Shown here: in pieces, positions 1 to 64,000 of the stretch | Numbering within the stretch: position 1 is the stretch's first letter | How the letters are laid out: the number at the start of each line of letters is the position of its first letter | Assembly: GCA_963840855.1 (NCBI GenBank) | Contig: CAWJBB010000002.1 | Coordinates: forward strand, 32,001-96,000 | Length of the DNA stretch: 64,000 nucleotides | Direction of reading: 5' to 3' | Source: an uncultured delta proteobacterium | GTDB taxonomy: Bacteria; Desulfobacterota; Binatia; UBA9968 | The notes under the pieces: generated by a model | Seen by the model: only the letters and a program-made list of their open reading frames with translations | What the model was told of the DNA's origin: nothing | Database searches by the model: none | Made by a program: the position numbers and the translations under genes

Positions 1-15
1 CCGCCCTTTTCCCGC

Positions 16-654
16 GTGATAGCGGCGGGAATCACGATCCTGCCAACCGAGAAGTTCAGCGCGGCGATGTTGATCTCCTTGCGCTCATTTGCGATCGGCA
101 TGACGCTCGCGCTTCTGGTTGGAATTTCGGTCGGTGCGATCATGGCAAGAGTGGCCGGCTTGGGCAAAATCCTGGGCATGTGGGTCAATATCTTCGTCAG
201 CGCGCCGATCTCCGCGCTGGTGCCGATCCTCATGGCGGTCATCGGCATCGGTGAAACCACCGTGGTGGTCACGGTTTTTCTCTTTGCGGTCTTCGTGATC
301 ATTCTGGATACGGAGGTTGGGTTTAAGCAGGCGGACAGATCGCTCGTGGAAATGGCCCGCTGCTTCGGCGCTCGGCCATTGCAAATTTACACCAAGGTAC
401 TCTTTCTCTGTGCTCTTCCTGAGATCCTCGCCGGCGTACGTCTGGGCGTTATCCGGGGTGTAAAGGGCGTAGTTATCGGACAGCTTTTAATCGCAATTCT
501 CGGCGTCGGAGAGTTATTCGAGCTCTATTCTCAACATTTTCTCATGGAAGAATTCTGGGCTCTCGTGATCATCGTTTTTATGTTTGCCTTCGCCGTCTCC
601 GAGGCCGTCGCAGTAATCGAGCGGCGGCTCGAATATTACGCCAGCTCGCGGTAA
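16..654 (+). CDS. ABC transporter permease (SsuC/TauC/NitT-like), probably 5'-truncated by window edge
   Basis: Hydrophobic TM helices; EAA-like loop 'LVEMARCFGARPLQIYTKV..ALPEILAG'. Confidence 0.85.
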   Translation: MIAAGITILPTEKFSAAMLISLRSFAIGMTLALLVGISVGAIMARVAGLGKILGMWVNIFVSAPISALVPILMAVIGIGETTVVVTVFLFAVFVIILDTEVGFKQADRSLVEMARCFGARPLQIYTKVLFLCALPEILAGVRLGVIRGVKGVVIGQLLIAILGVGELFELYSQHFLMEEFWALVIIVFMFAFAVSEAVAVIERRLEYYASSR

Positions 655-712
655 TTTCTATGGGAGCTAGCCTGAAGTTGGTGGTCTCCCAATCGCGTTA
701 CACAATTCAATC

Positions 713-800
713 GTCATTCCGGGCAAGCTGGCGACAGCTAGCGCGACCCGGAATCCAGGAAATGCAATTGCGTCTGGATGCCCTCTTCCGCGGGCATGAC
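713..800. repeat. Palindromic intergenic repeat (GTCATTCCGG...CCGGAATCCAG...CTGGAT...ATGAC), copy 1
   Basis: Nested inverted repeats; near-identical copy at 20950-21037. Confidence 0.8.
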
Positions 801-857
801 CAAGAAAAGTTGTTTTGCAAATTGCAAGACTGGTCTTTGAAAAAGAAAGGTAAACTT

Positions 858-1631
858 ATGATTACTCCTTCGTTACGAAATGATCTCGCGCCGGCGGGAA
901 AGCTGCGCGTCGGCATCAACTATGCCAACCCGGTACTGGCGCGGAGAGACCCGGCCAGTGGAGCGCTTCATGGCGTGGCGCCCGATCTGGGGCGGGAACT
1001 CGGCCAGCGTATCGGCGTCCCGACCGAACTTGTCGGCTTCGAGTCCGCGGGGAAGATGTTCGACGCTCTGAAAGCCGGCGCCTGGGATGTCGCGTTTCTC
1101 GCCATCGATCCGGAGCGCGCGGGTGAAATTGATTTCACCGCGCCCTATGTAGAAATCGAAGGGACCTATCTCGTGCCCACGGGGTCGCCGCTGCGCACGG
1201 TCGCGGACGTAGATCGCGAGGGAATACGCGTTGGCGCGTCGGCTGGCAGCGCGTATGATTTGTTTCTGACCCGGAATCTTCAACGCGCTCAACTGGTGCG
1301 GGCGGCGAGCCCCGACGCCGCCTTCGAGCTGATCGTCTCTGGCAAGGTCGACGTGCTTGGCGGCGTGCGGCAACATCTTGTCGCCAACGCCGCGAAGCTT
1401 CCCGGATCGCGTGTCTTCGACGACCGCTTCATGGCGATACAACAGGCGCTGGGGATTCCAAAAGGTCGCGAGCAGGGCGCAAAGTACCTGCGCGATTTCA
1501 TCGAGGACGTGAAAGCTTCGGGATTCGTCGCGCGAGCAATCGAAAACGCCGGCGTTCGCGGTGTAACCGTACCGCGCTCCCTTCTTTCTCCTTCCCCGCG
1601 TGCGGGGAAGGATGAAGGAGGAGGATCTTGA
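858..1631 (+). CDS. ABC amino-acid-type substrate-binding protein (SBP family 3)
   Basis: 'LAPAGKLRVGIN', 'WDVAFLAIDPERA', 'DFTAPYVEIEG'; ATG at 858 chosen because the upstream extension is repeat-derived. Confidence 0.8.
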   Translation: MITPSLRNDLAPAGKLRVGINYANPVLARRDPASGALHGVAPDLGRELGQRIGVPTELVGFESAGKMFDALKAGAWDVAFLAIDPERAGEIDFTAPYVEIEGTYLVPTGSPLRTVADVDREGIRVGASAGSAYDLFLTRNLQRAQLVRAASPDAAFELIVSGKVDVLGGVRQHLVANAAKLPGSRVFDDRFMAIQQALGIPKGREQGAKYLRDFIEDVKASGFVARAIENAGVRGVTVPRSLLSPSPRAGKDEGGGS

Positions 1632-1662
1632 AGCAGTTCGACGAAAAGAACGAGAGTGAACG

Positions 1663-3183
1663 TTACGCTTTCGGTTTGTAAATATAGCCGTACGTCAGGT
1701 TGCTGCGGTCAGCGCCGTTATTCTGGTAATCCTCTTTGAGCTGAGCGAAGCGGTCGTTTTCAAGCGCTGAGCGTTGCCCGGGCGTGAATTTGTAAAGCCG
1801 CGCGTTGTTTTCGCCAAGGATTGCCCGTTTGGCCGGTCCGTCCGCTGGACCTAACGGCTTGAAGCCGAACTTCTTCTGCATATCGTCGGGAATCTCTAGG
1901 CGGCGCAGTGCTTCAATTTGCCACTGCGGCGAGCCGGTCCAGACCGCGTCCGAACCCCACACCACATGATCGGCGCCAAGACCTTTCACTAGGGTCCCCA
2001 TCATGAACGCGCAAACCCGCGGATCGGCCATGGTGCTCTGGGCGAAGATCTGCCCAAGGTCGCCGTACACGTTCTTGACGCCAAATTGCTCGGGGATTTC
2101 TGCGAGATCGTTCACCCACTCCACGCGCCCGGTGCGGTTTAGCTGCTCCCAGGCCATTTCTGCCGTGCCCCCGCCCGCCCAGCGGTAGGCGGAATGATAA
2201 ATGATAAAGTTAAGCTGCGGCCAGTCTTTGGCTGCCTTGCCCACGTCGCCGACGTGACAATAGCCGACCAGATGCGGAAATTGCCGTTCCACGGACGGCG
2301 GGAACAGACCCTTGTGTATGCAAACGTTTACGACACCAGGATGGTCCTTGCTCCACTTGACGAGCCGCTCATAGAATGGGTACATGATTTTCTCATCATC
2401 AAGGCGGTATGGATGCTTGGATAAGTTCTTGTTGGTGTTATCGCCGATCGTGTAACCCTTCCATGAATCGGGCTTGAGTTTTTCCATCTCTTCATCGACT
2501 TTGTCGAGCCAGCCCGGCCAACCCGGCGTCATAATTCCGTGGGAGAACATCCGCTTGGTGCCGGCTTCCTTGTTGACTTTGGCGCGCGCGTCGAACTTCA
2601 TCTGGTTGGTGAGGAACCAATCGCGCGGCTCCTCGGATGGCGAGCCGCTGATGCACGCCACTTGCGTGTCGCTGTCGAGAAATACTTCTTTGAAGTAATT
2701 GGCAAACTTGAGGTCCTCGACGGTTTGCGGTTTACCTACAAGAGCAGGGTTCCAACCGGCCTTGCCCACTGATTCGCGCTGGCGCACGAAGCCGGTATTG
2801 CGTGTGTCGTCGCGCAAAAAATGGGTGTGCATGTCCATGACGAATTGCTTGGACAGCGTCTTCGCGCGCTCGCCCGCCATTTCCGGAATGGCGGCCTCGG
2901 CCCGGCTGACTTCGTACAGCGGACCGTGAGTATCGTTCATAGCGACAAAGGCCGCCGCCATGCCGGCCGCGGTTTTAAAGAACGCGCGCCGGCTCATGCC
3001 TTGATGACGCGCCAGCTCGCTGCCGTATGCTTTGATGCGCGCCTCAAACTCGCGCTGCTTTTCCGTCTGCGGCGCCGGCATGAACTCATCGCTGGACACC
3101 GACTGGGTGGGGATGGGTGAGGGAAAAGCCGATGTCTCCGCGGGCAACACCTGTTCTAGTTCTTCAGCGCTGAGAAATCCCAT
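1663..3183 (-). CDS. Amidohydrolase family protein (Amidohydro_2) with internal twin-arginine-like segment
   Basis: 'DMHTH' metal motif, 'VCIHKG', 'WGSDAVW'; RBS AGGAGG before ATG 3183; 'MSRRAFFKTAAG'. Confidence 0.85.
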   Translation of the reverse strand: MGFLSAEELEQVLPAETSAFPSPIPTQSVSSDEFMPAPQTEKQREFEARIKAYGSELARHQGMSRRAFFKTAAGMAAAFVAMNDTHGPLYEVSRAEAAIPEMAGERAKTLSKQFVMDMHTHFLRDDTRNTGFVRQRESVGKAGWNPALVGKPQTVEDLKFANYFKEVFLDSDTQVACISGSPSEEPRDWFLTNQMKFDARAKVNKEAGTKRMFSHGIMTPGWPGWLDKVDEEMEKLKPDSWKGYTIGDNTNKNLSKHPYRLDDEKIMYPFYERLVKWSKDHPGVVNVCIHKGLFPPSVERQFPHLVGYCHVGDVGKAAKDWPQLNFIIYHSAYRWAGGGTAEMAWEQLNRTGRVEWVNDLAEIPEQFGVKNVYGDLGQIFAQSTMADPRVCAFMMGTLVKGLGADHVVWGSDAVWTGSPQWQIEALRRLEIPDDMQKKFGFKPLGPADGPAKRAILGENNARLYKFTPGQRSALENDRFAQLKEDYQNNGADRSNLTYGYIYKPKA

Positions 3184-3399
3184 AAGGACCTCCTTATTAT
3201 ATGTTTGGTGGCGTACCGGAAAGACGGCCAGACAATAGGTCAACTGTGGGTCGAAGGTCAAGACGAGGCGGCAATCGTGCCCGTGCTCGGATGAACACGA
3301 ATCACCCTTCGAAATTGCCCTAGTTGCCCTCTCTCACCCCTCTCCCGCGAGCGGGACGGGGTGAGGGCTGCCAAGAGGTCAAGCGCGATAACGGCTTCA

Positions 3400-5112
3400 T
3401 CAATGCGACAGGCCGAACGCGCTGATATCGCCGCCGGAGAAAAAAGTTCCGATGATATTGCCGCGGCTGATCGGCAGATCGAGATGCGACGGGTGCGATT
3501 CATCGTGATGAACGGTGATGCGCAACGGTCGCGGGCGGCGCAAGTGGTTGCGCGCTAGCGCCTGCAAGGAATTTGCCGCCGGCTCGTCGTCCGCGCCTTT
3601 GATGCGAAGGGCGATGCGCTCCCCCGCCTGGAACAAACGCGCGGTCGCCACGATCGGAATCTTTAGCTCGTAAATTTTACCCGGCTCGAGCGGCTCCCTC
3701 GATTCATGAGCCTGAATCGGCTCCCACGGCTTGCTATCCTCGCGCAATCTGCGCTGTGAGGCGCGCAGCCAACCGCGCGTGAGTTCATGCTCTCTATTGT
3801 CGCGGTCGATTAGCAGCAAGGTCGCGAACAAGAGCGCGTCTGTGTCGGTCGTCGACAGGTACAAAGTCAGAACGCTTGGCCCCAACACTTCGGTATTTTC
3901 AACCAACGGGGGCGTTGCGTAGACGAGCGCACCATGCTCGAAGCTCGATTCGTCAAAAGAGTCCGAACCCTCGGCGGGCCAAAGCTCGTGCTCGCTGAGG
4001 ATGCCATCCTTGTGCAAATAAAAAGTCGTCCAGCGCGCCTCGGTGGGCGGCCAGTCGTCCAACGATTTCCACTTGCCCGTGGGCGGAATGAAGCAGCGGA
4101 TCGGCGGCTCGTTCATAATGCCGGTGTCGATGCCCTTGAGCCAATAGTCGAACCAGCGCAGGGATTCGTCCTGATACTGATACACCGGACGGTCAAGATA
4201 GATCGGCGGGCCGATGACCATTTTCTTCGGACCTTGCCACTCATTCCACGCGGTAAATGCGCCCGGCAGGTGCAACCCATAGTTGCCCCAGCAGGCGCCG
4301 AGAAACGCCGGAATCTTGCCATCGGAATCATTGGCGCTGCGCTCGCGCCAGAACGGTCCGTCGAAGGGCTGGAGCAACATATCGACGATCAATGCATTGG
4401 TTCCCGCGCCGGGATTTTGTAGAGCCTCGCGCAATCCCGGCACGGCCACGATCTCTTCGTCGCGCATGGCTTGGGCGATAGCTTCTTGGTAGGCCGCTTC
4501 GCCATGCTGCTCTTTGTAGAGGCTCCGATAGTTGGGACGGTGCAGGCTATTGCGCCAATGGGTGATAAAGCCATGGGCTAAAATTCCGCCGTGGTAACAG
4601 CGATGGCGGTAGTCGTCGGTGCCGGCGAAGGGCGAGAAAATTGCCTTCAACGGCTGTGCTCCCGCCGCGGCGACGGCCTTGGCGAGCCTCGCATAATAGG
4701 ACACGCCGAACATGCCGATGCCGCCATTGCTCCACGGTTGCGCTGCCAACCAGTCGATGAGATGGCAGATATCCTGGACTTCAAGGGGGCCCATAAGTTG
4801 ATAGAAGCCCTCGGACTTGCCGCTGCCCCGGGAATTGAATACGGCGTGAACGTATCCGCGGCGCGCAAAGAAAGTCGAATCGCCGCTTTCCATGTAGCCG
4901 CGCAGCGGCGTGAAGCCCACGGGACGCATGGCCGGCGACTGGAGATCCTTATTGTAGGCATGCGCGCCGAGAATCACCGGAAATCTTTCATTCGATGCGG
5001 GGCGATAAATATTACCGTCGAGCAAGGTGCCGTCCGGCATGCGGACTTTTACGTCCCGGTCAACAATGACGTCATAGTGCCGTTCCGACGTGGACCACTT
5101 GGTTGTGAACAT
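3400..5112 (-). CDS. CocE/NonD family hydrolase
   Basis: 'RGSGKSEG', nucleophile 'GVSYY', C-terminal jelly-roll 'RGWLRAS...PLEPGKIYEL'. Confidence 0.9.
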   Translation of the reverse strand: MFTTKWSTSERHYDVIVDRDVKVRMPDGTLLDGNIYRPASNERFPVILGAHAYNKDLQSPAMRPVGFTPLRGYMESGDSTFFARRGYVHAVFNSRGSGKSEGFYQLMGPLEVQDICHLIDWLAAQPWSNGGIGMFGVSYYARLAKAVAAAGAQPLKAIFSPFAGTDDYRHRCYHGGILAHGFITHWRNSLHRPNYRSLYKEQHGEAAYQEAIAQAMRDEEIVAVPGLREALQNPGAGTNALIVDMLLQPFDGPFWRERSANDSDGKIPAFLGACWGNYGLHLPGAFTAWNEWQGPKKMVIGPPIYLDRPVYQYQDESLRWFDYWLKGIDTGIMNEPPIRCFIPPTGKWKSLDDWPPTEARWTTFYLHKDGILSEHELWPAEGSDSFDESSFEHGALVYATPPLVENTEVLGPSVLTLYLSTTDTDALLFATLLLIDRDNREHELTRGWLRASQRRLREDSKPWEPIQAHESREPLEPGKIYELKIPIVATARLFQAGERIALRIKGADDEPAANSLQALARNHLRRPRPLRITVHHDESHPSHLDLPISRGNIIGTFFSGGDISAFGLSH

Positions 5113-5189
5113 GTCCGCTGTTTATCCTCCGCCGATGATGACTTACTCCATGCTCGACGGAATGTCTAGCAGCCTCTTAACAACTCGGC

Positions 5190-5289
5190 GTTCAATGTTC
5201 AATGTTCAAAGTTCAAGGTGGACAGCCGAAGATGCGGACCTCCCCGCTTCTGAAATTCAGGGATCGAAAACGTTGAACGTTAAACCTTG
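5190..5289. repeat. Heptamer tandem/inverted repeat element (GTTCAAN)n...(NTTGAAC)n, interrupted by IS; right arm continues 6390-6408
   Basis: GTTCAAT GTTCAAT GTTCAAA GTTCAAG then AACGTTG AACGTTA AACCTTG|IS|AACCTTG AACATTG AACC. Confidence 0.8.
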
Positions 5290-6389
5290 GGTTCAGACAA
5301 GGAAATTTGGTTGAAAGCTAAACGGAATTTCTCCGTGTTTTTGGATACTTTGCCCGTTAATCTGTGTGTAGTTCGCGTGCATGCATTCATGGCACGCGAA
5401 CTCCTGTTGTTGCAGAGCCAAGATTTATCACTTCGGTTCTCGACGTCGTCAGTGCAGTCAGTGCAAGCGAACGTGGAGAATCCGCAAGAAACGGCGTGGC
5501 CGCAAGCCTCAGCGAGCGCGTCCTCGATCTCTGCAAGCAGTGTTTGTGGACGGACGCACACTCAAAACTCTCGCTCCACGCTATGGCCTTACCCCTCAAG
5601 GGTTGAGTTGGCGGTTTCGTCGATCTCTGCGGCAGTTCATATCGCGATCTCGAGAATTGCGCTTGCCAAGAGGACCTTTGGTTTTGATCTTGGACGGACT
5701 TTATTTCCGATTTCGAGGGAAAGATTGGGTTTTGTATGTGATGGCGCTCAAGCCGTGCCATCAAAATCGAGCCGTCTTCCTCGATCCTGTGCTCCAGCCA
5801 GGCAGAGAGAACATGCGGGGTTGGTCTCACGCATTCACAACGATTCCCCCCTCTATACACAGACGGATCCGGGCTTCGGTCTCCGACGAGATTTCCGGAA
5901 TTATAAAACTCGGCACAAGCCATGGCTGGATCGTTCAACTCTGCCATTTTCATCTCATCAGCCGATTGCAGAACTGCCGAGGCCAACGAAATCGCAGATT
6001 GCATGGCAGACCCCTGCGCGAGGCGCTCTACCAACTTACCCGCCAAGCTCTCGAACTCCCCGATGGTTCCCGGCTCCAAACCGTGCTCACTCAGCTCAAG
6101 GATCGCCTTCGCCAAGCAACACGACTGCGCGTCCTGCGCATGATTGTTCGAGAGTTTCTCAGGCGGATCGACCATTTCAGAGCCTATCGCAAATACCCAA
6201 AATTGAATCTGCCAACTACTACGGGCAGCGTAGAAGCGATGAACCGACGAATTCGTGATTTGATGCGCCAAACTCGAAGCATTAGTAGCCCCCAAACTTT
6301 ACAGCTGTGGGCAACTGCTCTGATCCGCACTCGTCCAATGGTCATATGCAATGGCAAAAAATTTTCAACCAAATAAACTTGTCTGTACC
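5290..6389 (+). mobile_element. Compact IS256/Mutator-like insertion sequence, 1100 bp
   Basis: ~27-bp imperfect IRs (GGTTCAGACAAGGAAATTTGGTTGAAA / revcomp GGTACAGACAAGTTTATTTGGTTGAAA); 8-bp TSD AAACCTTG at 5282-5289 and 6390-6397. Confidence 0.9.
5381..6376 (+). CDS. DDE transposase, IS256/Mutator-like
   Basis: N-terminal Cys cluster; 'LILDG', 'VSDE', 'QLCHFH' (CxxH), 'PTTTGSVEAMN'. Confidence 0.85.
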   Translation: MHSWHANSCCCRAKIYHFGSRRRQCSQCKRTWRIRKKRRGRKPQRARPRSLQAVFVDGRTLKTLAPRYGLTPQGLSWRFRRSLRQFISRSRELRLPRGPLVLILDGLYFRFRGKDWVLYVMALKPCHQNRAVFLDPVLQPGRENMRGWSHAFTTIPPSIHRRIRASVSDEISGIIKLGTSHGWIVQLCHFHLISRLQNCRGQRNRRLHGRPLREALYQLTRQALELPDGSRLQTVLTQLKDRLRQATRLRVLRMIVREFLRRIDHFRAYRKYPKLNLPTTTGSVEAMNRRIRDLMRQTRSISSPQTLQLWATALIRTRPMVICNGKKFSTK

Positions 6390-6465
6390 AAACCTTGAAC
6401 ATTGAACCGGCGCACAGCGCCGCGCGTTGACTTAAAACGAGTGTTTTTGTACGCTCGCGCCCACG

Positions 6466-7236
6466 ATGGCAAGTGATGATCAACGACCCGCTGCGCTGGT
6501 GACCGGTGCGGCCACGGGTATTGGCCGGTGCGCCGCCGTGGCGCTGGCGAAAAATGGTTACAACGTGGTCGTCAATTTTAGCCGCAGCGAGGAGGCGGCG
6601 AAGTTCACTGCGCGCGAATGCACGAGCGCGGGCGCGCGCACGTTGCTCGTCCGCTGCGATGTCAGGGACGAAGCCTCTGTGCGCGCCATGCTGGCGGCGA
6701 CGGAAAAAGAGTTCGGCCGGCTCGATGTGCTGATCAATAACGCGGGCACCACCGTGAATGTGGAGCCGAAAAACTTGGAAGGCATGACGGTGGAAGACTG
6801 GAATCGCGTTTTTAACGTCAACGTGCTGGGTGTATTCCTGGTTAGCCGGGCGGCAGCGCCGCTGCTGAAAAAATCGCCCAACGGTTGCATCGTCAACACT
6901 TGCAGCATCGCCGGCCTGAGACCGAGCGCACAACCTCTGCCTTACGCCGCGAGCAAGGCCGCCGTGGCTAACCTGACGAAGACGCTTGCCAACGCGCTGG
7001 GACCGCAGATCCGGGTCAACGCGGTGGCGCCCGGCTGGATCGAGGGCGACTGGATGAAGCGGACCTTGGCGGAAAACTATGAAGGGCTGATGGCGCGCCG
7101 CGCAAAATATACCCCGCTCAAGCGCTGCTGCACGGAGGATGATGTCGCCGACAGCATGCTGAGTCTGATATTGCACAACCGCTTCGTCACCGGCGAGATC
7201 ATTATTATCGACGGTGGATTTTCCAGCACCACATAA
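6466..7236 (+). CDS. SDR family oxidoreductase
   Basis: TGAATGIG, NNAG, YAASK, VNAVAPG. Confidence 0.95.
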   Translation: MASDDQRPAALVTGAATGIGRCAAVALAKNGYNVVVNFSRSEEAAKFTARECTSAGARTLLVRCDVRDEASVRAMLAATEKEFGRLDVLINNAGTTVNVEPKNLEGMTVEDWNRVFNVNVLGVFLVSRAAAPLLKKSPNGCIVNTCSIAGLRPSAQPLPYAASKAAVANLTKTLANALGPQIRVNAVAPGWIEGDWMKRTLAENYEGLMARRAKYTPLKRCCTEDDVADSMLSLILHNRFVTGEIIIIDGGFSSTT

Positions 7237-7250
7237 AAAATAAAAAATAC

Positions 7251-7388
7251 CGTTCCAAATGTTCCAGTCGTTCCAGTAGTTCCAATCGTTTCCGGAGGTT
7301 CTAACGGTTAAAATGTTCGTGCTGTTTCAGATTTTATTCGGGGGTATTGAACGTTTGGAACGGTTGGAACAATTGGAGCGTCTGGAAC
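7251..7388. repeat. 9-mer tandem/inverted repeat element (GTTCCANNN)n...(NNNTGGAAC)n
   Basis: GTTCCAAAT GTTCCAGTC GTTCCAGTA GTTCCAATC ... TGGAACGGT TGGAACAAT TGGAGCGTC TGGAAC; related arm at 56001-56040. Confidence 0.75.
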
Positions 7389-7414
7389 GCGACGAGCGCA
7401 GCGAGGAGTAAAGA

Positions 7415-9064
7415 GTGTTAGCCGGCGTTGTCCGATTTCCTCCCGAATTCGCGGCGCGTTATCGCGCCAGGGGATATTGGCAGGACCGCTCTCTCGCCGA
7501 TATCTTCGGAGAGGTCTTCGGCAAATTTGCCGGAAGGATCGCAGTCATCGACCGCGACAAGTTCGTTACCTACGGGCAACTCGACGAAGGGTCGACGCGG
7601 TTAGCGCTCAATTTGCTCGCCGAAGGACTCGAGCCGCTCGACCGCGTGGTCGTGCAGCTGCCCAACGTCGTCGAGTTCGCTTATCTATATTTCGCCCTGC
7701 AGAAAATCGGCTGTATTCCGATCATGGCGCTGCCGACCCATCGTTTCCGTGAGATCAGCCAGTTCATCGAGCTGGCCGGCGCCGTGGCCTGCGCAACGCC
7801 GGACAAGACCAAAGATTTCGATTACCGGGAGCTCGTGCGGCGTATTCGCCCGGCGAGCAAAACCTTGCGTTATGGAATTGTTTTAGGCGATGCGCCCCGG
7901 GGCTATATCTCGTTGGCCGAACTTATTGCGAGGCCAAGCAAGCGCTCGACCGAAGAGTTGCAGAAAATCAACATCGATCCTGAGGATCCCGCGGTTTTTC
8001 AGCTCTCCGGTGGCACCACCGGTGTTCCCAAGCTCATCCCGCGCACCCATAACGACTATATTTATAATTCGAAGTTGGCTGCCGCTGTGACCGGAGTAGG
8101 ACCAGAAAGAGTGCTGTTGAACGTGTTACCACTGGGGCACAATCTGCCGCTGGCCTGCCCGGGCTTGCAAGGTTACCTCCTGCATGGCGGCAAAGTCGTG
8201 CTGGGAAATTCGACTCGCAGCGAAGATATTTTCACCTTGATCGAGCGCCACGGGGTCAGTCATATAGCCGTCGTGCCCGCGCTGTTGATTCGTTTGATCA
8301 ACGAGCCATCGATCGCGAAATATGATCTTTCTTCACTCAAAGTCATCCAGAGCGGCGGCCAGCGATTGCAACCGGAGGTGCGCCGCCGCACCAAGGAGCT
8401 GATTCCGAGCGCGTTCGTGCAGGAGAACTTCGGCATGGCCGAAGGCATGCTAATGTTTATTCGTCCCGATGATCCCGAGGATGTGAGAATGGAAACGGTC
8501 GGGAGGCCGGTTAGTCCCGACGACGAAGTGCGGCTTGTCGACGATGACGACAACGAGGTGGCGCCGGGCGAGGTCGGGGAATTGCTTGCCCGCGGTCCCT
8601 ATACGCTGCGAGGCTATTATGGCGTGTCTGAGTATAACGCCAGGGCGTTTACCTTCGACGGCTTTTACCGCTCCGGCGATCTGATGCGCCGGCATCTTTC
8701 CGGCAACTACATGGTCGAAGGACGAAAAAAGGATCTTATCAACCGCGGCGGGGAAAAAATTAGCGCGGAAGAAATTGAAAATCTGATTCTCGCTCATCCC
8801 GCCGTTCAAAACGTCGCTTGCGTGCCGATGCCCGATCCGATTCTCGGTGAACGCATGTGCGCCTGCGTGATCCTGCGCCGCGGCGGCGCGTTGACCTTAG
8901 AACAACTTGCCGCCTTTCTCATGAACGAGGAAATTGCCAGGCATAAACTGCCCGAGCGCCTGGAGATCATGGATGATTTTCCGCTATCGCCGTTCGGCAA
9001 GGTTTCAAAAAAAGATCTTACCGAGCGAATTGCGCGGAAACTGAAAGAAGAAGGTAAAATCTAG
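7415..9064 (+). CDS. Aryl-acid adenylating enzyme, 2,3-dihydroxybenzoate-AMP ligase (EntE/DhbE)-like
   Basis: 'FQLSGGTTGVPKLIPRTHNDY', 'FGMAEG', 'GFYRSGD', 'INRGGEKISAEEIEN'. Confidence 0.9.
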   Translation: MLAGVVRFPPEFAARYRARGYWQDRSLADIFGEVFGKFAGRIAVIDRDKFVTYGQLDEGSTRLALNLLAEGLEPLDRVVVQLPNVVEFAYLYFALQKIGCIPIMALPTHRFREISQFIELAGAVACATPDKTKDFDYRELVRRIRPASKTLRYGIVLGDAPRGYISLAELIARPSKRSTEELQKINIDPEDPAVFQLSGGTTGVPKLIPRTHNDYIYNSKLAAAVTGVGPERVLLNVLPLGHNLPLACPGLQGYLLHGGKVVLGNSTRSEDIFTLIERHGVSHIAVVPALLIRLINEPSIAKYDLSSLKVIQSGGQRLQPEVRRRTKELIPSAFVQENFGMAEGMLMFIRPDDPEDVRMETVGRPVSPDDEVRLVDDDDNEVAPGEVGELLARGPYTLRGYYGVSEYNARAFTFDGFYRSGDLMRRHLSGNYMVEGRKKDLINRGGEKISAEEIENLILAHPAVQNVACVPMPDPILGERMCACVILRRGGALTLEQLAAFLMNEEIARHKLPERLEIMDDFPLSPFGKVSKKDLTERIARKLKEEGKI

Positions 9065-9145
9065 TCAAATACAGAATCGAAAAAGAGATGACTTGCGCAA
9101 AGACGCAAAGAATATCCAAATTTTTTCAATGGGGAGGTCAATGCC

Positions 9146-10024
9146 ATGTCTGAAGAGATAAAAGAGCTGATCCAAGACTATCGCGACGGTAAAATAACGC
9201 GGCGAGGGTTTATGCGCCGTGTGGCAATCTTGACGGGGAGCCTCGCTGGGGCGAACTCAATGATCGCCGGCCTCATGCAAGACAGCGCGACGGCCCAGGT
9301 TGACCCGGGTGATCCGGCAATTCTCTGGCACAATATTGAATACGCCGGTAAGGCCGGCCCGGTGTTCGGCTATCTTGCTCGTCCTGCCGTGGCGGGCAAG
9401 CATCCCGGCCTGGTTTTGATTCACGCCAATCAGGGCTTGACCAGTCACGTTCGCGACGTAGCGCGACGCCTGGCCAAGGAAGGCTACGTGACGCTGGCCC
9501 CCGACTATCTTTCCCGCCGGGGCGGAACGGTTAAGGTTAATCCGAAGGGCGGAGGGTTGTCCAACATTCGCGAACTTGCGCCGTGGCAAGAGGTCGCCGA
9601 AGATACCGACGCGGGCTTCGCCTATCTCCAAATCCTATCTGATGTTCGGGGCGACCGGCGCGGCGTCATCGGATTTTGCTGGGGCGGTGAGATGACCTTC
9701 TGTGCGGCAACCCAGGTGCGCGGGCTCAGGGCGGCGGTGGTGTTCTACGGCCGCAGCCCGAAACCTATCGAGTTGGTGAAACATATCGAAGCGCCGATTA
9801 TGGCGCACTACGGCGAAAAAGATCCCGGCGTCAATCAGGACATACCTTCAACCGAAGAGGCGATGAAGAAGTTTAACAAACCGTACACCTATAAGATTTA
9901 TCCCGGGGCGCAACATGGATTCTACAACGAAGGCAATCCCGAACGTCATCATCCGGAAGCGGCCAGAGAGGCTTGGGCCAAAACGCTCGATCTCTTCAAG
10001 AACAGGCTCCAGGGTACGGTGTAG
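9146..10024 (+). CDS. Dienelactone hydrolase family protein (YghX-like, Tat-like N-terminus)
   Basis: 'ITRRGFMRR', 'GFCWGG', 'YPGAQHGF'. Confidence 0.9.
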   Translation: MSEEIKELIQDYRDGKITRRGFMRRVAILTGSLAGANSMIAGLMQDSATAQVDPGDPAILWHNIEYAGKAGPVFGYLARPAVAGKHPGLVLIHANQGLTSHVRDVARRLAKEGYVTLAPDYLSRRGGTVKVNPKGGGLSNIRELAPWQEVAEDTDAGFAYLQILSDVRGDRRGVIGFCWGGEMTFCAATQVRGLRAAVVFYGRSPKPIELVKHIEAPIMAHYGEKDPGVNQDIPSTEEAMKKFNKPYTYKIYPGAQHGFYNEGNPERHHPEAAREAWAKTLDLFKNRLQGTV

Positions 10025-10230
10025 AGGCTTTCATAATAGTCTGCCGAAATTCCCTGATGAATGGTTCGACTAAGCCCGTACTTCGGCAAGCTCAGTGGAA
10101 CGGGAAGTCAAGGAGACCTTTTGGCCCAAGCATGTTCAAGATGCCGTTTTTGGAAACCAGTAGCGGCCATGTCAGGCGCAGGTTGATTCAGGCGTCAGGC
10201 CATTTGGTCATCGAACGAAAGCAGATCACC

Positions 10231-11238
10231 ATGCGCGCTTTCGCACAGAAACCAGAGGCAACTCACGAGACTAAATCCGCGAAGCCGGCGATGCTCAGAC
10301 GGGCAGGCTCAGCGCAAGGCGGCGCAGTGAACGCCATCCTTCACCTGCAACGCACAATTGGGAATCAGGCCGTCCAGCGGCGCTTACAAGCACAGGGCAA
10401 AGGCATTCGGCCCGATATTCAATTATCAAGGCTCAGAGATTTTGCAGGCAGACCCGAGCGCCAGGCTTTCCTCATAGATGATAAGGACATTGAAGCCAGC
10501 GATGAATTCAAGTCCTATATGAATTCAAGTCTCGTTTGGCAATGGCAAGACAAGATGACAAGGGAGGAAGCGTTCTTGGCTTGCAGACTTTTCATTGAAG
10601 CAATTCAGAGAGGGGAAGTCGTGAAGTGGAAAAACGATGCCCGTGGATTTATGAACAAGGCAAGAAAGTTGATCAACATCACGAAATCTCCTAAAGCAGA
10701 TTGCCCGAGTTCGAAATATAGAGCTTGTGTGAAGAGAGCGGATATTCCAGATGGATTGTCTAATCTGGCTGCAACGCCTGGAATGTTGGCTGGCTTTTTC
10801 AAAATGGAGATCGACTGGCACGAAGACGATCCCAAGTGTGCTTGCTGTTGTGGCGAATATCGCCAATTCGTAAAAGGGTTCATCAAGATTAATGGGACAA
10901 AACAAACGAAGAAACTGTTTAACGGAAAATCGTTATCAGAAACGGATTGGAATGAAGATAGTGATGCAGCGAACCATCCATACGGACATCGGGATTTGTC
11001 CGAAGCGGTGAACGACAAGTTTATCCCTGACCGGAAGAACGGATGTTTGTACCGCGGTTTCGACACCCCAGGCATTGACGATCCGGCTGTTGCAGGGAAA
11101 CATGTAGTGATGGTACTGGAATTTAAAGGTCAGACATTCGACAGGTGTCAAAAGACTGCTGGACCAGAAAAGCTTTGGAAACTGGATTTTAAGGGCGATG
11201 TTCCTGATTTAGATCAGGGCGGCGGCGTGATTGGATAA
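10231..11238 (+). CDS. Hypothetical effector-like protein with 'LQRTIGNQAVQR' motif
   Basis: Motif typical of N-termini of DUF4157/eCIS-associated proteins; AT-richer Cys-containing C-terminal domain. Confidence 0.6.
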   Translation: MRAFAQKPEATHETKSAKPAMLRRAGSAQGGAVNAILHLQRTIGNQAVQRRLQAQGKGIRPDIQLSRLRDFAGRPERQAFLIDDKDIEASDEFKSYMNSSLVWQWQDKMTREEAFLACRLFIEAIQRGEVVKWKNDARGFMNKARKLINITKSPKADCPSSKYRACVKRADIPDGLSNLAATPGMLAGFFKMEIDWHEDDPKCACCCGEYRQFVKGFIKINGTKQTKKLFNGKSLSETDWNEDSDAANHPYGHRDLSEAVNDKFIPDRKNGCLYRGFDTPGIDDPAVAGKHVVMVLEFKGQTFDRCQKTAGPEKLWKLDFKGDVPDLDQGGGVIG

Positions 11239-11248
11239 TCAAATTCGC

Positions 11249-11485
11249 TCAATGCATCAGGCGTGTGGGCGGCTGGGTGCAGCGGGAGCGGGACGAGGGT
11301 GAGTGGAGTTCCATTACAAACGCGGTGTAGTAGGTCACCAATCCGCGGACTGTCCACACCTCGGTCGTGAAGAAATCCGCCGCGAGGAGCGCCGGCCAAT
11401 GCGCGAGCAGAAAGGTGCGCCACGCCATCTGCTCGGCTCCACGCCGCATCCAGATGAGGCGTTCATCGTTCAGACGATGCGCCAC
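11249..11485 (-). pseudogene. Integrase-core (rve) transposase fragment
   Basis: 'WRTFLLAHW..LLAADFFTTEVWTVRGLVTYY..FVMEL'. Confidence 0.75.
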
Positions 11486-11950
11486 AGCGTGCCACTGAGG
11501 CCTCAACCGATGACGCGCACGCGCAGGGTGGGCCGGCGCGCATGAGTTGGGCCAGGCTGCTCAAACGAGTCTTCGACATCGACATCGAACACTGCTCGAA
11601 CTGCGGCGGCAGCTTGAAGATCATCGCCACCATCGAAGATCCGCCGTTGATTGTCAGAATCCTTATTTCATCTGGGCCTGCCGACCCGCGCCCCGCCGCA
11701 GCGATTCGATCTATTCCAGACAATCTGAGGAGCCGAAACCGGTTGCCAACGCCAGCCGACGGAGCCGCTCGCTCTGAGTTCGAGCGAGCGGCGCAATAAA
11801 AAACAAATCGCGCCTCTCCGACCGCTGCGCCGCCCAAGTCAGCCGAAGCAACACCGGGGGTTTCACTAAACGCACGTGCGCTTGACGGCTCGCGGGTTCG
11901 GCGATATAGCTCCGGGCAGAAAAAAAAGGTGATTTAAATTTCCTATACAT
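11486..11950 (+). mobile_element. IS91/ISCR-like element 3' end (transposase C-terminal remnant + oriIS-like end), copy 1
   Basis: 'MSWARLLKRVFDIDIEHCSNCGG'; ends GATTTAAATTTCCTATAC; direct repeat of 15121-15577. Confidence 0.85.
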
Positions 11951-12228
11951 ATGCATAGGATTTCCTGAGCATTGAAGAAAACCAGAAGCGAGAGAACTCG
12001 AGCGAAGAAGTTCTGACGCAACTCTGGCCCAAAGCGATCAAGCTGGCCAACGAGCTTTTGCAATGGGCGGACGCACCCTAGTAGTTATAGTTGTCCAGCT
12101 ACTTTTCTTTATTGTATTCATCCCGTCCGTCCCGGCGCAGACGGGTAGCCGTTTGCTTGACAGGCTCGATTTCACGAAACAAAAGATATCGTCCAAGGGG
12201 GACAAGCCGGCTCAGGGGTGGCGCGGTC

Positions 12229-13176
12229 ATGGGTGACTTGATTAGCATTCTGATTCCCACTAAAGGGCGTATCGACGAACTTCAGCAGCTTCTCCAGAGC
12301 TTGTCCGAAATGAACGGGCGAGACTCAATTTTTCACGAGATCTTAATCATTAATAATGCAGCCGATCAAAACACCGCCGAAAGCGTAGAAGAACTCGTTC
12401 AAAGCTACATTCGGCTCGAAGGTGATCAGTGGAAGCTCGTGCGCGAACCGGTTGCCGGTAAGTCTCGGGCTCTGAATCGAGGGATCGCACTCGCGCGTGG
12501 CAACATTTTAGCATTTCTGGACGACGACGTGGTAGTTACTCCTTCCTGGCTGACTGCAACGTCTAACTTCTTCGCGCAATCTGAATTCGACGTTAAACAG
12601 GGGGCAATCCATATTCCACCTGCTTTGATCGGGAATGAGGAGTTTCTAACGCTCTTGCGGCAATATCGAACAATATTCTATCTCATGAAAGCCGATTCCG
12701 ATGGACAAAGCATCAAGAGTCTTAACGGCGCGAATCTGGCCATAAGACGCGATCTATTACAAAAGTCGGGCTATTTCGATGAGCGACTCGGTCCCGGCGC
12801 GTCGGGAACGTCCATGGACAGCGAATTCGGCGAAAGAGTCAAAAAGGTCGGCGGACGGATCGGCTACGAATCGAAGTCGGTGGTTTATCATCAGGTCGAT
12901 TGGAGGCGACTGACCGATAAGTATTTTCGCTGGCGCAATGAAGCGGAAGGCTGGAGCAATTATCTTTATAAGGACATCAGGCTCGATGCCATCCTATCTA
13001 ACCTGCTGTGCTCGACCGCCCGCTTCTGCTTCTATTCGTTATTGGGTTCGAAGCGCAAAAAATACCGTATGAAGGGACGATGCTTCCGCTATCATGTCAT
13101 GCTGAAAGCGAAGCTGCGCGACCGCGGCAACTACGCAACATCTTCTTTTAAATTGCGATTGAGGCGTCAACATTGA
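12229..13176 (+). CDS. Glycosyltransferase family 2
   Basis: 'ISILIPTKGR', 'GKSRALNRG', 'AFLDDD', 'GANLAIRR', 'FDERLG'. Confidence 0.9.
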   Translation: MGDLISILIPTKGRIDELQQLLQSLSEMNGRDSIFHEILIINNAADQNTAESVEELVQSYIRLEGDQWKLVREPVAGKSRALNRGIALARGNILAFLDDDVVVTPSWLTATSNFFAQSEFDVKQGAIHIPPALIGNEEFLTLLRQYRTIFYLMKADSDGQSIKSLNGANLAIRRDLLQKSGYFDERLGPGASGTSMDSEFGERVKKVGGRIGYESKSVVYHQVDWRRLTDKYFRWRNEAEGWSNYLYKDIRLDAILSNLLCSTARFCFYSLLGSKRKKYRMKGRCFRYHVMLKAKLRDRGNYATSSFKLRLRRQH

Positions 13177-13290
13177 TGAGAAGTCTCGTCAAGTCTCGGC
13201 TGAAAGCTGTCGCCTAAAGGAAAGCCCAAGGTTTTGCTCGCGTCAAAGACGCTGAGTGATCGTTCCATACAGGTCGTGAAAGAGAGGATC

Positions 13291-14391
13291 ATGCAACCTT
13301 TCCGCGTAATGTACATCGTCAAGCAGTTTCCACAAATCTCGGAGAGCTATATCAAAACCGAGATCGAGGCGATCCAGGGAAAATGCGAAGTCAGGATCAT
13401 CACCACAAAGAAAGCATCGATGCCGGCGACGAATCACCCGCCTTTTTGCCATATCGATAAACTGGCAACGATTCGGGAAGCGATTGAAGACTTTCGGCCC
13501 CACGTCCTCCATACCCACTGGCTTCATTCCGCCCGATTGCTCGGAGAACTCTCCAAACAATGTAAAATCCCATTCACGGTCAGGACTCACTCCTTCGACT
13601 CAATCTGGGACGATACTCATGTTACGTCAGGCTGGAGGCGAATTTTCGGCCGCAGCTCCCTACCGCCTCATGTTCGTGAAGCTATTGGGTTCATTCGTAG
13701 CCACCGATGTTTGGGTATCCTCGCCTTTCCGTTCAACCGCGCTCGGTTGGAAAAGGCGGGTATCGCCGGAGATAAGATCACCGACTGCCATCCGGTGGTG
13801 AACTATCCGCTGTTCCATGACACCGGGCCCAATGGCGATGCAATCATGAACGTCGGCGCTGCCATCACAAAAAAGAAAATGGAAGATTTCATTGATCTCG
13901 GGTCGATGCTACCCGAGCGAAGCTTTAATTTGTACGCGATGGCTTATGACGTCGACAAGCTCCACAAACTCAACGAGTCCAAAGGGAAGCCGATCAACAT
14001 CGTCACCCCCATCGAGCTCGAGGACATGCCGGCGCAGTATAAAAAACACGAATGGCTTGTCTATACCGCGCGCATGGATATGGCCAGTGTCGGCTGGCCT
14101 ATGTCCGTCGCCGAAGCCCAAGCCTCGGGAGTCGGAGTTTGCGTCGCCAATATCCGTCCCGATCTAAAAGAATACGTCGGGGACGCCGGCTTCTTGTTTA
14201 ATTCCGTCGGTGAAGCCCTGGAAATCATCACCAAGCCGTTCCCGGAGGAAATGCGACAAAGGGGATTTGATCAAGCCAAGAAGTCCAATATCTTTGAGCA
14301 TCGAGCACTGCTTTTTAAACTCTGGCAAAAGGCCAGTCCGGCACATTTCCAAGACCACCAAGAAGAAATTCAAGCCGAGATCAGCACTTAA
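13291..14391 (+). CDS. Glycosyltransferase, GT-B fold (GT4-like)
   Basis: 'FPQISESYIKTEI', 'LHTHW', 'GWPMSVAEAQASG'. Confidence 0.85.
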   Translation: MQPFRVMYIVKQFPQISESYIKTEIEAIQGKCEVRIITTKKASMPATNHPPFCHIDKLATIREAIEDFRPHVLHTHWLHSARLLGELSKQCKIPFTVRTHSFDSIWDDTHVTSGWRRIFGRSSLPPHVREAIGFIRSHRCLGILAFPFNRARLEKAGIAGDKITDCHPVVNYPLFHDTGPNGDAIMNVGAAITKKKMEDFIDLGSMLPERSFNLYAMAYDVDKLHKLNESKGKPINIVTPIELEDMPAQYKKHEWLVYTARMDMASVGWPMSVAEAQASGVGVCVANIRPDLKEYVGDAGFLFNSVGEALEIITKPFPEEMRQRGFDQAKKSNIFEHRALLFKLWQKASPAHFQDHQEEIQAEIST

Positions 14392-14657
14392 GAAAAATTC
14401 CTTGGGGCAGGGTTCTGAGTTTGCCGATTGGAAGTCGACTCCTGTTCTCATCGTTCAGCGGAGCCAGAAGGTTTCCTTGAAAATGAAATCTTATCAGTTC
14501 GCTCTGAGCCTGGCCGAAGGGCACCGAGTCTTTACACAATCAGTTGAAGGGCGGGGCTTTGTGCAAGCTCAAACTATCCAAAAGCCGGGAGGGATTCTGA
14601 ACTGCGCGTGGTATCTGGGTTTCTCATCGAAGAGCAAGGCATGACCTAAGCTCGCTT

Positions 14658-15362
14658 TTGCCCCTGCAAGCGGCCTCGTGCACCTACCGCCTTGCGCTCG
14701 GGCCACGAGCGGGACAGAAGGTGCTGAGCTTGCAAAGCCTGCCGAGCGCAGACAAATCATCCACACCGGACCTGTGTGCCAAACTCCACGGCTTCACTCT
14801 TCATGCGGCAGTGCGCTGGGGCGCCGATCAGCGCCAACAACTGGAGCACCTGTGCCGCTATATCACCCGCCCGGCGATCGCCAATGAACGGCTCAAGCGT
14901 AACCGCGCCGGCCAAGTCGTGTTGCAACTAAAGAGTTCATACAAAGACGGCACCACCCATATCGTCATGGCGCCGCTGGAATTCATGCAGCGCCTCGCCG
15001 CCCTGGTGCCCCGTCCGCGCTTACATCTGATCCCGTTCGACAGGCTCAGGGCAGGCCGCTTCCATGGCGTGCTCGCGCCCAACGCGAAGTTGCGGGGTAA
15101 AATCATTCCTAGTCCGGCGGAGCGTGCCACTGAGGCTTCAACCGATGACGCGCACGCGCAGGGTGGGCCGGCGCGCATGAGTTGGGCCAGGCTGCTCAAA
15201 CGAGTCTTCGACATCGACATCGAACACTGCTCGAACTGCGGCGGCAGCTTGAAGATCATCGCCACCATCGAAGATCCGCCGTTGATTGTCAGAATCCTTA
15301 TTCATCTGGGCCTGCCGACCCGCGCCCCGCCGCAGCGATTCGATCTATTCCAGACAATCTGA
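14658..15362 (+). pseudogene. IS91-family (Y2/ISCR-like) rolling-circle transposase, 5'-truncated
   Basis: 'GFTLHA', 'LEHLCRYITRPAIANERL', 'DGTTHIVMAPLEFMQRLAALVPRPRLHL..RFHGVLAPN', 'WARLLKRVF'; N-terminal HUH region absent. Confidence 0.9.
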
Positions 15363-15577
15363 GGAGCCGAAACCGGTTGCCAACGCCAGCCGACGGAGCC
15401 GCTCGCTCTGAGTTCGAGCGAGCGGCGCAATAAAAAACAAATCGCGCCTCTCCGACCGCTGCGCCGCCCAAGTCAGCCGAAGCAACACCGGGGGTTTCAC
15501 TAAACGCACGTGCGCTTGACGGCTCGCGGGTTCGGCGATATAGCTCCGGGCAGAAAAAAAGTTGTTTAAATTTCCTA
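15121..15577 (+). mobile_element. IS91/ISCR-like 3' end with oriIS-like motif, copy 2 (split by intron; continues 16589-16593)
   Basis: Near-identical to 11486-11950; GTTTAAATTTCCTA|intron|TACAT. Confidence 0.85.
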
Positions 15578-16588
15578 GGAGCGGCCAGCAGAGCCGCGAG
15601 ACTTGGAAGGTGAAAGTCCTTCTGCCGTCAATTGCTCGATTCGGACGGCTAGCATATCCACTGCTCGGCGAGGTAACGGACCGAGATAGGCGTGGACGTA
15701 AAAGCCACGGCTGCCCAGTGCAGGGAACGGCGGTGGGTCGGGGCCATGGGAATCGGACTGAGGGCCAGTGCGAAAGCGCTGGATTACCCACCGAACCCTA
15801 AAGCGGCGATACCCTGCTGGACCAATAGGCTGCGCTGAGGTGGGAACGACCTGGGTGGCGAGCAAATCCGGAGGCCTGAACATCAGAGAATGGCTGCAGC
15901 CCCGAAATTAAACCCCGGACTGAAGTCGTTGTCCGGATCTTGTGGAGTGCCGACCCAGTTAGGAAATGGGGAAGGCCGATGTCCTGTGGGAAGAAACGAG
16001 TAAGCGCACCACAGGGACCGCCGGGGTAAGGGTCCAGGCATCTGGGGAAAGATTTGAGGGTGTAACGCTGGGAAGGTGCTATGTCCAGCAGGGGCTGGTG
16101 GCAACCTGCAAAGACCTGTCGACCAAGGCTATGACCGTAGGTGGCAGGAGGGCATAGGATTGGCGCATGAGCCCGTAGGAGCGACGAAGAAGGGGTAACA
16201 CCCTTCGAGGAGACGCATCAGGTCTCCCTCTGGGTCGGTAACGCCGGCCGGAGGCGAAGGGGCTCTGGGTACTTGGTGGTCCCAGGTGGGAGGCGGTTCC
16301 GGACACAGAGCCGGGAGTTAACCGACCTTCGAAGCAGGGACTAGTTTGTGAGCAAACCAGTTGCGGCGGGGTGTACGCGTACCAGCGCTTTAGCTTCGAT
16401 GCGATCTGGGAAGGCGAACAAAGGAAAGGCCAAGATCAGAACCGGACTCGGGAAACCCGACCGTCCGGGATCGCAGGGAGGCTTGTGGAAACGTGGTGAT
16501 TATGGGAGCCGGACTGAGGCCCATCGGGAAACCGATGGATTAGCCACCGTACCCTACCATTACGCGCGCGCCACATTTCTATCCCGAC
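15578..16588 (+). ncRNA. ORF-less group II (IIB-type) intron
   Basis: 5' (G)GAGCG; domain V GAACCGGACTCGG-GAAA-CCCGACCGTCCGGGATC at 16439-16472; domain VI with bulged A16581, 3' end CCCGAC; EBS1 TAGGAAA (15960-15966) and EBS2 TTAAAC (15908-15913) match the 5' exon. Confidence 0.9.
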
Positions 16589-16593
16589 TACAT

Positions 16594-16838
16594 TGCCGTG
16601 ACAATGACGTTCTTGGTGACGAGCGTCGCGGCGCAGAACGTGCCGTTCGTCTCATCGGCGAAAGCCCCGACGCCGCGTAGCGCTGACCCGCTGCCGTTCC
16701 GCCAATCAGCTGTCCTTTGTCCATCGAGGGATCATCATCGCCAGCTTCCGTCGCGGACGAGCAACCGACGGTGGCGAGGATGGACGTCACCAGAGTCTGG
16801 CGAGAGCCCCGAGATATGCCGAGCGCATACCGAGCCAA
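16594..16838 (-). pseudogene. 5' fragment of trypsin-like (S1) serine protease lipoprotein, truncated at the oriIS junction
   Basis: Lipobox-like 'TVGC'; 'LIGGT..YAA', then after a frameshift 'VGAF...TFCAATLVTKNVIVTA', stopping just before the expected xHC. Confidence 0.65.
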
Positions 16839-16985
16839 CGAGCAAGCTGCATACCGTCACGTCGCTCCCGCGATTCCACGTGTTCGGAGGGATGAGGGGT
16901 CGATCGACTGCACGCCAGTGTGTGTGTGCAAAACCCCGGGACATTGGACATTCATGATCTCGATTCATCCGCTACTACCATCACG

Positions 16986-17333
16986 ATGATGGGTGGCCGC
17001 TCGACCGTTCTCTGTCTCGCGCTGATGATGTTCTTGGCCTTGGGATGCGACAAGCCCGTCGCGTGCGCGGGCTACGATTTCGACGGCGGAACGCGACCGA
17101 GCCTTGGCCCTACGACGCTTACAAAGCCGGTGAACAAACGGACGTGGTCGAACTGCTCCGATGGGAAGACGCGGACGGTCACGTGCACGCCGGGTCATCT
17201 GAGCCCGTGGAAATGCATGTGCTCGATCGACGGCGTCGATAAGCTCGAGACGCGTCCCGATGCCGACTTCCCGGATGAGCGCGTGGCCGCGACCGCGAGG
17301 GCGAACGAGACGTGTGATTGGCAGCTTCGATGA
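16986..17333 (+). CDS. Small Cys-rich lipoprotein of unknown function
   Basis: Signal peptide with lipobox 'LALGC'; six further Cys. Confidence 0.6.
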   Translation: MMGGRSTVLCLALMMFLALGCDKPVACAGYDFDGGTRPSLGPTTLTKPVNKRTWSNCSDGKTRTVTCTPGHLSPWKCMCSIDGVDKLETRPDADFPDERVAATARANETCDWQLR

Positions 17334-18081
17334 AATAGTGCCCTTTTTCGCCGCAGGCTCGAGGGCGAGTCTTCGAACGACACTCGAGCCGAGAACAACA
17401 GAAGAGTTCGTCGGATCAGATCGAACGTTTTGACTCCGTCGTCTCGAACCGGTGCAGCTCACTAAAGTTTCTCACGCAGAAATGTCGTGAGATCGTCCCA
17501 CCAGTACCTCAAAAGTCACATCATTGGGGTCAAATCTTTATCTTTGACATTGGCAGCTGTGATACTTTCGCGAGAACTCAGAACTGTTTAAATTCTAAAA
17601 GTTAAGATTTGCTACGAGAAATTGCCGGCGTCGATCTGAGTCATCGTCCGTGTTGCCACAACGGAAACATGATCGTTGTCGGGGATCTGGCCGGTATGCC
17701 GACTGCTCATTCTGACTAAGAGAGCGGTATTCCGCACCGCTAGTCTGAATTAACGAAAGGGCAATTTATTTCCTTTATTGACATGGCGCTCGCCGGATGG
17801 CTCAGAAACGCCAAAAATGAGGGGGAAATATTTCGCTTCCAGGGGCTCGATAACGCACGATCGGCCATTGGTTAATGGCATAGATCACCCTGAGATTTCA
17901 TAGATTGGGGTTTTCCCTGGAGCATCCGACGTCAAAATGTGAACCCTATGCAAATGAGGTGAAAAAAATGTCACGAAGGAGCATAGCATGTTTTTGCGAT
18001 TGCGCTCTGCGGCGCGCAGGCGTTTTCAGGTGATCAGCGAATTGACAGAAGACTCCGGCATCGGATAAGAAAACTGAGTCC

Positions 18082-18924
18082 ATGAGAATCATCGACCTGC
18101 ACTGCTATCCCAACACGGAGCCGTGGATCAAATCCCAGGGGCCGTATGTCGAAGCGCTGGCGAAATATTGGAACCGCGCCTGGACGTGGAAGAGCGAAGC
18201 GGAGGTCATCGAAGAGTTCAAGAAATTTTCCGTCGAGGCGGTGCTCGTCGCTTTCGACATCGAAAGCGTCACGGGCTCACCGCCCTGCGCCAACGAATAC
18301 GTTGCCGGGATGCGCGATCGTAACCGCGGCGTTATACTGCAGGCCTGGGCAGCGGTGGATCCGTTGAAAGGCGTCGCCGCAATGGAAGAAGCGAAGAAAG
18401 CGATCGTGAAGCTAGAGATGCTCGGGTTTCATTTTCATCCGATCATGGGTCATTTCTCCGTCGACGACCGCAAACTTTATCCGTTATGGGAGACGATCAA
18501 CGAATTAAAAGTTCCCGTGATGATCGACGTCGGCACCACCGGCATGGGCGCCGGCATGCCTGGCGGGTTAGGCGCGGTCATCAGACACGCGCATCCTGCG
18601 GCCATCGATCAATTGGCCGCCGACTTTCCAAATTTGAATATCGTTGCGGCGCACCCCGGCTGGCCGTGGAACGAAGAGATGATCGCGGTGGCGCTACACA
18701 AAGGCAACGTCTCGTGGGAGCTGTCAGGCTGGGCGCCCAAATATTTTCCCGATGCGCTCAAGCGCGACATCAAAGGCCGGCTCAAAGACAAGATCATGTT
18801 CGGCAGCGATTATCCGAGCATCCCTTATGATCGTATTTTTAAGGAATGGAACGAGCTTGGTTACGCCGACGAGTTGATGGAAAAAATCTTCCACGGTAAT
18901 GCTGAGCGGATTCTCGGACTCTAG
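18082..18924 (+). CDS. Amidohydrolase_2 family protein
   Basis: 'IDLHCY', 'AAHPGWPW', 'ELSGWAPKY', 'FGSDYP'. Confidence 0.9.
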   Translation: MRIIDLHCYPNTEPWIKSQGPYVEALAKYWNRAWTWKSEAEVIEEFKKFSVEAVLVAFDIESVTGSPPCANEYVAGMRDRNRGVILQAWAAVDPLKGVAAMEEAKKAIVKLEMLGFHFHPIMGHFSVDDRKLYPLWETINELKVPVMIDVGTTGMGAGMPGGLGAVIRHAHPAAIDQLAADFPNLNIVAAHPGWPWNEEMIAVALHKGNVSWELSGWAPKYFPDALKRDIKGRLKDKIMFGSDYPSIPYDRIFKEWNELGYADELMEKIFHGNAERILGL

Positions 18925-18928
18925 GACC

Positions 18929-19029
18929 GTTCAAGGTTCAGGGTTTAAAGTTCAACGTTCAAAGTAGGGGAACCGGAATGATAATTCGAACCTTCAGAAC
19001 CAACCTTGAACGTTGAACGACTTTGAACC
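18929..19029. repeat. Heptamer tandem/inverted repeat element
   Basis: GTTCAAG GTTCAGG GTTTAAA GTTCAAC GTTCAAA ... CTTGAAC GTTGAAC ..TTTGAAC. Confidence 0.8.
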
Positions 19030-19051
19030 GTTTTGCGTAAGGAGCAAAACC

Positions 19052-20035
19052 ATGAACATCGATTTTCACGCCCATATCTATCCCGAAGAATATTTAAAGA
19101 AGCTCGAAGCCTCGAAAGGAGACGTGAGAATCGAACCCAATGCGAAGGGCGAGAAGTTTATTCTGAGCATGGGCGCCAAGGCGGGACCGGTAACGCCGGA
19201 CTTTTTCGACATCGACGTCAGAGTCGACCGCATCAAAGAAAACCGCGTCGACATGCAGATCCTCTCCTCGCCGCATCCGGGCGTGGATCGTTTTTCCCCG
19301 GAAGAAAGCGCCGACATGAGCCGGATCATCAACGACGGCATCGCCCAGGCCGTGCGCAAATACCCGAAGCAGTTTCAGGGCGTCGCCATGTTGCCGCTGA
19401 TCGATACCAAACTGGCGCTGAAGGAACTCGACCGGGCGATTTTAGACCTCGGCCTCAAGGGCCTGTGCATGCTCACCAACGTGGCGGGGAAAACTTCGGA
19501 CTCGGATTTTCTCTTGCCCGTCTACGAGCGCGCGCAAGAGCTTGGCGTGCCGATCTTCATCCACCCCACGACGCCTCTAGGCGCGCAGGTGATGCAGGAG
19601 TGGCGGCTGGCGATCATTCTTGGATTTGAGTTCGATATCGTGCTATCGGCAACGCGGCTCGCCTATTCCGGCGTGCTCGACCGCTTTCCGGAGTTGAACT
19701 TCGTCGTCTCACATTTGGGCGCCGGCATTCCATTTCTAGCGGGTCGAATCGACCGGGGCTATCACGATCCGACCTGCGGTATCAAAACCAAGAAACCCAC
19801 CTCCGATTATCTCCGCGATCTCTATTGCGACACGGTTTCTTTTTACCAGCCGGCCTTGGCGATGGCTTACGAGTTCTACGGCGCGGAAAGAATGGTTCTC
19901 GGCAGTGATTTTCCACTGATTATCGGCGATTTGCCGGGGGCGGTGCCGAGCATCGAGGCGATGCCCATCCCGCAGCGTGAGAAAGAAAAAATTCTTGGCG
20001 AGAACGTCGTGCGGTTACTAAAACTGAATATCTAG
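19052..20035 (+). CDS. Amidohydrolase_2 family protein (ACMSD-like decarboxylase/hydratase)
   Basis: 'IDFHAH', 'FIHP', 'SHLGAG', 'LGSDFP'. Confidence 0.9.
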   Translation: MNIDFHAHIYPEEYLKKLEASKGDVRIEPNAKGEKFILSMGAKAGPVTPDFFDIDVRVDRIKENRVDMQILSSPHPGVDRFSPEESADMSRIINDGIAQAVRKYPKQFQGVAMLPLIDTKLALKELDRAILDLGLKGLCMLTNVAGKTSDSDFLLPVYERAQELGVPIFIHPTTPLGAQVMQEWRLAIILGFEFDIVLSATRLAYSGVLDRFPELNFVVSHLGAGIPFLAGRIDRGYHDPTCGIKTKKPTSDYLRDLYCDTVSFYQPALAMAYEFYGAERMVLGSDFPLIIGDLPGAVPSIEAMPIPQREKEKILGENVVRLLKLNI

Positions 20036-20045
20036 CAGGCTGCGT

Positions 20046-20558
20046 TCATCCCGAGGATCTATTTTTATCGCTTTCCTGAGCGCGGCCGCCAATGAACTTC
20101 GCCGCCTCGGATGCGTTCCAGCCAAACTCGACATTGCCGCGCATGCACGAACCGGCAGCGACCGTCAATGTTGCCGCCTTTAAATCGCCGATCAGCTGCC
20201 CCGATTCCAGTAGCCTGACGTGTGAACTGGCCACGATATTGCCTTCGATCTCGCCGGCAATGGTGACGCTCGCGGCGTTAATATTCGCTGCGATGTGCGC
20301 GCCCTTTTCGATACTTAAATCCCCTTTGATCTGTATATCCCCTATGAATTTTCCGGCGATGCGCAGATCCGCGTCCCCTTCGATTGTCCCTTCTATGGTA
20401 ACTCCGGAGCCAAATATCGATTCACGATGAGCTTTCGGCGCGCTTTCCTTCACCACTGGCGCCGGAACAGGAGCCAGAACCGCGTGAGCTGTGGTCGATG
20501 GTTCTACACGTGGAGTTTCTTCTTGCCTCTCTTGTGCCGGCTGGTTCCAAACTACCAT
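20046..20558 (-). CDS. Bactofilin (polymer-forming cytoskeletal protein)
   Basis: Beta-helix repeats 'IEGTIEGDADLRIAGKFIGDIQ..V..AGEIEGNI'; RBS AGGAGG. Confidence 0.9.
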   Translation of the reverse strand: MVVWNQPAQERQEETPRVEPSTTAHAVLAPVPAPVVKESAPKAHRESIFGSGVTIEGTIEGDADLRIAGKFIGDIQIKGDLSIEKGAHIAANINAASVTIAGEIEGNIVASSHVRLLESGQLIGDLKAATLTVAAGSCMRGNVEFGWNASEAAKFIGGRAQESDKNRSSG

Positions 20559-20949
20559 CGAAACCTCCTATCGTTTCGATAAATTGTCAACTTTTAATAG
20601 TTGTTAAAAATCTCTTATCAGAATCGGCGTAAATATCGCAAGACAAATGCCACCGACGGATCTCGAACGGCCAGGCGGTTTGAGTGCATCGACTCGAGGT
20701 AACGGAAACAATGGAATAAAAGCACTTTGTGAATTGTTAATCAGGTCACTTACTGTCTTATGTTGGCGGGAAAGAGTCACGCGAAATCAAACTATTATTG
20801 TAGACTGTCGGACCTGAGCTACACTGACAGCGAAGGAAAATTCCCTACATCGAACTCCTCGAATCCTCCCGCTCATGTGGCCTGAGGAGTTCGAGTGGTT
20901 TAGTTCACTAACTTGTATCCTGCACCGAAGTCCGTTGAATAGATGCGAC

Positions 20950-21037
20950 GTCATTCCGGGCAAGCTGGCGATAGCTAGCGCGACCCGGAATCCAGGAAAT
21001 CAAGATACTTCTGGATACCCGCTTTCGCGGGTATGAC
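20950..21037. repeat. Palindromic intergenic repeat, copy 2 (same family as 713-800)
   Basis: GTCATTCCGGGCAAGCTGGCGA.AGCTAGCGCGACCCGGAATCCAGG shared. Confidence 0.8.
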
Positions 21038-21099
21038 GTTAGAGAGGGTGGTTTTTATTCTGCGCAATTCAGTTCCATGCCACCGGCGGAGGCTGAGAT

Positions 21100-21420
21100 T
21101 GTACATCCATTTCGGCCAGCGTCACACCGTTGGCGGCATCGTGGTTTGGCTCTGCCAGACCGTTGGTCCGAATGGTAGTCCGGCCCCGGCGCCGGTCGAT
21201 CCCATTGCAATCACACCGCTATGCCCTGCGGAAGGCACCGTCACCGGAACCATCACCCCGGGTGAGGTGCTCGCCCAAACCGCACAGGGGATCGCTGCCG
21301 GAGAGTTCGAAGAAGTCGTCCGCGCGCTCCGCTCTGGCGCGGCGTACGCCAACGTTCACTCGAGCTTATTTGGCGCGGCGAAATCCGCGGCCAGATCCGC
21401 GACTCCCACAGACATTGAGA
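21100..21420 (+). pseudogene. CHRD-domain protein fragment
   Basis: 'IHFGQ..GGIVVWLC', 'GAAYANVHS', frameshifted 'GEIRGQI'; no N-terminus. Confidence 0.65.
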
Positions 21421-21579
21421 CTAAGATTAAGCACTTTCGCTCGCGGCTAGATTCTTCAATTTTGATCAGCGAGCGAAATCTACGGAGTATATGGGGAGCC
21501 TGGCGTTCGCGCGACGCCGGGCTCTTTCGTTTCTAAGATCTAAGAAACCGACGGGTTTGGCCGCTGCCACGGCGCACCT

Positions 21580-22528
21580 TCACTTCTGCCCCAGTTCGGC
21601 CATCACTTCATTGACAAATCGCAGATCCATGTATTCGACAGGTTTGCGTTTGGGTTTCGTGTTCAACGCGATGGCCTGCCACTGCGCCATTAACTCCACG
21701 CCCTTTTCCGTCGGCACCGGCACCAGCGCTTCCCGGATCATCTGATAGGCGTCCTGGGCGGCGTCGCGCTGGAGGCCGAGACGCTTCATCGTCACTTGCA
21801 ACGCGTCTTCAGGATTATCGCGGGTATGAATGACAGACCTGGCGATGGCGCGGACCATCTTTTTTACCATTTGGGGATTCTCTTTGATGGTCTTAGCGGT
21901 CGCAGCCAGTCCTGTGAAGGCCGTGTCCTTGAAGATGTCCGCCAGGCTGACCAGCCGCTTCATGCCTGACTTCATCGCCAGATAATCGGCCGGCGGCGCC
22001 AGCAAGGCGCCGGCGATAATGCCTTGCTTCAAGCGCCGCGATCTTGGGTTCATTGCCCGGCAGACTGATGTATTCTACGTCCTTGTCCGGATTGATCTTG
22101 TTCAATTCCAACAAAGCTTTCGTCCCTGCCGCCGTCGAGCCGCCAAAGGTCACCCCCAGTTTTTTGCCCTTGAGATCGGAAATTTTCTGGATATCCGGCG
22201 TAACCACGAGGGAAAAAGTCGGCCGCCCAACTTGCTGGGCCAAAAGCATGATGTCGTTGCCTTCCCAGACCGCCGGCATCTGCGGGCCGATGGAAAAAAT
22301 AAACTGAATCTGATTGGCAAGCAGCGCCTGCACTGCGGTGGTGGCACCGCGCACGAATACCAGCTCCAACTCCAGCCCTTCGCGCTTGTAGAATCCTCTT
22401 TCCGCGGCGACCATCATCGGCAGTATTTGTATGCTCGGTGAGGGAAACGCGCCGCGCACCTGCTGGGCGCCAACTTGACCGGCCATCAGGATAAAGCCCA
22501 ACGCCGAAAGGATTACGGTTTGTCGCAT
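21580..22528 (-). CDS. ABC substrate-binding protein (NMT1/SsuA-like), one frameshift near 22032
   Basis: Signal peptide; 'GFYKREGLELE', 'DLKGKKLGV'; C-terminal half in another frame. Confidence 0.75.
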
Positions 22529-22688
22529 CGAATGCTCCTTTGCCGCCTTGATCACAGCTCCCATAGAACGATTAACCTTTGGGGTCAAGAGTAATTTGAA
22601 AGGTGCCGGGGACTTGGAATTCGTTACGACGATTGACTTGCTCACTCCAACTGCGCTAACTGTCATCGCCAGTAGTCGGAGGTGGAAC

Positions 22689-23777
22689 TTGAAAATCACG
22701 GATATCAGAGCGACGTTGCATCGAGTCCCGGTTGAAGTGCCGCTGCTTAAGGAAAAGATCGTGACGGCAGTGCTATTTGTCGCGGTGGAAACCGATGAGG
22801 GCATCACCGGCAATGGCCTAACGCGCGGCTCAGCGCGCTTCGGCATGAAGGAATTCATCAACCGCGAGGTCGCGCCATTTTTAAAAGGCAAAAATCCGCT
22901 CGAAACCGAGCGAGTGTGGCAGTCGTTGCTCAAGCAATTCAACCCGCGCTCGCAGACCGGCATGTGGAGCTCGGCGGTCAGCGCCATCGATATCGCGCTC
23001 TGGGATATCAAGGGAAAGCATTACCGAGAACCGGTGTGGCGGCTCCTCGGCGGCGCGCAGAATCCCGTGCAGGCCTACGTCACTTTCGGCCTCAAGCAAT
23101 ATTCCAAAGAACAACTGATAGAGGTGGCCCAGCAGTTGGTAAAGCAAGGCGAGACACGCCTTAAGATGGTCGTCGCCGTCGATCCGGAAAATCCCAAGGT
23201 AGACGCGGCGCGCGTCGCCGCGGTACGAGAAGCGGTGGGCGACGATGTCGAACTGATGATCGACGCAAATTATCTGTTCTCGTTCAATCGGGCGCTGGAG
23301 CTGTGCAAGCTCGTCGAGCCTTATCACATCACCTGGTTCGAAGAACCCGTCTACCAAAACGACGCGGCACTGCTGGCCGACCTGCGCCGCCACACTTGCA
23401 TCCCGCTCGCCGCTGGACAAAACGAAGGACATCGTTTTCGCCACCGCGAGCTGATCGCTAACCACGCCGTTGACATCGCGCAACCCAACGTCTGTTCGGT
23501 GGGGGGGTACACCGAGGCTGTGAAAGTCGCGGCGCTGGCCCAAGCATTCAATTTGCCCATTGCCAACGGCGGCGGCTGGCCGCACCACAATATGCACCTG
23601 CAAGCAGCCATGGCCAACGGCTGGCGCGTCGAGTTTCACTTCGAGATGTGGGGCGTGGGCGACAAGATTTACAAGGAACCGCCGGCGCCGGATCGCGGCT
23701 GGGTGACGCTTCCGGAAACGCCGGGGTTAGGATTGCAGCCGCGCATGGACGCACTTGAAGAGTATGAGGAGAAGTGA
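22689..23777 (+). CDS. Mandelate racemase/muconate lactonizing enzyme family
   Basis: 'SAIDIALWDIKGK', 'LMIDAN', 'WFEEP', 'PGLG'; TTG start after GGAGG. Confidence 0.9.
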   Translation: MKITDIRATLHRVPVEVPLLKEKIVTAVLFVAVETDEGITGNGLTRGSARFGMKEFINREVAPFLKGKNPLETERVWQSLLKQFNPRSQTGMWSSAVSAIDIALWDIKGKHYREPVWRLLGGAQNPVQAYVTFGLKQYSKEQLIEVAQQLVKQGETRLKMVVAVDPENPKVDAARVAAVREAVGDDVELMIDANYLFSFNRALELCKLVEPYHITWFEEPVYQNDAALLADLRRHTCIPLAAGQNEGHRFRHRELIANHAVDIAQPNVCSVGGYTEAVKVAALAQAFNLPIANGGGWPHHNMHLQAAMANGWRVEFHFEMWGVGDKIYKEPPAPDRGWVTLPETPGLGLQPRMDALEEYEEK

Positions 23778-23843
23778 ACTGGCGAACCGTAGATATAGCA
23801 AGAAAGGAAGAATATATTAGCCGCGAGCGGGCGAGACAATCCT

Positions 23844-24863
23844 ATGAAATTCGGCGCACATATGCTCCCGACTTATGCACCCGAACTCGACGGGCCCGTG
23901 CCGGATTATTACGGGCGCTTGTTCGAGCAAATTATTGAATTTGAAAAACTCGGTTTCGACCAAGCTTGGGTTACCGAACATCATTTCGGTGGCTACGGCG
24001 GCATCCTGCCGCACCCGCCGACTTTCCTCTCGGCGGCCGCCGCTAAGACGTCGCGCATTCGCCTCGGCGTCGCCATTGCCGTCTTGCCGTTGCATAATCC
24101 ACTGGATCTGGCGGAGTCCTATGCTATGGCGGATATCGTTTCCGGCGGGCGGTTGGATTTCGGCATCGGCAAAGGCAGTGAGCCGGTGGAGTACCGGAAA
24201 TTCGGCGCGGACCGCGATGAGGCTACCCGGCGTTTCAAAGAAAGCAGCGAAATTATTCGCCAAGCATGGTCCGACGAGCCGGTGAATTTCCGCGGCGAGT
24301 TCTTCAACTATGAGAATGTAAATATTCTACCCAAGCCGGTGCAACGCCCGCATCCGCGTATCTGGGTCGGCGCGACGCGCACTGAGGAGACGTTTCGCGA
24401 CGCGGGTAAAAACGGCTACGACCTAATGACGGTGCCCTTCGTTCATCCATCCACGGATGCTATGCGCGATCTCGTCAAGCTGTACCGCGACGAGCTTTCA
24501 CGGGCGGGCCATGACTTCGTCGGGCGCGAAGTTTTGGGCAAGTTTCATATATATGTATCGGATAGCTATGAACGGGGCGTCCGCGAAGCGGGTCCGTACA
24601 TGAAAAACTACAGCGACATCCACGCCGCCGTGGACCCCAATCGCAGACTGACCAGCCGCGATATCGGTTCCGACATGGCACGCGGCTTCATCATCGTCGG
24701 CGATCCCGAACGCTGCAGCGAGACGATTCGGCGCTGGCACGAAGAGGCCGGCATCACGACTTTTTCCGGCACCTTTCATTTCGGTGGCATGCCGCAGGAA
24801 ATGGCGCTCAAGAATATGCGGCTGTTCGCCGAGCGGGTGAAGCCGGCTCTCGAAGGATTGTGA
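23844..24863 (+). CDS. LLM-class (luciferase-like) flavin-dependent oxidoreductase
   Basis: 'WVTEHH', 'PLHNP..LAES..D..SGGRL', 'PKPVQRPHP'. Confidence 0.92.
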
Positions 24864-24882
24864 GCGCGGAGGACGAGGACAT

Positions 24883-26535
24883 ATGGCGATTCACCCTCTG
24901 GCGGGAAAACCGGCGCCTGACGACATATTGATCGACGTCACTGAGATCGAGAAAGCCTACTATGAGCGCGGGCCCAACGTCGAAGATCCGCAACAGTTAG
25001 TCAGTTTCGGTACCAGCGGCCACCGCGGCAGCCCCCTGGATGCCACCTTCAATGAAGCGCATGTTCTGGCCATCACCCAGGCGATCTGCGACTATCGCGC
25101 CGGCCAAAACATATCCGGGCGACTGTTCATGGGCAAAGACACCCATGCCGCCTCCGGCCCCGCGCAGCGGAGCGCGTTGGAAGTTCTCGCCGCCAATGGC
25201 GTTGAAACCGTCATTCAGCGCGACGACGGTTTCACCCCCACGCCGGCTATTTCGCGGGCCATATTGGTTCACAACCGGGGCAAAAAAGAAGCTCTTGCCG
25301 ACGGCATCGTCGTGACGCCGTCCCACAACCCGCCGGCCGACGGTGGCTTCAAATATAATCCACCTGAGGGCGGTCCGGCCGATACCGATGTTACGGAATG
25401 GATTCAAGAGCGCGCCAACGCGCTGCTGCGGGAAGGCAACCGAAACGTCAAGCGACTTGCTTATGATGCCGCCATCAGAGTGCCAACGACGCATCAAGCG
25501 GAAATGGCCGGTCCCTACGTCGACGATCTCGCCAAGGTGATCGACATGGCGGTGATCCGCTCCGCAAAGGTGAGGATCGGCGTCGATCCGCTCGGCGGCA
25601 GCGCCCTTGGGTATTGGCAGAAAATTGCCGAGCGCTACCGATTCGATATGACCATCGTGAATTCACGGGTCGACCCGACTTTCAAATTTATGACCCTGGA
25701 TCACGACGGCAAGATTCGCATGGATTGCTCCAGTCCTTACGCAATGGCCGGCTTGGTGAATCTGAAAGACCGCTATCAAGTCGCCTTTGGTAACGACGCC
25801 GACGCAGACCGCCACGGCATCGTCACGCCGTCGATGGGATTGATGAATCCCAATCACTATCTCGCCGTGGCGATTCACTATCTGCTGACCCACCGGCCCG
25901 GTTGGTCTAAAGATACTGCAGTCGGCAAGACTCTCGTGAGCAGCTCCCTCATCGATCGAGTAGTCGAGCGGCATGGACGGAAGCTTTACGAAGTGCCCGT
26001 CGGTTTCAAATGGTTTTCACCGGGCCTGTTCGATGGGTCGATCTGCTTCGGCGGCGAGGAGAGCGCGGGAGCGAGCTTTCTCCGTAGCGATGGAACGGTC
26101 TGGACCACGGACAAAGACGGCATCATTCTTTGTTTGTTGGCGGCGGAGATCATCGCCACCACCGGACGGGATCCGGCGCGCTGGTACGTTGACTTGACCA
26201 ACAAGTTGGGACGACCTTGCTATTCGCGCACTGATGTGCCGGCCAACGCGGCGCAGAAGAAGGCTCTCAAGGCGCTTCGTGCCGAGGCCCTAGCGGCAAA
26301 TCAACTTGCCGGCGAGCCGATTACCGCCAAGCTAACCCATGCGCCGGGCAACGGCGCCGAAATCGGCGGGCTGAAAGTCTCCGCGGCCAATGGTTGGTTC
26401 GCCGTGCGTCCTTCTGGCACCGAAGATTTGTGCAAGATTTATGCGGAGAGCCTCAAGTCGGAGGAGCATTTGAAACTCATTCAAGAAGAGGCTTGGCAAA
26501 TCGTGCAGTCGGTGTTTGCCGCGAGCGGCCAGTAA
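24883..26535 (+). CDS. pgm: Phosphoglucomutase (alpha-D-glucose-1,6-bisphosphate dependent)
   Basis: 'FGTSGHRG', 'TPSHNP', 'DADADRHG', 'GGEESAG', 'RPSGTE'. Confidence 0.97.
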
Positions 26536-26687
26536 CGACCAGCTAGAGGGCTTCATTGCATCTTGACAGCTTATCGAAGCATCCCGTATTTTACAGGGCA
26601 TTTAGGGCCCGGCCTGGATTGCCACGCCGATTGCTTGCCGCGAAGACGAGAATTGTTGCAATTGAGTTCGTATTGAGGAGGCGATAC

Positions 26688-27374
26688 ATGATGCGCGGAA
26701 TAGGGAGGCGAGCAGCGGTATCGATCACCTTCGCAACCCTGTTGGGGTTTTGGATGGTGTCTTGCGTTGCCACGCAAAGCGACCAAGAGGGCGCGAAGCA
26801 ACAATCTGCTAAAGCAGCAGAAAAGCAATCGGTAAGCGAGGTGTCGCTAGTTCTCGGCGCCCAAAAAGTGGCTCCGCCTCCGCCTAAGCCAAAGCCCGCC
26901 GTCTCTCCCCCACCAAAGCACACGACCCCGGCCTCCTACTATGAGCCCGTGGGCCCCTTCTTTTTCTATGTGGAAACCTTAACGAGCAACGGGCCGAGCA
27001 GGTACGGTGTCACGTCAACAGTCCCCTGCGTTCAGAGCGGCGTATTCAAGCGCGGCATGAGGCTTGTCTTTCGCTACGAGATCCTCGACACCTCGACGGG
27101 CAAGCGCGTCACGGATAAAGATGGCGCAACAACTAAAGTCAGATTGCAGCATGGTGAAGAAATCCCGGCGCGCTGGGCGATCCGCGGGAGTGTAAACGCC
27201 CTGCCGGACTCGGCTTGGATGTGGGATGTCGCTTGGGACATTCCGCCGGATTATCCGGTAGGTTCCTTGGACTATACCCTAGTGGTGAGCACTAAGGATG
27301 GCCGCACGGGAACATTTACTCCCCCGATTCAGAAAACTCCGACCTCGGATACCCGTGTGAGAATCATCGACTAA
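26688..27374 (+). CDS. Hypothetical lipoprotein with Pro-rich linker and Ig-like domain
   Basis: RBS GAGGAGG; lipobox-like 'MVSC'; PPPPKPKP linker; beta-rich C-terminus. Confidence 0.7.
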   Translation: MMRGIGRRAAVSITFATLLGFWMVSCVATQSDQEGAKQQSAKAAEKQSVSEVSLVLGAQKVAPPPPKPKPAVSPPPKHTTPASYYEPVGPFFFYVETLTSNGPSRYGVTSTVPCVQSGVFKRGMRLVFRYEILDTSTGKRVTDKDGATTKVRLQHGEEIPARWAIRGSVNALPDSAWMWDVAWDIPPDYPVGSLDYTLVVSTKDGRTGTFTPPIQKTPTSDTRVRIID

Positions 27375-27386
27375 CGGGGGTGTAAT

Positions 27387-28982
27387 ATGGGAAGCGTTAC
27401 GAGTCCTGTCAGGCGAGGGCTGCAAATTGCATTGATAGCGTTCGCGCTTCTGATTCTGCTTGGATTGCTCGCGGCCTCTGGCTATGGCCTACGGCCCGAC
27501 TCCACGGCAATCGCAGCAAGTACAAATTCACCCGTCGTCGCTCAAGCCACCAAGCCAAAGGCAATACCGGCGCCGCTCAAGCTGCTCAAGGTCGACCCGG
27601 TTAAAGGCTATGTCGGAGACTCTTTTACGGTCAAGGGGGAGGGGCTGGCGTTAGGCAAGAACGTCGAGTTTTTCTGGGCCACCGCCGACGCCGCTTATTT
27701 GACCAAGGTGCTGGCTGACAACGTCGAGTACCACGAGCGCAAGTACGAAGAAAAACGCGTGCGCATAGGTAGCGCACCGGTCGATGCCCAGGGCAGAGTC
27801 AGCGTGATTTTCACTGCACCGGAGGACTTTGGCGAGGTACATGATCTGTACGCTGTCGTAGAAGGGCAGGATGTGGCCCGCGGCGGTTTCCGCATTCTCC
27901 GCAGCGCGATGATCACCCCTACTGAAGGCCCTGTGGGAACACCGATCACCGTGGCCGTTAAGGGGCTCAGCTGGAGAGGATTCGAGCAATTCATGGCGCT
28001 GCGCTACGACAACAAATACACCGGCGAAATGTCGGCAGTGACAACTAAGGGGAGCGCTGTCTTTCAAATCCGTGCCGCAGGACCTCCCGGCAAGCACATC
28101 ATTCAGCTCAATAACAGCACCGCCTATGCGCCCGGAGCCTATCTCAACACCCAGCAATCGCCGCAGGATTACATTTACGCTCACCTCGACAACAAACAAG
28201 AGTTTCGTTTTGCCTTCAACGTCACCAAGGATGCCGGTCCCCCGCCCGACCTTCTTCAGTGGCCGGACAGCGAGCGCGTCGCTCGACTTAACAGCCATGC
28301 GCCGCGGACGACCATCAGCATGAAAGCGCCGTCCTCCGGTTCTGCGACATTAAATCCCGCTTCGGGACCCGTTCTCTCACAAACTACTTTGCGAGCCATC
28401 GGTCTCCCTCCTAATGCGGAAGTCGGTCTATTCTTTGTTACCGCCCGGGGGAACCGCATGACACCAAGCGGTTGGAACCTGCAAAGCATGCCGCTTTCGA
28501 CGAAAACAACCAAGCCGGACGGCTCGCTGACTGCCACCATTCAGATTCCGGATGATTTGGGCGGCTGGCACGCGGTGAAACTGGTGGCGCGCGATCAGGT
28601 GTTGATGGAGATTCCGTATTATGTCGAGCACAGCCTCGTGACTGTAAACCCGAAGCGCGTGAAGGTCGGCGAGACCTTCACCGTGCAGATCAAGGGCGTC
28701 GGTTGGACCGAACTGGACAACACCGTCGCCGTGACGTACGACAACGCCGCCATGGGCTATGCCTGCGGTTTTAACAGCAACGGCGATGTCACCATCAACC
28801 TCGTAGCCACGGGCCATCCAGGGACCCATTTAATCGATATGTATCCGGCTATCTACAAAGGCAGGGACCGAGTGCCGTGGAATTACCAGACGCCGTTTCT
28901 AACCTTCAGCCGCGATTTTCCCGCCTTGTCTCTGGGCTACCGTCTACCGGCGTATCGCCTGGCAGTTGAGGTTATTGAATAG
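27387..28982 (+). CDS. Hypothetical exported multi-beta-sandwich protein
   Basis: N-terminal hydrophobic helix; internal duplication (PEDFGEVH / PDDLGGWH; YDNKYTG / YDNAAMG). Confidence 0.75.
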   Translation: MGSVTSPVRRGLQIALIAFALLILLGLLAASGYGLRPDSTAIAASTNSPVVAQATKPKAIPAPLKLLKVDPVKGYVGDSFTVKGEGLALGKNVEFFWATADAAYLTKVLADNVEYHERKYEEKRVRIGSAPVDAQGRVSVIFTAPEDFGEVHDLYAVVEGQDVARGGFRILRSAMITPTEGPVGTPITVAVKGLSWRGFEQFMALRYDNKYTGEMSAVTTKGSAVFQIRAAGPPGKHIIQLNNSTAYAPGAYLNTQQSPQDYIYAHLDNKQEFRFAFNVTKDAGPPPDLLQWPDSERVARLNSHAPRTTISMKAPSSGSATLNPASGPVLSQTTLRAIGLPPNAEVGLFFVTARGNRMTPSGWNLQSMPLSTKTTKPDGSLTATIQIPDDLGGWHAVKLVARDQVLMEIPYYVEHSLVTVNPKRVKVGETFTVQIKGVGWTELDNTVAVTYDNAAMGYACGFNSNGDVTINLVATGHPGTHLIDMYPAIYKGRDRVPWNYQTPFLTFSRDFPALSLGYRLPAYRLAVEVIE

Positions 28983-29170
28983 CGCCGTAAGTTCAGACGG
29001 CCAAGCGAAAACCGCCGGATTGCAGTTAAACTCAGGTATCGGCCCACCAAAACAGGACCGTCATGGACTGCGGTGCGGGAGAATGAACGATCAAATTTTT
29101 CGGACTGGCCACGAAAATATGACACGGCTGAAATCAAATTCTCGCGCTGCTAAAAGGAAAGATTTTCACA

Positions 29171-30034
29171 ATGAAAAAAGTCGTGGTCACGGGCGGGAGC
29201 GGCAGACTTGGACAGTTCGTCATCCGCGAGCTGCTCGCGCACGGATATCAAGTTCTTAGCCTCGACAGAGTTCCGCCGCGGGAAAAGTTGTGTCCGAGCT
29301 GGATTGCCGATCTGCGTAATCCAGGCGATCTCTTCGAGTCGCTCAAGGAGGCGCACGGCATCATTCATCTGGGCGCTTATCAGGCGCCCAATCTCGCGGC
29401 GGATGCGGAAACCTTCGGCAACAACGTGACGTCAACCTATAATGTGTTGCGCGCCGCCGCCGATTCAAGGGTGAAAAAGGTCGTCGTCGCCTCGAGCACC
29501 GCGGCATTCGGTTTCATCTATGCGAAAAATCTCTGGGCGCCCGACTATTTGCCGCTCGATGAAAATCATCCTTCGAAACCTCGGGACTCCTACGGTCTTT
29601 CCAAAGTCGTCGGCGAGCAGATTGCCGATTCCATAGTGACGGTCCAAAAAGCGATGACCATCGCCAGCCTGCGCTTTCCCGGAGTCAACTTCGATCTTTC
29701 CTATGAGAGCTTTAGAGATCGCTGGCGCAACCCGGCGACGCGGGCGAGCGGCTTCTGGACCTATATCGATGCCCGCGATGCGGCGGAGACCTGCCGGCTG
29801 GCGCTGGAGGCGAAGTTTCACGGGCATGAAGTGTTTATCGCGTCGGCGCCATTGAATTGCATGATCCAACCGACCCGCGAGCTGGTCGGAAAGTACTTGC
29901 CCAGAGGCGCAAAAATAAGAAAAGTTTCGGGCACCCACTGGAGTTGCGTGGACTCCGCGAAAGCGCGCCGCGTGCTTGGTTTCAAGCCGAAGCATATCTG
30001 GCAAGATTATCTGAAAGAAAATATTGGACAGTGA
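29171..30034 (+). CDS. NAD-dependent epimerase/dehydratase
   Basis: TGGSGRLG; YGLSK. Confidence 0.92.
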   Translation: MKKVVVTGGSGRLGQFVIRELLAHGYQVLSLDRVPPREKLCPSWIADLRNPGDLFESLKEAHGIIHLGAYQAPNLAADAETFGNNVTSTYNVLRAAADSRVKKVVVASSTAAFGFIYAKNLWAPDYLPLDENHPSKPRDSYGLSKVVGEQIADSIVTVQKAMTIASLRFPGVNFDLSYESFRDRWRNPATRASGFWTYIDARDAAETCRLALEAKFHGHEVFIASAPLNCMIQPTRELVGKYLPRGAKIRKVSGTHWSCVDSAKARRVLGFKPKHIWQDYLKENIGQ

Positions 30035-30044
30035 GGCTTGGGTT

Positions 30045-31064
30045 ATGCTGACCATCGATGCCGATTCGCACGTGATCGAAAACGAATCAACTTGGGATTT
30101 CATGCTCGAGTCGGAGCGGCCGTTCAAACCAAAAATCGTCGGGTCGAACAATCCCAGTGACACTTTCGACTTTTGGCTCGTCGATGGCCGGGTCATTCCG
30201 CGCAACAACGTCGGGAGAGATCTCCCCGTGGCGGCGCGCGAGATGAGCGATCTCAGCGTGCGCATCAAACATATGAATGAATTGGGCATCGATTGCCAGG
30301 TTATCTATCCCACGTTTTTTATTACGCCGGTCAGCCGCCGCCCTGATATCGATCTGGCGGTATCGCGCAGCTACAACCGCTGGATGGCGGCAATCGTCAA
30401 AACGGAACCTGACCGCTTCCGCTGGGTGGTCGTGCCGCCGCTACAAAGCTTGGAGCACCTCGCCGAAGAATTGAAGTTCGGCAAGGAAAACGGCGCCTGC
30501 GGCGTCTACATGCGCGGGTTAGAGGTCGAACGCATGCTCAGCGATCCCTATTTTTATCCATTGTATGAGCAGGCGAGCGCGTTGGATTTGCCGATCTGCG
30601 TGCATTCGGCCAACGGCGCGTTCACGACCTACGATTTTTTCGCCGACGATCCCGGATTCTCCAAGTTCAAGCTCGCGGTGATCGGCGCGTTTCACTCTTT
30701 CGTGTTCCATGGCGTGCCACAGCGTTTCCCGAAGCTGCGCATCGGGATCATCGAAGTGAGCGCGCAGTGGATTCCTTATGCCGTTCATGATCTCGCGCGG
30801 CGGTTTGCCAGGCGTGGCAGACCTTTTCCGAAGAATGTCCTGAAAGAAAACAGAATTTACGTAACTTGCCAGACCGACGATGATCTCGATCACGTCCTTG
30901 GCTACGCCGGAGATGACAACCTGGTAATCGGCACGGATTACGGCCACGCGGACAACGCGGTGGAAATCGAAGCGCTGCGAAAGCTGCGCACGGACGGGAA
31001 AATCAATGGCCGGGTGATCGACAAGATTTTGCAGGACAATCCATCCGCGTTCTACGGGCTGTAG
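30045..31064 (+). CDS. Amidohydrolase_2 family protein
   Basis: 'IDADSHV', 'CVH', 'GTDYGHAD'. Confidence 0.9.
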   Translation: MLTIDADSHVIENESTWDFMLESERPFKPKIVGSNNPSDTFDFWLVDGRVIPRNNVGRDLPVAAREMSDLSVRIKHMNELGIDCQVIYPTFFITPVSRRPDIDLAVSRSYNRWMAAIVKTEPDRFRWVVVPPLQSLEHLAEELKFGKENGACGVYMRGLEVERMLSDPYFYPLYEQASALDLPICVHSANGAFTTYDFFADDPGFSKFKLAVIGAFHSFVFHGVPQRFPKLRIGIIEVSAQWIPYAVHDLARRFARRGRPFPKNVLKENRIYVTCQTDDDLDHVLGYAGDDNLVIGTDYGHADNAVEIEALRKLRTDGKINGRVIDKILQDNPSAFYGL

Positions 31065-31080
31065 CGCACGCTGCGTGTGC

Positions 31081-31183
31081 GGTTCAAAGTTTGACGTTCA
31101 AGGTTCAAAGTTAGGAATGGGGATCGATAGGGGCTAACACAAGGTCCGAAACGACGTTGAACATTGAACCTTGAACTTTGAAC
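31081..31183. repeat. Heptamer tandem/inverted repeat element
   Basis: GTTCAAA GTTTGAC GTTCAAG GTTCAAA ... TTGAACA TTGAACC TTGAACT TTGAAC. Confidence 0.8.
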
Positions 31184-31245
31184 TGGTAATCCAAGCTCGG
31201 AAGGACGCTCGCTAGATTGGAAGTGGATCACTTGGGAGGACTATC

Positions 31246-32283
31246 GTGTTGAGTATTGACGCCGACGCGCATGTCATCGAATGCGAAAAGACTTGGGATT
31301 ACCTGGAAGGCGGCGACAAGCGCTACCGGCCCGTGGCGATTGCCGTCGATATGCCGTCCGGCAAGACGCAAAATTTTTGGATCATCGGTGGGCGCCTGAT
31401 CGGCGGGCGCGATAACATCGGCCAGGACACATCCAGAGAGTCGCGCGAGATGGCCAACATCGATTCGCGCTTGAAGCATATGGACCAGATCGGCACGGGA
31501 ATCCAAGTTCTTTACCCGACGCTGTTTCTCCGGCCGGTGACTGATAATCCACGTATCGAGCTGGCGCTCTGCCGTTCTTACAATCGCTGGATGGCCGATA
31601 TCTGGTCGAAAGAAAAAAAACGCCTTCGTTGGGCGGTGCAATTACCGCTGCTGAGTATGGATGAGGCGCTGGACGAGCTGCGCTGGTCGAAGGGCAACGG
31701 CGCCTGCGCAGTGTTCATGCGCGGCGTCGAAACCCATCACACGCTGCACGATCCATACTTCTTCCCGCTCTACGAAGAAGCCAGCCGGCTCAATATGCCC
31801 ATCGGCATTCATTCCGGCATCGGCAACTTCACCATCAACGAAATGCTCGGCGGCGAACCCTTCCGCGTCGCAAAACTGATCGTCATCGGCGGCTTTCATT
31901 CGATGATTCTAAACGGCATTCCGGAAAAATTTCCAAAATTGCGCATCGGCGCCATCGAAGTGGCTGCGCAGTGGGTTCCCTATATAGTCCACGATTTGAA
32001 CCTGCGGTTCCCCAAGCTCGAAGGCAAACAAGCGCGCCCCGACGTGCTCAGCGGCAGCAATCAGCTGTTCGTCGCCTGCCAGACCGACGACGATCTTCCT
32101 TACGTGCTCAAGTACGCCGGTGAAAATTGCCTGATGATTGGTTCGGATTATGGCCACGCCGACAATGCCAGCGAACTGCTGGCTCTGGCCAAACTAAAAG
32201 AACAAGGCGACATCGATCCGAAGGTCATCGATAAGATTCTTTGCACGAATCCGGCGAAGTTTTACGGTTTGGATCTGGATTAG
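31246..32283 (+). CDS. Amidohydrolase_2 family protein (paralog of upstream gene)
   Basis: 'IDADAHV', 'GSDYGHAD'; colinear with 30045-31064. Confidence 0.9.
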   Translation: MLSIDADAHVIECEKTWDYLEGGDKRYRPVAIAVDMPSGKTQNFWIIGGRLIGGRDNIGQDTSRESREMANIDSRLKHMDQIGTGIQVLYPTLFLRPVTDNPRIELALCRSYNRWMADIWSKEKKRLRWAVQLPLLSMDEALDELRWSKGNGACAVFMRGVETHHTLHDPYFFPLYEEASRLNMPIGIHSGIGNFTINEMLGGEPFRVAKLIVIGGFHSMILNGIPEKFPKLRIGAIEVAAQWVPYIVHDLNLRFPKLEGKQARPDVLSGSNQLFVACQTDDDLPYVLKYAGENCLMIGSDYGHADNASELLALAKLKEQGDIDPKVIDKILCTNPAKFYGLDLD

Positions 32284-32351
32284 AGAATCGTGATCGTGCT
32301 CGTGCGAAGAACACTTCGAACGTGAAACTAGTGTTTGATCCCAATTTCTGT

Positions 32352-32509
32352 TCCCTCGCCCACGCTTCGTGGGAGAGGGTTAGGGTGAGGGAAAGAGATT
32401 GTGTTGTAATCCGCGAAAGCGCGCTGATGTCATGCTGAGCGGAGCGAAGCATCTCGCATTTTCAAGGTGTTACGAAGACGAGATTCTTCGCCTGCGGCTC
32501 AGAATGACA
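32352..32509. repeat. Composite of palindromic repeats (CCCTCGCCC..GGGAGAGGG..GTGAGGG and TGTCATGCTGAGC..GCTCAGAATGACA)
   Basis: Inverted repeats; first type also near 1580-1625 and 3327-3367. Confidence 0.7.
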
Positions 32510-32578
32510 TTACGACACAGTCTCAAAGGGAGAAGGGGATGAACTCAAGAACGAGGGCGAGCAAGCTTGAGGTGGGAT

Positions 32579-33727
32579 ATGGCTGAGAAATTTGATTTGT
32601 TATTGACCGGCGGGACGGTTCTCAATCCTGCGACGAAGTTAAATCAGATCCTCGATGTCGGCGTTACCGGCAATCGCGTCGCCGCAATCGGCGCGGGACT
32701 TCCGCGCGCCCATGCGAAGAAAGTCCTCGAAGTCGCCGGTTGCTACGTCACACCCGGCCTTATCGACTTTCACGTGCACAGTTACTGGGGCGTAAATCCC
32801 TACGGTTGTGAACTAGACGACGCTGTGCCTGGGGACCGGCGTGACGACGACAATGGATGCCGGCTCCGCCGGTCCGGTCAATTTGCATGGCTTTCGCAAA
32901 CTTGTTTACGAGAAGTCCAAAACGCGCATGATCGGTTTTGTCGCCCTGGCGCAACATGGGGTGTTAAACGAGCCGGGAGAGTTGTTGAGCCTAGGCTTTG
33001 CGGATAGCGATGGCCGCTGCTCAAGCGGTGAGTCGACAACCGGATATCAGCATCGGCGTCAAAGTGCGGCTGCACAAGAAAGCCATGGGGGAGAACAGCC
33101 GCGCCGCGCTGCGCCTGGCGATCAAGGCGGGCGAGGCGACGCATACGCCGATCATGGTGCATGTCGGCAATACGGCAATCGGCATGGACGAGATCGCGGC
33201 TACGCTTGCGTCCCGGCGATATCATTACGCACTGCTACACGCCGCAGAAGCCGTCGATTATCGATGAGCAGGGCAAACTGCTTCCCGAGGTGCGCAAAGC
33301 CAAAGAGCGCGGCGTGATCTTCGACGTCGGCCACGCCGGCGGCCACTTCGATTTCAATCTCGTGCGCCGTGCCATGGGCGAGGGAATAGTGCCGGATGTC
33401 ATCAGCTCGGATCTGCACGGCCGCTTGAGCCAGCCGGGCTTCGGCGTCGTCGGCGATTTACTCACGACGCTGACCAAGTTTTTGCCGTTAGGTCTGAGCT
33501 TCGACGAGATTATCGCGAAGTGCACGGTCGACGCCGCTCGCGTCGTCGGCTGGCAAGACCGCATCGGCACCTTGGAAGTCGGGCGCGAGGCGGACATCGC
33601 GGTTCTGCAAATTATCGACGAGCCGACCAAGCTGCGCGACTCGGTGGGCGGCGAGATGACCCACAAACAACGTATCGCCGCCAAGTGGACGATCCGGGCC
33701 GGCGAGATGTTTCAGGGCAGGGGATAG
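32579..33727 (+). pseudogene. Dihydroorotase-like amidohydrolase/deacetylase, three frameshifts (~32820, ~33012, ~33210)
   Basis: 'PGLIDFHVH', 'TTTMDAGSAG', 'VGVK'-like 'IGVKVR', 'IITHCY', 'FDVGH', 'ISSDLH' spread over frames. Confidence 0.8.
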
Positions 33728-33837
33728 AGACTATTTTCACCTTGGTCATCGAGCCAGTTAAACCGCTTAATCGATTAATATAATATCAAAATTAACACGG
33801 GCACAGCCTATTGTGCCCCTTAGCGGGAGGGTCGACG

Positions 33838-34869
33838 ATGGGTAGAGCATTTCTGGTTATGCTTTTGATTCTCACTGGGTTTATCACGCCCGCCGGGGCG
33901 CAGGCGCCGTACTATCAGGGCAAAACGATAGCTATCATCACCGGCAGCCAGACAGGAGATCTTTACGATATCTACGCGCGCATGATCGCGGCGCATATGG
34001 GGAAGTATATTCCTGGCAATCCTAATATGCTGGTGCAGAATATGACCGGCGCGGGTCATATCGTGGCGGCGAATTTCGTTTACAGCGTCGCGAAACCTGA
34101 CGGTCTGACACTGCTCGCTCCCAATCCGAATATATACATAGATCAGCTTATAGGACGGCCTGAGATCAAGTTTGATTGGGCCAAATTTATGTGGCTCGGT
34201 AACGCGTCGCGCACGACGGACCTGGTTTACATGCGTTCCGATACTCCCTTCAAAACCATAGAAGATGTGCGCAGCGCCAAAGAGCCGCCCAAATGCGGCG
34301 CCACCGGAACCGGCACCACCGGCTACCTCGTGCCGAGATTGTTGGAGGAGACGATCGGCGCGAAGTTCAACCTGGTGACCGGTTACAAGGGCGGCAACGA
34401 AGTCGACCTGGCGGTCGAGCGCGGCGAGATACAATGCCGCGCGTTCAGTCTTACCGCGTTCTTCGGTCGCGAACCGTTTCATACATGGCGAAAAACCGGA
34501 TTCGTGCGCGCGATCATCCAGCTGGGGGCGAAGAGAGACAGCCGGCTCGCCGAAGTGCCGACACTCAATGAGCTGATGGAAAAATATAAGACTCCGGAGA
34601 TCGGACGCCGGCTGGCCATGATCATCACGGCCTCGGAAATCTTTCAGCGGCCGTATATGGCCCCGCCCGGCGTGCGGCCGGAATATGTCAAATTGCTCCG
34701 TGAAGCGTTTCAGAAGACGCTCAAAGACGCGACGTTTTTGGAAGAAGTCAAAAGTAGGAAACTCGATGCCGAATACACTTCCGGCGAGGAAATGGAGACA
34801 TTGGCCAAAGAGATGATGTCACAGCGACCGGAGATCATCGAGCGGTTGAAAAAAGTTCTCGGGATGTAA
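33838..34869 (+). CDS. Tripartite tricarboxylate transporter substrate-binding protein (TctC/Bug)
   Basis: 'YYQGKTI', 'VQNMTGAG', 'AKPDGLT', 'GYKGG..LAVERGE'. Confidence 0.9.
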   Translation: MGRAFLVMLLILTGFITPAGAQAPYYQGKTIAIITGSQTGDLYDIYARMIAAHMGKYIPGNPNMLVQNMTGAGHIVAANFVYSVAKPDGLTLLAPNPNIYIDQLIGRPEIKFDWAKFMWLGNASRTTDLVYMRSDTPFKTIEDVRSAKEPPKCGATGTGTTGYLVPRLLEETIGAKFNLVTGYKGGNEVDLAVERGEIQCRAFSLTAFFGREPFHTWRKTGFVRAIIQLGAKRDSRLAEVPTLNELMEKYKTPEIGRRLAMIITASEIFQRPYMAPPGVRPEYVKLLREAFQKTLKDATFLEEVKSRKLDAEYTSGEEMETLAKEMMSQRPEIIERLKKVLGM

Positions 34870-34913
34870 ACTGGACTGATCGATGGGCGCGAGTGCAGGG
34901 GCAAGGTCCCTGT

Positions 34914-36071
34914 TTACGCCGGCACCAGCTCCGGGTCCATCGGGTAGGTGGAAAGAATCTCCGCGCCCTTGTCCGTCACGCGCAGCAGGTGTTCGAGTTT
35001 CACCGGGTAGTGGTTGATCTCCAAGGCGACGATCATGTTTTCTTCCAGACTGACCATGTACTCCTCGGGATCACCGCCGCGCAGCCATGGCGATTCGTAA
35101 ATGCACAGGCCGACGCCGTGGAAGCCATCGAAGCCCGGCAGGCGCGCTGTGGCGCCTTTGCCGAAGCGTTTGAACGCCTCCGTGCATGGGCCGGGCCGCA
35201 CGAAAGGCAATGCCTGCTGCATGGTTTCGTAAGCTTCTTTGTAGCGCTCGCGGGTCTGGGGCGTTGGTTGGCCCCGGCTAAAAGTGCGGCAGAAGTCGCT
35301 GTAATAACCTCCCGGTCCCGCCACCGTGGCGTCGGTGATGACGAGATCGCCTTCGACCACCACTAGATCGCAGCCCATCGGTTCGTTGTGCGGCCGGGTG
35401 TCGGCGCGCGACGAGTCATAGATCGAAATGAACTCGCTGCCGGCTTCGAAACCTTGATCCATGAGAACGTCCAGCATAATGCGGCTCAATTTGTCTTCGG
35501 GAACATCAGGCTCGCGGAGGGCTTTGCGCACGAAATCGTAGCCGCGCTCTTTGGCTTTGGTGGTCCAGCGGATCAGTTGGACCTCAGCCGCGGTCTTCAC
35601 GGCGCGCGCCTCGTTCACGGCGCGATTGCCGTCAACGAGCCGGATACCGGAGGCTTTCAACCCTTCCACCGCTTCCAGATTTAGACAATCCACACCGACG
35701 CGCTCGGTCGCCGCGCCGATTTCCCGCAAGCCCGCGGCGGCTTGCTTGACGAAATCTTGAGTGGCCACCGGCGGGCGCATGCCGAACATGAAGGCATCGA
35801 AACGCGAGCTGCGATAGATCGGTTTGCGTGATAATTCGCGCTGGCAGATGAAAGGGGCGCCCTCGGCGGGAATCAGCGCGAAACGCTGGATCGCCGTCGC
35901 ACGCAGGCCGAGCATCATGACCGTGTTGGTGGCGTACCGAATATTGATCCAGTCGGTGAGCAAAAGGGCGCCGAGACCATGTTGTTTCATTGTCGACTGC
36001 AGGCGGGCGAGCCGATCGCTGGCCAGCCGCCCGTTATCTACTCCGAAGGGAGTTAGGTCCGCGTAGAACAT
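34914..36071 (-). CDS. M24 family (Xaa-Pro/creatinase-like) peptidase
   Basis: 'ARAVKT..E', 'GYYSDFCRT', 'HGVGL..YESP'. Confidence 0.88.
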   Translation of the reverse strand: MFYADLTPFGVDNGRLASDRLARLQSTMKQHGLGALLLTDWINIRYATNTVMMLGLRATAIQRFALIPAEGAPFICQRELSRKPIYRSSRFDAFMFGMRPPVATQDFVKQAAAGLREIGAATERVGVDCLNLEAVEGLKASGIRLVDGNRAVNEARAVKTAAEVQLIRWTTKAKERGYDFVRKALREPDVPEDKLSRIMLDVLMDQGFEAGSEFISIYDSSRADTRPHNEPMGCDLVVVEGDLVITDATVAGPGGYYSDFCRTFSRGQPTPQTRERYKEAYETMQQALPFVRPGPCTEAFKRFGKGATARLPGFDGFHGVGLCIYESPWLRGGDPEEYMVSLEENMIVALEINHYPVKLEHLLRVTDKGAEILSTYPMDPELVPA

Positions 36072-36228
36072 CTGCCTCTCCTCTTTGGCATAATGGTATA
36101 TTTCGACCTACTCGCTATGCCGGTAAGAATCAAGCGCCTGCATGCCACCGACAGAGTCAAAAATCGTTGTTGACAAGCTCTGAGGCGTTGGAGAGAATCG
36201 CCCAGCCACGGATGAAGGAGGGCTTGAT

Positions 36229-37275
36229 ATGAGCATGATCAATGGTCGTGAAGGTCCCGATATCATGTCGCGTAAACGCGCCGGACGCTTTGCCCCCGTC
36301 GCTGTTCTCATTTCCCTGCTCCTGCTCACTTCATCACTTTGGGCGCAGCCGGCAAAAAAACTAGCATTCCCCTATTCCCCAATTGGCCTTAACTGTCTCC
36401 CCTGGTTTGTCGCCAAGGACGCGAAGATTTTCGAAAAACACGGGATCGAATTTGATCCGATATTTATCGGCGCGTCCTCGGCGCTGTTCAATGCGATGTT
36501 ATCAGGAGCGGCGGACCTGGCCGGATCCGGCGGGCCGGCGGTCATTTCAAATATATTGAAGGGCGGGGACATCATCCACATCACCGCCATGGTGCCGCGT
36601 TTTACCCAATCCATCATGGTCAAGTCGGAGATCAAAAAGCCCGAAGATATGGCGGGCAAGAAGATCGGCGTGAGCCGGCTGGGTACGGTGACGCATTTTG
36701 CGCTCCAAACCGCGTTGGACGGCTACGGCATCAAAGGCGTCACCATCCTGCAAATGGGTGGTCAGCCTGAAGCGTTCGCAGGATTGAGTCGCGGCTCGGT
36801 GGACGGCGCGGTATTCTCTCCGCCTTACAATTTTCAACTCAAGAAGATGGGCTTCACCGAACTCGTTTCTCCCAATGATTTGGCGAAACTCACAGAGTTC
36901 ATTACCAATGGCATCGTGGCTCGCAGGTCGGTTGCGGAGAAAGACAAGGAGACTGTGATCAAAACGATCAAAGGCACCGCGGAAGCGATCAGGCTCATTC
37001 AGACTGACAGGGAATTCACGAAAAAAGTGATGAATAAGTGGATGCCGATGAAAGACAACGAAATGGTGGAACTGGTTTACCGCTTTGCGACCGAAAATTT
37101 TTCCAAGGATGGCACCGTCCCGGAGGGCGCGCTGCGCGGGATGGTCAAACAAATGGTCCAGAGTAACCTCGTCGACGCCAAGTTGGCTGCAGCCACGCCG
37201 GTGACGGCCTATTATGACAATCGCTACGTCGAAGAAGTGAAGCGCTCCGGGTTCTTCGACCAGCTCTGGAGATAG
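36229..37275 (+). CDS. ABC substrate-binding protein (NMT1/SsuA-like)
   Basis: Signal peptide; 'IFEKHGIE', 'DMAGKKIGVSRLG'. Confidence 0.85.
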   Translation: MSMINGREGPDIMSRKRAGRFAPVAVLISLLLLTSSLWAQPAKKLAFPYSPIGLNCLPWFVAKDAKIFEKHGIEFDPIFIGASSALFNAMLSGAADLAGSGGPAVISNILKGGDIIHITAMVPRFTQSIMVKSEIKKPEDMAGKKIGVSRLGTVTHFALQTALDGYGIKGVTILQMGGQPEAFAGLSRGSVDGAVFSPPYNFQLKKMGFTELVSPNDLAKLTEFITNGIVARRSVAEKDKETVIKTIKGTAEAIRLIQTDREFTKKVMNKWMPMKDNEMVELVYRFATENFSKDGTVPEGALRGMVKQMVQSNLVDAKLAAATPVTAYYDNRYVEEVKRSGFFDQLWR

Positions 37276-37319
37276 AGGTTAATGACTCGCAGCCCGCAAG
37301 GCAAAAGAGGTGACGCCCA

Positions 37320-37604
37320 ATGTTAAACGCCATCGTCCTGTTGAACACGGAACGTGACAAAACCAACATAGTGGCTGAAGCGCTCGCCGACATGGACGGC
37401 GTGAGCGAGGTTTACTCCGTTGCCGGCCGTTACGATCTCGCCGCCATTGTCCGGGCAAGCGATAACGACCAGCTCGCCAAGATCGTGACGGAGCGCATCC
37501 GCGGCGTGCCGGGCATCACCACCTCCGAGACGCTTATCGCCTTTCGCGTCTACTCGCGCCACGATCTCGAACGGATGTTTTCCATCGGCATGGAAAAACC
37601 TTAG
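37320..37604 (+). CDS. Lrp/AsnC ligand-binding domain protein (stand-alone)
   Basis: 'GVSEVYSVAGRYDL', 'GITTSETLIAF'. Confidence 0.9.
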   Translation: MLNAIVLLNTERDKTNIVAEALADMDGVSEVYSVAGRYDLAAIVRASDNDQLAKIVTERIRGVPGITTSETLIAFRVYSRHDLERMFSIGMEKP

Positions 37605-37732
37605 CAGGTTGCTGAAAAAGCCTCATAGGCTTCGTTGCGCTCAATCGCCTCGCTCTAACGTACTTCCAATGTACGCCTCCGCTCATCGACTTATCGCGCG
37701 CCTTGCCTCTGAGATCTTTTTGAGCAACCTGC
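37604..37732. mobile_element. MITE-like element, 129 bp
   Basis: Terminal IRs GCAGGTTGCTGAAAAAG / CTTTTTGAGCAACCTGC. Confidence 0.7.
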
Positions 37733-39352
37733 AATATCTTCAACGGATAACTTGGCGCCATTTTGACATTCGATTTGTCCTGCGAGCAATAGCACTCGTT
37801 CGAACAGCGCGGCTTTAAACCGGCGATTTTCGACCAATCCCTGTTTCGTCCACAAGTAGAGTTTATTCGTTTCCCTCAGTCGCGCGAGAAGCGCGATGCC
37901 GGCTTGAGTTCTTGAATGGCTCCAAGAGCGGCTCGGCAAATCCGCCAGTTCGGCGTCGGATCCGATCGGCAATCCTTTCAAAAAATTGATAATGCGCGTG
38001 GTGACGAAGAGCGTGTATAGGTCTTCACGTTTGAAGTCACCGGTTTCGACCGCCATGGCCGTGAGGCGGGAGCGCACGAAGTCTTCTTCGGTCCATTGCA
38101 TGCCGCGGGCGATGGGAGCGTTGGGAGTCCGATAGAACGGCGAAGCGCCGAGAAGTACCGGCAGGCGGGCGTTGAAGGCGAGGGTCTGGATCATGCTTTC
38201 GAGGCTTTCGTTAGGGAGACCGAGGATTTGATACGACACGATTTTGAAGCCGAGTGCATGCGCCTTGCTCACGACCTTCAGATAGGCTTCCAGCGTGTGC
38301 GGGCGCTTCGTCGTTTCGCGCACCGTCTTGTCAGAGGAGACCAGCGCGAGATTCAGGTGCGAGAATCCCGCCGCAAACATCAATTCCAGCAGTTCATCAT
38401 CGAGGCTCAAGTAACTGATGCCGTTCATGGCGACGAATTCCATTTCGCCATCGGGAAAGCGGCCGATGAGGCGCCGGCAGAGCTCTTTAAACGTCGGCTT
38501 GTAGTAGGTGAGGTTGTCGTCCTCGAAATCGATGACGCGGTAGCCTTCTTGATGGCGCAGTTCGATTTCCGCCAACACGCTTTCGAGCGCGCGGCGGCGA
38601 TAGTCGCGGCCGAAGGTAGTATGGACGGAGCAAAAAGAGCATTTGTGCGGACAACTGCGCGAGGTGATCATGAAGGTCATGGGTTTGCCCGCCACGGTAT
38701 AACGCGAAGGCGGTAAGTCGCTCAAATCGGGGAGCGGTAATTCGTCTATCGGGTAATTGCCGCCCATGGGATTGAAGCGCGGTTGGCGATTTTGCTTGAA
38801 GACCAGGTTCGGCGCCCGCTCAATCGGCGCTTCGCCTCTCAAGTGCCGCAGCAGCTCAACTAAAGGCTTTTCACCTTCACCGCGAACCACATAATCGACG
38901 TTGGGCGAGGACAGTAATGACTCCGGCGCCGCGGAGGCGTGGGAGCCGCCCATGACTACGGGAACATGAAGGCGCTTCTTTACCCGCGCGGCGACTTCGA
39001 GAGCCTCGCGATAGTAAGGCGTGAAGAGCGAGGAAATCCCCACCACATCCGGTTTGCATTCGCCAATTTCGGCTTCGATGTCATCGAATGATTTTCCAAA
39101 ATGATAGTATTGATGAAACGTGGAGAACGGCGACTTGTCCGCCACCGGATAGTAATCGCGGGTGTAAGCTAATTCTTTAGGAATTGGAACGGTTCTTCGC
39201 CCGCACCCGCCGTGAAAATCTTTGATCACGACTTCCACGTCAGGCAGGTGGTCTTTGACCGCGGCTTTCAAATAGCACAAGCCAATGGGTTGCAGCCGCA
39301 CGTCGGTGTCGTAGAAATCTCGAACCGGCGGTTGGACGAGGAGGAGTTTCAT
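37691..39352 (-). CDS. B12-binding domain / radical SAM protein
   Basis: 'PIGLCYL', 'VMGGSHAS', 'RSCPHKCSFC', 'FEDDNL'. Confidence 0.92.
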   Translation of the reverse strand: MKLLLVQPPVRDFYDTDVRLQPIGLCYLKAAVKDHLPDVEVVIKDFHGGCGRRTVPIPKELAYTRDYYPVADKSPFSTFHQYYHFGKSFDDIEAEIGECKPDVVGISSLFTPYYREALEVAARVKKRLHVPVVMGGSHASAAPESLLSSPNVDYVVRGEGEKPLVELLRHLRGEAPIERAPNLVFKQNRQPRFNPMGGNYPIDELPLPDLSDLPPSRYTVAGKPMTFMITSRSCPHKCSFCSVHTTFGRDYRRRALESVLAEIELRHQEGYRVIDFEDDNLTYYKPTFKELCRRLIGRFPDGEMEFVAMNGISYLSLDDELLELMFAAGFSHLNLALVSSDKTVRETTKRPHTLEAYLKVVSKAHALGFKIVSYQILGLPNESLESMIQTLAFNARLPVLLGASPFYRTPNAPIARGMQWTEEDFVRSRLTAMAVETGDFKREDLYTLFVTTRIINFLKGLPIGSDAELADLPSRSWSHSRTQAGIALLARLRETNKLYLWTKQGLVENRRFKAALFERVLLLAGQIECQNGAKLSVEDIAGCSKRSQRQGAR

Positions 39353-39527
39353 GGCGCCGAAAGGTTTAGGTAGATTTGTTAGTTGACACTCAGCTTGTCA
39401 TATTTCTAGCAGATAACTCCAATCCGGGGAAACTGACTTGCAGGGGGACTGTCGGGTGTTGCGCCATCCGCTGCCTAGCTGTTTGTAGGGGGGTGTGATA
39501 AGCTGTCGGGGTAGAGGAGAAAATCGC

Positions 39528-39815
39528 ATGACGGAAGCGGGCAAGCGCTTGTTCGTAGGGATCAAAGTTTCTTCCGCGTTACAAAATGAATTGAACAGTC
39601 CCGCTCCAGGGACTGAGTCTTACTTCGAAGGAAATAACCCGGATTATTTGCAGGTCGTCAATTTAGGCGACGACAAGGTGATCGGCCGATATGTGAAAGA
39701 CGGGTATCCGGTTGCGGCCATCGGGGACGTGAGCCGTAACGTGTGTAGCATTATAAGGCTGATCACCCGCGGACGCCGCATCGAAGAAACAGAAGTTCAC
39801 ATCTACACATCGTAA
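39528..39815 (+). CDS. Hypothetical protein
   Basis: RBS GAGGAG; 95-aa globular-looking ORF. Confidence 0.65.
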   Translation: MTEAGKRLFVGIKVSSALQNELNSPAPGTESYFEGNNPDYLQVVNLGDDKVIGRYVKDGYPVAAIGDVSRNVCSIIRLITRGRRIEETEVHIYTS

Positions 39816-39947
39816 GTGGCGGCCCTTGGCATGTGCGCAACGGAATGGTGTCCGGCTTGCCGAGAGGCTGCCTTTTCCCCGACCTTCGTCAGATGCGGCA
39901 CATGGACAGCCGATTCGCTAACTGAAACGCGCCATGTTAGAGTAAAA

Positions 39948-40015
39948 GCTCGTTTAGAGCTTTTTAGGTCAACTGGGAATGCCTCTGAGCTTTAAACGAG
40001 CCAGAGGCTTTTTTT
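39948..40015 (+). promoter_or_regulatory. Candidate transcription attenuator (mutually exclusive antiterminator/terminator)
   Basis: GCTCGTTTAGAGCT (39948-39961) pairs with AGCTTTAAACGAGC (39988-40001), overlapping terminator GCCTCTG/CAGAGGC + T7. Confidence 0.65.
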
Positions 40016-40031
40016 ATAGGAGGGTGGCTCG

Positions 40032-40550
40032 ATGGCAATCAAGATGGAGGAAGCTCTGCTGTCCGATGGGACATTGGTACGGCACAGAGTCAACGGTTAT
40101 CTCGGTCGGATCGACGGTGTAACGGGGATCCAGAGCTGCTTCACCAACCGTGGCTCTCCGATCCCGATGGCGGCCAGCAAAGAGAGCTTCCAATACCGCG
40201 TGATTGTGCAGGGCGAAAAGATGCGGCGTATCGCGCCCGTGCGTGACCTAGAAGTCCTTGACACCGGGACCAGCATCGAGGTGACATGTTTCAGTTGCCA
40301 GTCGACGTTTTCCAGTAGCCCGAACGTGACCGACAAGCCGGGTGGAATCTGCGAATGCGGCGGTTGGATTTGCCCGGAGTGTTTGGCGTGCCAGCCGCCG
40401 CAGGAGATTTCCGCCGAGCGAGCTGCCGCCGGCTGTACAAAGCAGCGCATGCGGCTCGTCAAGAAGGCGGCGAATCAGAAACGTGCAAAGCGGGCGCAAT
40501 CTTCAATAACAACGATTTCGGCGCCGCTAGGGCCGAGGTTCCGAAATTGA
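40032..40550 (+). CDS. Hypothetical protein with Cys-rich putative Zn-binding domain
   Basis: RBS AGGAGGG; CFSC..CECGGWICPECLAC. Confidence 0.7.
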   Translation: MAIKMEEALLSDGTLVRHRVNGYLGRIDGVTGIQSCFTNRGSPIPMAASKESFQYRVIVQGEKMRRIAPVRDLEVLDTGTSIEVTCFSCQSTFSSSPNVTDKPGGICECGGWICPECLACQPPQEISAERAAAGCTKQRMRLVKKAANQKRAKRAQSSITTISAPLGPRFRN

Positions 40551-40849
40551 ACCTCGATCTTCATCAGATCATGCCCCGCTATGATCACGCCGGAAAAATC
40601 CCTGGCGATGATTTTCTCTAACTTATCTTGATCTTTGTTCGACCCTAGTTTGTCAGGACGGGCTTCTTGACTCGGGCTTCGTTCGCGATCTTGCCGCGTT
40701 CATGCGGTTTTGTATGCGCGTGCGTTTGATCCACGCCGGACTGGCAGGGCTAATTTCATCCGGTGAATCCACCCGATCGCCGGTATGCTCGGCCGCTTGT
40801 AAATCTAGCGCCGCCGATATCATTCAGCAACGAAATCGCAGCATCGCGA

Positions 40850-41094
40850 TCAGAAAGATCGCGAACTCGTAGATGAACGGCATTCGCTGCGCCTTGTCGA
40901 ATACCGCCGGTTCTATGGTCGGCGATGCGGCGGCGCTGCATCTCGCCGTCAGCACGCCGGGAATAGCGCCACTGTGCGAGCTGGGCGAATTCGAGGTGAT
41001 AACAGGAGATCCGTTCTTCGGGCTGACGGTGGACAAGGGAGCGATCAGCGTGCCGGTGGGCAAGGGGCTCGGGGTGAGTTTGCGGGGCTTCTAG
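40850..41094 (+). pseudogene. C-terminal fragment of an enolase-superfamily (muconate cycloisomerase-like) gene
   Basis: 'AAALHLAVS', 'ISVPVGKGLGV'; in-frame TAG upstream, no N-terminal domain. Confidence 0.6.
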
Positions 41095-41187
41095 AAAATT
41101 GGATAATGGAATGGTGGACTATTGGATTGATGGGCTGCGGATTTCCCAACACTCCGGCGTCATTTCGGAGGAAGGAGGTGCGTGACC

Positions 41188-42291
41188 ATGGCCAAAGCTG
41201 AAGCAAGGAAAACTCTCCAACAGTTCGACGAGGAGCTAAAACAGCTGCACCTCAGCGGGCAATGGATTTATGAAGGTTTGCTGACCCAGTGCATCGGCGG
41301 ACCAAGACCGAAAGGCGATGCGTTTATCTGGCCGTGGAAGACCGTGTTGGAGAAGTTGACCGAGGCCGGCGACGTTCTCGAGGAAAGCTTCACGGCGCGC
41401 CGCAGTCTTCTGTTCAACAATCCGGCTCTGCCCATGGGCGGCACGACGCACACCTTGCTCATGGGAATTCAGATGATCAAGGCCGGCGAAATCGCCTGGG
41501 CGCATCGCCACACGTTGGCGGCGATTCGCTTCGTCATCAAGGGCGACGGCAAGGTTTTTAGCGTCGTTGATGGCGAAAGATGTCCGATGGAGCCGTTCGA
41601 TTTAATTCTCACGCCGCAGTGGACCTGGCACGATCACCAAAACCCCACGAACGAAACGGCCATGTGGGTCGATGTGCTCGACGTGCCGTTCATGCTCGGT
41701 CTGAACCTGCCTTTCTACGAACCCTATCCGGGAGACAAGGTTCAAGCCGTGCGCCAGAAGCTGAGCGAGCACTTGCAGCAGAGAGCGGGCGTCGTTCGTC
41801 CAACCTGGGAAAAAGCCAAGCAGGAAAATCTGCCGTTGCGCTATCGCTGGAAGGATATCGAACCCCAACTGCGCGCGCTGTCCGACCAGGCGGGTAGCCC
41901 GTACGACGGCGTTGCGTTGGAGTATGTCAATCCGATCACCGGCGGGCCGACGCTGGCGACGCTAAGTTGCTGGATTCAGTTGCTGCGTCCCGGCGAACAT
42001 ACAAAGAAGCATCGCCACACTTCGAGCGCGGTTTATTTCGTGGTCGACGGGGAAGGCACGACCGTCGTTGGCGATAAGGCGATGGACTGGAACCAACATG
42101 ATTCGTTCGCAGTGCCCAATTGGGCGTGGCACGAGCATGTGAATCGTTCGAAGACGCAGGAGGCGATTCTTTTTTCAGTCAACGACACGCCGATCGTCAG
42201 CGCCTTCGGCCACTATCGCGAAGAACCGGAGAATTCACTACGCTCGGCCACAACTCCGGCAGTGCCGGTGCCAACCGCGGCGAAGGGATAA
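41188..42291 (+). CDS. Gentisate 1,2-dioxygenase family bicupin
   Basis: 'AHRHTLAAIRF', 'LTPQWTWHDH', 'HRHTSSAVY', 'PNWAWHEH'. Confidence 0.9.
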   Translation: MAKAEARKTLQQFDEELKQLHLSGQWIYEGLLTQCIGGPRPKGDAFIWPWKTVLEKLTEAGDVLEESFTARRSLLFNNPALPMGGTTHTLLMGIQMIKAGEIAWAHRHTLAAIRFVIKGDGKVFSVVDGERCPMEPFDLILTPQWTWHDHQNPTNETAMWVDVLDVPFMLGLNLPFYEPYPGDKVQAVRQKLSEHLQQRAGVVRPTWEKAKQENLPLRYRWKDIEPQLRALSDQAGSPYDGVALEYVNPITGGPTLATLSCWIQLLRPGEHTKKHRHTSSAVYFVVDGEGTTVVGDKAMDWNQHDSFAVPNWAWHEHVNRSKTQEAILFSVNDTPIVSAFGHYREEPENSLRSATTPAVPVPTAAKG

Positions 42292-42404
42292 AGTCATTCG
42301 CGCGCAATAGCCCTTGGATGGGCTCAGGGCGATGCTTCGACATAAGCTCAGGATGGTGAGCGAAAGTCGAACCATACGATACCCGGTCTTCGAGTGCACT
42401 CCAT

Positions 42405-43625
42405 ATGGATAACGCCCAATTTGCGGAGATCGCCGCCTGCATTACCGAAGCGGGTTTGGCTGGTCAATCTGAAACGGCGGCGCTTACCGGGTTCTGCGAA
42501 CGCGCTGTAGCTTTCGGATTACCGCTCGCTCGCGCAAACGTCGTCATCGACACGCTACATCCAGTTTATGAAGGCCGCGCCTTTACTTGGAAACGCCAAC
42601 AAAAGGAAACGACGCTCAGCGAGTATGGCCGAAACCCGGGGCGCTCGGAACGGTGGGAACGCAGCCCGTTTTACCGTCTCGAAGTCTCCGGCGAGTCGCT
42701 GCTCAAATGCCGGCTGACCGCGGCGACAGAGGCCATGTTTCCGATATTTTCCGAACTGCGTTTGGATGGCATCACCGACTATGTGGCGATCGCGAATCGG
42801 TTCGCCGCGGAGGGAATCATCGGCGAGATGGATTGCGTGTATTCGTCGTGGGCTACGGACGCGCCACAGGGGTTCGGCGATGCCGACGTCGCCGATCTAA
42901 GCCGACTCATGCCCTCATTCGCGCTCACGATGAAATCGGCGTCGCTGGCGCGGGTCGCGGAAACTTTGGTTGAGACCTATCTCGGGCGCGACGCGGGCCG
43001 GCGCGTGTTAGAAGGACGAATCGCGCGAGGCATCGCGGATCGGATTGAAGCAGTCCTGTGGTTTAGCGACCTGCGCAACTACACAAGGATCAGCGATTCG
43101 GCGGCGCCTGAGCAGATTATTCCTTTCCTTAACGACTACGCGGATGCGGTCATTTCGGCGATTCATCAGCAGGGGGGAGATGTCCTGAAACTGATGGGCG
43201 ACGGCGTGCTCGCCATATTCACAGCGGACGATCGTGGCCGCGCCTGCCTGGCGGCGCTCGCGGCCGCAGCCGATGCGCGCCGCGCCGTCGCGGCGGTAAA
43301 TCAGCGCCGAGCGGCGCAAAGTCTACCGACCACCGATATGTATCTCGGTCTTCACGTCGGCGAAGTATTTTACGGCAACATCGGGAGCCGCGAGCGCCTC
43401 GATTTCACGGTCGTCGGACCGGCGGTCAACGAAGTGAGCCGGATCGCCGGCTTGTGCCAATCCGTTGACCAGCCATTGCTCGTCTCCTCCGCCTTTGCGT
43501 CCGCGATCGGCGAACCGAAAAAACTGCTCGTCTCGGTCGGCCGATACGCCCTCCGCGGTGTCGGACGCCCCCAAGATTTATATACGCTCGAGAACAATGC
43601 GGGCGCCGCTGTCGTGGAGTCGTAA
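42405..43625 (+). CDS. Class III adenylate/guanylate cyclase
   Basis: 'FSDLRNYT', 'LKLMGDG', 'YGNIGS..RLDFTVVGPAVNEVSR'. Confidence 0.92.
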   Translation: MDNAQFAEIAACITEAGLAGQSETAALTGFCERAVAFGLPLARANVVIDTLHPVYEGRAFTWKRQQKETTLSEYGRNPGRSERWERSPFYRLEVSGESLLKCRLTAATEAMFPIFSELRLDGITDYVAIANRFAAEGIIGEMDCVYSSWATDAPQGFGDADVADLSRLMPSFALTMKSASLARVAETLVETYLGRDAGRRVLEGRIARGIADRIEAVLWFSDLRNYTRISDSAAPEQIIPFLNDYADAVISAIHQQGGDVLKLMGDGVLAIFTADDRGRACLAALAAAADARRAVAAVNQRRAAQSLPTTDMYLGLHVGEVFYGNIGSRERLDFTVVGPAVNEVSRIAGLCQSVDQPLLVSSAFASAIGEPKKLLVSVGRYALRGVGRPQDLYTLENNAGAAVVES

Positions 43626-43660
43626 CCCACGCAACCGCGCGGGCCCGGTTGTCAATCACT

Positions 43661-44635
43661 TTACCGCAGAAGACTCGGCAACCGACCTTTGATGATCTCC
43701 TCCGCCTCCCTGAGTATATCCTGGACAACTTCACTGACGCTCTTAATGGCGTCGATCAAGCCTGCGTCTTGACCGAAGGAAAGCGAGGCGTTGTCGACAT
43801 CGCCGGCGGCGCGGGCGGCGGCGACCTGCTGGCCGACCTCGCGCGCGTTTTGCCGCAACGCCCATTCGCGCCCCGACCAGCGCTCGATAAACTTGTTGCG
43901 CTGAGCGCGCGACATCGCGCCTGGCCAGACCCGTTGGCTCGCTAGATCGGGAATTTCGGTCAACACGGTGTCGTGGCCGTCGCTTTTGACGATGGCTTCT
44001 TTGAAGTTCGAATGAATCGGCGCTTCCGGCGTAGCCATGAATCGGGTGCCAAGCAACACACCTTCAGCTCCAAGAGCCAGCGCCGCCGCCAGGCCGCGTC
44101 CGTCGGCGATTCCACCGGCGGAGAGAACCGGCAGCGGCGCCACCGCGTTGACCATCATCGGCACCAGCGGCAAGGACGCCATCCAAACCACATGCCCTCC
44201 GGCTTCCGTGCCTTGCGCCACAAGGACGTCAGCCCCGGCTTCCGCGGCGCGGCGAGCTTCGGGAACCTCCCCGGCCATATACATGACCTTGCAGCCGACA
44301 TCGTGGGCGCGCTGAAAATAGTCGCGCAGGTCCTGGTCCTTTCGCGCCCACGCAAAGGCGGCGACCGCCGGTCGAGCGCGGAGCGTGACAGCGAACATGT
44401 CTTCCTGAATTTGAAACAATAGATGATTGATGCCGAATGGTTTGTCGGTGCGCTCGCGAATGGCGCCGATCTCGGTGTCCAACGTCGCGGCGTTGAATGC
44501 CGAGGTGCCAAGGGTGCCGAAGCCTCCGGCATTGGATACGGCGGCGACCAGCGGAGCGGTGGTCGCGGTGCCCATGCCGCCAAGAACGATCGGATGGGGA
44601 ATGTCGAGCAGATCGCAGATGCGCGTGTGAATCAT
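43661..44635 (-). CDS. Nitronate monooxygenase / FabK-like flavoprotein
   Basis: 'AQGTEAGGH', 'AGGIADGRG', 'GVLLGTRF'. Confidence 0.92.
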   Translation of the reverse strand: MIHTRICDLLDIPHPIVLGGMGTATTAPLVAAVSNAGGFGTLGTSAFNAATLDTEIGAIRERTDKPFGINHLLFQIQEDMFAVTLRARPAVAAFAWARKDQDLRDYFQRAHDVGCKVMYMAGEVPEARRAAEAGADVLVAQGTEAGGHVVWMASLPLVPMMVNAVAPLPVLSAGGIADGRGLAAALALGAEGVLLGTRFMATPEAPIHSNFKEAIVKSDGHDTVLTEIPDLASQRVWPGAMSRAQRNKFIERWSGREWALRQNAREVGQQVAAARAAGDVDNASLSFGQDAGLIDAIKSVSEVVQDILREAEEIIKGRLPSLLR

Positions 44636-44866
44636 GACGCCTCCGATTCTCTTTAAGACTTCAGCCGTGCTTTCTAGCCCTAGCCGAATCAGCGCGCTTT
44701 GTAAAATCGAGATGATGTGAGGAAAACGTTGTGTCCGTAGCTGAACTTGAGATTACTCGGAACTGTTCACGGCAGCTTTCGGCTAGGGTTAGACTACAAA
44801 GAGGAGCTGGATTAGCTTGCGGGTCATTACGCGGCTATAATACTGCCAAGTTCACAGGAGGTTATC

Positions 44867-45469
44867 ATGTCATATATTCCATACGTCGATCTCGAAAAGA
44901 TTATCGACCCCGAGATTCGCGGGTATCTCGAGCGGGCCCGCAAGGAAGGCACGCCTCGGCCCGAGAGCCAGGCAATTCGAGCCAACAATCCCAACGTGAT
45001 CCGGGCGTTTTCGCAGGCGTGGGACCTAACGTTTCGGAACGGCGCTGTCGATCATAAACTCAAGGAAATGTGCCGGGTCTACGTGTCGAAATCCATCGAC
45101 TGCGAATATTGAGGCGTGCAGCGATCCGTCCAGGCTGGACGGCAGGGACTGTCGGAAGAGAATTACGATGAGCTCCTCAATTTTCAGCGCTCGGATAAGT
45201 TCACCGAGCGGGAGAAAGTGGCGCTCACGTACACCAGTGCGATCATCTGGAATTCCGATATTGCCGATGACGCCCTCTGGGAGAAGCTGCACCGCCACTT
45301 CACGATTCCCGAGCTCGTCGAGCTCGGATTTTTCATAGCGCTGACGTTCGGTCAGCAGCGCTGGATCAAGACTCTGGGTATCGGCCACGGTGAAATCTTG
45401 GCCGATAACGCTGCCGGACTTGCGGGTTCCCATAGCGACAAGATCGGGCTGCGGGAGACTGGGGGTTAA
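44867..45469 (+). CDS. AhpD/carboxymuconolactone decarboxylase-family selenoprotein (CxxU, Sec82), 200 aa
   Basis: In-frame TGA 45110-45112 in CEY-U-GVQRS; both halves form one CMD fold; SECIS-like hairpin follows. Confidence 0.85.
45113..45144 (+). promoter_or_regulatory. Putative bacterial SECIS element
   Basis: Stem CCGTCCA/TGGACGG (45126-45142), loop GGC starting 21 nt after UGA. Confidence 0.7.
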
Positions 45470-45589
45470 TTCCTACATGGTCCCGCACTGAGTCCAGACG
45501 TGTTCTACTAGGGCTGAAAGTTTTCGCGGGTTGCGCAAATGTTACCGTTGGTCTTTGCCCTTTAGCCACAGGAACTTAGGAATATTATC

Positions 45590-45660
45590 GCGCCAAGGCG
45601 CCAAGAACGCCAAGTTCGGAATTGTTTTTTTCCTTTGCGGCCTTTGCGCCTTTGCGCGAG
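45590..45660. repeat. Short tandem/inverted repeat element (CGCCAAG)n...(CTTTGCG)n
   Basis: CGCCAAG x3 then CTTTGCG x3. Confidence 0.65.
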
Positions 45661-45764
45661 ATGTTCCGGCTTTTGGTTGCGGCTCTGTTGCGCTAGGGGC
45701 ACTTGTAATTGGGAGCGATAAATTGTCTTGAACTTCGTTTCCCGGGCTGTGATGGCTGGAGCCT

Positions 45765-46844
45765 ATGCCAAATCAAGAAAAAATATTTACCGGTGAAATC
45801 GGTATTCACTATCCTCTCCATGTGCTCAATCGTTACTCGCTTCCTGAGTTGATCGGGCTTGCCGAGCGGGCGTGGCAGACCATGGAAAAACTTGGCTTTG
45901 GCCAGGTTTGGACCAACGACAATCTGGAGTACCGCAGCGTGTTGGCGAGTTCGGCGGCGATCGCGGCGCGCGTACCGGTCAAGCTCGGCACTGCGGTGAC
46001 CGTCCCCTACTTCCGTAATCCCGTCGATCTTGCCATGGCCTTTGCGACGATATCGGAGCTCACCAACGGCCGGGAGATTTCTCTCGGCTTGGGTCCCGGA
46101 TCGAGGTCGATACTCAAGCATCAAGTAGAGCGCGCCAAGCCGCTCGCGATCATGGCCGAATTGGCGACCGGCTTGCGAAAACTTTTCGCCGGCGAGGCGC
46201 TCAGGAGCAGTGAAATTCCCATTCTCGCGTCCTATTTCCACATGAACGCGGAGCAATACACGCTCCGCTTCAAAACCCGGTCGCCGATCCGTCTTTACTA
46301 CGGTCCGAGTCTCCTCAAGCCTGCCGTATTGGATCTGGTGGCGCGCCACTTCGACGGCGTGATCCTGCAAACTCTCTACGGCGTCGCCGACATGGAAGCG
46401 TCGCTTGAGCGCCTGCGGTTGGCGCGGTCGCAATCCGCGCTGCGCGAACCGCTGCGCAAAGTCATGCTGCTCAACGCGTCGGTTTCGCGCGACGGCCAGG
46501 CGGCCAGGCAGCACGCCAAAAGATTCGTTTCCCACATCGTATCCGGCTGGCCGGACGAAGTTCTGAAGACAAAGGGCATCGACCCGCAGGCGATTCGAGC
46601 TGTACGGCAAGCCTACGCGGAAAACCGCGGCGTCGACTACGCCGCCTCTCTGACTCCGGACGAAGCGGTGGATCGTTTGATCATCGCGGGCACACCGGCG
46701 CAGTGTAAAGAACGGATCGCCGAACTTTTCGCGCTGGCAGCCCGCGACGGTTTCACACAGGTCACGCTTGGCGTTCCGCTCGGACCCGATATCCCGGAGG
46801 TGATCGATCTCTGGGGCACAGAAATCCTGCCGGCGTTGCGCTAG
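45765..46844 (+). CDS. LLM-class oxidoreductase (Mer/F420-type-like)
   Basis: 'LGTAVTVPYFRNP..LA....T.SEL.NGR..LGLGPG', 'IAGTP..C'. Confidence 0.85.
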   Translation: MPNQEKIFTGEIGIHYPLHVLNRYSLPELIGLAERAWQTMEKLGFGQVWTNDNLEYRSVLASSAAIAARVPVKLGTAVTVPYFRNPVDLAMAFATISELTNGREISLGLGPGSRSILKHQVERAKPLAIMAELATGLRKLFAGEALRSSEIPILASYFHMNAEQYTLRFKTRSPIRLYYGPSLLKPAVLDLVARHFDGVILQTLYGVADMEASLERLRLARSQSALREPLRKVMLLNASVSRDGQAARQHAKRFVSHIVSGWPDEVLKTKGIDPQAIRAVRQAYAENRGVDYAASLTPDEAVDRLIIAGTPAQCKERIAELFALAARDGFTQVTLGVPLGPDIPEVIDLWGTEILPALR

Positions 46845-46951
46845 ACGAAAGGCTCTGGTGTTTTAGAGGACCGAATAGTCATCCTGCGAGTCGCGACCTT
46901 GAATCTGGAGCAAGGTCACAAATGTTGGGAAGCGCGTTGGGCTTCGTCCGC

Positions 46952-47641
46952 TTAAAGCAGGTTGACGGCGCGGGCGGCGAGCAACGCAAGGATCAGCAGT
47001 GAGAGCAGGGATTGCAGCATGGTCAAAAGTTTCGCCCAGCGCGCCAGCACCGGCACGTCGGTGGGCGACAAGGCGGTACTGGTGTTGAACGCTAGAAACA
47101 AGTAATCAATGAAGTTGGGCGACCAGTCCTGTTGCCCCGCTTCCCTCAGCGCCTCTTCGCTCATCGTCATCTGCGGAAAAAGAAACGCTCCATCCGGATG
47201 TCCCGCGCGTTTATCCCGTTGGTGCGGGCCGCCGGCGTCCAGCCGCCAGTACCATAGAGCAAAAACCAAGATATTGGTGGCCCAGAGCGAAGCCGCCGAA
47301 AGCAACAGCGCCAGCGGAGGCTCGCGGTGTGTAGGCAGAGCGCCGATCAGGAGAATGACGGAAACGGTCAATCCGATGGTGAGCAGCGCGTCCACCAAAA
47401 ACACGAAGATGGTATTCAATCGATGCCTGCCGGTGTGATGTGATACGACGGTTGGAAATAGCAAAGCTAAAATGAGAGAAGGGAAGAGCCAGCGCGGACC
47501 CAAGGTGAGGGCATCGGGTAGCCCCATGTAAAGCCCGCCAACAGCGAGGACGGCGATGAAAGCCGGCCACCGCGGTTCAGCGTCAAGAATCTCAACGGAG
47601 TTCTCCACCCGTAAGAGTATTGCGAGGGCTTCCTTAAACAT
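46952..47641 (-). CDS. DUF1345-like membrane protein
   Basis: TM helices; 'FLFPQM', 'PNFIDYLF..F.TSTA.SPTD'. Confidence 0.8.
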   Translation of the reverse strand: MFKEALAILLRVENSVEILDAEPRWPAFIAVLAVGGLYMGLPDALTLGPRWLFPSLILALLFPTVVSHHTGRHRLNTIFVFLVDALLTIGLTVSVILLIGALPTHREPPLALLLSAASLWATNILVFALWYWRLDAGGPHQRDKRAGHPDGAFLFPQMTMSEEALREAGQQDWSPNFIDYLFLAFNTSTALSPTDVPVLARWAKLLTMLQSLLSLLILALLAARAVNLL

Positions 47642-47869
47642 GATTACTCACAGCGCCGCGGATCAACTCGCTCGGTCAGTCGATTAAGCAGGTCCAAACG
47701 TTGTGCCGCGTCAGCGTATAATTCGAATTTGGCGATTTCAATCTGAGAGCGTGAAAACCTTGTCGCAGGAGACGTTTGCAGTTGCGAAAATTTGCGTCAT
47801 AAAGGTCGAAGAGGATCGTGATAGTGTGTTATCGCTACGTACCAAGAGCCGATCGAAAAGGATTGGACT

Positions 47870-48453
47870 GTGGCTAGGAAAGAGCAAAGGGTCTATTTAT
47901 TGCGCCATGGGGAGACCGAGTGGAGCCTCAATGGACGACACACCGGCGTGACCGATGTGCCACTTACCGAGAACGGGCGGATCGCCGCGCGGCGTCTAGA
48001 GCCCATTCTTGCCAAGGAGACTTTCGCGCTGGTCCTCACCAGTCCGCTTAGCCGCGCGCGCGAGACCTCCGAGCTAGCGGGATTAGGCAAGCAGGCGAAT
48101 GTCGAGGCCGACTTGATCGAGTGGAACTATGGAGAGTACGAGGGCCTCAAGACGAACAAATCCGCTTGACGAGGCCGGGCTGGTCGGTTTTTCGCGACGG
48201 CTGCCCCGGCGGAGAGACCCCGGAACAGATCGGCGCGCGCGCCGATCGCGTTCTCACCAAGGTCCATGCCAGCGAGGGAAACGTCGCCCTGTTCGCGCAC
48301 GGCCACATTCTTCGCGTACTCGCCGCGCGGTGGATCCATTTATCGGCTAGTTACGGCGAGCACTTCCTGCTCGATACCGCGACCCTGAACGTCCTTGGCT
48401 ACTACCGCGAGTCTCCTGCGTTCAAGATTTGGAACGCGCCGATCGCAAGATAA
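47870..48453 (+). CDS. Histidine phosphatase family protein, frameshift near 48160
   Basis: 'LRHGETEWS..GRHTG', 'EWNYGEYEG', 'FAHGH'. Confidence 0.8.
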
Positions 48454-48566
48454 GGGCTGCATATGTGATTCATTCGGCCATTGCTTCTGGAGTTAAGGCC
48501 GGGGCGGGAGAACTATGAGGAATTGAGAATCGAAGACGGGAACTACGAGGAGCACACCGAGTGTGC

Positions 48567-48707
48567 GGTTCAAGGTTCAATGGCTTCGCCTGTTCAACGT
48601 TCAATGGTCAATGTTCAACGTCCCCACCTCCCGACATTAAGCCTTGAAGTCGAAACCTTGAACCGCGCCGACGGCGCCACGTTGAACTTGAACCTTGAAC
48701 TTTGAAC
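48567..48707. repeat. Heptamer tandem/inverted repeat element
   Basis: GTTCAAG GTTCAAT..GTTCAAC GTTCAAT GGTCAAT GTTCAAC ... TTGAAC TTGAACC TTGAACT TTGAAC. Confidence 0.8.
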
Positions 48708-48739
48708 GAATATCCCCCGTTGACCACGCTTGGGCTATG

Positions 48740-50110
48740 CTATTTGGCTCCGTCGGTTGGCGGCGTGGCGCTCGCGATGGCCGAAACAGCCAGCGGCAGC
48801 TGCTTGGCCAGCGAGATCACGATGATTTGATTTTTCGTTCCTTTGCCGATGTTATTGCCGTCCGCGTCGTACTTGTTCTCGGCGGTGTCGAAGTCGTTGT
48901 CGTTGGCGACGGCGATGGTGTTGCGGTCGAGAATGACGAGCCCTTCGATCTTCTCCGGCATGTTTTCGAACTTGCTCAGATCGACAACCAGCGTTTTCGG
49001 CAGAACCGCCACGTTCTCCGTCGCTGGATTCTCCAGGGATTCCAGAGTGGGAACGGTTTTGGGATCGTTCCACTTGCTGTTGAGAATGTTGGTTGCCGTG
49101 CTCAGATCGACGCTGAATATCTTCGCCACCCCATCCGTGCGTTCGAGAATCAATAACGTCGTTGGATTCACGTAGGCCACGGCGGAGAGCTTCATCTCAT
49201 CAGGCTTCATTTTCGGATTGGGGTCAAATTCCTTGGCCACATCGAAGCGATAGACATATTCCGCCGTCACCTTCTCGCTCGCGACGTCGAATATCAAAAC
49301 CCTCGTGTTGCGGGAATCGTCGCCGGTTTTCCGGTCGGGATTGAGAAGCGGACTCTGGAGCACTATGTAAAGCGTCTTCTCGTCGCTGCTCATTGCCAGG
49401 CCTTCGAAGCCGCGATTGATCTTCCTCTTAACAAAAATTGGCGAGAAGACAGGCACCAGGGGATAATCGGCAGCGGCGAGCTTGAGTCCTTCGGGAATGT
49501 AGCGCTTTAAGACTTTACCGGACCGATCCAGTCGCATTAGCGATGGGCTGTATTCCTCGACGATCCAAAATTCCCCGGCCTTGGTCCGCACCAGACCTTC
49601 CGAATCGATGCCGCTGGGATTGAACGGCAATTCGTTTTTCCCCGTAACGTCGTAAGGAGTCTCGTCATAACCTTTGATATTCGAAATGCCGGACACCGAT
49701 TTTCCCGATTGGCCGAGGATCGGGAGCGTTTCGAGGATCCGAATGGTATCGCCCTCGGTTTTCACGCGCAAAATCATCGGGCTGAAAGTCGGAATGGGAA
49801 AAGTCCGGCGGTTTGCGCCGTCGATTCGCACCTGGCCGTTGGGGCCGCGGTCGGTCATCAGCCAAAATTCATCCTTGGGATCGTTGGGGCCCTGCCAGAG
49901 ATCGCTGCCGGTGCCGCCCAGTGAAATTTTGCGATCGTTGGTAACGCTACCGGGCAGCACGGCGTTATGGAAATCCTTGATAGCGATGAAGGGCAAGGTG
50001 TAGCGCGCGATGACCTTGTCGTCGCCGAAGACGGCGGCGGGCGCAGCCTGAGCCGCGAAGGCGAAGCCCAGGATGAGCAGAGACAGTTTTTTCAATGATG
50101 CGATGAGCAT
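48740..50110 (-). CDS. Esterase-like activity of phytase family protein (secreted)
   Basis: 'TDRGPN', 'DSEGL', 'EEYSP', 'NRGFEG', 'KIEG', 'NDNDF'; signal peptide. Confidence 0.9.
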   Translation of the reverse strand: MLIASLKKLSLLILGFAFAAQAAPAAVFGDDKVIARYTLPFIAIKDFHNAVLPGSVTNDRKISLGGTGSDLWQGPNDPKDEFWLMTDRGPNGQVRIDGANRRTFPIPTFSPMILRVKTEGDTIRILETLPILGQSGKSVSGISNIKGYDETPYDVTGKNELPFNPSGIDSEGLVRTKAGEFWIVEEYSPSLMRLDRSGKVLKRYIPEGLKLAAADYPLVPVFSPIFVKRKINRGFEGLAMSSDEKTLYIVLQSPLLNPDRKTGDDSRNTRVLIFDVASEKVTAEYVYRFDVAKEFDPNPKMKPDEMKLSAVAYVNPTTLLILERTDGVAKIFSVDLSTATNILNSKWNDPKTVPTLESLENPATENVAVLPKTLVVDLSKFENMPEKIEGLVILDRNTIAVANDNDFDTAENKYDADGNNIGKGTKNQIIVISLAKQLPLAVSAIASATPPTDGAK

Positions 50111-50156
50111 GAGGATTCCTTTCGAGAGAAAATATCTGCACAACCTACCTGCCGGT

Positions 50157-50186
50157 TGTTACAAGAATGTTACAACAAAGTAAACT
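50157..50186 (-). promoter_or_regulatory. Putative Pho-box-like operator (11-bp period direct repeat)
   Basis: TGTTACAA at 50157 and 50168 (TTGTAACA on the coding strand), upstream of the phytase-like gene. Confidence 0.5.
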
Positions 50187-50230
50187 GGGATTTACGTCTA
50201 GAAGTTCGTATGGGCGCTGAGAGCGCTGCG

Positions 50231-50276
50231 TTGACAGTCGCGGAGTGGCAACCTATATGTAACCCATGTAACCCAT
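50231..50276 (+). promoter_or_regulatory. Sigma70-like promoter with overlapping direct repeat
   Basis: TTGACA-17nt-TATATG; ATGTAACCC x2 at 50257-50274. Confidence 0.5.
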
Positions 50277-50318
50277 AAGTTATCTGGGGGGAGGTTCATC
50301 GAAAGGGGCGCAATCCGC

Positions 50319-51344
50319 ATGAAATTTGGTTCTCACTACCTGCCAACTTATATTCCGGATTTGGACGGGCCGCTGCCGGAATTTTACCAGAAAATGTTTT
50401 CGCAGATGGAGGAAATGGACCGGCTCGGCTATGACCATATCTGGGTGACCGAGCATCACTTTGCTATGTACGGTGGCACCTTGCCGCATCCGCCCACTTT
50501 TATGGCGGCCGTCGCGCGCACGACGAAACGGATTCGCCTTGGGGTTGCGATCAATGTCTTGCCCTTGCACAACCCGATCGATGTCGCCGAGTCGTACGCG
50601 ATGGTCGACGTGATCTCCAACGGGAGATTGGAATTCGGCGTAGGCAAAGGCAGCGAAGGGCATGAGTACAAAAAATTCGGCTTCGACCAGAAAGAATCCA
50701 CCGGTCGCCTGTACGAGGGCGTCAAAGTTATGCTGCAGGCGTGGTCCGACAAGCCGGTGAATTTCACCGGAGAGTTTTTCAACTATCAGAACGTTCCGGT
50801 TTATCCCAAACCAGTGCAGCGGCCGCATCCGCCGGTCTGGGTGGGCTGCGCCCGCTCCGAGGATTCGTTTCGCTGGGCAGGGGAAAACGGCTTTCACTTG
50901 ATGACGCTGCCCTATCTCTACCGCGAAGCCCATATGCTCCCGGGTTTCATAAAAACCTATCGCGACGGATTGGCGAAGAGCGGCCATGATCCGATGGCAA
51001 CGGATATCCTGGGGAAGTTTCACATTTATGTTTCAAGCAGTCTTGAAAAGGCCATGGAAGAAGCCGGACCTTATATTACTTCCTATTATGACGTTCACAG
51101 GGACGCCGATCCGAACCGCAAGGAGCAGGGACTGCTGCTGCACCGCGACACCAAGACGCAACTGCAACAAGGATTTGTTCTTGCCGGGGATCCCGAGCGC
51201 GTTGCCGATAGCATTCGCAAATGGAGCGAGGAAGTCGGCCTGACGACGATTTCCGGCACCTTCTACTTCGGCGGCATGCCCCAAGACATGGCGATGAAAA
51301 ACATCCGCCTGTTCGCGGACAAGGTGCTGCCGCAGCTCAAGTAG
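50319..51344 (+). CDS. LLM-class oxidoreductase (paralog of 23844-24863)
   Basis: 'WVTEHH', 'PKPVQRPHP'; colinear with the paralog. Confidence 0.92.
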   Translation: MKFGSHYLPTYIPDLDGPLPEFYQKMFSQMEEMDRLGYDHIWVTEHHFAMYGGTLPHPPTFMAAVARTTKRIRLGVAINVLPLHNPIDVAESYAMVDVISNGRLEFGVGKGSEGHEYKKFGFDQKESTGRLYEGVKVMLQAWSDKPVNFTGEFFNYQNVPVYPKPVQRPHPPVWVGCARSEDSFRWAGENGFHLMTLPYLYREAHMLPGFIKTYRDGLAKSGHDPMATDILGKFHIYVSSSLEKAMEEAGPYITSYYDVHRDADPNRKEQGLLLHRDTKTQLQQGFVLAGDPERVADSIRKWSEEVGLTTISGTFYFGGMPQDMAMKNIRLFADKVLPQLK

Positions 51345-51926
51345 CGAGAAGAAAATGAGCCACAAAGGGCGTAAAGGTTGGAAGAACGGAGAGGGCCTGC
51401 CTAGGAGTTTGTCCAGCTAGTCACCGATGAGGGTGTTCATCGTCAGGTTTGTCATCGCCACACCCTCACATAATTATGTTGCCATTAACCCCTGACAGAA
51501 TCACTTTGCTACCACACCTAAAAAGGTTTTCAGTTGACACATCCTAAGTCGCTCTAGTACAAGGTTCTCGCGCTCGCCCATGCATAGCTTCGACACCCCC
51601 TAGGTGAATTTCGTTTTATTCAAAGTTCCCAAGGAGGTATCCTCCGTGAAAAAATCCTTTCTACAATCCGTTGACGGTGTAAAGCGTCATCTGCTTAACA
51701 AAAAAATCTCCCCATTCCGCACGAGTATCTGTGGGCCGCCGACACTGAAACAAACGAGGAGGAGCGAAGAGCTCTGCTAAAGGAGGAGTCTAAACAGAAA
51801 GGTTCCAACACCGGCAAGACAACAACGGCATGTTGAAAATATCGAACCTGCCAATTATTCGCGTCACACTGAACGACGGAAACTAATCACGGTAACATCA
51901 ACAGCAGTAGCGAAAGGAGTTTCAAA

Positions 51927-52484
51927 ATGGCTTGGATCAGAACATTTGACGAAAACGAGGCACGAGGACTGCTGAGTTGGGTCTATGGGGTTGCACGATG
52001 GAAGCGGGGGAGAGTCCCCAACATCGTCAAAGTTTCCAGTCTCAATCCGCGTCTTTTAGTCACTCTGGGTCCCCTCTTCCGCACGCTTATGGAGGGACCG
52101 TCGCCTCTGACCCGCGCACAGCGGAAGATGGTGGCCATTGTCGCTTCCAAAGTGAATAATTGCTTTTACTGAACTGAATCCAACGGAGAGTTTCTCCGTG
52201 AAGAGCTGAAGGACGTGGAAGTAGCTGATGCGCTCATGACAGATTATCGCGCCGCTTCCATCGAACCAGAGATGAAACATCTTTTATCCTTTGCGGAGAA
52301 GATGGCGCGGGATGCCAGCAAGATTACTCCGGAGGATATCGATAAAATCCGGACGGCCGGGTTCTCCGATCGAGCGATCCTGGATGCGGTCCACGTCACA
52401 GGCTTTTTTAGTTATATGAATCGAGTGGTACAGGCCCTAGGCGCTGACAGTAAAGGAGGTGATCCCCAAACCCTGAACGCGTAG
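51927..52484 (+). CDS. AhpD-like peroxidase-related selenoprotein (CxxU, Sec82), 185 aa
   Basis: In-frame TGA 52170-52172 in NNCFY-U-TES; downstream 'AGFSDRAILDAV..GFFSYMNRV' completes the domain; SECIS-like hairpin. Confidence 0.88.
52173..52200 (+). promoter_or_regulatory. Putative bacterial SECIS element
   Basis: Stem ACGGAGA/TCTCCGT (52183-52199), loop GTT starting 18 nt after UGA. Confidence 0.75.
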
Positions 52485-52644
52485 AATAATAATGCGTCCA
52501 GTCTTCTTGGATTTGCATTGCTAACGTGACGCGTCCGCTTCTTTTTTGTTTTATATTGCGGCGGAAACTAAATCGTACGGGTATCGTGGCAACCGTGAAA
52601 GAGGAGGCGGTCCGGCCGAGCAAGACTAACGAAAAAGGCTGTTT

Positions 52645-54140
52645 ATGAACGTACTGCTTCTCTCAATGCCGGATTCATTTGAGCACACGCCGACTATTAG
52701 CATCCGAATGCCCAACGGGGCCTCACTTCCCTCGCGGGAAACGCCGACCCGCACCATCACATAGCCGTCGCCGATCTCATCTTGGTCCAGAGCTCTGTTC
52801 GAGCAACCCTCGAACACCTCATGAAAACATTACAGCCAGATCTGGTGGGTCTTTCGGTCATGACGTTTCAGCGTAAAACGGCCAAAAAAATCATCGATGT
52901 ATTGCGTTCGCTCAAGCCAAGCGTCCGCGTTGTCGTGGGCGGTTATGATCCGAGTGTGGCGCTGCAAGCTTATACCGACGATTCCGGTAGCCTGGTTGAC
53001 TTTATCGTCCGCGGCGAAGGTGAGATCACTTTTCGCGAACTGTTGCGGGCCATCGAAATCGGCGGCGGCTATGAGGGAATTCTAGGTTTGTCTTTTCGCG
53101 AGGACGGTCGTTTCCGACACAATCCCGATCGTCCGGTGAGCGGCCTTGATGGGGGTGAGATACGGCTCCCCAACCGCGACGCACGGGTCCTCAGCGGCTA
53201 CACGATGATGGGCCGCCAAGTCGACATCGTTGAAACCTCTCGTGGTTGTACTTTTGATTGCAGCTTCTGCTCGATCGTCACTATGCGGGGTCGTCAATTC
53301 CACACGTATTCGTTCGATCGGGTACTGGCGGATATACGGGATGCCCGCGATCACGGCGCACGATCAATTTTCTTAGTCGACGATAATATCACGCTGAACG
53401 TGCGACGATTCGAAGCTCTGTGCCACGCGATTATAGACACGCGGCTGCATCACTTGGATTACTTTGTCCAGGCGATGACCTCAGCTATCGCCAACTACAG
53501 CGACAAACTCGTGCCGTTGATGCGCAAAGCTGGCTTTCGCTATGTTTTCCTCGGCATTGAGAACATCCTCGAAGCTGATCTGAAGTTCCTCCGCGCCGCC
53601 TCTAAGAATGCGCAGCGCGAAAATGGCCGAAGCACCGGCAACGCCACCCTCAAAGCCATCGGCGCGCTGCGCAAAAATAAGATGTATGTCGTAGGAGGCC
53701 TTATCATAGGCAACCCGGGAGATACACGCGACTCGATTAAGGCCAACCTTGACTTCGCGCGACGGCATGTCGATTGGCCTTACATTCAGCACCCCACCCC
53801 TTATCCTCGAACAGCGATGACTCAAGATTTTCAGAAGCGCAGGTTGATTATCGACGAGCGGCCGGAAAACTATGATGGCATTACGGCGGTGGTCAGAAAC
53901 GATCATTTAACGGCCGAGGAGATCGAATTTCTCAGATGGCGCGCCGAGCGCTGGATGAAACTTCGACACATGCCGGCGGTTTTCTGTCACGACCCATTGT
54001 TTATCTTGCGCCATGGCGCAAGGATTCTCGCACATATTTTTCGCGGCGTGACCTTAAAGACTCTGTTTGGCCTTGAAAATGAACGTAAAGCGTTTGAACG
54101 CTACCGCGCGATTCGTCAGGCGGAGCGGATGTATGTTTAA
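52645..54140 (+). CDS. B12-binding domain / radical SAM protein, frameshift near 52721
   Basis: 'MNVLLLSMPD..MPNGA', 'VVGGYD', 'RGCTFDCSFC', 'LVDDNI'. Confidence 0.85.
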
Positions 54141-54235
54141 TATTCTGCTCCTTCGGCGAGGGGAGAAGTTCTCACGAGGCCCACTTAGGAGGCATAAAAG
54201 GGGATCGCGCCAAGCAAGCTTGGGAGAGGAGGAAG

Positions 54236-54500
54236 AGATGTAGAAAGCAGCTCGGAAACCTTTCAGTGAAACCTTGTCGGTAACCAAGCCGGCCCGGGAA
54301 GGCCTAACCCGCTCCCGGAAGCGAGTCTTGCGCAGCGGTGGGGCAACCCATGCGGCGAAGCGTAGACAGCGAGTGCCAAGGCCCGGCTATTGAGCTTCGA
54401 AAGTTTCCAAGTGTGAGCCTTCGTCGTTCCCCTCACGGGGGCCATGCGGAGCGCACCGCTAGGGCGAGCAGCGCGCCGCGCACCACCGAGCCGAAGAGAA
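54236..54500 (+). ncRNA. Group II intron 5' (domain I) fragment
   Basis: 'GAAGCGAGTCTTGCG..GCGAAGCGTAGACAGCG..CTATTGAGCTTCGAAA' pattern; no domain V nearby. Confidence 0.6.
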
Positions 54501-54658
54501 AAGGGGTCGGACCCTGATCGTTTGCGGACGCTATAACCCTGAGGACCGCTTAAATTCTGTGCTCATAGCGAGCGATTGTGGCCTAAAGACCCGCTCGTGA
54601 CCGAATCGCACAAGCTGGATATCTCGATATCTAGACCAGGATGCGATACAAGGGCAGG

Positions 54659-55720
54659 ATGTTTGACTGGAAGCGCTGTGGTCCGATCGCAGCACGCGGT
54701 GTCCTTTTCCTCGCGGCGTTGACCGGTGCCAACAGTATCGCCACAGCTCAAACTGCGCCTTTTTATCAAGGCAAAACGATCCGTCTCGTAGTCGGCTCGC
54801 CGCCGGGCGGTTTCTACGATCGCGCCGCGCGACTGCTCGCGCGCTATATGGGGAAATATTTGCCTGGCAATCCTGAAATCATTGTGCAGAACATGCCCGG
54901 CGCCGGGTCCCTGGTGGCCACCAACTACATCTATTCTGTCGCTAAAAGCGACGGCCTAACGATCGGCATGCCGCTCAGTTACATCTATCTGGACCAGCTC
55001 ACCGGTAAGCCGGAGGCCAAGTTTGATGTGCGCAAGCTCACCTGGATCGGCGCCCTCGATAAAACCCCGGCGATTTTGTACATGCGCGCCGATACCCCCT
55101 ATCGGACGATTGAAGATGTCGCAAAAGCCAAAGAGCCGCCCAAGTGCGGCGCTTCCGGGATTTCGAGCGGGAGCAATATTTTGGTGCGCGCTCTGGAGGA
55201 AGCCCTGGGCATCAAATTCACCATGGTCTTGGGGTATCCAGGAGGTTCCGAAATTGATTTGGCCGTGGAAAAGGGCGAAATCGTCTGCGCAGGGATGACA
55301 TTATACGCGCACTTCGGGCGCGAACCCTTTGGCACGTGGCACAAAAAGAATTTTGACCGGCACCTTGTTCAGACCGGTCGCAAACGCGATCCGCGGGCGG
55401 CGGAGGTGCCGACTCTTTATGAGCTGATGGAAAAGTTCAAGACACCAGAGATCAGCCGCCGCCTGATTCGCGTGTTATTTGCCGGCGACGAGTACGGCCA
55501 TCCGATGATTGCGCCGCCGGAGACGCCGGCCGATCGCGTCAGACTTTTGCGCGAGGCATACGCCAAAGTGCTAAACGATCCCGATCTTTTGGCCGAGGCA
55601 AAAAAAGGCAATATGGAGCTCGATCCATCAACGGGCGACGAACAGGAAGCGATCATGAAAGAGGTTGTCAACCAGCCGCCAGAGATTGTGCAAAAGATCA
55701 AAAAGCTTTTCGGAGAGTAA
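54659..55720 (+). CDS. TctC/Bug substrate-binding protein (paralog of 33838-34869)
   Basis: 'FYQGKTI..GSPPGGFYD', 'VQNMPGAG', 'GYPGG..LAVEKGE'. Confidence 0.9.
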   Translation: MFDWKRCGPIAARGVLFLAALTGANSIATAQTAPFYQGKTIRLVVGSPPGGFYDRAARLLARYMGKYLPGNPEIIVQNMPGAGSLVATNYIYSVAKSDGLTIGMPLSYIYLDQLTGKPEAKFDVRKLTWIGALDKTPAILYMRADTPYRTIEDVAKAKEPPKCGASGISSGSNILVRALEEALGIKFTMVLGYPGGSEIDLAVEKGEIVCAGMTLYAHFGREPFGTWHKKNFDRHLVQTGRKRDPRAAEVPTLYELMEKFKTPEISRRLIRVLFAGDEYGHPMIAPPETPADRVRLLREAYAKVLNDPDLLAEAKKGNMELDPSTGDEQEAIMKEVVNQPPEIVQKIKKLFGE

Positions 55721-56090
55721 GGCGATTGAGAGCTTACAAATTCCCGTTCACTTTCCATGATGCTCAGCGCGAACGAGCTCTAATAGATCAAATTCAGCTC
55801 CTTCGTGGTCTTAGAGCGTACGTTTTAAGCGAAAAAACGCGCGGTGCATCAGCCATGATTCAATACCTCCGTTTCGTAATCATAGTCGAATCGATTCTTG
55901 CGATATTCATTAGCAACGGGAGGACTCCGCCGTCAAGCTTTCTGCGGCTTCGGCCCGAGAACTCCTCTAGTTGGTAATACCGGAGACTCTCCTCGCCCTC
56001 GAAACGATTGGAACTATTGTAACGTCTGGAACGATTGGAACAGGCTTCGTTATCTGTAAAATTGCCACTCCACGTGTGGCATCGCTCCGC

Positions 56091-56510
56091 CTATCCCCCC
56101 ATCGGCGGCATTTTTGGAAATTTGGGCAGCGTCGGATTCATGTGATCCCAAGGCTGGGCGCTGGCTGTGAAGATGTCCATGGTCGGCTTATACTGGCTCG
56201 GGTCATCGAGACTCCCGGCCGTGATCATCGCGAGTTCCGGCATAGCGCTGGTTTTTGCGAACAAACGCGCACCGCACTCCGGGCAAAAACCACGGCTTAA
56301 CGTATTGCCGCTATCTGCTTTGCTGTCGTAATACTTAACCGTGCCGGTGATCTTTAACGCGGCTGCCGGCAGTCCGATGTCAGGATCATACGCACTGCCG
56401 CTTGCCTTTTGGCAATCGCGGCAGTGGCAATTACCCATAAAAAGCGGATCGGCAGAACATTCGTAGCGCACCGCACCGCAAAGGCAGCCTCCAGTAAATC
56501 TATTAGCCAT
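56091..56510 (-). CDS. GFA (glutathione-dependent formaldehyde-activating) family protein
   Basis: 'GGCLCGAVRY', 'CHCRDCQK', 'FCPECG'. Confidence 0.93.
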   Translation of the reverse strand: MANRFTGGCLCGAVRYECSADPLFMGNCHCRDCQKASGSAYDPDIGLPAAALKITGTVKYYDSKADSGNTLSRGFCPECGARLFAKTSAMPELAMITAGSLDDPSQYKPTMDIFTASAQPWDHMNPTLPKFPKMPPMGG

Positions 56511-56828
56511 AGTTTTTCCTCCTTGCTTGTCCGTCAATTCTTAATGCTACTATTACCGCTAGTAGCTCGAGAAATCGATGATATTCACGTCTACCGACTC
56601 TGCATTTCACAAACGCGCGAGTTAGGACATGCCCTCATGCGTCTGCCCACGACGCTAGACCCCGCGATGCACGCAAGGTATAAACGCTTTGACTGTGTCG
56701 GTTCTCGGTGCAACAACTCGGACGATCTAAGGGAGGTAAGGCATGGAGCAAGAGTTTGCCGGTACCAGCGAGGACTTGAAGATCGGCAGGATAGTCGGTC
56801 GTGTCGTGCTCAACTCCGAACCGATCCA

Positions 56829-58409
56829 ATGATTCCCTTTTCCTGGAGCAACCCCTACGCCTGGCCGCGAAAGCCGCTGCTCGCGCAGAACGTCGTCGCC
56901 ACTTCCCAGCCGCTCGCCGCGCAGGCGGGGCTGCAGATGCTCGCTGCCGGCGGCAACGCAGTGGATGCGATCCTTGCCACCGCAATCACGCTGTCACTGG
57001 TCGAACCGGTGTCAAACGGTATCGGCTCGGATGCCTACGCGCTCGTCTGGGACGGGCGCAAGCTGCACGGCCTGAACGCCTCGGGGCGCTCGCCGGCGGC
57101 GTGGACGCCCGACTACTTCTGCGGCAAGGCAGCCATGCCGGCGCGCGGCTGGGACACGGTCACCGTGCCGGGCGCGGTATCGGCGTGGGTCGAGATGCAC
57201 GGCAAGTTCGGCAAGCTGCCGTTCCGCAAGCTCTTCGAGCAGGCGATTTGCTACGGCCGCGAGGGCTTTCTCGTCTCGCCGACGATCGCGGGGCAGTGGC
57301 AGGCCCAGGTCGAGAATCTGAAGGATCTTCCCGGCTTCGCTGCGGCGTTCTTGCCTGGAGGACGCGCGCCTCGCGCTGGAGAAAAGTTCGTCTTCAAGAG
57401 CCATGCCTTGGCCCTGGAAAAGATCGCTGTCACGAAGGGAAAGGCGTTCTATCGCGGCGAGCTTGCTGAAAAGCTCGAGGCGGCGGCGAAGAAGCAGGGC
57501 GGCGCGCTGCGCGCGTCCGACCTGGCGGCGCACCGGCCCGACTGGGTGAAGCCGCTCGAAATTGACTATCGCAGCTACACGCTGCACGAGATCCCGCCCA
57601 ACGGTCAGGGCATCGTAGCGCTGATCGCGCTCGGCATCCTCGGTAACTTCGACCTGAGCTCGCACCCGGTGGACGGCGCCGATAGCCTGCACCTGCAGAT
57701 TGAGGCGGTGAAGCTCGCCTTCGCCGATGCCTGGCGCTACGTGGCCGACATTGACCACATGGACGTGCGCCCGCAGGCACTGCTCGACAAGGAATACCTG
57801 AAGTCGAGATCGAGGCTCATCGATCCGAAGCGCGCGCAGGATTTCGGCCACGGCAATCCACCGAAAGGCGGCACCGTGTACCTTGCCGCGGCTGACGCCT
57901 CCGGGATGATGGTCTCATTCATCCAGTCGAACTACATGGGCTTCGGCTCGGGCGTGGTGGTGGACGGCATCTCGCTGCAGAACCGCGGCGCCACCTTCGT
58001 GCTTCAGCCGGGCCACCCCAACTGCGTCGGGCCCGGCAAGCGCCCGTACCAGACCATCATCCCCGGCTTCGTCACGAAAGACGGCCGGCCCGTGATGAGC
58101 TTCGGCGTGATGGGCGGGACCATGCAGCCACAGGGCCACACGCAGGTGATGGTGCGCATCGCCGACTACGGCCAGAGCCCGCAGGCGGCATGCGACGGCC
58201 CGCGCTTCCGCGTGGTGCAGGGCATGGATGTGAGCGTAGAGGACGGCTTCCCCGCAGCCTCACTCGAGGAGCTGAAGCGTCGCGGCCACAGTATCGTGAC
58301 GGTAGACGACTACAACCAGTTCGGCTGCGGCCAGATGATTTGGAAGCTCGACGGCGGGTACTTCACCGCCAGCGATCCGCGCCGCGACGGGCAGGCAGTA
58401 GGTTTCTAG
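56829..58409 (+). CDS. ggt: Gamma-glutamyltransferase family protein
   Basis: 'ATSQPLAAQAG', 'GGNAVDA', autoproteolysis 'GGTVY', 'GVMGG..QPQG', 'SDPRRDG'. Confidence 0.93.
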   Translation: MIPFSWSNPYAWPRKPLLAQNVVATSQPLAAQAGLQMLAAGGNAVDAILATAITLSLVEPVSNGIGSDAYALVWDGRKLHGLNASGRSPAAWTPDYFCGKAAMPARGWDTVTVPGAVSAWVEMHGKFGKLPFRKLFEQAICYGREGFLVSPTIAGQWQAQVENLKDLPGFAAAFLPGGRAPRAGEKFVFKSHALALEKIAVTKGKAFYRGELAEKLEAAAKKQGGALRASDLAAHRPDWVKPLEIDYRSYTLHEIPPNGQGIVALIALGILGNFDLSSHPVDGADSLHLQIEAVKLAFADAWRYVADIDHMDVRPQALLDKEYLKSRSRLIDPKRAQDFGHGNPPKGGTVYLAAADASGMMVSFIQSNYMGFGSGVVVDGISLQNRGATFVLQPGHPNCVGPGKRPYQTIIPGFVTKDGRPVMSFGVMGGTMQPQGHTQVMVRIADYGQSPQAACDGPRFRVVQGMDVSVEDGFPAASLEELKRRGHSIVTVDDYNQFGCGQMIWKLDGGYFTASDPRRDGQAVGF

Positions 58410-58448
58410 AATGGGCAGCAATGGGGGTAGACATAACACTCTGTACAA

Positions 58449-58700
58449 CTAATTTCGTTCCGGTGCTGAAGCCCGCAACAGCATCATACTGATATGCGCC
58501 TGATCGCGCCGCAGAAACTTCGCTACCTCGCTTACGGCTTGACGACGAAAGCCCGAATCCTCTTTCAGCCTTTCCTCCGCTGGCCTCACGGCGTGACTCG
58601 CCGTGGACAACTCCTTGACCTGAAGAAACCGAGCCAATTCTGAGAGTCCCTGATCTCTCCATATCGCCGCGCGATGTAACATAACATCTCCCGGGGGAAC
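58449..58700 (-). pseudogene. Possible C-terminal HTH remnant of a REP-associated tyrosine transposase
   Basis: 'LSELARFLQVKELSTASHAV..AEERLKED..F' resembles the DnaA-C-like HTH of RAYTs. Confidence 0.4.
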
Positions 58701-58912
58701 GTCACAGGGAGTGCGTGGCTCGCAGCCCTCGGGAGCGCGCAACTCCTCCAACTCGCTCGCGCTCTCCGAGTTGTTCACCCACGCAATCCACTGGCTTGGC
58801 CACTCTACAGGCCCAGTCGCTTAGAGCTGAAATTGTTTGTCCTTGCCGGAATTATTGTGTTAAAGATTTTGCATACCGCAGGTTCGAACACCTTTTGGGA
58901 GGTAACGGGCGT

Positions 58913-60031
58913 ATGAAAGCGATTTCGAGAAATTTCACTTTGGCCCTGGGGCTGTGGCTCACGGCTTTTGCTGGATATAGCGACGCTGCGAGTCCGGCGT
59001 TGCTTAAAGCCAAACAGGAGGCCGAGACGAAGGGATATGTTTTCGCGACGAGCCACGACCAGATCGTGGCCACAGCCAAAAAAGAGGGCAAGATGCGCGC
59101 CGTAAGCTTCCTGTCCGGGACGATGCTTGACGCGATGGTTCGCGCCTTTAGGGCGAAATACCCGTTTCTCGACGTCCATGTGGAGGAGCAAGGAGGATCG
59201 GTTGAAGCGGCGCAACGCTTTCTCCTGGAGATCAAGGCCGGCATCGTAAAGGACTGGGATGCCAATCGCCTCTGGACCGAGTTATACGATGAGTACCTGC
59301 CGCACCAGAAGAAGTTCGACATTCTGGGCATGGCCCAGAACAAGGTGCTAAATATCCCTCCGATGATGGTCGATCCCGTTCACCGCCACGTCGTGGCGCT
59401 TAGCAGCAACCTCCATGTGCTGGCCTACAACAACAAGTTGATCCCTCCCGAAAAGGTCCCCGTAAAGTGGGAGGATCTCTTGCGGCCCGAGTTCAAAGGG
59501 AAGAAGTTCGCCTCGGATATTCGGCCCGTAGCGGTTGCGGCGCTGGTCCCTGCGTGGGGCCTTGAGAAGACCCTCGACTTTGCCAGGAAGATCGCAGCAC
59601 AGCAGCCTTTCTGGGGAAGAGGCCATTCCATCGTGATTTCTTCTGTTCAGGCCGGAGAGATCCCCATGTTTATGGGGACCAACTTCGGAGCCGTCAAGAG
59701 AGCGCAGTCAAAAGACCGCGCCAAGGTGCTCGGATATAAGTTTTTGGAGCCGGTTGTGGGCAGGCTGCACCTCACCGACGGCGTATTGGCCGCGGCCAGA
59801 AATCCTTATGCCGCCCTTTTATGGCTGGAGTTTCAGGCATCGCCCGAAGGGCAAAAGTTACTGGATGAATACTGGCCTTTTGGCGCGTCCGTACTGTTGC
59901 CCGATTCGGTTCAAGCGCAAGAGACCAAAGGAAAGACACTCTCCCTGCTCGATTGGAACCACTATACAAAGCTCGACGAATACACCTCGAAGGTTGCGGT
60001 GGCTTACGGCTTTCCAAAGGCCGAGCGTTAA
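58913..60031 (+). CDS. ABC substrate-binding protein (AfuA/Fe3+-thiamine-like)
   Basis: Signal peptide; 'AKKEG', 'FRAKYP', 'AYN..L', 'WEDLL.P.FKGK'. Confidence 0.85.
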   Translation: MKAISRNFTLALGLWLTAFAGYSDAASPALLKAKQEAETKGYVFATSHDQIVATAKKEGKMRAVSFLSGTMLDAMVRAFRAKYPFLDVHVEEQGGSVEAAQRFLLEIKAGIVKDWDANRLWTELYDEYLPHQKKFDILGMAQNKVLNIPPMMVDPVHRHVVALSSNLHVLAYNNKLIPPEKVPVKWEDLLRPEFKGKKFASDIRPVAVAALVPAWGLEKTLDFARKIAAQQPFWGRGHSIVISSVQAGEIPMFMGTNFGAVKRAQSKDRAKVLGYKFLEPVVGRLHLTDGVLAAARNPYAALLWLEFQASPEGQKLLDEYWPFGASVLLPDSVQAQETKGKTLSLLDWNHYTKLDEYTSKVAVAYGFPKAER

Positions 60032-60049
60032 GTCGGGAGCAGATTTGAC

Positions 60050-60192
60050 ATTTATTCTCCTTCGCCGAATACCTCGCAGCTTGCTGCGAGGATGAAGGTG
60101 AGGAGAACCCTCCGTAGCCTTGGCGAAGGAGGGTTGAAGGGCTTCGAAGAATTTCGCAAAGATACCTCGGAGCTTTGCTCCGAGGAGCTTTA
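60050..60192. mobile_element. Non-autonomous IS200/IS605-like end remnant
   Basis: Two related hairpins CCTCGCAGCTTGCTGCGAGG (60072-60091) and CCTCGGAGCTTTGCTCCGAGG (60165-60185). Confidence 0.55.
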
Positions 60193-60279
60193 TTTGGAGT
60201 TGAATAGGCTACCGTGGGGATTGAGGCCGTTTTTAACAGTCGCGAGCGCCCGATAGCATGGTAATCAAAGGAGGTGTAA

Positions 60280-60759
60280 ATGGTACAGCCGAACAAGATA
60301 GCAGGTATCACCGTTGCACGGCAGCAACAAATAGACGTGTCGTCAGACCCGAGCAGAGGCAAGTGGAGCAGCCCGTTCCGTTTGCGTGCTGGAAACCTCG
60401 CCGTTGGCCTAATGAGAGTCAACAAGGACGGCGGCGAGAACAATCTCCACGCGCATCCTGATGTAGAGTCGATCTGGATTGTGCTGAAGGGAAGGGCGAG
60501 ATTTTATGGTATGAACGATGTCCTGGTCGCCGAACTTGGGCCCGGCGAAGGTGTCGCCATACCCAAAGGAGTTCCTTACTGGTTCGATAACAAAGAGGAA
60601 GAGCCACTGGAGGTTTACCACATCACCAGCCGAGACCCTTCGATCAAGGATGTCCACCGTGTAAACTTCGCTCCATACACCGTGGCGCAAGAGACCCGCG
60701 GACCGAGGCCGGGGCGCGAGGCTACGGAGCAGGAGAAAGAGGCGGCGGCTAAGTTATGA
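60280..60759 (+). CDS. Cupin domain protein
   Basis: RBS GGAGG; 'GGENNLHAHP..E.IW.VLKG', 'IPKGVPY.F'. Confidence 0.88.
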   Translation: MVQPNKIAGITVARQQQIDVSSDPSRGKWSSPFRLRAGNLAVGLMRVNKDGGENNLHAHPDVESIWIVLKGRARFYGMNDVLVAELGPGEGVAIPKGVPYWFDNKEEEPLEVYHITSRDPSIKDVHRVNFAPYTVAQETRGPRPGREATEQEKEAAAKL

Positions 60760-60968
60760 TAAATAAGTCCCGACAGGATGTTGATCTGATATTAATCTGA
60801 TAACGGTGTCATTTATTGACCGATTTCACGGAACGTACCCACCCAATTTCAACGAAGGGACCCACCTGATTTCAAGGAAGGGACCCACCCAATTTCAGGT
60901 GGTCCCCTTCGTTTCTGAGCGAGCCGACGAACGATGCTACCTTGGCCAACTGGAGGAGGATCCAGTTA

Positions 60969-62486
60969 ATGGCCAAAGAAAGGACCAGCGTTCGTATGCG
61001 AGCTCAAATCAAAACCCTGTCCGAACAGGGGCACTCCGTTCGCCGTATTGCCCGGATACTTCGGCTTTCGCGCAGGACGGTGCGGAAGTTTTTGGAGCCC
61101 ACCGCAGAGCCGCCCAGTGAGAGCGGTGGTTGGGTTGAGACGGTTGACTGGGAGTATGTCCGCCAGGAAGTCTATGGCAAAGGGACCACGGTCAAGCAGA
61201 TCCAGCGGGAGGTGGCCCCCGAGACAGGGTATGTAAAGTTTTGGCGTCAGTTTCGGGAAAAGGTTAGTGTGCAAGCCTCACCCGATCAAGTGACTATCCG
61301 GCTTCATCACAAGCCTGCGGAAAAAACCCAGATCGATTTTTCAGACGGTCTGTTTATCACCGAGCGAGGGACGGGAAACAAGACACTGACCCAGTTTTTC
61401 TTAGGGGTTCTGCCCTTCAGCTCGTATACCTTCGGGGAATTCGTTCTAGATCAGAAGCTTTCCACCTTCATCGGGGTCCAGCAGCGCATGTTCGCCTACT
61501 TTGGTGGGATAACCCCCTACGTAGTGGTGGACAATCTCAAGAGCGGTGTCCACAAGGCCGATCTGTACGACCCCGATGTAAATCCCACCTACTGTGATTT
61601 TGCCAATCACATGGGCTTTGCGGTACTGCCGGCCAGACCCTACAAGGCCCGGGACAAGGGCTCTGGGGAATGCCACATCGGAGTGATCCAAAGAGGGTTT
61701 TTCCAGGAGGTCCGTAACCGGGTCTTCTATTCTCTCCAAGATCTCAATCAAACCCTCAGGGAATATCTTCATCGGTTGAACCGCGAGGTGATGAAAGACT
61801 ACGGGGTGAGCCGCAACCAGCGCTTCGAGCAAGAGAAAAAGCAATTAAAGGCCCTGCCACCCTCTCCCTTCGAGTTAAGCGAGTGGCGCCAGGCTAAAGT
61901 CCATCCCGACTGCCATATCCAAGTGGAGAAAAACTTCTACTCGGTCCCCTTTGTCTACGTCAGCCAAAGGGTCCGGGTCAGGCTCACCGAGAAAATTGTG
62001 GAAGTGTTTAGTGAGGACAGCCAGCCCCTTACCGCTCACACCAGACTGATGGGGATCGGACAGTTCTCCACCTATGATTTCCATTATCCCGAAGCCAAGC
62101 TGAGCGTGGCGCGCTTTGAAGTCCGTCACGCTCAAGAACAGGCCAAAAAGCTTGGCCCCCATGTCGAGAAGTTACTCGATGATCTGCTCTCAGGCCAACA
62201 TCCCTTGCGCCATCTAAGACGGGTCCAAGGAATCTTGCGGCTTGCCAAACGCTATCCCATCACGGCTGAAGCTTTGGACCATGCATGCCAGCGGGCGATT
62301 GTCTTCAACAAGACACGGCTCGCCTACATCAAAGACTGCGCCCTTTACTTTGTTAGCCACGGCCAAAGACCCACGCTTCTTCCCCCGCAGAGAAAGCTGG
62401 ATACCGTGCATCTACACCAATACGCTGCCAACTCGGGCTCAGATTCTGAACTGTCGCTGCCGTCGGTGGAGGAGGAACTGCTATGA
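60969..62486 (+). CDS. istA: IS21 transposase
   Basis: N-terminal HTH; 'QIDF', 'VDNLKSGV', 'ARPYKARDKG..E', 'YSVP'. Confidence 0.95.
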   Translation: MAKERTSVRMRAQIKTLSEQGHSVRRIARILRLSRRTVRKFLEPTAEPPSESGGWVETVDWEYVRQEVYGKGTTVKQIQREVAPETGYVKFWRQFREKVSVQASPDQVTIRLHHKPAEKTQIDFSDGLFITERGTGNKTLTQFFLGVLPFSSYTFGEFVLDQKLSTFIGVQQRMFAYFGGITPYVVVDNLKSGVHKADLYDPDVNPTYCDFANHMGFAVLPARPYKARDKGSGECHIGVIQRGFFQEVRNRVFYSLQDLNQTLREYLHRLNREVMKDYGVSRNQRFEQEKKQLKALPPSPFELSEWRQAKVHPDCHIQVEKNFYSVPFVYVSQRVRVRLTEKIVEVFSEDSQPLTAHTRLMGIGQFSTYDFHYPEAKLSVARFEVRHAQEQAKKLGPHVEKLLDDLLSGQHPLRHLRRVQGILRLAKRYPITAEALDHACQRAIVFNKTRLAYIKDCALYFVSHGQRPTLLPPQRKLDTVHLHQYAANSGSDSELSLPSVEEELL

Positions 62487-62645
62487 GCACGAGCTTAAAA
62501 TCCAGCCCCAACCTGATTTTTTACCTCCCAGAGCAGGGAGCAGAGAAAAACGACCTCCACAGAGGCCCTATAAACGACGATCTCGCTTTGACCCATACCT
62601 TGGGTACCCCCCAAAACAGCCGTTTCACCAGGAGGTCTCCCCGCC

Positions 62646-63401
62646 ATGATGCTTGATCAAGTCAGAAACCTTTCCCACCAGATGCGCCTGTTTGGCATCC
62701 ATGAAGCCTGCGAACGGCAAGCCCAGATCGCTTTGTCCCAGCAGCTCCATCCCCTGGAGTTTTTACGCTTGCTGCTCGAAGATGAACTGTTGTCGCGCAA
62801 AGACCGAACCGCCAAGGCGCTGGTGACCAAGGCCCGCTTTCGGTTCCGCGCCGATCTGGAAGACTTAGATTTAGCGTTCCACAAGGATCTGACCAAAGCC
62901 AAGATCAAAGAACTCTGCGAGCTCGGCTTCCTCCATAACCTGGAGAATCTTTTGATTTTAGGTAAAACCGGTTTGGGAAAGACTCATCTAGCGATAGCCT
63001 TGGGAAAACGGCTGTGCCAGGAAGGTCATCCCACGCAATTCTTGCCAGTCAACTTCCTGTTCGAGGAAATCCAAGCTGCCAGGGCCGCCGGCCGTTACCT
63101 CAACTACATCCGTAGTCTCATCAAGGCCAAGGTTTTGATCCTCGATGACCTGGGGTTAAGAAACTATACCCACGAGGAAGCCACTTCCCTGATGGACATC
63201 CTCGAAGAGCGCTACCGCAAGGCTCCCCTCATCGTTACTTCCCAGGTTGAGCCTCAGGGATGGCTCAAACTGTTTGAAGATCCGGTGATCGCCGAGGCCA
63301 TCGTGGATCGGCTGATTCATCCATCTCAGAAAATCACCTTGAAAGGAGAGAAGTCCTATAGAGAAAAACTCACAGAGAAAAAATCAGGATTGAAAAACTA
63401 G
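62646..63401 (+). CDS. istB: IS21 helper ATPase
   Basis: Walker A GKTGLGKTH, Walker B LILDDLG, 'AEAIVDRL'. Confidence 0.95.
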   Translation: MMLDQVRNLSHQMRLFGIHEACERQAQIALSQQLHPLEFLRLLLEDELLSRKDRTAKALVTKARFRFRADLEDLDLAFHKDLTKAKIKELCELGFLHNLENLLILGKTGLGKTHLAIALGKRLCQEGHPTQFLPVNFLFEEIQAARAAGRYLNYIRSLIKAKVLILDDLGLRNYTHEEATSLMDILEERYRKAPLIVTSQVEPQGWLKLFEDPVIAEAIVDRLIHPSQKITLKGEKSYREKLTEKKSGLKN

Positions 63402-63530
63402 GGAGGCTTATTGTAGACAGTCAAGATAACTTCGTCGCTTCGCTCCGCTGAATTGGGTGGTCCCCTTCGTTGAAATCGGGTGGGTCCCTTCAGTGAAATC
63501 GAACAATTTATGCGTTGTCATGGAGTAACA

Positions 63531-64000
63531 TCATCGGATCTGGTCCGTCAGCGAAGAATCTATTAAAGGACAACGGTACTTGTGTTTATGCGTCTCCGCG
63601 TAGTCGTGCGCCCGAAAACATGCTGGAGTGGCACACTGCGACATGTAGCCGTCGCGTCGCAACTTTTGTCTGAAGTTCTCTACGATTTCTTTGTGCCGTA
63701 ATGGCAATTCCTCGAGATCTCCGAAAAGGCTGCACGATTCTATACCTACTTCCGGAAATATTTGTGCTGGAGCATCCGCTAGCCTGGAATACCCGAACGA
63801 CTGATATAAGCTCGCAACCGGAACGTCACATGAACCCAACACATACCTGACACCGTCCTCGCATGCGAGAGCCGCGATGCCGTCAATCAACCCGTAAGCT
63901 AATTTGCTACCCTGTAAGCTGTCGCGACACACGTTCGACTAAACTCCACCATGCCAGAGTGGTGGCTGCCGCTCGGTTTGAGTTTGCGCGAGCACCCCGG
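63531..64000 (-). CDS. GNAT/FeeM-like acyltransferase, partial, frameshift near 63910
   Basis: 'VEFSRTCV..AYR' in one frame joins 'GSKLAYGL..LYQSFGY' in another; runs off the window. Confidence 0.55.

Follow-up and report, generated by a model that had tools for sequence, protein, structure and literature searches.

Introduction

RmInt1 of Sinorhizobium meliloti is a group II intron that homes naturally into the insertion sequence ISRm2011-2; it encodes its own reverse transcriptase (RT) and occupies the transposase gene, whose mRNA can be restored by splicing. The group IIC-attC introns of integrons are RT-encoding class IIC introns that recognise a stem-loop, their target being attC and not a transposon origin end (oriIS). 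Like the intron described here, they are specialised on the cis-acting recombination site of another mobile system and not on a gene; they are the subject of PMC3001079. Among introns without an open reading frame (ORF), some of the TeI3 introns of Thermosynechococcus elongatus insert at a conserved IS site or within group II introns, forming twintrons, and they are described as having arisen recently, by deletion, from an RT-encoding intron of the same genome, with ORF remnants still visible (Mohr, Ghanem and Lambowitz 2010, PMC2882425). ORF-less introns of Methanosarcina acetivorans home site-specifically into group II introns (Dai and Zimmerly 2003, as cited in PMC4424553), and the HYER ribozymes are class IIC RNAs of 0.4-0.6 kb with a recognition length of about 7 bp (Liu et al. 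2024, as cited in PMC11754743). According to PMC8919778, later surveys still detect ORF-less introns by the Rfam domain V/VI model. The family considered here is large and has been little noticed, and the member that we describe escapes that model.

This member is an ORF-less group II-type intron of 1,011 nt at positions 15578-16588 (+ strand) of the window, by which we mean the whole 64,000-nt stretch of DNA analysed, from an uncultured delta proteobacterium. Like RmInt1 it lies in an insertion sequence; unlike RmInt1 it has no RT and lies outside the transposase gene. The intron and its relatives resemble the TeI3 introns, as described in PMC2882425, in lacking an ORF and in inserting into IS elements or other introns, but no RT-encoding parent was found for them, they are spread over many phyla, and their 5' end and domain V are non-canonical; moreover, the target in the window is a cis-acting transposon origin and not an ORF. 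Many of the relatives sit in other group II introns, as the M. acetivorans introns do, whereas the window copy is outside any intron and the catalytic-core features differ. With the HYERs, whose DNA recognition is programmable, it shares an ORF-less, group II-derived RNA; it differs from them, by their description in PMC11754743, in its length, in a co-varying EBS2 and in the footprint of a full insertion. The first-pass annotation of this DNA had suggested that intron insertions at such origins may have precedent; we found none at an ISCR/IS91 oriIS in the literature searched.

The intron interrupts the terminal motif of an ISCR/IS91-type element

Two partial copies of an ISCR/IS91-type element lie on the + strand of the window. 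Copy A (11465-11950) is a 486-bp fragment of the oriIS side with an empty site, and is repeated at 15121-15577. The left part of copy B (14648-15577) is truncated at its 5' side and consists of a transposase remnant and the non-coding oriIS-side end. The remnant, the ORF at 14658-15362, matches Pfam Y2_Tnp at 65.7 bits (cut-off 20.9); it aligns with positions 273-487 of 509 of the NCBIfam ISCR clade Ia profile at 189.6 bits, against a cut-off of 925, and with the NCBIfam IS91 family at 41 bits, against a cut-off of 125. These matches support placing the host element in the IS91/ISCR superfamily (HUH Y2 transposase), and not in the named clade Ia.

Deletion of 15578-16588 joins the flanks into TTTAAATTTCCTATACAT, the 18-mer terminal motif of the element, which copy A carries uninterrupted at 11933-11950 (an exact pattern match, G000:C2:43933-43950). 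The 3' exon is TACAT (16589-16593, + strand), the final 5 nt of copy B, where the element stops. The first-pass annotation had placed the uninterrupted copy at 11939-11950, which indeed ends TTTCCTATACAT, and its coordinates for the insert, IBS1 and IBS2, EBS1 and EBS2, the EBS1 stem and TACAT are all correct. The 18-mer has 25 matches with at most three mismatches in the window's genome, four of them exact, compared with two for a reversed control pattern. Twelve of these 25 sites were read; in them the copies cease to resemble one another immediately after TATAC(A/G)(T/G), and the conserved motif lies 210-500 nt downstream of transposase ORFs. A string of the form TTGAC-N17-GATATAGCT is, by eye, also kept among the element copies.

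Published oriIS ends read ...CCTATAC.... It follows from its position, and by analogy with ISCR1 and IS91 as described in PMC6218425 and PMC13181058, that the motif-bearing end would be the origin. The insertion is in the tnp-sense orientation, without target duplication, and 5 nt from the oriIS-side terminus. Together with the Y2_Tnp score and the terminal motif, this supports the original proposal of an ORF-less intron in the presumed oriIS end of an ISCR/IS91-type element.

With just 5 nt between the insert and the point where similarity to the IS copies ends, it could be argued that an IS fragment landed beside a pre-existing intron, the TACAT and the EBS match being coincidental. We give this reading an extremely small probability. 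The 5-nt match on the right is not due to chance, because the joined flanks complete an 18-mer that is repeated in the genome and because other copies of the element can be aligned with the window as far as 15577 but not beyond: alignments of other genome copies with copy B end at 15577 in seven of nine cases, at 15570 in one and at 14909 in one, and copy A aligns with other copies up to 11946-11951. The 3' boundary, after CCCGAC, is set independently by the family consensus, and at a boundary so fixed, completion of the exact 18-mer has a chance of about 1 in 1,000. Coincidence would also have to account for 13 Watson-Crick pairs between EBS and flank in the correct register, and for the same arrangement in two other members of the family, L117 and L110.

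At the DNA level, an insert of 1 kb should inactivate this oriIS, since it comes between the terminal cleavage position and the subterminal part of oriIS; as splicing acts on RNA, it would leave the cis-acting DNA site unrepaired. The target is the cis-acting site of a rolling-circle transposon, of a kind that elsewhere moves resistance genes. Because splicing is no remedy for a DNA site, intron and transposon would form a clear example of a selfish element that disables, or exploits, a second one. Copy B, itself a 5'-truncated fragment, does not distinguish between the disabling and the riding of the IS named in the first-pass annotation. A promoter scan of 15250-16750 returned no outward promoter in the oriIS end.

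Guide pairing of the intron and of its relatives

The last seven nucleotides of the 5' exon, TTTCCTA (15571-15577, + strand), form IBS1, whose complement UAGGAAA (15960-15966) lies in the loop of an EBS1 hairpin at 15954-15970 (+ strand), closed by a stem of CCCA (15954-15957) and UGGG (15967-15970). IBS2 is GTTTAA (15564-15569, + strand), and its complement EBS2, UUAAAC (15908-15913, + strand), follows directly 3' of a conserved CCCCGAAA. Our sequence check agrees that both are exact complements; the seven pairs of EBS1 and the six of EBS2 give 13 Watson-Crick pairs that cover 13 of the last 14 exon bases. EBS1 lies in the terminal loop both of the hairpin aligned by Rfam D1D4-6 and of the consensus fold that RNAalifold gives for 60 members of the family, and EBS2 lies in an unpaired stretch of the latter. 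These folds and the co-variation described below agree in placing both sequences in the EBS loops of domain I, as had been proposed. The 5' boundary of the intron, which starts with GGAGC and ends with CUAUCCCGAC, is set by the restored target and by the register of the EBS1 helix, whose anchor is exon position -1.

The relation between guide and flank was examined across the family in 50 distinct combinations of element and flank, compared with 200 flank permutations, allowing G-U pairs and anchoring the EBS1 helix at exon position -1. The anchored EBS1 helix is at least 7 bp long in 43 of the 50, with a mean of 6.8 against 3.49 after permutation (maximum 4.1), and the EBS2 helix has a mean of 5.82 against 3.78 (maximum 4.16); neither observed mean was reached by any flank permutation. 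Both EBS1 and EBS2 of the family therefore co-vary with the flanks, those of the window intron included.

This result bears on the suggestion that sisters inserted at unrelated sites would refute the proposal. Such sisters do occur, yet their EBS sequences change with the site, and because of this co-change we read them as retargeting and not as a refutation. A further claim concerned the nearby empty copy, whose mismatch in IBS2 is present as described. As the cause of its emptiness the mismatch does not hold, since six of the 12 examined sites have a perfect GTTTAAATTTCCTA and all six are empty.

Architecture of the ribozyme

The group II consensus has a 5' end of GUGYG and a domain V triad of AGC (CGC in class IIC), the G of which takes part in a G-U pair. 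In domain VI, a bulged branch-point A lies 7-8 nt from the 3' splice site, and the intron ends in AY. The window intron begins with GGAGC and not with GUGYG. Its domain V-like hairpin of 34 nt (16439-16472, + strand) has the expected length, helices and 2-nt bulge (CC), with AAC at the position of the triad opposite GGAU, in which there is an extra A on the 3' strand. Domain VI is a long hairpin in the consensus fold (16476-16585, + strand), with a basal stem GGGAGG/CUAUCCC and an inserted module at 16503-16557; its bulged A is at 16581, 7 nt before 16588, and the intron ends in GAC. The statement that domains V and VI look intact thus stands for the bulged A of domain VI, but needs amending for domain V, which is present in a non-canonical form.

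In common with canonical IIA/IIB-type introns, as modelled by Rfam RF00029 and the D1D4 families, the element has the six-domain order, EBS1 and EBS2, a domain V of 34 nt that includes a 2-nt bulge, a domain VI whose bulged A is 6-7 nt away from a 3' end in AC, and no target duplication. Unlike them, it has GGAGC for GUGYG and AAC...GGAU for AGC...GUU, it has no intron-encoded protein, and the Rfam domain V/VI model is silent. The covariance search proposed as a check of intron class gave a mixed outcome: this model, RF00029, returned no match to the element even at E<=10, and domain I-IV models matched below their gathering score of 49, D1D4-4 at 15604-15732 with 39.9 bits (E 4.9e-07) and D1D4-6 at 15863-16036 with 21.9 bits. 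One sister, L014, passes the D1D4-4 gathering score (49.9 against 49). The sole match in the window at Rfam gathering thresholds, a D1D4-6 fragment at 54285-54500, is unrelated to the intron. If these RNAs splice, they would be natural variants of the catalytic triplex that group II introns and the spliceosome share, with AAC for AGC and an altered 5' end, and it would become directly testable which features of the core are indispensable.

The module in domain VI is found again within the intron, as a hairpin at 15748-15800 (+ strand) that cross-matches identify as a diverged duplicate. This hairpin lies in an insertion of about 95 nt in domain I (about 15725-15820) that is confined to the window copy among 52 distinct aligned copies, the other 51 having a gap. 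In one metagenome DNA contig, 15720 and 15835 are separated by 14 letters of different sequence, and the contig thus represents a close relative lacking the domain I insertion. RT-encoding introns of another genus, which RF00029 does recognise, have the module in their domain VI as well. These introns are about 2 kb long, start with GUGCC and have a canonical domain V; they were considered as RT-encoding relatives and set aside, scoring 20-28 bits in nhmmer against the family profile.

The non-canonical 5' end and domain V, and the silence of RF00029, could mean that the insert is inert DNA, the relic of a canonical intron that lost its ORF and then its core, AGC becoming AAC and GUGYG becoming GGAGC. 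The state of the locus points the same way, in that the intron is a single copy, perfect targets are empty, the genome has no intron RT and the host IS is truncated. We nevertheless think a dead relic improbable. All 64 full-length copies of the family, from many phyla, share these 'defects', and decay would be less uniform. The closing pair of domain V compensates (among 46 copies, G-C in 31, C-G in 12, A-U in one, G-U in one and another combination in one), as does, by eye, the stem of domain VI: the family listing, also by eye, has the basal stem and CUA kept throughout, with G-C to A-U changes. Ten of the 12 pairs of domain V are invariant across the family, a conservation to which the sampling itself contributes, since a domain V pattern was used to gather the family. 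EBS loops that fit many different flanks, and near-identical sets of copies, likewise count against a relic. The window copy may be immobile today, but this is already part of the reverse-splicing account.

A family of ORF-less introns in many phyla

The domain V pattern gathered at least 120 stretches from many phyla. With the family profile, nhmmer found 148 matches in the collected loci (L002-L143) and the window, of which 64 are full-length copies of 805-1,102 nt; the window intron itself matches positions 1-909 of 909 at 674.9 bits. All of the 64 full-length copies found are ORF-less. Their first five bases are GGAGC in 54, GGAGT in six, TGAGC in two, GGAAC in one and GTAGC in one. There are also many 5'-truncated copies in which the 3' end is retained.

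Most copies of the family lie in other mobile DNA, often within other group II introns, where (reading the flanks by eye) the domain V loop is the site in 11 of the 64 and domain I in seven. Near-identical copies are present at several sites of one genome in several Solirubrobacteraceae, in Gracilibacillus and in Acidobacteriota assemblies. The family is ORF-less, crosses phyla and, to judge from its retargeted guides, appears to be mobile, of which the near-identical sets and the 5'-truncated copies are further signs. From the family-wide co-variation of EBS and IBS, together with the near-identical multicopy sets, we infer that the ribozyme is, or formerly was, catalytically active; the clean footprint of the insertion is indirect evidence of the same kind.

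In the window, none of the seven ORFs of at least 60 aa in the insert, on both strands, has a Pfam match, in keeping with the earlier report that an RT ORF is absent. As the insert has no ORF of its own, an RT would have to be supplied in trans, and the proposed dependence on a trans-acting RT is to that extent supported. No RT ORF was seen in the family, the long frames upstream of 3' fragments having been scanned in part. The single long insertion that was examined, 1.57 kb in domain IV of L052, had made this member a candidate for an RT-encoding relative; it proved to be a DDE_5 transposase and not an RT.

The account that we regard as probable, taken as a whole, is that an ORF-less, group II intron-derived ribozyme reverse-spliced into the tnp-sense strand between CCTA and TACAT. 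Its target would have been picked by base pairing, 7 bp with EBS1 and 6 bp with EBS2, and its cDNA synthesised by an RT made elsewhere. It belongs to a family of 0.8-1.1 kb ORF-less introns with a GGAGC 5' end and a domain V of AAC...GGAU, retargeted through changes in the EBS loops. Orientation, boundaries, guide pairing, fold elements, family membership and the missing ORF are observed directly in this analysis. This retains from the first-pass annotation the ORF-less ribozyme, the EBS-matched insertion at an oriIS end and the RT in trans, and departs from it over the intact domain V and the DNA strand.

Insertions at origin ends

Three family copies, that of the window included, are at ISCR/IS91 origin ends; for the other two, the assignment of the flanks to ISCR/IS91 is weak, resting on 32 bits for L110 and on indirect homology for L117. 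The flanks of L117 are GGTTGGATTTCCTA on the 5' side and TCCC on the 3' side, and in the same genome a Y2_Tnp match is followed downstream by a related end, ...TTTCCTATCC, that is uninterrupted. The 5' flank of L110 is GGAAATTCCTATC, about 245 nt downstream of the C-terminal remnant of an ISCR-like transposase. A tblastn search of the collected loci with a longer ISCR-type transposase from the window's genome revealed no additional transposase adjacent to a family copy. Read by its topology, a midpoint-rooted FastTree tree of 60 distinct copies does not group the three. A Cupriavidus locus, L002, whose 3' flank is CACAT, was rejected as an oriIS case, being a fragment of 250 nt that is truncated at its 5' side; all Y2_Tnp matches of its plasmid are hundreds of kb away.

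Guides that match the cis-acting DNA site of another mobile element, in an ORF-less RNA, would also be expected of a co-opted ribozyme, that is, of a HYER-like RNA-guided nuclease or insertion agent kept for silencing transposons and directed at ISCR/IS91 origins. Three independent lineages target such ends, and the oriIS architecture described in PMC13181058 suggests, by analogy, that insertion should inactivate the origin. We consider this reading very unlikely. One of at least seven perfect sites in the genome is occupied, and the family is directed chiefly at other introns and at assorted repeats, which is how a selfish element would behave. HYERs are class IIC with recognition of about 7 bp as described in PMC11754743, whereas the window element has an EBS2. 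The DNA strand is a further objection. The functional intermediate of IS91 is a bottom-strand single-stranded DNA circle (PMC13181058); taking 'bottom' to mean antisense to tnpA, as the figure legend of that paper suggests, the single-stranded intermediate is the strand without the IBS, which is on the tnp-sense strand. The same argument puts on the wrong strand the rationale offered in the first-pass annotation, in which the intron homes into DNA that is single-stranded during rolling-circle transposition. Silencing aside, insertion by reverse splicing of a selfish intron remains the reading that we prefer.

A last reading turns on the polarity of the nick, here that of the general HUH model and of the bottom-strand intermediate reported for IS91 (PMC13181058). 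Endonuclease-bearing intron proteins make the geometry of target-primed reverse transcription themselves. An insertion 3-5 nt inside the oriIS terminus would put the intron RNA directly upstream of bottom-strand HUH cleavage, with the 3'-OH of the flank pointing into the intron, which is that same geometry. An active, re-wired core (GGAGC, AAC) might then borrow its RT from one mobile element and its nick from another. On this analogy the intron lineage would use the rolling-circle transposase as its missing endonuclease, and origins would be a niche that it favours and has entered at least three times independently; we regard this as an unlikely extension of the reverse-splicing account.

The intron in its present genome

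The window intron is a single copy in its genome, and this, with the six perfect IBS2/IBS1 sites found empty among the 12 examined, gives no sign of current activity here. A search of the same genome for a relative encoding an intron protein had been proposed as a check; no intact intron RT was found: GIIM has no match in this assembly (94% complete), and RVT_1 has one fragment of 36 bits, which scores 47.4 bits with TIGR04416 against a cut-off of 300. With no intact intron RT found in the genome and six perfect targets left vacant, the window copy is probably now stranded.

No public sequencing run contained half of the words of the stretch. Among the assembled contigs of public data none joined 15577 to 16589; such contigs are poorly suited to show splicing, and the parts that they leave uncovered are uninformative. 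With DNA carry-over possible, there is a weak hint that intron RNA accumulates, in that three metatranscriptome studies yielded contigs that match 15604-16590 with an identity of about 95-100% and hardly extend into the flanks.

The host transposon and its terminus

The repeated element that carries the insert is present in the window as two fragments on the + strand, 3.6 kb apart and with two glycosyltransferase genes between them. Copy A (11465-11950) is limited to the final 486 bp of the element; copy B (14648-15577) retains a transposase remnant ORF (14658-15362) with a Pfam Y2_Tnp match of 65.7 bits. The best NCBIfam match of the copy B transposase is ISCR clade Ia (profile 273-487 of 509; 189.6 bits, far under the cut-off of 925), the IS91-family model scores 41 bits, below its cut-off of 125, and alignment to other copies shows a truncated N-terminus. 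Given the Y2_Tnp and ISCR/IS91 model matches, the host element is a member of the IS91/ISCR superfamily of HUH rolling-circle transposons.

The window's genome (a 7.1-Mb assembly in 93 contigs, 94% complete) contains 13 Y2_Tnp matches and 25 matches to the terminal motif TTTAAATTTCCTATACAT with up to three mismatches, four of them exact; a reversed control pattern gave two. At the 12 terminal-motif sites examined, the copies are alike through TATAC(A/G)(T/G) and unrelated beyond. Because similarity stops after the motif, the comparison identifies it as the terminus of the element on the side downstream of the transposase gene, the side that in ISCR1 and IS91 is described as oriIS, the rolling-circle origin (PMC6218425, PMC13181058). 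Copies A and B are both oriIS-side fragments in the same orientation and bracket the glycosyltransferase genes (12091-13176 and 13234-14391), an arrangement that rolling-circle capture might explain.

In this genome a TTGAC-N17-GATATAGCT string is conserved among the ISCR-type ends (window 15490-15560 and loci L169-L180), which also have an A-run just 5' of the terminal motif. By eye the string resembles an outward promoter; a consensus scan of the window's oriIS end reports no such site. As outward promoters are present in the ISCR1 oriIS region (PMC6218425), transcription through the insertion site is plausible by analogy.

A clean insertion at the transposon end

The first-pass annotation had described an ORF-less group II intron within this terminus, and on re-reading the sequence every one of its coordinates for the intron, the EBS/IBS elements and the flanks was correct. 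Other copies of the transposon align to copy B up to 15577 and then stop; past this position lie 1,011 bases, then TACAT (16589-16593), then unrelated DNA. Removal of the insert does restore an uninterrupted terminal motif, the joined flanks forming the exact 18-mer. Since the 3' boundary after CCCGAC is set independently by the family consensus, the five-base 3' match (TACAT) would arise by chance about once in 1,000 cases. No target duplication accompanies the insert. EBS1 (15960-15966) and EBS2 (15908-15913) pair with IBS1 (15571-15577) and IBS2 (15564-15569) through 7 + 6 Watson-Crick pairs, with one base unpaired between them. The element at 15578-16588 (+) is a clean insertion, in the sense orientation, at a site specified by 13 base pairs.

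One contig from RNA-library run X13 shows full identity over the final 267 nt of the intron and 2 nt beyond (window 16322-16590), and then has a different flank; a second (window 15534-15577) carries the uninterrupted ...CCTA TACGT and continues into unrelated sequence. Environmental samples therefore contain the intron, identical or nearly so, in other settings, and also empty sites.

Structure of the intron

Rfam at gathering thresholds gave no match over the insert. In a permissive search, sub-threshold matches were obtained to D1D4-4 (15604-15732; 39.9 bits, E 4.9e-07) and D1D4-6 (15863-16036; 21.9 bits), the latter alignment putting UUAGGAAA in the loop of the model hairpin, but the domain V/VI model RF00029 gave no match at all. 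The earlier view that domain V and the domain VI bulged A look intact needs qualification. By eye and folding, a 34-nt domain V-like hairpin with the usual 2-nt bulge lies at 16439-16472 (+), and the long domain VI has a basal stem GGGAGG/CUAUCCC with A16581 bulged, 7 nt from the last base; however, the domain V triad position reads AAC instead of the expected AGC or CGC, and its 3' strand has one extra A (GGAU for GUU). The intron begins with GGAGC, not GUGYG, and ends with GAC. None of the seven ORFs of at least 60 aa inside the insert has a Pfam match, in agreement with its description as ORF-less, and all six domains are present in normal order. Because it departs from group II introns in two defining features, the 5' end and the domain V triad, we treat the element not as a plain member but as a variant lineage that descends from them and is predicted to work in the same way.

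The window's copy is the second longest of 64 full-length copies and has a private insertion of ~95 nt in domain I. A hairpin module of ~55 nt (GGGAGCCGGACUGAGG...GAAA...GGAUUAGCCACCGUACCCUA) in its domain VI (16503-16557) is repeated within this private insertion (15748-15800) with compensatory stem changes, and is also carried in domain VI by unrelated RT-encoding introns ~2 kb long from another genus (L006, L022, L154-L157). Other family members have different modules at the domain VI position.

A widespread family without a reverse transcriptase gene

The intron is single-copy in the window's genome. BLAST identified sisters of ~70% identity on two contigs of a genome of the same order (G045) and on plasmids of Niallia and Mycobacterium riyadhense, together with a 3' fragment on a Cupriavidus plasmid that is 250 nt long and 83% identical; domain V is common to all of them. 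The domain V hairpin pattern recovered at least 120 stretches from a one-genome-per-species collection, in Bacillota, Actinomycetota, Acidobacteriota, Desulfobacterota, Planctomycetota, Nitrospirota, Chlamydiota and other phyla, with Beta- and Gammaproteobacteria included and two stretches in archaeal bins. When 52 distinct full-length copies were made into a profile, it found 148 matches in the collected loci, of which 64 are full length. All 64 measure 805-1,102 nt and are thus too short for an RT gene; 54 begin with GGAGC and the remaining ten differ by one base. No RT-encoding member was found among the collected loci. A long domain IV insertion in locus L052, considered as a candidate RT, proved to be an unrelated DDE transposase: the DDE_5 gene (3449-4873, -; 474 aa) is an IS inside the intron.

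As the family was gathered with the domain V pattern, part of the uniformity seen in domain V is built in, and variation was possible at two pairs alone, the closing pair and an inner one. Of these, the closing pair co-varies (n=46: G-C 31, C-G 12, A-U 1, G-U 1, unpaired 1), as does the inner pair in 3 of 46.

Many copies are 5'-truncated with the 3' end kept, as expected if cDNA synthesis starts at the 3' end and is aborted. Truncated copies with an exact 3' end include L002 2976-3224 (Cupriavidus sp. KK10 plasmid p1) and those at ~20 other loci, and many start near domain IV (profile positions 640-725).

Guide sequences and retargeting

In the family alignment, the EBS2 position (six bases directly following the conserved CCCCGAAA) and the EBS1 position (the hairpin loop before GAAGGCCGAUG) vary from copy to copy, in each case matching the 5' flank of the copy concerned. 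Across 50 distinct element/flank combinations, the EBS1 helix anchored at exon -1, with G-U allowed, averages 6.8 bp and reaches 7 bp or more in 43, compared with a mean of 3.49 and a maximum of 4.1 in 200 flank permutations; the best EBS2 helix averages 5.82 bp (permuted mean 3.78, maximum 4.16). The proposed EBS sequences do fall in the EBS loops, a test that the first-pass annotation had set. The sisters do insert at unrelated sites, which the first-pass annotation had named as a refutation, but the EBS changes with the flank, and these sites are instances of retargeting.

The seven weak EBS1 cases include downstream members of head-to-tail tandem arrays, found at three loci. These arrays have no spacer (...CCCGAC/GGAGC...; L102, with three copies at an 859-nt period, L118 and L094), and are not explained by ordinary homing, because in the downstream copies the EBS have no matching IBS in the end of the preceding intron.

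Locations of the family, judged by eye from the flanks of the 64 full-length copies, are often other introns. Eleven of the 64 lie within a second group II intron, in the terminal loop of its domain V (for example GAGCCGUGUGCGGGAG/AACCGCAUGCACGG), and seven, with the Niallia plasmid copy, occupy a single domain I site of a host intron. Genome-specific repeats hold others. Domain V-loop insertions in RT-encoding host introns were noted at L042, L105, L126, L132, L014, L098, L033, L127, L096, L064 and L031, and at L004; some of these sites directly follow a stop codon at which the host ORF may terminate. The host intron could then splice only once the inner element had been removed.

ISCR/IS91-type ends hold three copies, all in transposase-sense orientation: those of the window, L117 and L110. 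L117, in a gammaproteobacterial bin, is flanked by GGTTGGATTTCCTA and, downstream, TCCC; over the 360 bases upstream it shares 75% identity with a region downstream of a Y2_Tnp match elsewhere in the same genome, where the uninterrupted counterpart reads ...TTTCCTATCC. L110, in a Thermoanaerobaculia bin, follows GGAAATTCCTATC and lies ~245 nt after an ORF with a C-terminus that matches both the window's transposase tail and, at 32 bits (E 3.6e-08), the final part of the ISCR model. As the three do not group in a quick tree (supports left aside), the rolling-circle-end niche may have been reached more than once.

Proposed mechanism and probable state of the window's copy

We propose that the excised intron RNA would reverse-splice into DNA at the EBS-specified target, and that cDNA would then be made by an RT supplied from elsewhere. 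This trans dependence is modelled on the ORF-less TeI3 introns, whose mobilisation with 'driver' proteins is demonstrated (PMC2882425), and the many family members inside RT-encoding introns fit dependence on a foreign RT. The IEP-encoding relative envisaged for the window's genome did not appear: no maturase domain was found in this 94% complete assembly, and its sole RT match, a short fragment resembling a group II RT/maturase (G000:C87:47908-48111; L158 1441-2088), scores 47.4 bits against a TIGR04416 cut-off of 300. For these reasons, and because a perfect 14-base target is nevertheless empty at 6 of the 12 terminal motifs examined, the window's copy is probably stranded, with the caveat that binned assemblies often lack mobile DNA. 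Contigs from three metatranscriptome studies cover 15604-16590 at ~95-100% identity and hardly cover the flanks, a weak hint of stable intron RNA.

IS91-family elements have subterminal oriIS sequences and a terminal cleavage position (PMC13181058). Because the insert separates the two at the DNA level, by analogy it should disable the host origin, which splicing cannot reverse. Homing into single-stranded DNA exposed during rolling-circle transposition, as first suggested, involves the wrong strand: the functional intermediate of IS91 is a bottom-strand ssDNA circle (PMC13181058), and the IBS is on the transposase-sense strand. The initial observation is confirmed and the core of its interpretation, an ORF-less group II-type ribozyme at a transposon end, stands without this homing route. 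Under the general HUH model, whose cut polarity underlies the proposal, a different link is conceivable: once the transposase had cut at the terminus, a bottom-strand 3'-OH would lie a few bases past the inserted RNA on its downstream side, which is the primer geometry of target-primed reverse transcription. A simpler alternative is that transposon ends are targeted as the most conserved multicopy sequence available.

Intron lineages specialised on the cis-acting sites of other mobile systems are known, for example IIC-attC. Twintrons, trans mobilisation of bacterial introns that lack an ORF, and homing into insertion sequences are also described (PMC2882425, PMC4424553), and a 2022 census of introns was still based on RF00029 (PMC8919778). 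In the literature searched we found no description of an ORF-less family with a GGAGC 5' end and AAC domain V, nor, in that on group II introns and IS91/ISCR, a report of an intron within oriIS, although supplements might differ. The value of the finding lies less in the stranded window copy than in the family and its recurrent use of rolling-circle origins as a target.

Elsewhere in the window, a full-length match to Rfam group-II-D1D4-6 (54285-54500, +; 96.2 bits), with neither an RT ORF nor a domain V match nearby, lies in a 500-nt gap that has a radical SAM/B12-binding gene (52782-54140) on one side and a TctC-family gene (54641-55720) on the other. The match represents either a group II domain I fragment on its own or a structured RNA in its own right.

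Follow-up and report, generated by a model that had tools for sequence, protein, structure and literature searches.

The window analysed here is the whole stretch of 64,000 nucleotides (C2:32001-96000) taken from a 7.1-Mb, 93-contig assembly of an uncultured delta proteobacterium, which is rated 94% complete and 8% contaminated. Between a divergent nitronate monooxygenase family gene and a luciferase-like monooxygenase family gene lies a reading frame, present as one copy in the genome, that is interrupted by a single TGA codon and followed within the coding sequence by a short stem-loop. The features of this locus are as follows.

41182-42291, bicupin gene, further upstream
42405-43625, cyclase gene, further upstream
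43661-44635, minus strand, nitronate monooxygenase family gene, divergent neighbour (Pfam NMO, 189.5 bits)
44856-44861, plus strand, AGGAGG ribosome-binding site, 5 nt 5′ of the ATG, recognized by sequence
44867-45469, plus strand, predicted selenoprotein coding sequence with a CMD/AhpD fold, 200 codons plus TAA, from read-through translation
45110-45112, plus strand, in-frame TGA, the probable selenocysteine (Sec) codon at residue 82, assigned by comparison of loci
45126-45142, plus strand, upper stem-loop of the putative SECIS element, with a 7-bp stem (CCGTCCA/TGGACGG) and the loop GGC at 45133-45135, assigned by covariation
45765-46844, plus strand, luciferase-like monooxygenase family gene, 295 nt downstream (Pfam Bac_luciferase, 118 bits)

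From the ATG at 44867 to the TAA at 45469 the sequence forms a single frame whose sole internal stop is the TGA at 45110-45112, set in the codons TGC GAA TAT TGA GGC GTG CAG CGA TCC. Under Table 11 the region is split into an 81-aa ORF (44867-45112) and one of 117 aa, which begins with the GTG at 45116, with one GGC codon between the TGA and this start. The initial annotation had joined the two same-frame ORFs into a product reading SKSIDCEY-U-GVQRS, and this read-through holds.

Several other observations were made in the window. An antisense ORF of 135 aa (45026-45433, minus strand) overlaps the selenoprotein gene, and another of 305 aa (45693-46610, minus strand) overlaps the luciferase-like gene; both are taken as spurious products of G+C-rich sequence. 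At 47870-48453 on the plus strand, an ORF of 99 aa (47870-48169) overlaps one of 110 aa (48121-48453) in another frame; together they resemble a single histidine-phosphatase-type protein cut into an N-terminal and a C-terminal half, with 'RHGETEW' and 'HGH' strings that we take to be motifs of this type. The split may reflect a one-base assembly indel or a pseudogene. A scan of the window by hairpin energy for other cases of TGA read-through returned 120 candidates and no clear signal, with the site at 45110 itself ranked 15th.

Codon 82 was compared across public genomes, scanned at one genome per species, in 80 related loci of 586 confirmed. These 80 loci span at least seven phyla and carry TGA in 46 cases and TGC in 26, while the motif pattern was unmatched in the eight that were left unscored (L037, L064, L084, L088, L092, L096, L097, and L099). 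The MAGs that carry the TGA form bear the labels Binatia, Rokuibacteriota, Ktedonobacterales and other Chloroflexota, Actinomycetota, Burkholderiales, Dormibacteraceae, Omnitrophota, and 'delta proteobacteria', and the 117 codons 3′ of the TGA are conserved across all of them. A database search with the read-through product recovered 1013 full-length homologues; among the best 120 of these, which are 175-325 aa long, residue 82 is Cys in 108, Trp in 11, and a gap in one. Homologues with Cys aligned to the TGA, which the initial annotation had named as a check on its reading, are therefore found both at the DNA level (26 of the 80 loci) and in the protein database (108 of the best 120). One database protein with Cys at this position (P0002) is 96% identical to the read-through product, which indicates that Sec is dispensable in close kin. 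In a maximum-likelihood tree of 73 rows, calculated with the TGA read as X, the window gene pairs with that of a Binatia MAG (support 100/95), and both lie inside a 27-row clade composed entirely of Sec forms (support 99/93). The tree as a whole requires at least three changes between Sec and Cys.

The same loci bear on the genes flanking the selenoprotein. The initial annotation proposed that the protein serves as a Sec redox partner for the neighbouring flavin enzymes, which would make it dedicated to the adjacent nitronate monooxygenase and luciferase-like oxidoreductase. Adjacency speaks for this partnership in the present window only, and even here the nitronate monooxygenase gene is divergent and the luciferase-like gene begins 295 nt downstream. 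When five window neighbours were compared by tblastn (E ≤ 1e-10) with the sequence within 4 kb on either side of the gene in the 80 loci (of 586 confirmed), homologues of the nitronate monooxygenase, the luciferase-like protein, the cyclase, and the membrane protein were found at none, and a cupin homologue at two. The nearest ORFs on each side in 72 loci, 141 in all, form no similarity cluster larger than 7. Pfam likewise detected an NMO or Bac_luciferase domain in none of the 89 ORFs that neighbour the 46 Sec-form loci; the domains seen there were Guanylate_cyc (7), Amidohydro_2, MmgE/PrpD, and Glyoxalase (4 each), and GNAT (3). A dedicated partnership with the adjacent flavin enzymes is thus very unlikely, and the proposal is not upheld. 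As judged from these neighbourhoods, the selenoprotein gene is an independent unit with no tie to the adjacent flavin enzymes. Neither an AhpC partner gene adjacent to the selenoprotein gene nor a halogenation (bmp-like) gene cluster was found, the latter having been sought among the window and Sec-form neighbours.

As a separate observation, an adenylate/guanylate cyclase gene adjoins the Sec-form gene in 7 of the 46 loci (L024, L025, L028, L035, L048, L060, and L069), and five of these seven cyclases have a 2Fe-2S ferredoxin domain. The adjacency probably reflects a gene order shared by related Binatia-like MAGs. The window's own cyclase (42405-43625), two genes upstream, is not similar to those seven at a tblastn threshold of E ≤ 1e-10.

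The stem-loop 3′ of the TGA begins after a 13-nt spacer, a distance that we take to fall within the accepted range for bacterial SECIS elements, and lies inside the codons for S87-R92. Folded as a single sequence, the window hairpin reaches -15.9 kcal/mol with a z-score of -0.20, and 83 of 200 shuffled sequences fold at least as well. Since this is no better than chance, the case for the hairpin is made by comparison, using a gapless alignment of the 51 nt from the TGA onward in 47 TGA forms (the window included). The helix occupies columns 17-23 with 27-33 (+17 to +33), and 98.5% of its cells are paired across the 47 sequences. Compensatory changes, in which both sides have changed, occur in four of the seven pairs; at pair 18/32, for example, CG is found in 33 sequences, UA in 8, and GC in 6. 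Cells with both sides changed number 23, compared with 3.9 in shuffles, and none of 500 shuffles gave a count as high. Sliding the partner strand by 1-3 columns lowers the pairing to 18-44%, and RNAalifold recovers the same helix from the TGA forms. The first base of the loop is an invariant G (47/47). The CCGTCCA-GGC-TGGACGG hairpin with a G early in its loop, picked out by the initial annotation from one sequence, is in this way confirmed as a covarying element.

Because the codons that contain the hairpin are themselves conserved, some of its conservation is owed to the protein. Its distribution argues against a purely protein-level explanation, because at least six of the seven pairs are kept in all 47 TGA forms (42 of which keep all seven) and in none of the 26 TGC forms, where a mean of 2.3 of the seven pairs is retained.

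The machinery for Sec insertion was sought in the same genome. The initial annotation had listed selA, selB, selC, and selD as a check; selA and selD are present, selB is present with a frameshift, and the assembly yielded no tRNA-Sec. The selA, selB, and selD genes adjoin one another on another contig (C1), where selA matches its family model at 616 bits, over the cut-off, and the other two genes are placed as follows.

C1:37592-38518, selD, matched over its full length by its family model (383 bits, over the cut-off) and interrupted by a single in-frame TGA
C1:38580-40509 (L108:10581-12510), selB, split over two frames into ORFs of 183 and 455 aa

Because the family model is matched over its whole length across the one in-frame TGA, selD is itself probably a selenoprotein. 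The selB frameshift comes down to one base near C1:39984 (L108:11985). This site was checked by aligning contigs from four other soil and sediment runs to the sel operon. The extra base is missing in each of the three runs with coverage there (X2, X4, and X6, the first through a 181-nt contig with one other difference; X1 has no coverage), and selB without this base forms a single ORF of 642 aa. No run shares more than 0.28 of the sequence words of the sel operon stretch, which indicates that the source sample is absent from these runs and that they represent relatives or other strains. The comparison shows an intact selB in close kin of this organism; the frameshift in the assembly itself is likely, though not proven, to be an assembly error.

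Aragorn at default settings found no tRNA-Sec in this 94%-complete assembly, which yielded only 39 tRNAs. Relaxed thresholds gave only noise or seven weak 'SeC' calls, none of which matches Rfam at E ≤ 1. The best match to RF01852 in the whole genome, with 150 of about 900 candidates scored, reached 43 bits against a gathering score of 47 and is a gene that aragorn calls as tRNA-Ser. A blastn search with the tRNA-Sec of a same-genus relative, together with inspection of one flanking-gene match on contig C65, gave nothing. Among relatives, tRNA-Sec was detected at 72-78 bits in 13 of 20 genomes (12 of 19 without one unpublished genome), including that same-genus relative. In a set of ten genomes picked for long contigs, selA exceeded its cut-off in all five with the Sec form and in three of the five with the Cys form.

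The contig bearing the sel genes also holds one copy of a dispersed, partly palindromic intergenic repeat (C1:40574-40690, between selB and selA), which matches 142 blastn pieces genome-wide and recurs in the window at 48574-48711, 31154-31183, and 5190-5221. The repeat has a weak match to a miRNA model on both strands, which is taken as chance, and its translation gives recurring 'TLNLEP' strings.

The alternation of TGA and TGC at codon 82, the covariation of the SECIS hairpin, and the presence of selA, selB, and selD in the genome sustain the proposal that the locus encodes a hidden C-x-x-U selenoprotein belonging to the CMD/AhpD superfamily. On these comparative grounds, we place the probability that 44867-45469 is a Sec-decoded gene, with UGA codon 82 read as selenocysteine, at about 0.9.

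Other readings of the TGA have to be weighed against this one. In some bacteria, a Cys-accepting tRNA with the anticodon UCA has been reported to recode UGA through the SelB/SECIS route, and such a tRNA would turn the product into another Cys form. In favour of this reading, the decoding tRNA was not found in the assembly, and the protein often occurs in a Cys form. Against cysteine insertion stand an intact selA and an intact, probably Sec-containing selD, as well as the standard tRNA-Sec of the same-genus relative (76 bits), which aragorn calls as SeC by default, and this reading is accordingly highly improbable. A pseudogene or base-calling error, whereby a Cys codon (TGC or TGT) has turned into a stop and the protein ends at residue 81, would be in keeping with an assembly that contains at least one probable one-base error, that in selB. 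Such an accident would leave unexplained the TGA at this position in 46 other genomes, the conservation of the 117 downstream codons, the covarying hairpin, and the place of the window gene inside the well-supported all-Sec clade, and its probability is put at next to nothing. Least credible of all are two separate small genes of 81 and 117 aa, as Table 11 would have it with a GTG start for the second, or a TGA that serves as a general sense codon (code 4/25), as the Trp in 11 database homologues might suggest, since the homologues are single proteins of 183-228 aa covering both parts, the aligned residue is Cys rather than Trp in 108 of the best 120, and TGA closes 119 of the 315 open frames of at least 350 codons in the first 12 contigs as an ordinary stop. 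All 11 Trp rows are JGI gene calls in which, we infer, TGA was translated under a code-4 model.

With UGA read as Sec, the product carries the motif E67-x11-C79-x2-U82-x3-R86. For profile searches Sec was written as Cys (P0001), and the sequence then passes the Pfam CMD model (PF02627) at 29.7 bits against a cut-off of 23, with residues 43-123 aligned to positions 2-82 of the 84 in the profile. No NCBIfam model exceeds its own cut-off; TIGR00778 (ahpD_dom) gives 13 bits against 27.8. Close homologues are named 'alkylhydroperoxidase family enzyme' by JGI, which we take to be the name of COG2128. An alignment of 32 sequences contains 46 invariant columns that span residues 4-164 on both sides of codon 82, including the blocks G28-T-P-R-P-E-S-Q35, E67, C69, C79, Y81, Q85-R86-S87, and G162-Q-Q164. 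A short helix (residues 80-83) begins at the C-x-x-U motif. The AlphaFold2 model calculated from this 32-row alignment (pLDDT 89.3) is all-helical. Its best full-length matches in Foldseek (TMq 0.68-0.74) are Bmp8 (6ohi/6ohj), the 'peroxidase-related' proteins 2prr, 2oyo, and 2pfx, and the Deinococcus AhpD 6k40.

A profile search of the PDB aligns C79 and U82 with the CxxC of PA0269, Atu0492, and Bmp8, and R86 with the His of the PA0269 CxxCxxxH motif. The AhpD signature E-x11-C-x2-C-x3-H is consequently unmatched as a whole: Glu67, Cys79, and Sec82 are kept, and the residue four positions after Sec is the invariant Arg86. The initial annotation had already remarked on QRS in place of the His of CxxC-x3-H, and the alignment of R86 with the PA0269 His and the invariance of Q85-R86-S87 in 32 sequences agree with it. 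The Arg is also found in the Cys forms, which makes it a trait of the family that is not tied to Sec.

Comparison with known members of the superfamily places the protein near several of them and within none of the curated families beyond Pfam CMD. The AhpD of Mycobacterium tuberculosis is an alkylhydroperoxidase with the motif E-x11-C-x2-C-x3-H; the window protein preserves the Glu-x11-Cys-x2-Cys/Sec spacing but replaces the AhpD His with an invariant Arg, and AhpD entries in the PDB are weak sequence matches (5dik, E 0.18; 6k40, E 0.5). By sequence, the protein is matched best in the PDB by PA0269 (2ijc, 2o4d, 7xw1) and Atu0492 (2gmy), at E values of 6e-11 to 5e-9, with the CxxC aligned and TMt values of 0.77-0.82. 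These proteins of about 145 aa carry CxxCxxxH and do not have the N-terminal 60 residues of the window protein, which include the invariant GTPRPESQ. The best NCBIfam match, NF053654 ('YciW-related (seleno)protein'), covers residues 13-170, but its score of 55.2 bits is below the cut-off of 310 and leaves the window gene outside that family. Among full-length structural matches Bmp8 ranks first (TMq 0.69-0.74; profile E 1.5e-9), at an identity of 17-18%. Its CxxC aligns with the window motif, and in Bmp8 the residue at +4 is Phe, not His, with a His at +3. Bmp8 is described, in the portion of PMC7918430 concerned with it, as a CMD homologue and debrominase that removes bromine from bromopyrroles.

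Two CxxU selenoprotein families of this fold have a longer history. The relevant sections of the Sargasso Sea survey introduced them as 'AhpD-like' (COG2128) and 'CMD domain-containing' (pfam02627) selenoproteins (PMC1088965, 2005), and those of the GOS survey counted them as AhpD-like 1 and 2, the second being commoner in non-marine GOS samples (PMC2398784, 2008). Both families are listed in the pertinent parts of two reviews (PMC9312934, 2022; PMC13188914, 2026) and of BSepDB (PMC13326102), and in one of these TIGR01926 is given as the model for the AhpD-like family (COG2128/YciW) (PMC13188914). As these sections describe the AhpD-like family, the window protein shares with it the superfamily, the length class, a CxxU with Sec in second position, and widespread Cys homologues. 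It differs in having Q-R-S and no His after the motif and in belonging to a subfamily of soil lineages (Binatia, Rokubacteria, Ktedonobacterales, Actinomycetota, and Burkholderiales) rather than marine ones. The protein scores 27.3 bits with TIGR01926, a model named for peroxidase-related enzymes, below the cut-off of 81.8, and its fold matches 2prr, 2oyo, and 2pfx at TMq 0.68-0.73. The CMD-like family ('AhpD-like 2') is defined in the same sections by its Pfam domain and motif only, and by that description alone the window protein resembles it, as it likewise passes Pfam CMD and has CxxU. The statement of the initial annotation that AhpD-like selenoproteins are described in general is thus correct and, going by the 2005 text, dates back to that year (PMC1088965); since CxxU selenoproteins of both families have been in print for that long, the kind is already known. 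Measured by sequence against the curated cut-offs, the window protein is part of a subfamily in which Arg takes the position of the AhpD His and which passes only Pfam CMD. A literature search found no paper on selenocysteine in Binatia.

A mechanism can be outlined on this basis. SelB and Sec-tRNA would recode the UGA at codon 82, recruited by the 17-nt stem-loop that follows 13 nt after it within the coding sequence. Sec82 and Cys79 would then form a C-x-x-U centre, with Glu67 ahead of it at the E-x11-C distance known from AhpD and the invariant Gln-Arg-Ser standing where AhpD has its proton-relay His. In AhpD, the second Cys of the CxxC is the nucleophile, and U82 presumably occupies its place. 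As the nucleophile of a thiol/selenol oxidoreductase, the U82 selenolate would attack a substrate that is oxidised or electrophilic; a selenenylsulfide with C79 would result, which a general thiol reductant could resolve, and Arg86 may give electrostatic help instead of His. The enzyme could reduce hydroperoxides, sulfenates, or disulfides, or else small electrophilic molecules. Such a mechanism for U82/C79 seems reasonably likely by analogy; it draws on family resemblance to AhpD, of which the defining His is absent, and with Bmp8 as the best full-length structural match, the chemistry may be other than that of a peroxidase. A bolder and rather improbable proposal is that the clade defined by GTPRPESQ...C-x-Y-U/C-x-x-Q-R-S is a distinct class of CMD-fold enzyme, widespread in uncultured soil phyla, in which an Arg-assisted selenolate acts on electrophiles. 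One example of such chemistry could be reductive dehalogenation, or a detoxifying reduction, by a Sec-dependent enzyme, which would parallel Bmp8 and the Sec-dependent deiodinases. If true, this would make the clade an enzyme class other than a peroxidase helper.

The selenoprotein gene opens no new kind of system, and its immediate meaning is one of annotation. Standard gene callers split it into fragments of 81 and 117 aa, and the same is expected in the 46 related genomes, so that the gene offers a clean annotation correction. The finding identifies the organism, which has its nearest gene relatives among Binatia MAGs, as a selenium user and adds a soil-lineage subfamily to the AhpD-like and CMD-like CxxU selenoproteins. 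With Arg in place of His and at least three exchanges between Sec and Cys, this subfamily would provide a compact system in which to ask what Sec buys over Cys in the CMD fold.
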